From Opitutia bacterium KCR 482 (GTDB lineage: Bacteria > Verrucomicrobiota > Verrucomicrobiia > Opitutales > Intestinicryptomonadaceae), in assembly GCA_029269845.2 (NCBI GenBank), contig CP149973.1, positions 2,070,001 to 2,102,000 of the forward strand: a DNA stretch of 32,000 nt, written 5' to 3'. The first letter of the stretch is position 1. Each line of letters starts with the position of its first letter. Position numbers and translations under genes: made by a program. Of this stretch, positions 1-32,000 are shown piece by piece. Under the pieces are notes generated by a model. That model had not been told where the DNA came from. It saw only the letters and a program-made list of their open reading frames with translations, and made no database searches.

Positions 1-657
1 GCGTGGGAGTATTCTCAGTCGGGCGGCCGCGCGGGCGGCGGGCGCGTGATTGTCGAGGGCTTTGTGGATTTCGACTACGAAATTACTCTGCTTACCGTAC
101 GCCACAGCGGCGGAACTTCGTTCTGCGAGCCGATAGGGCACAGGCAGGTTGACGGCGACTACCGCCAGAGCTGGCAGCCGTACCCGATGTCGCAAAAGGC
201 TCTCGAAGCCGCGCGGGAATGCGCAAAGAAAATTACCGACGCGCTCGGCGGATACGGAATTTTCGGCGTCGAGATGTTCGTCAGGGGCGACGAAGTTCTG
301 TTCAGCGAAGTCTCGCCGCGCCCGCACGACACGGGCATGGTCACGATGATTTCGCAAAACTTTTCGCAGTTCGCGTTGCACGCCCGCGCAATTTTGGGCA
401 TTCCGATTGCGAAAATCGAAAACTACGGGGCGTCGGCAAGCAGGGCGGTCGTCGTGGAGGGAAAGTCGGACATGCTTGAATATTCGGGCTTGGAAAAGGT
501 TCTTTCGCGCCCGCTTACCGACATGCGCCTTTTCGGCAAGCCGAGCGTTGACGGACACCGCAGAATGGGCGTTTTGCTCGCGCGGCGCGGCACTATAAAA
601 GAGGCTGACGCAATTACGGAGGAAATGCTAGCCGACCTGAAAATCAAACTGCTCTGA
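1..657 (+). CDS. purT: Formate-dependent GAR transformylase (phosphoribosylglycinamide formyltransferase 2), C-terminal ~218 codons; 5' end outside window
   Basis: Frame 1 is open from nt 1 ([35 protein letters not shown]...). ATP-grasp C-terminal half with [11 protein letters not shown] and GHRRMGV segments typical of PurT. Stop at 655-657 is followed by a hairpin and T-run. Confidence 0.85.
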
Positions 658-670
658 TTTTCCGCAAAAC

Positions 671-712
671 AAAAAACGCCGCGCCCGCTGTTTGCGAATG
701 CGGCGTTTTTTT
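671..712. terminator. Bidirectional intrinsic terminator between convergent purT and the 62-aa ORF
   Basis: AAAAAACGCCGC ... GCGGCGTTTTTTT: GC stem flanked by an A-run on one side and a T-run on the other, sitting between two convergent stop codons (657 and 732). Confidence 0.7.
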
Positions 713-731
713 GCGCGGCTTGCGCCGCAGT

Positions 732-920
732 TTATGCCCTCGAAAATTTGAGCGAGCCGCGGGCGTCGTAGACGTATGTGCGCATGCCTCTTTTCACGGA
801 AACCGTCGCCGACGTGTAGCCTACGAGCGTGCCGATTTTCGTGAACAGCAGCGCGTTCTTTTCGTTGTAGACGTAGACTTGCGAGCCGTTTTGCCTGCAA
901 AATGCGATTGTCCTTTCCAT
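732..920 (-). CDS. Small hypothetical protein (62 aa), last gene of the purB-tgt-acyltransferase operon
   Basis: ATG at 918-920 lies 3 nt after the upstream stop (924-926). Codon usage resembles neighbouring genes. Internal duplication-like pattern (QVYVYNEKNALLF / RTYVYDARGSLKF). Followed by terminator 671-712. Confidence 0.55.
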   Translation of the reverse strand: MERTIAFCRQNGSQVYVYNEKNALLFTKIGTLVGYTSATVSVKRGMRTYVYDARGSLKFSRA

Positions 921-923
921 GTC

Positions 924-5975
<5,052 letters not shown>

Positions 5976-6046
5976 AATCGGCTCTTATAATGGATTTTTA
6001 TTTCGACTTTTGAAGCTTTTTTTTAAAGACTTCGCCATTCTTTTTT

Positions 6047-6940
6047 ATGGACGGCAAATATTACAAGGTTTTGGGCGGAAAAGGGCTTTCGCCGTGCACG
6101 CTTTTCGACTACACTCCGTTTCTGCCAAAGGACGGCAAGGCGGGGGCGTGGCTTCCCGAAATCGACTCCGCGAAAATGTCGTCCGACGGCTACTATGTGT
6201 CGAAGTACTGGAACATGTGGTATTCGGAGGGCGCGAGGATTTACGAGGTCGAAATAGACGGCGCGGACGCCTCGGGCCGCTACGCCGTGGAGGACCAGAT
6301 TTGCTGCCGCAGAATCCGCCTTCTGCGCGACGCCACCGAAGAGCTTCTGCCGCTTCTGCGCGACGCAAATTTCAATTTGGGAGAGTCGAATACGGGCGAA
6401 CGCAACATCGGCTCTTTCAACACGGGCGAGCGCAACTTGGGCAAGCGCAACACCGGCAAACTAAATTCGGGCGACTTCAACACGGGCGACAACAACACGG
6501 GCATCGACAACGTCGGCGACAAAAACGTCGGCAGCGCGAACGTCGGCAGCCTGAACATTGGGCACTCGAACACGGGCGACGGCAACGTCGGCAGCTACAA
6601 TTCGGGGCACTATAATAAGGGGAACGCAAATTCGGGAAGCTTCAACGCGGGCAACCGCAATTCGGGCAAATGGAATTTGGGCAGCTACAACGCGGGTTTT
6701 TTCAACACGCGCGACGCTCCGCTTTACATGTTCGACAAGCCCGTGGAAAACCTCAAAGCCCCGCAGGTCGTCCTGCCGAAATGGCTTAATTCGCCAAATC
6801 CGCGCGATTCGTTCGAATCCGCCGCGCCCGCCGACATCGCAAAAACCCTCCAACTTCCGAATTTCGACTATGCCGTGTTCGAGAAAATCACGGGAATTTC
6901 GAAGGCGGATTTCGACCGCAAGCTTGACGGCGAAAAGTAG
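6047..6940 (+). CDS. Repeat protein: ~105-aa N-terminal domain, 22 consecutive xxNxG pentads, ~75-aa C-terminal tail; function unknown
   Basis: ATG at 6047. Residues 108-217 read NFNLG ESNTG ERNIG SFNTG ERNLG KRNTG KLNSG DFNTG DNNTG IDNVG DKNVG SANVG SLNIG HSNTG DGNVG SYNSG HYNKG NANSG SFNAG NRNSG KWNLG SYNAG, then FFNTR. No signal peptide. Confidence 0.8.
   Translation: MDGKYYKVLGGKGLSPCTLFDYTPFLPKDGKAGAWLPEIDSAKMSSDGYYVSKYWNMWYSEGARIYEVEIDGADASGRYAVEDQICCRRIRLLRDATEELLPLLRDANFNLGESNTGERNIGSFNTGERNLGKRNTGKLNSGDFNTGDNNTGIDNVGDKNVGSANVGSLNIGHSNTGDGNVGSYNSGHYNKGNANSGSFNAGNRNSGKWNLGSYNAGFFNTRDAPLYMFDKPVENLKAPQVVLPKWLNSPNPRDSFESAAPADIAKTLQLPNFDYAVFEKITGISKADFDRKLDGEK
6368..6712 (+). repeat. In-frame 15-nt periodic coding repeat (xxNxG pentads x22-23)
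   Basis: AAC/AAT-NNN-GGC recurs every 15 nt. Repeats are degenerate at the DNA level, so this is not a recent expansion. Confidence 0.85.
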
Positions 6941-7113
6941 CTTCGGGAACGCGTCGGATAGGGCGTCGAAAGGTTTTGCGGAGAGCGCGTTTTACGCCTG
7001 ACGTTTTCCGTGCGGCACGCTTCGCCTTTGCCCGCGCTTGGGAATTTATCGGCGGCGGGAGTCGGCGCGTGTCCGCGGATTTCGCGTCGGGCGTTGCGTC
7101 CCCGTTTCTGGCG

Positions 7114-7761
7114 TTATTTTGCCGACAGAATGCGGGCGAGCACTTCCGCGTGCGAGTCGAACACGGGCGCGCCAAGCTTGCGCAGGTTTTCTCCGCAAAT
7201 GTGCCCAACCGACACGAGGGCGCAGTCCGCGCCGAGCGCGTCGGCGACCGCCTTGTCGTGGTCGGTATCGCCTACGATAATCGTTTCTTCGGGCTTTGCG
7301 CCAAGCTCTTTCATCAGCGATTTCCCCAAGTCTATCTTCGACCCCGCAAGAACGTTGTCCAGCCCGTACACGCAGTCGAGGTATTTGTCCAGCTCGAAGC
7401 GCAACACGCATTTCAGCAGAAAGTTGCGCTCGTACGCCGAGAGTATGCTCTGGCGGCAGCCCGCGTCTTTGAGCGCGCGCATGGCGTCCTCCGCGCCCTT
7501 GTGGAGCTTGCACTTGAAGCGTCTTTTGTTGTATTCGGAAACGTAGAAATGCCCCACTTTCTGGAAGTCGATTTTGTCGAAATCGTAGCCGTGCTCCTCG
7601 TAGAATTTGATTACGGGAAATCCGAATTCGCGCCGATATGTGTCGAGCGTGATTGTCGGGATTCCGAAGTGCAGGCACATTTTGTTGAATATGTCGGTGC
7701 TGAGCGCGGCGTCGTCGAGCAGCGTTCCGTTCCAATCCCAAATTACATATTTATACTTCAT
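7114..7761 (-). CDS. HAD-superfamily hydrolase (phosphoglycolate-phosphatase-like subfamily)
   Basis: Motif I VIWDWNGTLLDD at the N-terminus, motif IV-like IIVGDTDHD near the C-terminus, 215 aa. ATG at 7759-7761. Confidence 0.75.
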   Translation of the reverse strand: MKYKYVIWDWNGTLLDDAALSTDIFNKMCLHFGIPTITLDTYRREFGFPVIKFYEEHGYDFDKIDFQKVGHFYVSEYNKRRFKCKLHKGAEDAMRALKDAGCRQSILSAYERNFLLKCVLRFELDKYLDCVYGLDNVLAGSKIDLGKSLMKELGAKPEETIIVGDTDHDKAVADALGADCALVSVGHICGENLRKLGAPVFDSHAEVLARILSAK

Positions 7762-7817
7762 TTTGTTGCAAAAAATTCAAATTCTCTGCTTATATTATGC
7801 GCGAAAACAAATGCGAT

Positions 7818-8786
7818 ATGAAAATTAAAAAAATTGCAATTCTCGACGGATTCACAAGCGTGCGCGACGACCTCGACTGGCATTCTCTCGACGCCATCGC
7901 CGAAGTCTCCGCCTACGACAGAACCCCGCCCGCGCTCGTCCTCGAACGCTGCGCCGACGCCGACGCCGTGCTTACCAACAAGGTCGTTCTGAACGCGGAG
8001 CATTTTGCAAAACTGCCGAACCTCAAATACGTCGGCGTGCTCGCCACGGGCTACAACAACGTCGATTTGAAAGCCGCCCGCGAGCGCGGCATCGACATCA
8101 CGAATATTCCCGCGTACAGCACCGACAGCGTGGCGCAGTCGGTCTTCGCCCACATCTTGAACATTGCCGAAATGACCGAACTCCACGCGCAGGCGGTCTG
8201 CCGCGGCGAGTGGACAAGCTCGAAAGACGTTTTCTTCTGCCTCGGCAGCCTCACCGAGCTTGCGGGGCTTACAATCGGCATAATCGGCTACGGCGCGATA
8301 GGGAAAGCCGTAGCGCGGATTGCAAAGGCGTTCGGCATGTCCGCGCTCGCCTACACGCCGCGCCTTAAAGTCGGCGATTCCGACGCAAACGCGACGTTCG
8401 CAAGCCTCGACGACATCTTCGGAAAATCCGACATCGTGAGCCTGAACTGCCCGCTCAACGCCTCCACCGACCGCATAATAAACGCAGAAAACATCGCAAA
8501 AATGAAGGACGGCGCGTGGATTATCAACACGGGGCGCGGCGGGCTTGTCGACGAGCAGGCTCTCGCCGACGCCCTCAAAAGCGGGAAAATCGGCGCGGCG
8601 GGCGTTGACGTGCTGTCGTCCGAGCCTCCGCCGTCGTCGAATCCGCTCATAGGCGCGCCCAACTGCCGCATTACGCCGCACACGGCGTGGACAAAGTTTG
8701 CCGCCAGAAAGCGTCTGATAAAAATCGCGCGCGACAATCTTGCCGCGTGGGTTGCGGGAAAGCCCGTAAACGTAGTTAATCCGTAG
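7818..8786 (+). CDS. NAD-dependent D-2-hydroxyacid dehydrogenase (glycerate dehydrogenase / hydroxypyruvate reductase-like)
   Basis: Rossmann motif GIIGYGAIGKAVA; catalytic region NTGRGGLVDE ... ITPHTAW. I prefer the MKIKKIAIL start (ATG 7818) over ATG 7797. Confidence 0.8.
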   Translation: MKIKKIAILDGFTSVRDDLDWHSLDAIAEVSAYDRTPPALVLERCADADAVLTNKVVLNAEHFAKLPNLKYVGVLATGYNNVDLKAARERGIDITNIPAYSTDSVAQSVFAHILNIAEMTELHAQAVCRGEWTSSKDVFFCLGSLTELAGLTIGIIGYGAIGKAVARIAKAFGMSALAYTPRLKVGDSDANATFASLDDIFGKSDIVSLNCPLNASTDRIINAENIAKMKDGAWIINTGRGGLVDEQALADALKSGKIGAAGVDVLSSEPPPSSNPLIGAPNCRITPHTAWTKFAARKRLIKIARDNLAAWVAGKPVNVVNP

Positions 8787-8847
8787 ACGCCGTTCGGAGC
8801 GGACGGACGCGGACAATTCGGAATAGGGGGGAGCGGCTCGTGCCGAA

Positions 8848-9273
8848 TTGAATGTTTCGCAGACTTTCGTTCTCGACTTTCGAAAGACGGCCAGCGCGAA
8901 TTTGAGCATTGCTTCCTCCGCAGTGCTTACCGTCGCCAGCTGGTATGTGCACGAAAATATTGCCGATACCGCCGCTCCAACAGCGGTTGTTTTGAACGAC
9001 TTTGTTTCCAACAGCATTTTTCTCGCCGATTCGGCAATTACAGCGTACGACATTTCCGACGACGGCGTTTTGAGCGTATCGTATACCCAAGGCACGCAAG
9101 TGAAGAGGCAGAATTTCTCGTTCCTCGACAAAAACGGCGACATTATCGCCATGAAGCTTGTTGACGGCGTCGGCGGCAAATACCTCTCGACAGCGATTCC
9201 CGAACCCGCCGAATGGGCGGCGGTTTTCGGCGCGCTCGCCTTGGGCTTTGCGGTCTGCCGCAGAAGACGCTAA
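8848..9273 (+). CDS. PEP-CTERM domain protein fragment (141 aa) lacking a signal peptide; possible 5'-truncated gene remnant
   Basis: C-terminus IPEPAEWAAVFGALALGFAVCRRRR matches PEP motif + TM helix + basic tail. The tail region is paralogous to the C-terminus of the 26747-28615 protein. The only in-frame start is TTG 8848, there is no N-terminal hydrophobic leader, and an in-frame stop lies just upstream. Confidence 0.5.
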   Translation: MNVSQTFVLDFRKTASANLSIASSAVLTVASWYVHENIADTAAPTAVVLNDFVSNSIFLADSAITAYDISDDGVLSVSYTQGTQVKRQNFSFLDKNGDIIAMKLVDGVGGKYLSTAIPEPAEWAAVFGALALGFAVCRRRR

Positions 9274-9284
9274 AACGCCTTCAC

Positions 9285-9318
9285 GAAAAAAAAGGGGCTT
9301 ATTCAAGCTCCTTTTTTT
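9285..9318 (+). terminator. Intrinsic terminator after the PEP-CTERM fragment
   Basis: A-run, then stem GGGGCTT (9294-9300) / AAGCTCC (9305-9311) with one G-U pair and loop ATTC, followed by T7. Confidence 0.65.
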
Positions 9319-9603
9319 GCGCCTTGCGTCTGTTTTTTTTGAAGAAAAAGCTTGTCAGGCTGAAGTTTATCTACATTCTGTTTGAGAATTGGCGTCAGAG
9401 TGGGGCGCGTTTGATTGGTGGTTCGGGCTTTTTGTGGAGATTTTTTTCTCTGTTAAAAGTGTCGGGCTTAGGTTGGTCAAATCGCAAACCGTTCCGCAAT
9501 TCCCTCGAACAAAGGGTTCAACGGCGTTTTTCGGCGACGTGCCGCGAACGCGGGCTTCGACAGCAAGCCCCCGAAAAATTGCGAACAATAGAAAGAAACA
9601 AAT

Positions 9604-9876
9604 ATGTCAGACCACAATACAGTAGACAAAGCGTCGATAATCAAGGAATACCGTCTCGACGAAAAAGACACGGGCTCCTGCGAAGTGCAAATCGCGATTC
9701 TGAGCGCGCGCATCGCGCACCTCACCGCGCACCTTGCCACAAACAAGAAAGACTTCCACTCGCGCCGCGGCCTTATCGCTATGACGAGCCGCCGCAGAAA
9801 GCTTCTCGACTACCTCAAAAAGCACTCGCTCGACCGCTACAACAGCATAATCCAGCGTCTCAAACTCCGCAAATAA
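9604..9876 (+). CDS. rpsO: 30S ribosomal protein S15
   Basis: 90 aa with [31 protein letters not shown]...RRRKLLDYL, the canonical S15 sequence. Upstream of pnp, as in the classical operon. Confidence 0.95.
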
Positions 9877-9910
9877 TGTTGCGCGGTTTTGCAAATTAAG
9901 TTTTTTATCC

Positions 9911-9952
9911 GACGGGGCAAGTTCGTTTCTACCGCTTGCCCCGTCTTTGTTT
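9911..9952 (+). terminator. rpsO-pnp intercistronic hairpin (attenuating terminator / probable processing site of the pnp leader)
   Basis: Perfect 11-bp stem GACGGGGCAAG (9911-9921) / CTTGCCCCGTC (9935-9945) followed by TTTGTTT. The position matches the well-known rpsO terminator / pnp leader arrangement. Confidence 0.6.
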
Positions 9953-10039
9953 AACGCCTTTCGGGGGGGCCTCCCCGTTTTGAACTCCGCCGGCTCTGAA
10001 CGTCCGACCCGTTCGCGGCAATAATAAGAAAGATACATA

Positions 10040-12187
10040 ATGGAACAGAAATACAGCGTAGAGGTTAAAGACCTCGGCATAACAATCTCGACGGGAACAA
10101 TCGCAAAACAGGCGAACGGTTCCGTCACAATCAGCTTGGGAGAAACGACGCTCCTCGTCAACGCGACCGCCGCAGGCGCGCTCCGCGACGGGCAGGACTT
10201 CTTTCCCCTTACCGTCGATTACCGCGAAACTTTCTCGGCGGCGGGCAAATTCCCCGGCGGCTACTTCAAGCGCGAAGGCCGTCCGAGCGAAAAGGAAATC
10301 CTCACTTCGCGCCTTTGCGACCGTCCGCTTCGCCCGCTCTTCCCCAAGGGCTTCATGAACGAAGTTCAGGTTATCGGTCTGCTCCTCTCCGCCGACATGG
10401 TTAACGAGCCCGACATTCTCATGGTAAACGGCGCGTCGGCCGCAATGCTCATTTCCGACATTCCGTGGAACGGCCCCGTCGGCTGTATCCGTCTCGGCGA
10501 AATCGACGGCCAGTTCGTCGTAAACCCCACGCACGAGCAAATGCTCGACTCTACCCTCGACCTCATCTACGTCGGCAACGAGCGCGAAATGATGATGATT
10601 GAAGGTTCGGCGGAACAGATTCCCGTTGACCGCTTTGTCGAAGCCCTCGAATTTGCGCAGAAGGAAATCCAGAAGATTATCGACGCGCAAAAGGAGCTTG
10701 CAAAGCTCTGCGGCAAGCAGAAAAAGGAATTTCCGCTCATCGTCTGCAAGCCCGAAATTCTCGACATGTGCAAGGAATTTGTCGGCGGCAGACTGCTCGA
10801 AGCCGTCTTCCAGGACAACAAGCTCAAGCGTCAGGCAGACGTCGACGCGCTCATGAACGAAACCGCCGAAGCCGTCAAGGCGAAAATCGGCGAAGAGGAA
10901 TTCGACATGGCGCAAATCAAAATGGCGTTTGAAGTTCTCCAAGAGGAAGTCTACCGCGAAAACATTCTCGACGCGGGCAAGCGTTGCGACGGCCGCTCCT
11001 ACACCGACCTCCGCCCCATTTGGTGCAAGACCAACGTTTTGCCCCGCGTTCACGGAAGCGCGATTTTCACCCGCGGCGAAACTCAGGCTCTCGTCATGAC
11101 CACCCTCGGCACGAGCAAGGACTTTCAGGAGCTTGACGGACTCACGGGAGGCACAAAGCAAAAGTCGTTCATTCTGCACTACAACTTCCCGCCTTACTCG
11201 GTCGGCGAAACGGGCCGCTTCGGCACTCCCGGACGCCGCGAAATCGGGCACGGCGCGCTGGCGGAACGCTCGCTTCTGCCCGTTCTACCCTCGGAGGACG
11301 AATTCCCCTACGCAATCCGCGTCGTTTCCGAAATCATGGAGTCGAACGGTTCGACCTCCATGGCTTCCGTCTGCGGCGGCTGCCTTAGCCTCATGGACGC
11401 GGGCGTTCCGATTGAAACCCCCGTCGCTGGCATCAGCTGCGGCTTGGTAACGCGCTTCGACGAAAACGGCAAGCTGCTCAAGCACGTCGTTCTCACCGAC
11501 ATCATCGGCGCGGAAGACCATTTCGGCGACATGGACTTCAAAATCTGCGGCACAAAGAACGGCATCACGGGCTTCCAACTCGACCTCAAAATTCAGGGTC
11601 TGCCCATGGACATCGCAAAGGAGGCAATCTACCGCAACCGCGACACCAGAATGCAGATTCTCGACATTATGAAGGCGGAAATCGAAAAGCCGAACGCCGA
11701 GCTGAAACCCACCGCGCCCCGCATCAAGTCTCTTCAAATCGACCCCGACAAAATCGGCATGCTCATCGGCCCCGGAGGCAAGAACATTCGCCGCATAGTC
11801 GAAGTTTCCGGTGCGCAAATCGACGTCGACGACGACAATCCCGGACGCGTTCTCGTCTACGCAACCAGCGCGGACTCCATGAACAGGGCTGTTTCCGAAA
11901 TCGAGCTTGTAACGGGCGAAATCGAAGTCGGCAAGACATACCGCGGCATTGTGCGTTCCATCAAGGAATTCGGCGCGTTTGTCGAATGTCTCCCCGGCAA
12001 GGAGGGTCTTGTGCACATCTCCGAGTTGGCGGACTTCCGCGTAAACAAGACCGAGGACGTTTGCAAGCTTGGCGACGAAATCATTGTCAAGTGCATTGGC
12101 ATTGACGACAAGGGCCGCGTAAAGCTTTCGCGCCGCGCGGCGCTCTGCGAGCAGCAAGGTATACCCTACGAACAGCGTGCAAGGTAG
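10040..12187 (+). CDS. pnp: Polyribonucleotide nucleotidyltransferase (PNPase)
   Basis: 715 aa: two RNase PH-like domains, a KH domain ([15 protein letters not shown]) and an S1 domain ([19 protein letters not shown]). ATG at 10040. Confidence 0.95.
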
Positions 12188-12252
12188 CGCGAGTAGGTAG
12201 CGCGAACCTGCGGGACTTGTTTGTTCCGTAGCAGAGTCATACTCGAAAACGA

Positions 12253-12290
12253 AAGGGGGCAGTACGTAAGTACAGCCCCCTTCCTTTTTC
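12253..12290 (+). terminator. pnp intrinsic terminator
   Basis: Stem GGGGGCAGTAC (12255-65) / GTACAGCCCCC (12270-80): 10 bp plus one mismatch, loop GTAA, followed by TTCCTTTTTC. Confidence 0.65.
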
Positions 12291-12326
12291 TCCGTGTGCC
12301 TCTCCTACGGAAGCAAACCGTACCTC

Positions 12327-12436
12327 GCAGAACCGCGCAGGGATATTTGCGGATTGCCGAGGTTTTTTAATTTTAGTGCGCGATTTCATCGCGCGGTAGA
12401 TTTTGGGTTTTTTTTAGGATACCTGACGGAGGAAGT
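12327..12436 (+). repeat. Copy A of a ~110-bp intergenic direct repeat
   Basis: GCAGAACCGCGC...GCGGATTGCCGAGG...TAGTGCGCGATTTCATCGCGCGGTAGATTTT..T-run..AGGATACCTGACGGAG. Contains the perfect hairpin GCGCGAT-TTC-ATCGCGC (12378-12394). Confidence 0.8.
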
Positions 12437-12682
12437 TGCGGGCAGGGATTTTTTTGTTTTTTTAGGTAGCCTGACGGAGTGAAGTAGGGGGCTGGGGTTT
12501 TTATTTTTAGGTTTTGTTTTTTAGGATACCTCGCGGGAAAAGTTTTGGGGCGAGTGTGTATGTAAATTGGGCAGAACCGCGCTGGGAAGTTGGCGGATTG
12601 CCGAGGGTTTATTTATTTTAGTGCGCGATTTCATCGCGCGGTAGATTTTTGGTTTTTTTTAGGATACCTGACGGAGTGAAGA
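12416..12682 (+). repeat. Four dispersed copies of a 22-mer AGGATACCTGACGGAGKGAAGW, each preceded by a T-run
   Basis: Copies start at 12416, 12464 (AGGTAGCCTGACGGAGTGAAGT), 12523 (degenerate AGGATACCTCGCGGGAAAAGT) and 12661. Spacing is 48, 59 and 138 bp. Each is followed by a G-rich tract. Confidence 0.75.
12571..12682 (+). repeat. Copy B of the ~110-bp intergenic direct repeat
   Basis: Roughly 90% identical by eye to copy A, 244 bp downstream of it. Same hairpin at 12623-12639. Confidence 0.8.
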
Positions 12683-12729
12683 GTTGTGTCTGTGCAGGTG
12701 GCTTCTTTTTATTTTTCAGGTCATATATG

Positions 12730-12762
12730 CAAAAAAACGGAAAGCGTTTTGCTTTCCGTTTT
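12730..12762 (-). terminator. lutC intrinsic terminator (usable in both directions)
   Basis: Stem CGGAAAGC (12738-45) / GCTTTCCG (12751-58). T7 follows on the minus strand (A-run 12731-37) and TTTT on the plus strand. Confidence 0.75.
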
Positions 12763-12774
12763 GTGTGTGGTTTG

Positions 12775-13371
12775 TTATTTTACAATCAGGCAGACTTGGC
12801 AGCCTGGGCCGTGCACGCCCTCCACGAGCACTCCCTCGACGTCGGTCGTTTTTGACGGGGCGGCGACGTATATTGCGTAGGGGCAATCCACCGTCTTTTC
12901 GAGCGCGTCGTATATCGTTTGTTCGATATCGCTTTCTTTCAGCACTGCGACGTGTATCCACGGCGCGATTGTATCGAGTCTGTCGGCGGTATCCTTGTCT
13001 TTTAGCACTATTGCGCCGCTTTCGGCTATTGCCATCGACGCTTTGCTGATTCCGAAGTCGTATTCGTCGGGGTTGTTGCGGTCGAACTCCCTGTCGAGTT
13101 TGAAGAAGTTTTCCAGTCCGAATGTATTGTCGATTTTTGCGTCGGCGACTCCCCGTTTACAGCCCTTGTCTTTGAGGAATGCAACCAGCGCTTCCGCGCT
13201 TTCGACCACGTTTCCGTGGCTTGCCAGAAAGTTCCGCACAAACGCCTCTTTCGGCGTTCCCGCGATTGCGGGGTTCGACACCGTGTCCTCCTTCGAAAAC
13301 TTGGGAAGTTCGGCTTTCGGGCGCGATTTTTCCGCGTCTTTTACCGTGTTTATAAAAGCGTTTTTATCCAT
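12775..13371 (-). CDS. lutC: Lactate utilization protein C (LUD domain, YkgG family)
   Basis: 198 aa. GISKASMAIAESGAIVL...DRLDTIAPWIHVAVL... is typical of the LUD/YkgG family. Overlaps the lutB stop by 8 nt. Confidence 0.8.
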   Translation of the reverse strand: MDKNAFINTVKDAEKSRPKAELPKFSKEDTVSNPAIAGTPKEAFVRNFLASHGNVVESAEALVAFLKDKGCKRGVADAKIDNTFGLENFFKLDREFDRNNPDEYDFGISKASMAIAESGAIVLKDKDTADRLDTIAPWIHVAVLKESDIEQTIYDALEKTVDCPYAIYVAAPSKTTDVEGVLVEGVHGPGCQVCLIVK

Positions 13372-14737
13372 TTTTAGAGAACCATTTTCTGAAATTGCCT
13401 CCCTTGAATTTCGGGAGAGTGCGTGTTTTAAGCCACCTGCCGAGCGGCCCGACCTTGAACAAATCGAGCGGAATCAGGTTGGCGAGTTTGTTGAGCGGCA
13501 TGACCGTCCGCCACAGTTTCGGCGACGACGCCAGCACCGCCCAGCCCTTGAAGTTGATGTCGTTTGCCACTTTCATCTTTTCGCGCTTCATTTTGTCGCG
13601 CATTTTCAGAATGAGGTCGGGCAGGGGGATTTTCGCGGGGCAGACGTCCGCGCATGCGCCGCAGAGCGAGCACGCTTTGGGGAGGTCTGCGTATTTCGAC
13701 GGGTCTTTTGCAAGCAGCGGCGAAAGCACGATTCCCAGCGGCCCCGGGTAGACTGCGCGGTATGCGTGTCCGCCGACGAGTCTGAACACGGGGCAGCGGT
13801 TCATGCACGCGCCGCAGCGCATGCATTTGAGAATGTCGGCGAATTCGCTTCCGAGGATTTTGCTTCTGCCGTTGTCGAGGAACACGACGTACATTTCGGA
13901 CGGGCTGTTTTTCGCGCTGCCCGCGCCCGCGACGAAGTCGGTATACACCGTGCTATGCTGTCCCGTCGCGCTCCTTGCGAGCAGGTTGAGGAACACCGAG
14001 AGTTCCCGCGCCGACGGTATAACCTTTTCGAAGCCCGCTATTGCAATATGCGTTTTTGCTCCCGCCATCGAGAATCTTGAATTGCCTTCGTTTGTTGCAA
14101 GCACAATCGCGCCCTCTTTTGCGAGGACGTAGTTTGCGCCGCTTATGACGACGTCCGCATTGAAATATTTTTTGCGGAGGTATTTTCTGGCGTTGAGCGT
14201 GATGTGTGTCGGCTCGTCGTCGTAGGGGGCGATGTTGTGTTTTTCGAAAGACTTTGCGATGTCGTCGCGCCGTCTGTGGATTGCGGGCTTTACGATGTGC
14301 GAGGGTCTTTCGCCGTCGATTTGGATAATCAGCTCGCCGAGGTCGGTTTCGACCGCCTCCACGCCGTTCTTTTCAAGGAACGCATTGAGTTCGATTTCCT
14401 CCGTCGTCATTGATTTCACTTTGACGACGTTCTTTGCGTTCTTTTCCCTGAGAATGCCGAGGATAATGTTTCGCGCCTCCTCCGCGTCTTTTGCGAAGAG
14501 CACTTTGACGCCGTTTGCTTCGAGCGACGCCACCGCCTTTTCGAGATTTTCGGAGGGCTTGAGCGACTTTATTTTGTTTGCAAGCTCGCGCAGATATTCT
14601 GTTTTGCCCTCTTCGGGGTACGCCGCGTTGAGGATTTTCTCCCTCGCGACCGTGCTTCCCACGCTTGCAAGCATCACCGCGTTTTTGACCACCGGGTCGA
14701 GCGTTTCGCAGAATTTGTCTATGGGTTGGAGGGCCAT
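13364..14737 (-). CDS. lutB: Lactate utilization protein B (4Fe-4S iron-sulfur protein, YkgF family)
   Basis: 457 aa from MALQPIDKF (ATG 14735-14737). Two ferredoxin-type clusters, CMRCGACMNRCP and CSLCGACADVCP, plus an N-terminal LUD-like domain. TAATG overlap with lutA. Confidence 0.85.
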   Translation of the reverse strand: MALQPIDKFCETLDPVVKNAVMLASVGSTVAREKILNAAYPEEGKTEYLRELANKIKSLKPSENLEKAVASLEANGVKVLFAKDAEEARNIILGILREKNAKNVVKVKSMTTEEIELNAFLEKNGVEAVETDLGELIIQIDGERPSHIVKPAIHRRRDDIAKSFEKHNIAPYDDEPTHITLNARKYLRKKYFNADVVISGANYVLAKEGAIVLATNEGNSRFSMAGAKTHIAIAGFEKVIPSARELSVFLNLLARSATGQHSTVYTDFVAGAGSAKNSPSEMYVVFLDNGRSKILGSEFADILKCMRCGACMNRCPVFRLVGGHAYRAVYPGPLGIVLSPLLAKDPSKYADLPKACSLCGACADVCPAKIPLPDLILKMRDKMKREKMKVANDINFKGWAVLASSPKLWRTVMPLNKLANLIPLDLFKVGPLGRWLKTRTLPKFKGGNFRKWFSKNG

Positions 14738-15507
14738 TATTCGTTTCCTCCCATCGCCTGTACAAAGACCTGCGCCGCGTGTCGGGCGGGGTATTTGATG
14801 TTGTTTCTGTCGGCGATTCCCTTTTGATGGAGCAGGCACGACGTATCCGCCGCCACCACGAGGTCGGGATTTGCCGCGCCGATTGCCCGCACTTTCGCAA
14901 GCCCCATTTCGGACGAAATTTGCGGGAACACCACGGAGAACGTTCCGCCGAATCCGCAGCATGAGTCGGAATTTTCGAAGTCGAGAATTTTCACCCCGTC
15001 TATCGATTCAAGCAGCTTGCGGAGCGCGGCGGGCGTGCCGCTGCCGCGCCCGTGGCACGAATTGTGCAACGCGATTTTCGCGTCGAGATGTCCGCCGATT
15101 TTTTCGACGCCGAGCGCGTTTACGAGGTAGTCGCAAAATTCCCACACGCGTTTCGCGAAGGCGTCTACCGCGTCGCGCTCCGCCTGCGGTTCGTCGCGGA
15201 AGGCGATTTTCGCCGAGTGGAACAGCATTGCCGCGCACGACGCGCTGGGCACTACAATCGGGTAGTCGTTTTCGGAAAACGCCCTGATTGTGCTTGCAAT
15301 TACCTTGCGCGCGCTTGCGAAGTCGCCGCTGTTGAAGGCGGGCTGTCCGCAGCAAGTCTGGTTTTTCGGGAGTTCGACTTCCGCACCGAATTTTCGGAGA
15401 ACCGAAACCGCGCATTGCGCGGCGTCGGCGAAAATCGAATCGCACAGGCAGGTCGCCATGAAGTTCACGCGCCCGCCCCTGATTCTGTCAGATGGAGGTG
15501 TGTACAT
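14737..15507 (-). CDS. lutA: Lactate utilization protein A (CCG-domain Fe-S oxidoreductase, YkgE family)
   Basis: 256 aa. Cys-rich CCG motifs (TCCGQPAFNSG, SCCGFGGTF) and FMATCLCD at the N-terminus. Confidence 0.85.
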   Translation of the reverse strand: MYTPPSDRIRGGRVNFMATCLCDSIFADAAQCAVSVLRKFGAEVELPKNQTCCGQPAFNSGDFASARKVIASTIRAFSENDYPIVVPSASCAAMLFHSAKIAFRDEPQAERDAVDAFAKRVWEFCDYLVNALGVEKIGGHLDAKIALHNSCHGRGSGTPAALRKLLESIDGVKILDFENSDSCCGFGGTFSVVFPQISSEMGLAKVRAIGAANPDLVVAADTSCLLHQKGIADRNNIKYPARHAAQVFVQAMGGNE

Positions 15508-15518
15508 TTCGTTTTCTT

Positions 15519-16520
15519 CTAATATTTTTTCGCTATTTCCGCGGCGTAATCGCGGCCGTTAGGGTAGATGTATTTAGAGAGGAAAAAGTCGAGGGGCGTT
15601 TTGTCCGCGCCGAAGCGTTCTATTGCGAGCTTCCCGTCCGCCGATTTGCGCAGGTACGCGATGTCGTTGTAGGGCGCGGCTCCCTCCTTGTGGCGCGAGA
15701 ACAGCACGAGTTTCAGCGCGCCGGCGTCCATGATTTTGCGGTATTTCTTGCCCCACTTGAAGTATTCGCCGAGCGTCGCCCTGCGTTCGGCTTCGGGCAT
15801 GCTCTTGAATTGCGACTCGAATTTTGCGCGGCTTGCGGGCGTCATGAAATTTCCGTATTCGTCGAGCTTCCAAGAGTAGAACACGTCCTGCGCGTTGTGG
15901 TAGAATTTTGCCTCCGCCGTTTCGTTTACGCCGTCGGCTTCGTCCATTGAAAGCAGCGCGCCGTTTTTGAATTGCAGAAACGGCAGCTTTTTCGCCTCCA
16001 ACTTTTCGAGCGTCTTGGCGTCCTTTTCGGAAAGCGCGGCGGGCTTGATTTCCCGCGCGTTGGCGAAGTCGGACGTGCCGAGCAGGGCGAGAAGCGGGTC
16101 GTTGAACGACGCGTTCCAGAGGTATTTGCCGTCGGCGGATTTCTCGAAAACCATTACGTTCATTCCCGCGCGGAGGCGCGAGCCTTTCGGCATCGCGAAA
16201 ACGAGAATGCGGAGCTTCCCCGCGACGGCGACCGCCGCGCTGTCGAAGTCCGCCTTTGCAAGGCGCGAGGCTTTCAGGAATTTTGCGGCGCGGGCGGCGT
16301 CCTTTTGCTTAGAGACCGCGGGCGCGTCGAGGCACGCCTTTGCCGCGGCTTTGACCGCGTCGGCGTCGTCGGCTTTCCAGAGAACCGCGTATGCGTCGAG
16401 GAACTTCGCCCCGCCGCCCTTCGTTTCGCCGACGTCTTCGAGCGCAAAGCCCGTCGGGGTTGCCGCAAACGCCGCCTGCAACGCGGCGCATGCCGAAATT
16501 ATCGAAAGTATTTTTTTCAT
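15519..16520 (-). CDS. Secreted hypothetical protein (333 aa) embedded between rlmH and lutA
   Basis: Cleavable-looking signal peptide MKKILSIISACAALQAAFA. No motif I recognise. Start is 1 nt after the rlmH stop and the stop is 11 nt before the lutA start. Confidence 0.7.
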   Translation of the reverse strand: MKKILSIISACAALQAAFAATPTGFALEDVGETKGGGAKFLDAYAVLWKADDADAVKAAAKACLDAPAVSKQKDAARAAKFLKASRLAKADFDSAAVAVAGKLRILVFAMPKGSRLRAGMNVMVFEKSADGKYLWNASFNDPLLALLGTSDFANAREIKPAALSEKDAKTLEKLEAKKLPFLQFKNGALLSMDEADGVNETAEAKFYHNAQDVFYSWKLDEYGNFMTPASRAKFESQFKSMPEAERRATLGEYFKWGKKYRKIMDAGALKLVLFSRHKEGAAPYNDIAYLRKSADGKLAIERFGADKTPLDFFLSKYIYPNGRDYAAEIAKKY

Positions 16521-16521
16521 T

Positions 16522-16956
16522 TTAGTGGTGGTATCCCGTTTTTGCCGTGATTGTTTTTGCCCTGTAAATTTGTTCGAGAAGAATCGCCCGCGCGAATTCG
16601 TGCGTGAACGTCATCGGCGACATCGACATCAGCACGTCGGCGCGTTTTTTCACCTCGTCGGCAAGCCCGTACGCGCTGCCGATTACGAACGCGCTTCCGC
16701 CCGCCAGCTCGTCGTCTTCAAGCCGTTTCGAAAAGCCGCGCGACGTGAACGTTTTTCCCTCTTCCGACATTACATAGACTTTTCCACGAAAATTTTTCAA
16801 GGATTCCAAGATTTTTTCACATTCGCGCTCCGGTGTCGAGTCTTTTAACTCCGCAATTTCGATTCCGCCGAAGCGTTTGAGCCTGTCGGCGAAGTCGGCG
16901 CAGATTTCCGCAAGCGCGCGGTTTTTCACTTTGCCTACAACCACGAGTTTCAGCAT
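16522..16956 (-). CDS. rlmH: 23S rRNA (pseudouridine1915-N3)-methyltransferase, SPOUT family
   Basis: 144 aa from MLKLVVVGKVK (ATG 16954-16956) ... GSAYGL ... SMSPMTFTHEFARAILLEQIYRA, the canonical RlmH C-terminus. Confidence 0.85.
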   Translation of the reverse strand: MLKLVVVGKVKNRALAEICADFADRLKRFGGIEIAELKDSTPERECEKILESLKNFRGKVYVMSEEGKTFTSRGFSKRLEDDELAGGSAFVIGSAYGLADEVKKRADVLMSMSPMTFTHEFARAILLEQIYRAKTITAKTGYHH

Positions 16957-17163
16957 GCCGCGCTCCTTCCGCCGCGCGTCGGGGCTGCGTTTCCGTTTCT
17001 GTTTTCTGCCTGTTTCAATGCGTCGATTTTTCGTCTTTTTATATTCCGCGCGGACGGGGGAGGTCAAGAATATAGGCGCGGGGCGTCGGCGCGTTTTTTT
17101 TGCCGCCGATATTGCTTGCGAAAATTTTGAGCCGAACTAAAACGTAGTCGTATTTTTTTTACT

Positions 17164-18234
17164 ATGGACGTTTTTTACGAAAAAATCATGAGGCCGATTC
17201 TGTTTTCGCAGAATCCCGAATTTGCCCACGATATGGCACTCAAAGCCATGCAGGTTGTCTCCGCAGTTCCCCCGCTGAGAATGGCGATGGAATACCTCAA
17301 CCTCGTCAAAACGCAAAAACCCGTAAAGGTTTTCGGGCTTGAATTTCCCAACCGCGTCGGGCTTGCCGCGGGCTTCGACAAAGACGCGTACGTCTGGCGC
17401 GCCGCGCCCGCATTCGGCTTCGGACACGTCGAAATCGGCACGGTCTCGAAACTCAAACAGGCGGGGAACCCCAAGCCGCGCATGTTCCGCTACCCCTTCG
17501 CCGAGGCGGTCGTAAACTCGTGCGGATTTCCGAACGACGGCGCGGAGGAAATCTCCAAAAGGCTCGCATCGGTTCTCGACGGCAACCGCTCGCTGACGAA
17601 AAAATGCCCGCTCGGCGTAAATATCGGGAAGTCGAAAATCACCCCCCTCGAAGAGGCGGCGGAAGACTACCTTTTCAGCTTCAACGCCCTTGCCGACTAT
17701 GCCGACTTCTTTGTAATCAACGTCAGCAGCCCGAACACTCCCGAACTCCGCAAATTGCAGGGCAGGGAATTTCTGCCCAACCTCTTGGGCACGGTAAATT
17801 CGGCGAACATAGACCGTTCCAAAAAACTCGGCGTTCCGCGAATCCCGATAATTCTGAAAATCGCGCCCGATTTGACCTTTGCGGAAATCGACTCAATCCT
17901 CTCCGTGCTCTTCGAGTTGAAGCTCGACGGCATTTGCGCCACGAACACGACAATCAACCGCGACGCCTACCCGCAAATGGAAAAGAACGGCGGCATGAGC
18001 GGCGCGCCGCTTTTCGAGAAGTCGCTCGAAATCGTGAAATACATCTCGCAGGCGACCGACGGAAAACTGCCGATTATCGGCGTGGGCGGCATTACCAACG
18101 CCGACAGGGCGGGACGCATGATGAACGCGGGGGCAAGTCTTGTTCAAATCTATACGGGAATGATTTACAGAGGGCCGTTCTATGCGCGTTCCCTCGCGAA
18201 ATCACTGCTGTGGCGGGATTGCAACTGGCTCTGA
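17164..18234 (+). CDS. pyrD: Dihydroorotate dehydrogenase (quinone), class 2
   Basis: 356 aa with GLAAGFDKD, GHVEIGTV, NVSSPNTPELR (Ser catalytic base, class 2) and GVGGI. ATG at 17164. Confidence 0.9.
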   Translation: MDVFYEKIMRPILFSQNPEFAHDMALKAMQVVSAVPPLRMAMEYLNLVKTQKPVKVFGLEFPNRVGLAAGFDKDAYVWRAAPAFGFGHVEIGTVSKLKQAGNPKPRMFRYPFAEAVVNSCGFPNDGAEEISKRLASVLDGNRSLTKKCPLGVNIGKSKITPLEEAAEDYLFSFNALADYADFFVINVSSPNTPELRKLQGREFLPNLLGTVNSANIDRSKKLGVPRIPIILKIAPDLTFAEIDSILSVLFELKLDGICATNTTINRDAYPQMEKNGGMSGAPLFEKSLEIVKYISQATDGKLPIIGVGGITNADRAGRMMNAGASLVQIYTGMIYRGPFYARSLAKSLLWRDCNWL

Positions 18235-18260
18235 CGGCGCGTGAAAGCACCAGTCTAAGG

Positions 18261-18735
18261 GCGTTTCGCGCACGTCCCAGACCGCTTACATACGCCAAGT
18301 ATGCTACGCGCCCTGTGCCGTGCGCAAAGCCGCCCTTATACTGGCACTTTGACGCGCCTAACAAATGAGCGCATGGCGCGGAAGATTTTAAGTTGTGCTG
18401 GGAGAAAAGTTAAATAGAGCGTTTCGCGAGTGTCTCAGACTGCTCGCGTACGTTAGTACGCCACGCACCCTGAGCCACTCGCAAAGCCGCCCTTATACTG
18501 GCACTTTGACGCGCCTAACAAGTGAGCGCATGGCGCGGAAGATTTTAAGTTGTGCTGGGAGAAAAGTTAAATAGAGCGTTTCGCGAGTGTCTCAGACTGC
18601 TCGCGTACGTCAGTACGCCACGCACCCTGAGCCACTCGCAAAGCCACTCTTATAGGGGCATTTTGACGCCCCTAACAAATGAGCGCACGGCGCGGAAGAT
18701 TTTTAGAATGCGCTGGGAGAAAAGCTGGGTTGATT
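18261..18735 (+). repeat. Tandem array: three head-to-tail copies of a ~157-nt element
   Basis: Each copy begins GCGTTTCGCG, at 18261, 18419 and 18576. Copies 2 and 3 are nearly identical. Copy 1 shares the 3' ~90 nt almost exactly and has a diverged 5' ~65 nt. Confidence 0.9.
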
Positions 18736-18738
18736 GGT

Positions 18739-18780
18739 AAGCGGAGAATCTGTGTTTTGGGATTTCCGCTTTTTTATTTT
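18739..18780 (+). terminator. Intrinsic terminator closing the tandem-repeat region
   Basis: Stem AGCGGAGAATC (18740-50) / GATTTCCGCT (18761-70): 10 bp with one bulged G, followed by TTTTTATTTT. Confidence 0.75.
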
Positions 18781-18784
18781 TATC

Positions 18785-19057
18785 CGCGCAAAGCGCGTCT
18801 ATTTTAATTTGTTTCTCGCAAACCAAAAAGATTTTTCAACGCCAGTAATTGGCGAAGCCAATACGGACTAATACAGAAAAGGCGCGGGTATACCCGCGCC
18901 GCTTAATCACTACGAGGAACGAAGTTCCGACGACTGGTGCACCTTGCGCCCAGCCTTGCGGGGAGCGGGTGGAGAATTTTGCAAAGCGAAATCCACCCCT
19001 GGGGGCGAAGCCCCCGAGACCCGACCGGCGCGGCTCGCGCCCGACGCGGCTCGCGTC
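18785..19057. other. Cluster of short perfect GC-rich hairpins with 3-nt loops
   Basis: CGCGC-AAA-GCGCG (18785-97); ATTGGC-GAA-GCCAAT (18848-62); GGAAC-GAA-GTTCC (18916-28); GGGTGGA...TCCACCC (18967-98); GGGGGC-GAA-GCCCCC (19001-15); GGCGCG-GCT-CGCGCC (19027-41); GACGCG-GCT-CGCGTC (19043-57). Confidence 0.8.
18872..18900 (-). terminator. Intrinsic terminator for the PhoD-like gene transcript (about 155 nt 3' UTR)
   Basis: 20-nt perfect palindrome GGCGCGGGTATACCCGCGCC (18881-18900), followed on the minus strand by TTTTCTGTATT. Confidence 0.65.
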
Positions 19058-20348
19058 AGTCGAATTTTTTGAGGTCGGAATGCTTTATAGTGGTTTCGAA
19101 GAGACGCTCGCCTTTGGAGTCGAAGAAAGAGAGGGTTGCGGCGCGGTTGTTCTCGGCGCCTTCAATTTTCACCTGAGCAAAGGAGCGGGCTTTAACGGAA
19201 CTTCCGGGGACCCTGAAATAGTTCATCTCGGTAATTTCCTTGGCGGGGCGGTCGGTTAGCGGGCCGGCGGAAAGCTCGAAAACAGGGTACGCGCCAGCGC
19301 GAATGAAACGCGTGATTTCGGCATAACCTTTTTTTGCGGAAAGCACGATGACACCCTCTATCTTCTTGTCGGAGAGGAACGCCAAGAGGGCGTTGCGCTC
19401 GCGGCTCGCAAACGTGAAATTTTCGGGGCTTTCCACGGGGTTTGCGACAGGTGTGTTCATCACAATGAATTTGAAAGTCGCCTTGGAGTTGAGCAGGGCG
19501 GAGAAAAGCCAGCGCATCTGCGCGTCGCCGAGCCTTACGGGGCGGTCGTTTTTGTAGTCGAGGTTCGAACTGTTCGAGAAGTCGTCGAGAACGAAGAAGT
19601 CGGCGTCGGCATAGGAGAACGAGTACGCGCGGGAGGAGCTTTCGGCGGCTTGCGGGTTGCACCAAAATTCGCCGAAAACGTCGATGTGGTTTTTCGCGCC
19701 CGCAACGGAGGAGTCGGCAAGCGTGTTCGCGCCTAAAACGCCGTAGTTCGCCTGCGAGTTCAGCAGGGCGCGGGCGGGCTTGAACGCGCGGAAATCGGCA
19801 AGCCGCGACGCCATGGCAAAGCGCGAGGCGGAGTCGGCATGCCTGTAAACGTTCTGCGCGCCTACCCAAAGCGCGAACGCGGGCGACTTGTTCTTCGCGG
19901 CGTCGAGAATTTCGAAATCGCCGCCGGGGGTTCTGAAAGGCTCGTCGAACTTGGGATCGTTGACGTGGTTTGCTCCGAGCACGACAAAAGAGAAGTCGGG
20001 CGGGGGCGTGCGTCCCTTGTAGTCGGGAGCTGTGGCGATTTTTCCCGCCGAAGAGCTTTTGCCGTCGGAGACAACATAAGTGTACTCCGTCGAGGGGGAC
20101 AGCCCTTCAAGCGCGATTTTCGCGACCGCGGGGTTCTGCGCACCGCCAATCGGCAGGATTTTCGCGTCGAACTTTTTTTCGGGATTTTTCGATTCGAAGA
20201 ATTGCGCCGAAGCGTTTGCGGCGGGCGTGTCGAAACGCGCCCAGACGGCGGCTTCGCGGACGTCGGCGAAGCCCGCCATTGTGGAGATTTCGGCGTGGGC
20301 GCAAATCGCCGCGGCGAGCAGAATGGAGGTCGTTGCGGTTGTTTTCAT
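19056..20348 (-). CDS. Secreted PhoD-like (alkaline phosphatase D family) protein with apparently degenerate metal-binding motifs
   Basis: Signal peptide MKTTATTSILLAAAICAHA. The N-terminal beta-sandwich-like part ends in LSPSTEYTYVV (PhoD_N-like). The overall layout resembles Bacteroidetes-type PhoD. However, LWVGAQNVY, YGVLGANTLADS and VLSAKKGYAEI occupy the positions where I expect GDxxY, WDDHD and GDRH. Confidence 0.55.
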   Translation of the reverse strand: MKTTATTSILLAAAICAHAEISTMAGFADVREAAVWARFDTPAANASAQFFESKNPEKKFDAKILPIGGAQNPAVAKIALEGLSPSTEYTYVVSDGKSSSAGKIATAPDYKGRTPPPDFSFVVLGANHVNDPKFDEPFRTPGGDFEILDAAKNKSPAFALWVGAQNVYRHADSASRFAMASRLADFRAFKPARALLNSQANYGVLGANTLADSSVAGAKNHIDVFGEFWCNPQAAESSSRAYSFSYADADFFVLDDFSNSSNLDYKNDRPVRLGDAQMRWLFSALLNSKATFKFIVMNTPVANPVESPENFTFASRERNALLAFLSDKKIEGVIVLSAKKGYAEITRFIRAGAYPVFELSAGPLTDRPAKEITEMNYFRVPGSSVKARSFAQVKIEGAENNRAATLSFFDSKGERLFETTIKHSDLKKFD

Positions 20349-20352
20349 AAAA

Positions 20353-20979
20353 TTACTTGTTGCCGACCGCGGAGGTTTCGGCCATGTTCAGGCAGACTTC
20401 GCGGAGGTCGAAAATTATGTTGCCTATTCTCCTGATTCTCTCGCGTCCCTGCTCCGATTTCGGCTCCGGAATTTCGCCCATTTTCGCCATGATTTCGTTG
20501 AGCTTTACCGCCGACATTTTGTAGTTGCAGCGGGCGAGGAGGTCTTCGGCGAGGTCGGTCGAATTTGCGGCGAGAGCCATGAAAGTTTCGGCTTCGGTGA
20601 GGATTTTTGAAATGTCCCAGACGAGCGTCGGCGAGATTTGCGTTTCGTCCACGACCCTGCCGAAGTGCTCGCGCAGGCATTTGAGGAGGCCGCGCGTGAT
20701 GATGTAGATTGGGTGGTTGAGGAGCGTCCACGGCTCTTCGGAAAATTCGGCGTCCATCTCCTCGGACTCGTCGAGGCTTTCGCCGTACTTCGGGAGCGGC
20801 CAGCCCGCGATTGTGCAGATTTCTTCGAGGGAGCGGCCGCGCAGCCTGTTGACGGTGTAGATTCCAGCGAAGCGCGCGATTTCGGCCTCCGATTTTTTCA
20901 GATACAAAAACCAGTCTTTTTCAGTCCAGCCTTTGGGATTGAAATTGTCGGAAAAGTCGTCTGCGTAGAATTCGTCCAT
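20353..20979 (-). CDS. Acidic cytoplasmic hypothetical protein (208 aa), co-operonic with the PhoD-like gene
   Basis: ATG at 20977-20979 (MDEFYADDF...). The listed ORF start at 21018 is a TTG. Stop is 4 nt before the downstream start. No recognisable motif. Confidence 0.6.
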   Translation of the reverse strand: MDEFYADDFSDNFNPKGWTEKDWFLYLKKSEAEIARFAGIYTVNRLRGRSLEEICTIAGWPLPKYGESLDESEEMDAEFSEEPWTLLNHPIYIITRGLLKCLREHFGRVVDETQISPTLVWDISKILTEAETFMALAANSTDLAEDLLARCNYKMSAVKLNEIMAKMGEIPEPKSEQGRERIRRIGNIIFDLREVCLNMAETSAVGNK

Positions 20980-21075
20980 TGAATGTGCGATATTTTGCCA
21001 AATGCGCCGCGTTTTCAAGCTTTTTTGAGGAATTGCGGCTAATGAATTATTCGGATTTTACGATGTCGGGGTGTA

Positions 21076-21582
21076 GTGAAAATATTGTCGAAAACCGTAA
21101 AAATTGCGATGTTCGCGCCCTTCGCGTGGGTTGCGCTCGTACCGCTTACGATACTGTCGTTCACGCGGTTTTCGGCGGCGTCGCTCGACGACGCGCGGCT
21201 GTATTTGGGATTGGCGTTGATTGTAATAGGGGCGTCGTTTTGCGCGGCGGTAGGCATTCTGTTCGCGCGGTCGCCGCACTTCGGAAAATCTACGCTGTTC
21301 CGCGACTCGCCCGATCTCGTCGTTTCGGGGCCGTTTGCATACGTCCGCAACCCCATGCCGCTTGGCGTTTTCATGATAATCGCGGGCGAGGCGTTTTTGT
21401 TCGGCTCGCTGTGGGTCGGCGCGTGGGGAGTCCTGTTTTTGATTGCCGAGCATTTTTACTTGAAGCGCGTCGAAGAGCCGTCGCTTGCGGCGCGTTTCGG
21501 GCACGGCTACTTGGAGTATTACAGAAACGTTCCGCGCTGGTTTCCGCGCTCCACGCCGTGGAAGCCGTCGATTCTGCCGTAG
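21076..21582 (+). CDS. Membrane methyltransferase of the ICMT / phospholipid-methyltransferase family
   Basis: Multi-TM protein with GPFAYVRNPMPLG ... EEPSLAARFGHGYLEYYRNVPRWFP, the family C-terminal signature (RHPxY variant). Start is GTG 21076 or ATG 21109. Confidence 0.7.
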   Translation: MKILSKTVKIAMFAPFAWVALVPLTILSFTRFSAASLDDARLYLGLALIVIGASFCAAVGILFARSPHFGKSTLFRDSPDLVVSGPFAYVRNPMPLGVFMIIAGEAFLFGSLWVGAWGVLFLIAEHFYLKRVEEPSLAARFGHGYLEYYRNVPRWFPRSTPWKPSILP

Positions 21583-21593
21583 CGGCCGGCTTT

Positions 21594-21637
21594 GCGGAAA
21601 TCCGCGCTCCACGCGCGTGAAGCGCGGAATTTTCCGC
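21594..21637. other. 44-nt near-perfect palindrome just downstream of the ICMT-like gene
   Basis: GCGGAAA-TCCGCGCT-C-CACGCGCGTG-A-AGCGCGGA-at-TTTCCGC: about 19 potential bp with one 2-nt bulge. No T-run follows. Confidence 0.7.
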
Positions 21638-21653
21638 TGCGATGAAAAACATT

Positions 21654-21697
21654 GCAAAAAAATACCCCGTATCTGTTTGTGATGCGGGGTGTTTTCG
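21654..21697. terminator. Bidirectional intrinsic terminator between the ICMT-like gene and lpxD
   Basis: Stem ACCCCGTATC (21663-72) / GATGCGGGGT (21680-89), flanked by an A-run upstream (T-run on the minus strand) and TTTT downstream. Confidence 0.7.
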
Positions 21698-21776
21698 CGC
21701 TCGCGCCGATGCGTTCGGGCGTCCGCGCTTTGCCGCCTTCCCGATGCGCCCGCGCGTGGGCGGAATTTCCGCGCGG

Positions 21777-22838
21777 CTATTTGTTTGTGCCGAAAGTTTT
21801 TTTCTCGATTCCGAGATGTTTTTCGACGTCCTTGACTCTGTCGTAAAGTTCGGGGAGGTGCCCCACGAGAATTTCGATTTTGTGCGCTTTGAGGTAGGGG
21901 CGGGGAGGCGTGCCGCGCATGTACGATTTCGGGGGAATGTCGCCGTTGACGCCGCTTTGCCCGCCAATCATCGCGCCCGCGCCGATTTTCAAGTGCCCCG
22001 CGACGCCGACCTGTCCGCCGAGCACGGCGAAGTCGCCAACCGAGGTGCTTCCCGAAATTCCGACCTGCGAGACCAGCAGCGCGCCCTTGCCGATTTGCAC
22101 GTTGTGGGCAACCTGAACGAGGTTGTCGATTTTCGTTCCCGCGCCGACGAGAGTAGTTTCGAAACGCGCCCTGTCTATGCAGGTGTTTGCGCCGATTTCA
22201 GCGTCGTCTTCCACGACCACCTTGCCGACCTGCGGCACTTTGACGTGTTTGCCGTCCACGAAGACGTAGCCGTAGCCGTCCGAGCCGATAACCGCCCCGG
22301 GTTGCAGTCGCACGCGCTTGCCAAGCTCGCAGTAGTCCATGACAACCGCTGTCGGGAAGAGGAAGGAGTCTTCGCCGATTTTCGCGAATCTGCCGACGTA
22401 GTTGTTGCCCTGCAAGACCGCGCCGTCGCCGATAACCGCGCCCTCGCAAATTGAGACGTTGGGGCCTATGAACACGTTTTTGCCGATAACCGCCTTGGGG
22501 TCGATTGCGGCTGTCGGGTGGATAGCCGCCTTGGGCTTGGGCCAGAGAGCCTCCTCCACGATTTTGCAGAGCTTGGCAAGCTCTACCGACGGGTCGTCCA
22601 CGCGCACGATTGCCGCGCCTTCGGGGAGCGCGCCGTCGTAGTTGCGGGGCAGGAGAACCGCGCCCGCCTTTGTGGTGGGCACTTCGTGGGCGTATTTTTT
22701 GTTGCCGAGGAAAGTCAGGTCGGTCGGCTTCGCCTTTTCGAGGCTTGCGATTCCCGAAATTTCGGCGTCCGCATTGCCCGAAATTTCGGGGTTTGCGAAG
22801 AGCTTGACGATTTCTTTTATGGGATATTTCTGGTTCAT
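21777..22838 (-). CDS. lpxD: UDP-3-O-acylglucosamine N-acyltransferase
   Basis: 353 aa from [14 protein letters not shown] (ATG 22836-22838, ATGA overlap with the upstream stop). N-terminal LpxD domain followed by long hexapeptide (left-handed beta-helix) repeats. Confidence 0.85.
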
Positions 22839-25186
22839 TGCTTGTCGTTGATGTAGGCGACTCTCGTGTGGAGCATGTTCAGCATTGTCGCTACGATGCT
22901 GCTCTTGATTTTCGAAAGCTGTTTTACGGTAATCGGGCATTCGTCGAGCTGCCCGTCGGTCATTTTCGAGCGGATTATCGAGCTTACCTTTTCCTCGATT
23001 CCGTGCTGTGTGATGTGTTTGAGCGACCTCGACGCCGCCTCGCACGAGTCGGCAATCATGATGATTGCGTTTTCCACTGTTTGCGGCAGAGTGCCCTCGT
23101 AGCGGTACGTGCTTTCCTCGATTCCCGCGTCGCGCAGAGCCTGCAAGGGGTCTTTGATTCCGTTTGCCTTCGCCATTTCCTGCGCCTTGTAGTAGAAGTA
23201 CGACACTATCGACTTGCCGTGGTGCTGGTCAATCGCGTCTGTAATCTGCTTGGGAAGCTTTGCGATTTTCGCGATTTCCGCGCCCTCGCGAATGTGGTTT
23301 TTGATGATTAACGCGCTCATCGACGGATTCTTTTCGTCGTGGGCGTTCTTGCCGCCGCCTTGGTTTTCGGTGAAAAATTCGGGCTTCTGGATTTTCCCGA
23401 TGTCGTGGTAGAGCGAGCCTACGCGGCAGACCATCGGGTTCGCGTTGACGGCGACCGCCGCCGCCTCCGCAAGATACGAGACCATTACGCTGTGGTGGTA
23501 TGTTCCGGGGGCTTCTATTTGCAGGCGGCGGAGGAGCGGGTTGTTGAAGTCGGTGTAGTCGAGCAGCGTTATGTTCGAGTACCGGTTGAAGATTCTTTCC
23601 ACGAGCGGCAGAACCGCGAGCGCCACAAGCCCCGTCAACGCGCCGGAGCCTACCGCCAAGAGCGACTGCCTCCAAACAATCGAAATCGAAAGCCCTACGC
23701 AGTTGCCTATGACGAACGAAATCGCCGCGATGAACAGCCCGTAAATGACGCCCCCCAAAATCACCTGCGGGCGGGTCGAAGCCCCCGCGCAGAAGTAGAT
23801 TGCGACGAGCGCCGACGCCAGAAATATCGCAAAGTATATAATGCCTTCGCCGACCATCGCCGTTGTTAGAGCCGCCACCATCAACGCCATGATGAAGCCC
23901 GTGTAAGAGCCGAACAGCAGCACTTGGATAATCGGGCCGAGCATAATCGGGGCGACGTACGCGAGGATTTGCATCATGGGCGTGTTCGAGTCGAAGTACT
24001 CCGCATTGCTCATTTCAACGAGCGTGCGTTCGAGCGCGAGGTTTAGCAGAAGCAGTGTGCAGAAAATTGCAATCGTGCGCGGACGCCTGTTCTTTTGCGT
24101 CTTGCTGATTACCAAAAACAGCGCGCCCATCGTCATCAGCAGCAGGCAGAAAATGAATTCGACCGAGCTTGTTTTGAGCGTCGATGTCGTGCCGCGCTTT
24201 TGAAGCTCCGCCTTGTACGCCTTGATTTTTTCGGTGATTAGCGGCGAGGGTGTTGTGTCTGAGTCTACAAGCGTGTCGCCCGCGCGGATTTTCACGATAA
24301 CGTCGCCTACTTTGCTTCGGGCTTCGTCGCGGCGTTTTTTCGTGTTTTCCTCGTCGAATTCGACGTTCGGGCGGAGGGCTTGGTTCATCGTGCGGTAGAG
24401 CGCGTAGGCGAGCTGTTCGCTAAGCCCGAGCGTCTTCACCTTTTCGAGGAACTCCCTGCGGGCGTCGGACTCGCTCACGGCTCTGAGTTTGAACATCTCC
24501 AAGATGTTGGAATCTCCCGCGCGAAGCCCCGATGCGTTGAGTCCGCCTTGCAGGTCGAGCGGCATGCCCGCGTTCGTCGAGAAAATCGCGTCGCCGTCGG
24601 CGTAGATGCCGTCGCGCAGAATGTTTTCGAGGTGGAATGCGGTCTGGTTGAAAGTCCTCGCCATGTTTTCCGCCGAGGTGCGCTCGTAGATTGTCTTGAT
24701 GTCGTAGGGCGACACAGAAATGTTTGCGCTTTTCCTGATTTCCGCCGAGATTTCACCGAAGAATTTGCCCGACTTTTTTTCGGCTTCGTCGAGGCCGTCG
24801 AATTTTTTGCGGTTTTCGGAGAGTATCGACGTCAGCTTTTTTATGTTGTTCGATTCCGCCGCAATCGACGCCGCGTTGGTCTTGTAGTAGGGCGGGATTT
24901 TCTCCGCGTTGCGCTCGCGGTTGAGCTGCGTCTGGATTTCGCTTTTGTAGGAAAAGTCGAACGGCGAAATTACCTGCACCTGCGCCATCTTGCTTTTCGA
25001 GACCATGTGCGGAATTGTCGGCGCTTTGTTTACGAAGCAGATTCCGTAGACGAGCGCGGACATGGCAAGCACCACGCCGCAAATCGCCGCGAAGTTCAGC
25101 TTTCTGAATTTCGACTTCTTGGGGTCTTGCGAGAGGATTTTGCGCTTTGCGCGCTCCGCCCTGTAATTTTTGAAATTGTTTAGCAT
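22835..25186 (-). CDS. pgpH: 7TM-receptor HD-domain phosphohydrolase (YqfF/PgpH family; predicted cyclic-di-AMP phosphodiesterase)
   Basis: 783 aa: N-terminal TM helix, a large extracytoplasmic domain, a 7-TM block, and a C-terminal HD domain ([14 protein letters not shown]...GSLYHDIGK). Confidence 0.8.
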
Positions 25187-26130
25187 TGTTTTTTAGAGTC
25201 GTACGCCGCCACTATTTTCGTAACGAGCGGGTGTCTGATTACGTCGCCCGCGTCGAAGCGGAATATTTTTACGCCGTCCACGCCGTCGAGCGTTTCGAGC
25301 GCGTCGACAAGCCCCGATTTTTTGTTGCGGGGCAGGTCGATTTGCGTGATGTCGCCTGTAATCGCCATTTTGGAATTTTCGCCGAGCCTTGTCAAAAACA
25401 TCATCATTTGTTCGTGCGAAGTGTTTTGCGCTTCGTCGAGGATTACAAACGCGTTTGAAAGCGTGCGCCCGCGCATGTACGCAAGCGGCGCAATTTCGAC
25501 AATCTGCCGTTCGACGAGCGCGAGGGTTTCCTCCGCGCCGAGCATGTCGTTCATTGCGTCGTAGAGCGGGCGCAGGTAGGGCAGCAGCTTCTCCTGCAAA
25601 TCCCCCGGCAGGAAGCCGAGAGCCTCCCCCGCCTCGACCGCGGGGCGCGTCAGAACCACCCTTTCGACACGCTTGTCCCTCAAAAGTTTCAGGGCTGCGG
25701 CGACCGCCAAATAGGTCTTGCCCGTCCCCGCGGGGCCCACGCCGAAAACGACGTCGTTTTCGAGAACGGCTTTTAGGTAGTTTTTCTGGTTTATGTTTTT
25801 GGGGACAATGCTCTTGCGCTTTAAGTCTACGATAATCGGCTTATCGAACACGCGGATAATGTCGTCGATTTTTCCCGACGCGGCGCGGTCTAGCATGTTG
25901 CGGAAGTCGTTGTTGCCTATGCGCAGACCCTGTTTGCGGGCGGCGCACATTGTGTCGAAAAATTTTTCGGCAAGCTCCGCCTTTTTCTTGACGCCCTCGA
26001 TTGTCAGCCAGCCGTCGCGCGCGACGAGCTCCACGCCGAATTTTTCCTCCGCAAGTTCGAGGTTTTCGTATCTGTTTGCGTACAGTTCGGCGAGCTTGTG
26101 CGCCGTCTCGAATGTGAGGGTTTTCTTCAT
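25180..26130 (-). CDS. phoH: PhoH-like ATPase (YbeZ family)
   Basis: 316 aa from MKKTLTFE (ATG 26128-26130, ATGA overlap with the HIT gene stop). Walker A GPAGTGKTYLAVA; PhoH signature LTRPAVEAGEALGFLPGDLQEK. Confidence 0.9.
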   Translation of the reverse strand: MKKTLTFETAHKLAELYANRYENLELAEEKFGVELVARDGWLTIEGVKKKAELAEKFFDTMCAARKQGLRIGNNDFRNMLDRAASGKIDDIIRVFDKPIIVDLKRKSIVPKNINQKNYLKAVLENDVVFGVGPAGTGKTYLAVAAALKLLRDKRVERVVLTRPAVEAGEALGFLPGDLQEKLLPYLRPLYDAMNDMLGAEETLALVERQIVEIAPLAYMRGRTLSNAFVILDEAQNTSHEQMMMFLTRLGENSKMAITGDITQIDLPRNKKSGLVDALETLDGVDGVKIFRFDAGDVIRHPLVTKIVAAYDSKKQC

Positions 26131-26624
26131 GCGACGAATTTGATTAGCCTTTCCCAAAGCGAGTCCATTGCTTCGGGGAGGACGCGGGTGTCGGCGATGA
26201 CCGGCATGAAATTCGTGTCGCCGTCCCAGCGCGGAACAACGTGGCAGTGCAGGTGCTGCGGTATTCCCGCGCCCGCTTTCGAGCCGAGGTTGAAGCCCAC
26301 GTTGAACGCGTCGGGCTTTATCGCCTGCCGCAGGATTTTCTTTGCCTTTATGATTGCGTCGAAAAATTCGGCTTTCTCTTCGCCTTCGAGAAGCTCTATA
26401 TCGCCGACTTCCCTGAGCGGCAGAACAAGCAGGTGCCCGCAGTTGTAGGGAAACTTGTTCATTACTATGAACGAGTATTTGCCCTTCCAGAGAATGTGGT
26501 ATTTTTTGAAGTCGTCCGACTTCGCCATTTCGACAAACGGGTTGCCGCCTTTTTTGCCCGAATCGTCGCGCGGTTTGGGGGCTTCGATATACGGCATTCT
26601 CCAATATGAGTGCAGTCTTTCCAT
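26127..26624 (-). CDS. HIT-family nucleotide hydrolase/transferase
   Basis: 165 aa with N-terminal WRMPYI and the histidine triad PQHLHCHVVPRW. Confidence 0.85.
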   Translation of the reverse strand: MERLHSYWRMPYIEAPKPRDDSGKKGGNPFVEMAKSDDFKKYHILWKGKYSFIVMNKFPYNCGHLLVLPLREVGDIELLEGEEKAEFFDAIIKAKKILRQAIKPDAFNVGFNLGSKAGAGIPQHLHCHVVPRWDGDTNFMPVIADTRVLPEAMDSLWERLIKFVA

Positions 26625-26637
26625 ATTTAAGGCAGTT

Positions 26638-26666
26638 AGTTAATCAGAAGCTTTTGTGTTTGTCAA
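26638..26666 (-). promoter_or_regulatory. Putative sigma-70-type promoter of the HIT-phoH-pgpH-lpxD operon
   Basis: On the minus strand: TTGACA (26661-66), a 17-nt spacer, then TTAACT (26638-43). This would give a very short leader (ATG at 26624). Confidence 0.4.
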
Positions 26667-26703
26667 CGAATGAAAAGCGGGCATGCATGGGCGCAAAAAA
26701 CGG

Positions 26704-26740
26704 TATCGGGTGTGCCCCGATACCGTTTTTGAGGGTTTAA
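26704..26740. terminator. Bidirectional intrinsic terminator after the large PEP-CTERM gene
   Basis: 10-bp stem CGGTATCGGG (26711-20) / CCCGATACCG (26726-35), flanked by A6 and T5. Confidence 0.75.
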
Positions 26741-26746
26741 GCCTTT

Positions 26747-28615
26747 TTACTTGCGGCGGCGGTATACCGCCAAGCCGAGGGCGATTGCCCCGAAGATTGA
26801 CGCCCATTCGGCGGGTTCGGGAATCGCGGAGTTCGCGAGGTAGCCGCTTGCGTCTACGCTCCAAAGTCCGTCGAGCAACTTGCCGGCCTTATCGTAGGCT
26901 ACGAGCGTGATTTTGTCGCCCGCCGAGATTTCGAATTCGCCGCTGCTGATGAGCTCCGTCATCCAGCCGTCAACCTTGACGAGTCCGTTTTCGAAGTCGA
27001 GGAACGTGAGTGCGAAGTCCGTGCCTTTTGCGTCCGGTTGGTATGCGGCAACGTTTGCGATGTGCAGTTCCGCGCCGTTGAGGTCTATTGACAACTGCGA
27101 CTTGCGCAGGGGGCGCAGGTTCTTGATGAAATAGGCTTCGCCGCAGTCTGTGAGAACGATTTTCGCGTCGGCGTTTTCGCTGAGGTCTTTTACGCAGATG
27201 TTTGTGTTGGACGCAAGGTTCGAGGCGTGCGAAAGTTCAAGCGTGCCTTTCGATTGCGAGAACATGATTAGGGGTGCGAGGATTTTCGACGTTGCGTCAA
27301 CCACAATCTTGCCGCCCGTAAGCCCGATGAACGAGTTTGTCGAGGTGTTGATTGTGCCGCCGTTTTTGAGCGTAATCGTCTTGCCTTCGTAGATGTTGAA
27401 CGCGTATGTGCTGTTTGTCGCGGTCGTATTGATGAGGCTGCCGCCGTCTACCAAGATGCTTTTGTACGATACGCTTTCGGAGCTGTGCGCCGCGCCTTTC
27501 GTCTTGATGTCGAGCATGCCCTTTACCGTGATGTCGCCTCTGATTAACATTGTGGAGCCGTCGCCGGTAAGCGTTTTGTTTGAAAAGTCGAAGGTTGTCT
27601 TTGCGCCGCTGTCGATTGTCAGCTGCGTGTTGTCTTCCATTACGATTCTGTCGGTCGTGAAGTCGCCCTTGATTGTCAGTTCCGCAGCTTCATAGGACGA
27701 GCCGCTTTCGAAAGTCGTCGCGGTTTTCAGCACGAGGTATTGCGCGGCGAGGTCGGAGGACGCCGTAAGGGTGTTGTTTTTGCCGTAGAATCTTACCGTG
27801 CCCTGCGATGTTCCGTCTTTTGCGAGGTTCGAGCCGCCGAGGACGATGTTCGAGTTTTCATACACGCTCAGACCGTCCGACAAAAGCGAGCCGCTCGACG
27901 TGAAGTTCGAGCCGTAGACGTTGATTACGTTAGCAGACACAGTGCCCGTGTTTTCAAAGTTCGTGTCGCGGAGTGTCATGGTGTTTGCGACATTGACTTT
28001 ACCCGCAACCGTCATTTTTGAATCCCACTCCATTTTGGACGGGTCGGAAAGGTTTTTGAATCTGCCGCTTACGTCGATCGATTTAATATTTGCGGTAATG
28101 CCTTCACCGATGTAAACCGTTCTGCCGTATCTGTTTCTTATATTTGCGCCACCCGAGGCCGCGTCGGTCGTTTCCAATTTAATCTCAACTTTCGAGGACG
28201 TGAAATTCATCGTGGCTTCGTTTTGGGAATCGCTGTTTGTGAAATTCAGTCCGAGCGAGTAGCTGCTGCTAAGCCCCGTGCTTGCGCTTGTAGTGTCGTT
28301 ATAGTCTACAAGATTGTTCGTAAAGGTAAGGGTTTTGCCGTTGAGGTCGAGGTTCAGATTGCAGTGGTCGCCGCCCGTTCCGGAAATTTTGAATCTTTGA
28401 AGAGTGAAGTCTTTGTCGGCAATAACGTAGCTGTCGGTCATATCGGTAGTTGTATTGCCGCCGTTGCCGTGCCATATGACTTCGCCAGCCGTTGTGCCGC
28501 CGCCGAACGAGCCCCAAGTGGACATTGCCGTGGGGTTTTCCTTGTCGGCAGAGCCTTTTTCCGCAAACGCGGCGGTGGCTGCGAGCGCGGAGAGTAATAT
28601 TAGATACTTTTTCAT
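26747..28615 (-). CDS. Large secreted PEP-CTERM-anchored repeat protein (predicted beta-helix / autotransporter-like passenger repeats)
   Basis: Signal peptide MKKYLILLSALAATAAFA. About 550 aa of Gly/Asn/Thr/Ser-rich beta-strand repeats. C-terminus IPEPAEWASIFGAIALGLAVYRRRK. Confidence 0.85.
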   Translation of the reverse strand: MKKYLILLSALAATAAFAEKGSADKENPTAMSTWGSFGGGTTAGEVIWHGNGGNTTTDMTDSYVIADKDFTLQRFKISGTGGDHCNLNLDLNGKTLTFTNNLVDYNDTTSASTGLSSSYSLGLNFTNSDSQNEATMNFTSSKVEIKLETTDAASGGANIRNRYGRTVYIGEGITANIKSIDVSGRFKNLSDPSKMEWDSKMTVAGKVNVANTMTLRDTNFENTGTVSANVINVYGSNFTSSGSLLSDGLSVYENSNIVLGGSNLAKDGTSQGTVRFYGKNNTLTASSDLAAQYLVLKTATTFESGSSYEAAELTIKGDFTTDRIVMEDNTQLTIDSGAKTTFDFSNKTLTGDGSTMLIRGDITVKGMLDIKTKGAAHSSESVSYKSILVDGGSLINTTATNSTYAFNIYEGKTITLKNGGTINTSTNSFIGLTGGKIVVDATSKILAPLIMFSQSKGTLELSHASNLASNTNICVKDLSENADAKIVLTDCGEAYFIKNLRPLRKSQLSIDLNGAELHIANVAAYQPDAKGTDFALTFLDFENGLVKVDGWMTELISSGEFEISAGDKITLVAYDKAGKLLDGLWSVDASGYLANSAIPEPAEWASIFGAIALGLAVYRRRK

Positions 28616-28637
28616 GGTAATTCCGAGGTTTTAAGTG

Positions 28638-28655
28638 GTTAGTTTTCGAAAACTA
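28638..28655. promoter_or_regulatory. 18-bp perfect palindrome (operator-like) at the predicted start of the PEP-CTERM gene transcript
   Basis: TTAGTTTTCGAAAACTAA is identical to its reverse complement. It lies between the -10 element (28660-65) and the ATG (28615). Confidence 0.6.
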
Positions 28656-28659
28656 AGAG

Positions 28660-28689
28660 TATTATAATACAGGCATTGAATCTTTATCA
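28660..28689 (-). promoter_or_regulatory. Putative sigma-70-type promoter of the large PEP-CTERM gene
   Basis: On the minus strand: TTGATA (28684-89), an 18-nt spacer, then TATAAT (28660-65). Confidence 0.5.
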
Positions 28690-28822
28690 ACGAAAATATT
28701 TTGGTATTTTTGCGCGTTTTGGTATTCCCGAACCTCCTCCGACCGCCCATTTTACGCCTGCAAAGAGTTTGAGTCCGTTTTTTTTTCGATTTTACCGCGC
28801 TCGTTTTTCGAAATGTTTTTTG

Positions 28823-28860
28823 CAAAAAAAAGACCCCGAACGGAAATCCGTTCGGAGTCT
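28823..28860 (-). terminator. pfp intrinsic terminator
   Basis: Minus strand reads AGACTCCGAACGG-ATTT-CCGTTCGGGGTCT followed by T8 (plus-strand A-run 28824-31). Confidence 0.8.
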
Positions 28861-28885
28861 CAAAATTATTGAGTTGCCGAGTTTT

Positions 28886-30136
28886 CTATTGGAACGAATG
28901 CGGCTCCGCCTTGACTTTTGCCAGTCTCACAAATGCGGGCATTCCGTTTTCGAACGGCACCTGAACTTCGCCCTGCATGAGCGGGAGCATGTATTTATTG
29001 AACTGGTAGCTGATTGAGATTTTGTCTTCGCCAATCCAGTTTTCGGGGAAGTGTTTTACGCCGTTTGCAACTCTGTCAAGCTCCGTAAGCACGGTTTCGC
29101 AGGAGTATTTTTCGGTGTCGCCGCGCACGAGGGTTACCATCACGCCAGATTCGCCGTCTGCCGCAGCCTTCACCGCCGCCTGACCGCACATGAACGCCTC
29201 GTTGGAGTCCGTAAGCGATGCGCACGTTTCCGCCGCCCTCTGGACGTGTCCGGGCTTCGACGAGCGCGCCTTGACCCCCGGCAGGTTCTTGGAAACCAAG
29301 TCTTCGAGGTAGCTGCCTACGCCGCCGAGCTTTGCGTGTCCGAAAGAGTCTTGGGCGGCTTCGCCCTCCGCAACGTAGTTGCCGTTTGCGTCGGCGAGGC
29401 CTTCGCTTGCCACAACAAGGCAGTACTTGTTGACTTTAAGGCATTCCTGCACCTGCGCGATAAAGTATTCGGGGTTGAACGCCACTTCGGGGAGGAGAAT
29501 GATGTGCGGCGGGTCTTGCAGTTCGCCGCGGCGTTTTGCCATTGTCGTGCCTGCGGCAATCCAGCCTGCGTCTCTGCCCATTACTTCGACAATCGAAACG
29601 AGGTCGTGGTTGCCCATGGATTCGTGGTCGAGCGCAAGTTCGCGTATCGACGCGCAGAGGTATTTTACTACGCTGCCGTAGCCGGGGCAGTGGTCTGTCA
29701 TGGGGAGGTCGTTATCGACGGTTTTCGGCACGCCGATTGCGCGGAGCGCGTATCCCTTTTCGTCGGCATACTGCGAGATTTTGTTGGTGGTGTCCTGCGA
29801 GTCGTTCCCGCCGATGTAGAAGAAGAAGCGGATATTGTATTTCTTGAATACTTCGAGGAGTTTCGCAAAGTCCTGCTCGGTCTTCAACTTGTAGCGGCAT
29901 GTGCCGAGAGCCGAACCCGGTGTGTAGCGAAGGCCGCGAACCGTCTGCTGCGATTCCTGCGCCAAGTCTATAATCTGTTCGTTCAAAATGCCTTCGATAC
30001 CGTTGAGACCGCCGTAGATTTCCTCTATGCAGTCGTGGTTGAGGGCTTCGGTGATTACGCCCGCAAGGCTCGCGTTGATGACCGCCGTAGGGCCGCCGGA
30101 TTGTGCAACCAGTACATTGCCGATTAATTCTTCCAT
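28886..30136 (-). CDS. pfp: 6-phosphofructokinase family enzyme, predicted pyrophosphate-dependent
   Basis: 416 aa from MEELIGNVLVAQSGGPTAVINA (ATG 30134-30136). IGGNDSQDT replaces the ATP-type GGDGS, and GVPKTVDNDL replaces PGTIDND (the Asp/Lys specificity determinants). Confidence 0.8.
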   Translation of the reverse strand: MEELIGNVLVAQSGGPTAVINASLAGVITEALNHDCIEEIYGGLNGIEGILNEQIIDLAQESQQTVRGLRYTPGSALGTCRYKLKTEQDFAKLLEVFKKYNIRFFFYIGGNDSQDTTNKISQYADEKGYALRAIGVPKTVDNDLPMTDHCPGYGSVVKYLCASIRELALDHESMGNHDLVSIVEVMGRDAGWIAAGTTMAKRRGELQDPPHIILLPEVAFNPEYFIAQVQECLKVNKYCLVVASEGLADANGNYVAEGEAAQDSFGHAKLGGVGSYLEDLVSKNLPGVKARSSKPGHVQRAAETCASLTDSNEAFMCGQAAVKAAADGESGVMVTLVRGDTEKYSCETVLTELDRVANGVKHFPENWIGEDKISISYQFNKYMLPLMQGEVQVPFENGMPAFVRLAKVKAEPHSFQ

Positions 30137-30174
30137 ATGTGAATCTTTCTTAATTAAGATAAAAATTTGTTTGC

Positions 30175-30205
30175 AGTTTGCCGTTTTTTGCCTTTTTGGC
30201 AAACT
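30175..30205. promoter_or_regulatory. 8-bp inverted repeat in the divergent pfp / exonuclease promoter region
   Basis: AGTTTGCC (30175-82) - 15 nt T-rich spacer - GGCAAACT (30198-205). Confidence 0.35.
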
Positions 30206-30281
30206 TTTTCTACCCGATTCGATAAAAAAGGTGGATTTTTTCATTCGGTTGTGTATCAAAATTCGTCTTTAATATAAAAAT

Positions 30282-31202
30282 ATGGATTCCGACGGGCAGC
30301 ACAGTTCAGATTTTTCCGATGGCGGCGGCGCGGACGGCGGCGTTTCGCAACAGCCCGTCGTGCGCTCGCGCTTCAAGTGCCTCTACCCGCGCAGGGTAAA
30401 CGCCGACATGCTCCAATGCCTGCCGATTGTCGCGTACAGGGGCGAAATAGTCCTTGTGGAAGACGACGACAGGCTCGACGCCGTTCTGCCCGAAATTCTG
30501 CGCGAGCGCGTGCTCGGCTTCGACACCGAAACGCGCCCGAACTTTTCGCGCAACAAGCACTATTTGGTTTCCATTCTCCAACTTTGCGGCGCGGAGAAAG
30601 TCTGGATTATCAGGCTCGAACCGCTCAAACACAGGCTTTCCGACATTTACGAAATTCTCGAAAACCCCGCAATCAAGAAGGTGGGGCTTGCGGTTCACGG
30701 CGACATTCTCTCGCTCAAAGAACGCTGGCTGTTTTCGCCCGCGGGCTTTGTCGATATTGCGCAGTCCACAAAGGGAATCGGCGTGATAAACACGGGCATG
30801 AAAAACCTCGCGGCCCTCGTTTTGGGCGAGCGCATTTCGAAGTCGGCGCAGCTGACGAACTGGGCGAGCGACTCGCTCACGAAAAAACAGCTCGAATACG
30901 CCGCGACCGACGCTTGGATTAGCCGCAGGCTCTTTCTCGAAGTCAAAAAAAGCATCGAGACCACAAGCATCGCCCTCGAACCCGAACCGAAGCAGAAGCA
31001 CAGGTTCAACTTCAAGGTTTTCGTGTCGGGCATGATGCGCACGCTCGCAAAGAAATTCGGCGAGGTTAAGCTGCGCCGACAGCATGTTTCCGCGCCCAAG
31101 AAAAGCGACGCAAACAAACAGCAGCCCCGCAACGGCGGGCGCAGACGCTCTGGCAAACGGAATCCGCAGGACGGCCGAAATTCGGGCGGAAAGCGCGGAT
31201 AA
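30282..31202 (+). CDS. 3'-5' exonuclease (DEDDy, RNase D/WRN-exonuclease-like) with a basic C-terminal tail
   Basis: ExoI LGFDTET, ExoII AVHGDILSL, ExoIII YAATDAWIS. The C-terminal ~60 aa are Lys/Arg/Gly-rich. ATG at 30282. Confidence 0.8.
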   Translation: MDSDGQHSSDFSDGGGADGGVSQQPVVRSRFKCLYPRRVNADMLQCLPIVAYRGEIVLVEDDDRLDAVLPEILRERVLGFDTETRPNFSRNKHYLVSILQLCGAEKVWIIRLEPLKHRLSDIYEILENPAIKKVGLAVHGDILSLKERWLFSPAGFVDIAQSTKGIGVINTGMKNLAALVLGERISKSAQLTNWASDSLTKKQLEYAATDAWISRRLFLEVKKSIETTSIALEPEPKQKHRFNFKVFVSGMMRTLAKKFGEVKLRRQHVSAPKKSDANKQQPRNGGRRRSGKRNPQDGRNSGGKRG

Positions 31203-31583
31203 TTTTTGCGCAGGCTCGCGGGGCGCGAGGCGTTTCTGTCTCAACCGCGATTGGGGCAAGCGATAATTTTTGCGCAGACGCGCCGCGAGTGTTTGTTGCG
31301 CGGGGAGCGTATTTCGCGGTGTAGGCGGCTGCCGTTCGGCATGTATGCTTGCGCGTATTTGTTGCGCGGGAGGTATTATATAAAGGCGAGGTTGCTCAGA
31401 GTCGGCATTCGGCATGCAGGCGTTGCGCGTTGCAATTATATTATACAGGCGGCGCGGACTGACGCGATTGATTTTTCCGCCGCGCGTGTTTTGCGCGGAA
31501 TTTATGCGGCGCGTTGTCGGGAAAATTTCGGCGCGGATTGTTCGGCGGATTTGCGCCGCAGTCGAGAGGCGGATTTTTTGCGC
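31199..31583 (+). repeat. Degenerate ~64-73-bp direct repeats and nine same-strand TTGCGC motifs in a convergent intergenic gap
   Basis: ATAATTTTTGCGCAG at 31199 and 31263; TTTGTTGCGCGGG at 31292 and 31358; TTCGGCATG at 31335 and 31408. TTGCGC at 31206, 31270, 31296, 31349, 31362, 31423, 31491, 31551 and 31578. AT-rich cores GGTATTATATAAAGG and CAATTATATTATACAGG. Confidence 0.7.
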
Positions 31584-31594
31584 GTCGGGGCGGG

Positions 31595-32000
31595 TTAAAA
31601 TTCCCCGCGCCCCACGAGCAACGCGTAGTTGTTGCCCCATTCGCTCGACGCAATGCACATTATTTTTTTCGGGTTGTCGGGCAGTTTTGCCTCGTCGAAA
31701 AGTTTTACGCCGGTGCGCTGTTTCCAGAGCGGTCTGCCGCCCGCCAAGGCTTCGAGCGCGAACACGAGCGTTGCGGGCGCGGACGCCGTTTCGAGGTATC
31801 CCGTGTTGAGCGAGCTTGCGAGCATCGGGGCGTCGGGGAAGAGCGTGTCGCGGACGAACACCGCGACGGAGTCTTGCGCGCAGCCGCGCGGACTCCACAA
31901 AACCAAGTCGATTTCCTCCGCGCGAATCTTTGCCGCGTCAAGTGCTTCGCGCGCCGCCCGCAGGAGTCCGTCGTTGTCCAAGTTGTGCGAGCCGAACGCG
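31595..32000 (-). CDS. Beta-ketoacyl-synthase-like (thiolase-fold) protein, C-terminal part; 5' end outside window
   Basis: The frame stays open to nt 32000 (the listed M at 31981 is a TTG inside the gene). ...LASSLNTGYLETASAPATLVFALEAL...IASSEWGNNYALLV resembles the KAS C-terminal half, but the two catalytic His positions are absent. Confidence 0.45.
   Translation of the reverse strand, partial: AFGSHNLDNDGLLRAAREALDAAKIRAEEIDLVLWSPRGCAQDSVAVFVRDTLFPDAPMLASSLNTGYLETASAPATLVFALEALAGGRPLWKQRTGVKLFDEAKLPDNPKKIMCIASSEWGNNYALLVGRGEF

Follow-up and report, generated by a model that had tools for sequence, protein, structure and literature searches.

The gap between the convergent genes pnp and lutC, in the 32-kb stretch of DNA analysed here (the window), carries an island of repeats, and a tandem array lies about 6 kb further on, at 18.3 kb. 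A first-pass annotation had read the two as rearranged versions of one element family, either dispersed sRNAs or structured elements or non-autonomous mobile elements. Is the island a copy of such a family, or did it arise where it stands?

The closest named PNPase homologues belong to Opitutales MAGs, 'Coraliomargarita sp. CAG:312' (90% identity) and Intestinicryptomonas porci (84%). GC content is 56%, and the strain contigs that carry the island come from human-gut metagenomes. The host is an uncultured human-gut member of the Opitutales (Verrucomicrobiota), an understudied lineage.

Repeat structure and predicted fold of the island

As first described, the gap is gene-free. It contains only short ORFs, the frames of which are not kept among copies or strains. 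The length of the T-runs differs among strains, and two minus-strand ORFs (MKSRTKI..) part after about seven residues because of T-run indels. The minus-strand ORFs do start in the hairpin loop, with an A-rich leader in front, but small proteins were rejected for want of a conserved frame. A tRNA/tmRNA search found none in the island. Rfam 15 gave no match in the window at the gathering threshold, the best models below it being chance miRNA/sRNA models on terminators. Neither the island nor the 18.3-kb array had any match at the gathering and E-value thresholds.

Most of the repeat anatomy described for the island was reproduced. The two bounding hairpins with T-runs are present at 12245-12290 on the pnp side and at 12734-12762 on the lutC side. 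The direct repeat of about 110 bp was recovered by blastn (12327-12435 vs 12571-12681) with 91.9% identity over 111 nt (E = 1.5e-38), and each of its copies holds the perfect hairpin GCGCGAT-TTC-ATCGCGC once (12378-12394 and 12623-12639). The module made of a T-run and a 22-mer occurs four times (starts in Table 1; TRF period 48), and the 16-mer AGGATACCTGACGGAG has three matches with at most three mismatches where 0.05 are expected. Each 48-59-nt module comprises a T-run, a 22-mer resembling AGGWWRCCTGACGGAG and a G-rich loop, and the linker GGGGCGAGTGTGTATGTAAATTGG follows the three tandem ones. The direct repeat takes in, as its block 1, the outer 3' arm of the long hairpin that starts at the pnp stop codon. 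The basic unit has the order long hairpin with its terminator tip, block 1, block 2 (a GC hairpin with a U-tract) and at least one module of T-run, purine-rich 22-mer and G-rich loop. All modules lie in direct orientation, and periods of 48-59, 244 and about 370 bp are nested within the island.

Table 1. Features of the pnp–lutC gap and its flanking genes, in window coordinates
Feature	Position	Strand	Description
pnp	10040-12187	+	left flank of the island
Long imperfect hairpin	12188-12350	+	arms of about 80 nt; begins with the first base 3' of the pnp stop; tip forms the pnp intrinsic terminator
pnp terminator core	12245-12300	+	GGGGGCAGTAC-GTAA-GTACAGCCCCC, then TTCCTTTTTCT; minus strand also reads as a hairpin
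Direct repeat, copy 1	12327-12436	+	block 1 (GCAGAACCGCGC..GCGGATTGCCGAGG), T-run, block 2 hairpin, T-run, 22-mer
Direct repeat, copy 2	12571-12682	+	found by inverted/direct-repeat search and blastn
Block 2, copy 1	12372-12415	+	extended hairpin TTTAGTGCGCGAT-TTC-ATCGCGCGGTAGA (12372-12400), then T4G3T8; intrinsic-terminator-like
Block 2, copy 2	12617-12660	+	hairpin as in copy 1 (12617-12645), then T-tract
Three tandem 48-59-nt modules	12410-12570	+	starts 12410, 12458, 12517
Fourth T-run and 22-mer module	12655-12687	+	start 12655; forms the 5' arm of the last hairpin
Hairpin H3	12666-12721	+	ACCTGA.GGAGTGAAGAG paired with CTTCTTTTTATTTTTCAGGT; 17-bp stem, 5 G.U
Bidirectional lutC-end terminator	12730-12766		AAAACGGAAAGC-GTTTT-GCTTTCCGTTTT; A-run on one side, T-run on the other
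lutC	12775-13371	-	right flank of the island; convergent with pnp

Folding the plus strand of the single-unit allele gave four elements and z = -9 for the whole intergenic region. These are the long hairpin of about 163 nt with its terminator tip and U-tract, block 2, hairpin H3, which pairs the 22-mer with a T-rich arm, and the bidirectional lutC terminator. Positions 1-163 of the intergenic region are paired in the long hairpin, in agreement with the inverted repeats, while block 2 forms a 12-bp hairpin followed directly by U5GGU7. The minimum free energy of 12351-12726 was -115.5 kcal/mol for the plus strand vs -59.4 kcal/mol for the minus strand. With five G.U pairs among its 17, the H3 stem can form only in plus-strand RNA. 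The sequence 3' of the long hairpin is 36% T, 31% G, 18% A and 15% C, with a GC skew of up to +0.56.

Compensatory double changes were found at five base pairs of the inner long hairpin, across strains and paralogues, and GC<->AU compensatory changes occur among strains at two positions of the pnp terminator stem. One-sided stem changes lead mostly to G.U pairs on the plus strand. This fits a plus-strand RNA and would equally fit a C-to-T mutation bias on that strand.

A GC-rich stem-loop followed by a U-tract, the layout of an intrinsic terminator, is predicted at 12245-12300, 12372-12415, 12617-12660 and 12734-12766. Such terminator-like sites are not enriched (3 vs 2.1 in shuffled sequence), which counts against a reading as back-up terminators. 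A scan of both island strands for sigma-70-like promoters found none, and a relaxed scan gave a single 8/12 site, in copy 2; elsewhere, TTGAC-/TAnAAT-like promoters can be recognized upstream of host genes. With no sigma-70-like promoter inside it, the island is read as DNA reached by read-through only. Promoters of the sigma-54 and Bacteroidetes types were considered on visual inspection and set aside when the host turned out to belong to the Opitutales. A dif/Xer site, CIRCE, a Tn3-type inverted repeat, a G-quadruplex and an intrastrand triplex (PMC4666352) were likewise weighed by eye and rejected, the defining sequence features being missing. Neither the block 2 palindrome, as an operator, nor block 1, as a motif, recurs at further sites in the window.

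Shine-Dalgarno sequences are missing at gene starts in the window (e.g. 10040, 9604, 7797), which are preceded by A-rich leaders. In the 2-hydroxyacid dehydrogenase gene (7797) a -10-like TTATAT/TATATT stands directly 5' of the ATG, so the mRNA of this gene may be leaderless.

Variation among strains

The strain set comprised 21 loci, 20 obtained by exact PNPase or LutC protein look-up and one from a scan of JGI metagenomes. The alleles are taken from short-read metagenome assemblies, in which tandem repeats can collapse. Among these 21 strains, with identical PNPase or LutC, the length of the gap ranges from 342 to 1058 bp. At least eight module architectures were distinguished, with one, two or three large units, 48-59-nt modules gained or lost, and chimeric recombinants.

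Alleles were coded with L for the long hairpin tip, 1 and 2 for blocks 1 and 2, m for the T-run and 22-mer module, J and N for linkers, E for the T-rich arm and T for the lutC terminator. The architecture of the window, L12mmmJ12mET, was found in 10 strains and L12mET in four. One strain each had L12mmJ12mET, L12mJ12mmT, L12mNL12mET and L12mmmNL12mET, and three or four strains had three-unit alleles. Every allele starts with L-1-2-m, and every one except that of strain L028 ends with m-E-T. Head-to-tail repeats with a copy number that differs among close strains, as in a minisatellite or VNTR, are thus found in these short-read assemblies.

The three-unit alleles carry a duplicate of the whole long hairpin that is older and diverged. 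Chimeras of the two long-hairpin paralogues occur in some strains and point to recombination between units. The allele class does not track the similarity of flanking SNPs. At 0.021-0.026 per site, substitution diversity in the island is level with the 0.024 of pnp third codon positions. Set against this nearly neutral level, the 28-nt core of block 2 does not differ in any of 41 copies from the 21 strains, with variable flanks; it is unchanged even in the diverged allele of L028, in which the flanks are about 15% different, and block 1 is nearly invariant. As judged from these alignments, the invariance of block 2 hints at a sequence-specific constraint beyond any terminator hairpin.

In three strains (L006, L025 and L033) 13 nt flanked by two GGTAGCGCGA direct repeats are deleted immediately 3' of the pnp stop (CGCGAGTAGGTAG; window 12176-12205), which leaves a shorter outer 5' arm of the long hairpin. 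One assembly (L026, ERZ28613879 scaffold_696) has an N-run inside the island and a last unit without block 2, and the contig of L020 begins inside the island. Copy numbers need long-read confirmation because assemblers struggle at this locus.

Other sites in the window vary as well. Near the 3' end of phoD (18881-18955) the window has one copy of a third structured repeat (GGCGCGGGTATACCCGCGCC .. AATCACTACGAGGAACGAAGTTCCG .. GCACCTTGCGCCC), of which strain L002 has two (about 18830-19000), so this gap is also strain-variable. Upstream of rpsO, the region at about 8240-9600 of the window (8200-9565 in L001-L010) shows a presence/absence polymorphism, with a 291-aa ORF without Pfam matches in some strains, a 116-aa ORF in others and no called gene in one.

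Distribution outside the locus and relation to the 18.3-kb array

Six related species were found to be without the island. In relatives whose PNPase is 96, 95, 94 and 91% identical, pnp is followed by one plain terminator and by other neighboring genes; profiles of the island units gave no match there, and long hairpins are also missing. No copy of the island blocks was detected outside the gap in the 32-kb window or at the 21 strain loci. Across the 185,579 species genomes of GTDB, 20-mers of block 2 and of the 22-mer module had only four unrelated coding matches, a negative that holds if the host species is represented there and unmasked. The same 20-mers found only the same locus and one chance match in JGI metagenomes, and nothing in viral contigs. 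Moreover, the island was assembled straight through in contigs of 40-665 kb, which argues against a high-copy dispersed repeat.

Given that no copies occur elsewhere and that relatives lack it, the island is taken to be young, species-specific and local. Its own repeats are local duplications, with no copy in the window, strain loci, relatives or collections, so the dispersed-family reading put forward for it is not supported. The absence from close relatives, which the first-pass annotation itself had named as a refuting condition, likewise removes the notion of a conserved dispersed family as far as the island is concerned. The island is a young, non-coding tandem/mosaic duplication of the sequence 3' of the pnp terminator, at one locus in one species.

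The ends that a mobile element would be expected to have were also sought, and no terminal inverted repeats with target-site duplication were found. The long hairpin (12188-12350) could pass for the terminal inverted repeats of a MITE; its flanks, ..AAGGTAG and GATTGCC.., show no duplication, and it has no second copy outside the tandem units. The block 2 hairpins at 12372-12400 and 12617-12645 have the form of a REP/BIME palindrome (20-40 nt, GC-rich, extragenic). The tens to hundreds of dispersed copies typical of that class were absent from the window, the 21 strain loci and the GTDB/JGI 20-mer searches. GGTAG lies 3' of the island palindrome, the copies are all direct, and the 32 kb hold no transposase.

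The array at 18.3 kb follows pyrD (18236-18783, the 157-nt array itself at 18261-18724). Among the window and the equivalent sites of strains L001-L008, it varies from 1 to 4 units and its gap from 534 to 1108 bp. A unit combines a constant part of about 120 nt with a segment of about 30 nt that is wholly different among units and strains (at least four versions), and changes on the opposite arm partly match. One promoter-like TTAACT-17-TAAAAT site per unit lies on the minus strand.

Several blocks of the island had been judged by eye to look homologous to the 157-nt unit. One block of about 30 nt survived, a short GC hairpin followed by GGWAGATTTT that is common to both loci, while the other four matches were at chance level. 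Unit against unit, the alignment of AGTGCGCGATTTCATCGCGCGGTAGATTTT with AGTGAGCG----CATGGCGCGGAAGATTTT scored 29.5, a value reached by 1/500 dinucleotide shuffles and by 0/768 other segments of the 32 kb. Formal alignment of the whole island with the array gave no convincing similarity (p = 0.02-0.14). Shared k-mers between island and array were at window background level, and cross-profile nhmmer searches of one against the other gave 5-8 bits, which are background matches.

The claim that the two loci belong to one element family is accordingly retained for the shared module of about 30 nt and for the layout, and dropped for the island repeats, which are not dispersed. At both loci a stop codon is followed within 1-2 nt by a long hairpin and then by a short one, and both long hairpins carry a GTAC-N4-GTAC tip. 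The two are also alike in the AGTG-(GC hairpin)-GGWAGATTTT module and in a copy number that is variable and mosaic between strains. The array differs from the island in its balanced base composition, in its minus-strand promoter-like site in every unit and in a hairpin tip common to a sister species, where nothing of the island is found.

In that sister species (L022, PNPase 94%) a unit of the 18.3-kb type occurs at a second locus, directly after pnp. Tandem long-hairpin units of about 173 nt run from the pnp stop (L022:4415-4680, GCA_965329335.1), and the contig ends inside the repeat. The 34-nt tip GACTGCTCGCGTACCATTAGTACGCCACGCACCC matches the 18.3-kb unit with a score of 56 vs a shuffle maximum of 29 (nhmmer E = 7e-5), while the arms of the L022 unit differ from it; the tip matches the array and not the island. 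Neither the array unit nor the sister-species unit is significantly similar to the long hairpin of the island. The tip match suggests an 18.3-kb-type element that moves from one gene 3' end to another or is recruited there. With the shared module and the related array after the sister-species pnp, a distant common origin of island and array as one element is possible and unproven.

Explanations and known systems

The island belongs to an ordinary class, the intergenic minisatellites, here built of terminator-like hairpins, and is not a copy from a dispersed sRNA or mobile-element family. That it consists of duplicated pnp 3'-end/terminator modules, hairpin and U-tract units of the plus strand that act at most as back-up terminators or as an insulator between convergent genes, is on balance probable. 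The alleles would have arisen by unequal recombination or replication slippage between direct repeats and T-runs. Direct repeats of 48, 110 and about 370 bp would serve as partners in both expansion and contraction, and the long palindrome possibly stimulates either process. Transcripts reading through from pnp would meet a series of hairpin and U-run modules that may act as back-up terminators and as barriers to 3'-exonucleases. Read-through on the lut strand would give a C/A-rich, weakly structured RNA suited to Rho loading. At most, the island would then insulate the convergent pnp and lutABC from each other in both directions, and its copy number is probably near-neutral.

Because block 2 is invariant, two further readings stay alive, an sRNA scaffold and a protein site, which are unlikely even when taken jointly. 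Blocks 1 and 2 might be the conserved 3' scaffold of an sRNA from the pnp 3' UTR or from an unrecognized promoter, composed of a hairpin, a U/A-rich single strand and a terminator hairpin ending in poly-U. Strains with several units would then have two or three paralogous sRNAs with different 5' parts, the dosage and repertoire of which would vary by tandem amplification. An sRNA of this kind would account for the identity of block 2 in every copy, and near-identity of block 1, between variable flanks. The order hairpin, UUUUUUAAUUUU, terminator with U-tract is sRNA-like, G.U-rich stems and one-sided changes favor plus-strand RNA, and a similar short hairpin with GGWAGAUUUU is conserved in all units of the 18.3-kb array. 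Nevertheless, no promoter-like site lies inside the island, a strong pnp terminator lies upstream of blocks 1-2, and no Rfam family matches. The island is also missing from all related species examined, its overall diversity equals that of synonymous sites, and in one assembled allele the last unit has no block 2, which leaves the sRNA rather unlikely. Action through a bound protein is highly improbable. In that case the island RNA would titrate a GGA-binding (CsrA-like) or an A-rich-motif-binding (Hfq-like) protein as a sponge, or block 2, with its perfect 7-3-7 palindrome, would be a DNA operator. GGA occurs 14 times vs 7.7 expected, a count reached by 11/1000 shuffles, but the excess stems from copies of one module, so that the occurrences are not independent of one another. 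GGA is part of the repeated motifs UAGGAUA and ACGGAG, and block 2 is conserved strictly in sequence and not in structure alone. Against this, the CsrB model matches only the pnp terminator (16.5 bits vs a gathering score of 71), the palindrome is not repeated upstream of any window gene, and the island sits at two 3' ends rather than at a promoter.

The island and the 18.3-kb array could also be degenerate clusters of one REP/BIME- or MITE-like hairpin family that targets sites just after stop codons, the present tandem structure being secondary. A long hairpin lies 1-2 nt after the stop in three cases (pnp, pyrD and the sister-species pnp), the 18.3-kb-type tip occurs in two species at different loci, and both window loci have one module and the GTAC-N4-GTAC tip in common. 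The mosaic, strain-variable make-up also resembles that of BIME and BOX clusters (PMC3333891, PMC3049150). Such a family is distinctly unlikely as an explanation of the island, however, the blocks of which were found at no other locus in the collections searched. Its long hairpin is not significantly similar to the array or sister-species unit, its modules are all direct instead of alternating, and the hairpin ends have no target-site duplication. GTAG lies 3' of the palindrome here but 5' in REPs, and the 32 kb hold no transposase or RAYT gene. It is very unlikely, too, that copy-number variation is mainly an assembly artefact, with one multi-unit allele present in all strains and collapsed to different extents. 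The repeats (71 nt at 96% and 110 nt at 92% identity) are indeed longer than common k-mer sizes, one scaffold has an N-gap within the island, and one contig starts inside it. Nevertheless, the same lengths turn up again across independent samples and assemblers (342/343 in four cases, 583-587 in eight and 958-960 in three), and the junctions and diverged modules of L001, L006 and L028 cannot be derived from any path through the two-unit allele.

Under the favored reading of local duplication, an uncultured human-gut Verrucomicrobiota lineage builds strain-variable hairpin arrays at gene 3' ends. The island can be used as a strain-typing marker and is a warning that assemblies break or collapse here. 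It also offers a natural allele series for how stacked terminators or 3'-UTR hairpins tune pnp vs lutABC. The island would matter more if the conserved cassette were a functional RNA or a protein-binding site. Markedly unlikely is the further idea that the block 1-block 2 cassette and the AGTG-hairpin-GGWAGAUUUU module of the array form a 3'-UTR-derived RNA family of gut Opitutales. If this were true, the RNAs would begin with a long hairpin, right at the stop codon of a housekeeping gene, and tandem amplification and recombination would reshuffle a strain-variable regulatory repertoire and not neutral junk.

Like the REP/BIME clusters of Enterobacteria, the island is a gene-free mosaic of short GC-rich palindromes and linkers at 3' ends, with a strain-variable make-up, and such clusters, too, often sit between convergent genes. 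REPs have hundreds of dispersed copies, alternate in orientation in BIMEs, carry GTAG on the 5' side and are linked to RAYT. In contrast, the island has one locus only, direct orientation, GTAG 3' of the hairpin and no RAYT in the 32 kb. REP325 (yjdMN) acts as a partial terminator and mRNA stabilizer (bioRxiv 10.64898/2026.03.23.713779; PMC3333891). By analogy with the action of REP/BIME clusters in E. coli 3' UTRs, the island may have a matching role. The BOX elements of S. pneumoniae consist of boxA, a variable number of boxB units of about 45 nt and boxC; they have extensive secondary structure, are co-transcribed with neighboring genes and are restricted to one species group (PMC3049150). 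The island resembles them in that its 48-59-nt modules vary in number between conserved end modules. BOX elements are found at >100 loci and look like parasitic mobile elements, whereas the island is at a single locus.

Tandem intergenic units of 40-100 bp, differing in copy number among near-identical strains, are common to the island and to MIRU/VNTR loci, and in both the variation probably stems from slippage or unequal recombination. The MIRU units of Mycobacterium tuberculosis form a family at about 40 loci and often overlap short ORFs. Unlike them, the island has nested periods and terminator-like hairpins in each unit. Classical tandem terminators such as rrnB T1-T2 consist of two unrelated hairpins in fixed number. 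As in rrnB T1-T2, successive hairpin and U-tract units of the island stand 3' of a strongly expressed gene, where they are predicted to limit read-through into the convergent gene; unlike those of rrnB, the island units were duplicated recently and vary in number.

Follow-up and report, generated by a model that had tools for sequence, protein, structure and literature searches.

Within the 32,000-nucleotide stretch of DNA analysed here (the window), the plus-strand gene pyrD encodes a dihydroorotate dehydrogenase (Pfam PF01180, E = 7.6e-70) and is convergent with a gene for a PhoD-like phosphatase (Pfam PF09423, E = 3.1e-7). The spacer between them holds a single tandem array at 18261–18724, with a period of 157, 2.9 copies and 89% matches according to TRF. 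A preliminary description, made from the letters of the sequence, had placed three head-to-tail copies at 18261–18735, and both TRF and a MAFFT alignment bear this out; the three copies have a mean column identity of 91%, copies 2 and 3 being near-identical and copy 1 differing over its first ~65 nt. The positions given for the inner stems are likewise correct on the sequence ruler, i.e., P1 at 18268–74/18319–25 and 18426–32/18476–82 and P2 at 18276–80/18313–17 and 18434–38/18470–74, as are the apical hairpin at 18446–61, the T/C difference between 18454 and 18611, the pyrD stop at 18232–34, and the closing hairpin with its T-run at 18739–18780, which was also folded. The unit boundaries, on the other hand, were placed out of register. 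In its natural extent, the unit begins at 18236, 2 nt past the stop, and forms a 123-nt foldback; its outer ~25 bp had been missed, P1, P2 and the apical hairpin being its inner part only. The features of the locus are as follows.

17164–18234, plus strand: pyrD (PF01180); its stop codon TGA at 18232–34 overlaps the 'GAC' ahead of the element
18235–18951, plus strand: whole composite, consisting of the array, its terminator, the spacer CGCCAGTAATTGGCGAAGCCAATACGGAC and an opposing terminator
18236–18358, plus strand: foldback unit 1, the complete 123-nt element (covariance model, 141.8 bits)
18236–60, plus strand: lead-in or 5′ inverted repeat of unit 1, GGCGCGTGAAAGCACCAGTCTAAGG
18261–18329, plus strand: inner hairpin of unit 1 (P1, P2 and apical hairpin of the preliminary description)
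18343–58, plus strand: 3′ inverted repeat of unit 1, GGCACTTTGACGCGCC
18359–18418, plus strand: tail/junction module 1, starting with TAA
18369–79, plus strand: small hairpin GCGC-ATG-GCGC of module 1
18380–89, plus strand: GGAAGATTTT of module 1
18397–18409, plus strand: GCTGGGAGAAAAG of module 1
18401–18515, plus strand: foldback unit 2, with its 5′ arm from the preceding tail (73.4 bits, E = 1.3e-11, full model length)
18516–18575, plus strand: tail/junction module 2, from the alignment of the copies
18557–18672, plus strand: foldback unit 3 (covariance model, 75.6 bits, E = 4.6e-12)
18673–18738, plus strand: terminal tail variant GAAGATTTTTAGAATGCGCTGGGAGAAAAGCTGGGTTGATTGG, with the same form in other strains and loci
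18739–18780, plus strand: intrinsic-terminator-like hairpin and T-run that closes the array (folded)
18881–18900, minus strand: terminator-like hairpin GGCGCGGGTATACCCGCGCC with TTTTCTG, serving the PhoD-like gene (terminator scan)
19056–20348, minus strand: PhoD-like gene, the far boundary of the spacer (PF09423 and gene calls)

The basic element is an imperfect palindrome of 122–123 nt, GGCGCGTGAAAG...CTTTGACGCGCC, with inverted-repeat ends of 12–16 bp, and is followed by a tail of ~35–60 nt that carries a small hairpin and a T-run. Because the lead-in GGCGCGTGAAAGCACC is nearly the reverse complement of the invariant core GGCACTTTGACGCGCC (13 of 16 positions match), the natural unit at 18236–18358 is read as one foldback; in the related locus L027, the foldback ends GGCGCGTCAA and TTGACGCGCC are complementary at 10 of 10 positions. 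Unit 1 folds as a full-length hairpin with −69.9 kcal/mol for the sense strand and −81.5 kcal/mol for the antisense strand (z = −9.2 on both), and sense-strand hairpin energies across units range from −59 to −80 kcal/mol. In the earlier register, the units give z values of −2.6 to −4.8 against shuffles on the plus strand, and the hairpin folds about equally on both strands, as any hairpin does. The tail alone shows no significant fold (z = +0.6). In multi-unit arrays of the window type, this tail is ~60 nt long and consists of TAA, a small covarying hairpin, GAAGATTTT, GCTGGGAGAAAAG, and a modified copy of the lead-in, such that GGCGCG...GTGCTGG of module 1 doubles as the 5′ arm of the next unit. 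Since the lead-in copy in the tail is the next 5′ arm, the covariance model sets units 2 and 3 at 18401–18515 and 18557–18672, respectively. The exit junction, in which CGCGCC runs directly into TAA, the covarying small hairpin and GRWAGWTTTTTAG, is found at 9 of 10 loci. The closing terminator is itself part of a repeated composite: it is also found after the element at L094, L098 and L102, where most of the remaining spacer up to 18951, the opposing terminator included, recurs between other gene pairs with 75–77% identity over 296–381 nt (blastn).

The array is non-coding, as had been claimed: the unit lengths of 157/158 or ~130 nt (core 122–123 nt) are not divisible by three, and neither an ORF nor a start codon or frame is conserved. 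Nor does it belong to a known RNA class, again in agreement with the preliminary description: Rfam 15 gave 0 matches at the gathering score over the whole window, and over 18100–19100 at E ≤ 10 it gave only two sub-threshold chance matches, which lie outside the units. Several other identities were considered and rejected. An integron attC site, which was defined by complementary R″/R′ (RYYYAAC...GTTRRRY) and L″/L′ boxes, fails in that GCCTAAC and GTTAAAT are present with just 4 nt complementary and the adjacent boxes unpaired. Small ORFs or a type I toxin fail for want of a conserved ORF, start or frame, with no start codon after GGGAGAAAAG, and a sigma-54 promoter at TGGCAC-N-GC has a spacing that is one off. 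The array downstream of pnp (12327–12700), which had been put forward as a set of relatives at 12.3 kb, gives no BLAST match to the pyrD array or to any related locus and has in common with the pyrD array only a ~14-nt motif, namely a small hairpin followed by GG(A/T)AGATTTT. The GCGGATWGCCG module is common only to neighbouring mosaic arrays.

Dispersal of the element was searched for with the exact invariant 19-mer GGCACTTTGACGCGCCTAA against JGI metagenome contigs. It was found in 12 metagenome stretches; full units or short arrays are present in 9 of them, and five of these nine come from different contigs of one assembly. In related gut Opitutales, the element lies after at least 8 unrelated genes at 70–94% identity, the upstream genes being pyrD, H+-PPase, ahcY (AdoHcy hydrolase), asd, araC-like, GNAT, lptF/G and one unknown, and it is co-oriented with the upstream gene in 8 of 8 independent contexts. 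Identical or near-identical copies of the unit 1 element were found after other genes; in strain L011, for example, the first pyrD unit has an identical 123-nt counterpart after asd in L102. The copies have a common lead-in, ...T(A)G-AC-GGCGCGTGAAAGCACnnnnCTAAGG followed directly by GCGTTT..., and the gap between the stop codon and GGCGCG is −1 to +2 nt. A covariance model (R1) run on the pyrD loci of ~80 Opitutales genomes (88 sources, 1.39 Mb) finds the foldback in the window species and L027 only, and nhmmer adds a degenerate, interrupted copy in L013. The element has no match in 5,426 complete E. coli genomes (blastn in 'distant' mode), nor in 72,556 plasmids and 50,697 phage records. An association with phages was rejected, as a 17-mer core gives one partial, chance-like match in IMG/VR. 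The host range is thus described by a narrow clade of uncultured gut Opitutales.

At pyrD itself, the array varies between strains. An identical PyrD protein is recorded in 401 blocks, mostly from human-gut metagenome assemblies, and the nearest named genomes are uncultured Opitutales/Opitutia (Verrucomicrobiota), e.g., UBA4654. Among eleven strains with an identical PyrD, the pyrD–PhoD spacer measures 539, ~690–695, 822–849 or 1108 nt, which corresponds to 1, 2, 3 or 4 units, respectively, so that at least 1 unit is present at pyrD in 11 of 11 strains of the window species; no extra copies were found within ±10 kb of pyrD in 10 strains. The units are diverse, with 26 of 31 being distinct, and L011 carries a shorter unit of ~130 nt with a different junction. 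In the 5′ half, whole segments of ~31 nt and ~13 nt have been exchanged between strains, giving mosaic units that go beyond mere mutation. In the mosaics L002_u2, L003_u2, L007_u2/u4, L009_u2 and L010_u2, the 5′ arm of P1 is replaced while its 3′ arm is retained, and the P1/P2 pairing, whose loss in further homologues the preliminary description had named as speaking against its proposal, is broken in these units; mosaic units fold at −20 to −25 kcal/mol, compared with −26 to −35 kcal/mol for intact ones.

The element also reaches into the genes that it follows, and three ORFs (AraC, GNAT and Asd) end within or together with element sequence. The AraC-type gene of L097 ends in ...DGA and a stop on the GAC GGC GCG TGA of the element. 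The GNAT gene of L099 ends in ...FYGRGVKTPL and a stop, with its last eight codons and TAA coming from the lead-in, whereas its closest relative ends in ...FYYSIYNPHAAKKP and a stop and is without the unit. The Asd of L102 ends in ...AELIAHGA, whereas those of sister species end in ...AELIASEDAKK, ...ASQK or ...AQNDKA, and the Asd C-termini diverge exactly where the lead-in-like sequence starts in L102. Sister species with an 87–94% identical Asd have a plain terminator after asd, where nhmmer at E ≤ 1 finds no unit. Similarly, pyrD and GNAT in sister species are followed by plain terminators and lack the element, most of these pyrD genes ending in TAA and then an ordinary terminator or the next gene. 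The PyrD C-terminus is native in the window species, by comparison with 20 relatives, and in all of these relatives as well. At the boundaries of the element, TA lies directly before (GAC)GGCGCG at 7 of 10 entries and directly after CGCGCC at 9 of 10 exits; the sequence past the exit is itself repeated. A preference for an element-made TAG stop was considered and rejected, since TAG ends 5 of 8 abutted genes compared with 11 of 30 in the background (p = 0.24).

That the stems are real and kept by compensatory changes, as the preliminary description had proposed, is confirmed by alignments of units. We aligned 16 distinct units from eight gene contexts and at least 2 species, for which RNAalifold gives 44 pairs, 23 of which carry double-sided compensatory changes; in slid controls, 3–10 pairs do so. 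On the named structure, 95.2% of cells are paired, compared with 80.8% in column shuffles, and the covariation score is 0.375, compared with 0.117 in shuffles (0 of 500 shuffles for either measure), while sliding the partners by 1–3 columns lowers the pairing to 28–49%. Moreover, the L027 copy, which lies after a pyrD with 77% PyrD identity, has a wholly different, perfectly complementary inner stem of 13 bp. The palindrome is actively maintained over its whole length. This covariation is palindrome upkeep without being proof of an RNA gene; it does not discriminate between an RNA under selection and a DNA foldback, e.g., a mobilisation hairpin or template-switch repair. We note, as a caution, that textbook-like compensatory changes and strong folds can arise from a palindromic repeat family, and that compensatory changes alone are no indication of an RNA gene.

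The two strands of the element differ in their folding. The antisense strand folds better by 9–18 kcal/mol in 16 of 16 variants, L027 included, with the minus strand ranging from −74 to −90 kcal/mol and the plus strand from −59 to −80 kcal/mol. Positions with A·C in sense (G·U in antisense) number 17, and those with G·U in sense 7 (81 vs. 20 cells). Counted by independent positions, the asymmetry has p = 0.06, with much of it coming from shared ancestry, and is suggestive. Even L027 retains a tandem C·A/A·C mismatch in sense, i.e., G·U/U·G in antisense. From its biased orientation, from the sense direction of the terminators in the tail and composite, and from the fact that no terminator precedes the array, we infer that the element would be transcribed with the upstream gene. 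The plus-strand transcript of the preliminary description is accordingly best put as a plausible co-transcription with pyrD, judged from the sequence, which has no terminator before the array and a strong one after it. Passive co-transcription of the sense strand does not account for the better folding of the antisense strand. On the plus strand, the units contain no sigma-70-like promoter by a consensus that may not suit Verrucomicrobia. A promoter-like TTAACT-17-TAAAAT is present on the minus strand at two junctions only and is missing from single-unit and terminal units.

We propose that a dispersed, non-coding foldback repeat, representing a new MITE/ERIC-like family, has been amplified locally in tandem (as a VNTR) to give the array, a reading to which we assign a probability of about 0.78. 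The family is repetitive and probably mobile DNA. The size of a MITE (less than ~300 bp, non-coding) is that found here, with a core of 122–123 nt and a tail of 35–60 nt; terminal inverted repeats are present (13/16 in the window, 10/10 in L027), and dispersed copies lie after at least 8 upstream genes and on five contigs of one assembly. The element may have reached its sites by transposition with a transposase acting in trans, or by recombination of whole gene-end cassettes, and its multiplication at pyrD could have come about by unequal crossing-over or slippage between units. Transcription from pyrD would passively run on through the element, giving a long 3′ UTR that is rich in hairpins and ends at a terminator that the element appears to have brought along. 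The compensatory substitutions would then represent upkeep of the palindrome for mobilisation, for a transcript hairpin, or for both, and no dedicated trans-acting RNA would be involved. No within-species pair of occupied and empty sites was found, the neighbour of the L099 GNAT gene being without a same-species relative in the database, nor was an autonomous element with matching ends. The IS1595-type transposase (L111/L113), the only transposase encountered, was considered as an autonomous partner and rejected, as its ends differ from those of the element.

An unlikely alternative is that the element is a host-beneficial, cis-acting 3′-UTR module on the upstream mRNA, which by analogy might act as an exonuclease block, as an RNase III site or through interference with terminating ribosomes, and whose copy number might tune expression. 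REP hairpins stabilise the upstream mRNA and block 3′-to-5′ exonucleases, in E. coli, ribosomes can be stalled by REPs that lie within ~15 nt of a stop codon, and Correia and ERIC elements provide an RNase III site. The pairing kept along the full stem, the strict orientation in 8 of 8 contexts and the abutment of the stop codon (start ≤ 2 nt away) together suggest that the hairpin may serve the host gene, and the terminators that lie in sense direction in the tail and composite are consistent with such a role, as is the observation that most REPs, too, are found 3′ of ORFs and are considered to act as RNA (PMC3733652). However, the wobble positions favour an antisense over a sense RNA (the 17 vs. 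7 positions and 81 vs. 20 cells given above), sister species manage without the element at the same genes, and mosaic units with broken stems persist. A module of this kind is compatible with a mobile origin.

It is also conceivable, though improbable, that the hairpin under selection is that of the minus strand, either as single-stranded DNA for a HUH/RAYT-like or other transposase, in the manner of REPINs, or as an antisense RNA that overlaps the ends of genes. The more stable fold of this strand in 16 of 16 variants, which extends to the distant L027, the conservation there of the mismatch that becomes G·U/U·G in antisense, and the minus-strand promoter-like sites in the junctions all point in this direction. 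However, the asymmetry is only suggestive by position (17 vs. 7, p = 0.06) and is in large part inherited from a common ancestor, the ends of the element have no GTAG or CGTC tag, and the promoter-like sites are missing from single-unit and terminal units. In addition, the downstream gene is co-oriented in three contexts, which leaves no obvious source of minus-strand transcription.

In our judgement doubtful is the idea of a gene-end cassette that homes to stop codons in a single orientation, at or just inside the end of the coding sequence, carries stops and a terminator, and is handled as an antisense-strand hairpin (ssDNA or RNA) through some targeting mechanism tied to the termination of translation or transcription, with array length tuning the expression of the captured gene. 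Of 10 copies, the lead-in and junction supply stops in three frames in 5 and in two frames in another 3. For such a cassette, the stops in up to three frames would be the TAG/TGA at the junction, the TGA at +7 and the TAA at +21.

The preliminary description had favoured a discrete novel structured RNA, i.e., tandem genes at pyrD for a novel trans-acting, plus-strand sRNA. In known arrays of this kind (LhrC1-5, Qrr, PrrF1/2, OmrA/B), each unit has its own promoter and terminator, the seed is conserved, and the array lies at one locus. The head-to-tail repeats of ~100–160 nt with conserved hairpins resemble such arrays, and good folding, compensatory changes in the stems, the lack of an Rfam match and the terminator after the array would all suit an sRNA. 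However, the same element recurs behind at least 8 unrelated genes, to whose stop codons it is physically joined, and the plus strand of the units shows no sigma-70-like promoter. The copy number varies from 1 to 4, and the hypervariable, 'seed-like' 5′ half is exchanged wholesale between strains of one species. P1 is lost in mosaic units, and the conserved part is merely the opposite arm of the palindrome. Each unit is a copy of a repeat that is dispersed and apparently mobile, a finding that the preliminary description had named beforehand as speaking against its own proposal, and a pyrD-specific sRNA array of the LhrC, Qrr or PrrF kind is unsupported and very improbable. A CRISPR-like or guide array, in which a ~90-nt 'repeat' would alternate with variable 'spacers' of ~31 nt, is suggested by the wholesale strain differences in the exchanged segments of 31–33 nt between GCGTTT and GTACGCCACGC, but is already refuted by the pairing pattern, as each 'spacer' is one hairpin arm that covaries with the opposite arm, and furthermore the one segment searched against 2.9 M viral contigs has no match there, the window is free of cas and other effector genes, and the units are fused to the stop codons of unrelated genes.

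Returning to the dispersed foldback repeat, several known families offer a comparison, ERIC-type MITEs and REP/BIME clusters being its nearest analogues. The Correia/NEMIS elements of Neisseria are 100–160 bp long, have terminal inverted repeats and TA flanks, occur in many copies, encode no transposase, and form hairpins in transcripts that they share with neighbouring genes. The element resembles them in size, inverted repeats, TA flanks, multiple copies, the lack of its own transposase and, as far as can be predicted, hairpin co-transcription. It differs from them in the covarying pairing over the whole element and in the abutment of stop codons.

ERIC/RU-1 elements, MITE-like imperfect palindromes of 127 bp, form stable stem-loops and have TA at either end and a TA target duplication; some are joined to an ORF at its 3′ end, such that the normal stop is lost and the element adds residues and a stop (PMC2759123). 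Like ERIC/IRU (RU-1) and RU-2/YPAL, the element is an imperfect palindrome of ~125 nt with a single long stem-loop and TA-flanked inverted-repeat ends, and like ERIC it is non-coding, is dispersed in intergenic regions that are, in its own case by prediction, transcribed, and sometimes replaces the stop of an ORF. We note three differences from ERIC. First, the two do not resemble each other in sequence (blastn against 5,426 E. coli genomes), and the host phylum here is Verrucomicrobiota. Second, ERIC occurs in either orientation without regular stop abutment, whereas the element is co-oriented in 8 of 8 contexts and lies ≤ 2 nt from the stop. Third, the element forms head-to-tail arrays, whereas ERIC is not typically so amplified.

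Most REPs are located 3′ of ORFs, where the neighbouring genes are convergent or unidirectional; they form clusters of alternating orientation and are presumed to be transcribed (PMC3733652). Like REP/BIME/REPIN sequences, the element consists of clustered palindromic units 3′ of ORFs, with convergent or unidirectional genes on either side, and has conserved linker motifs, a mosaic structure and a strain-variable copy number, and, like REP/BIME, it is probably transcribed within the upstream mRNA with its hairpin pairing maintained (PMC3733652). However, REPs are 20–40 bp long with a terminal GTAG/CGTC tag (PMC3733652), whereas the element is a 123-nt foldback with the ends GGCGCG.../...CGCGCC and no tag. 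Since there is neither sequence homology nor a GTAG/CGTC tag, the element belongs to neither the ERIC nor the REP family, and the likeness is one in the way of working. A strict co-orientation combined with a 0–2-nt stop abutment was not found described for the ERIC or REP families.

The element therefore constitutes a previously undescribed repeat family in an abundant, uncultured Verrucomicrobial lineage of the human gut. Its strict, co-oriented placement at stop codons goes beyond what the known behaviour of ERIC, REP and MITEs accounts for, and if this placement reflects targeting or function, the family would be a new example of mobile DNA that reshapes gene ends and 3′ UTRs. Element-encoded residues already terminate three genes here.

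The copy number at pyrD varies between strains, and the array may therefore serve as a VNTR marker for strain typing. The MIRU-VNTRs of mycobacteria are units of 40–100 bp that have no long palindrome and contain in-phase small ORFs. The element resembles them in its dispersed, intergenic, head-to-tail units whose copy number is polymorphic between strains, and in that the units are oriented as the flanking genes and touch stop codons. It differs in that its units are 157/158 or ~130 nt long, are not multiples of three and contain no conserved ORF. The head-to-tail amplification with strain-variable copy number resembles both BIME clusters and MIRU-VNTRs.

Between pnp and a lutC-like gene, the window contains a second mosaic repeat cluster (12327-12700), which is unrelated to the array of palindromic foldback units behind pyrD and is flanked by the following genes:

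10040-12187, + strand, pnp, the left neighbour of the cluster
12775-13371, - strand, lutC-like gene, the right neighbour of the cluster

The cluster is composed of direct repeats of 244 nt and recurring TTTTTTAGGATACCTGACGGAG modules, and it carries a hairpin (GCGCGAT-TTC-ATCGCGC) with GGTAGATTTT and long T-runs after it; the terminator of pnp itself lies upstream of the cluster, at ~12254-12290. The pnp-lutC spacer ranges from 343 to 962 nt in length, depending on the strain. In L111 and L113, two further strains of the window species, positions 1-5300 are occupied by a mobile-element block in place of the pnp side, encoding an IS1595-family DDE transposase, an ArdC-like protein, an AAA ATPase and a DUF7192 protein. 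The junction of this block falls inside the pnp-downstream repeat cluster, suggesting that the cluster is a hotspot for insertion or rearrangement.

At the pyrD locus, the junction between gene and element reads CTC TGA C GGCGCG in the window (18232-18241) vs. CTC TAA CGAGAC GGCGCG in L004 (4066-4083), a strain with an identical PyrD. The two differ by a 5-nt indel, through which the pyrD stop changes from TAA in L004 to TGA in the window, while the protein is unchanged. The 3′ region of the convergent PhoD-like gene (window 18900-19056) is dense in further GC-rich hairpins, i.e., GAGGAACGAAGTTCC, GGGGGCAAAGCCCCC and GGCGGGAGTTTTCGCGGTAGCGAAAACCGCC. The stretch matching this region exists as two very different alleles among the strains (window, L001-L010), and in L007 the PhoD-like 3′ region is partially duplicated (+~260 nt).

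Beside the foldback units, another recurrent module, a ~45-nt hairpin of the form GGGCGTTTTCGGGGnTAAG...TTTTTCTCCGCGAACGCCCG, was observed in four metagenome stretches (L092, L093, L097 and L101), and it alternates with the foldback in some of their arrays. In L093, a truncated unit directly adjoins the TAA stop of a convergent gene, and thus the spacer at that locus is filled with repeats from stop codon to stop codon. A module with the end GCGGAT(T/A)GCCGAG and, likewise, a GATTGGGAGGGGATTG(G/C)CGA module are inserted in or next to foldback units (the pyrD loci of the relatives L013, 11069-11360, and L014, 11069-11307, and the array end of L097). Behind pyrD in L014, the GGGCGCGTGAAAT lead-in is present as at the foldback, directly followed by a different 43-nt tandem repeat in at least four copies, which extends to the contig end.

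Two further repeats of the window lie within coding sequence. What the repeat finder listed as an "inverted repeat" of 89 nt (9193-9281, +, and 26739-26827, -) is the C-terminal coding segment (...IPEPAEWAAVFGALALGFAVCRRRR*) common to two genes on opposite strands. The segment looks like a PEP-CTERM-type sorting signal and is no non-coding repeat. Periodic repeats of 15 nt and 30 nt (CAACACGGGCGACxx) were also observed at 6418-6556, within an ORF that probably encodes a pentapeptide-type repeat protein.
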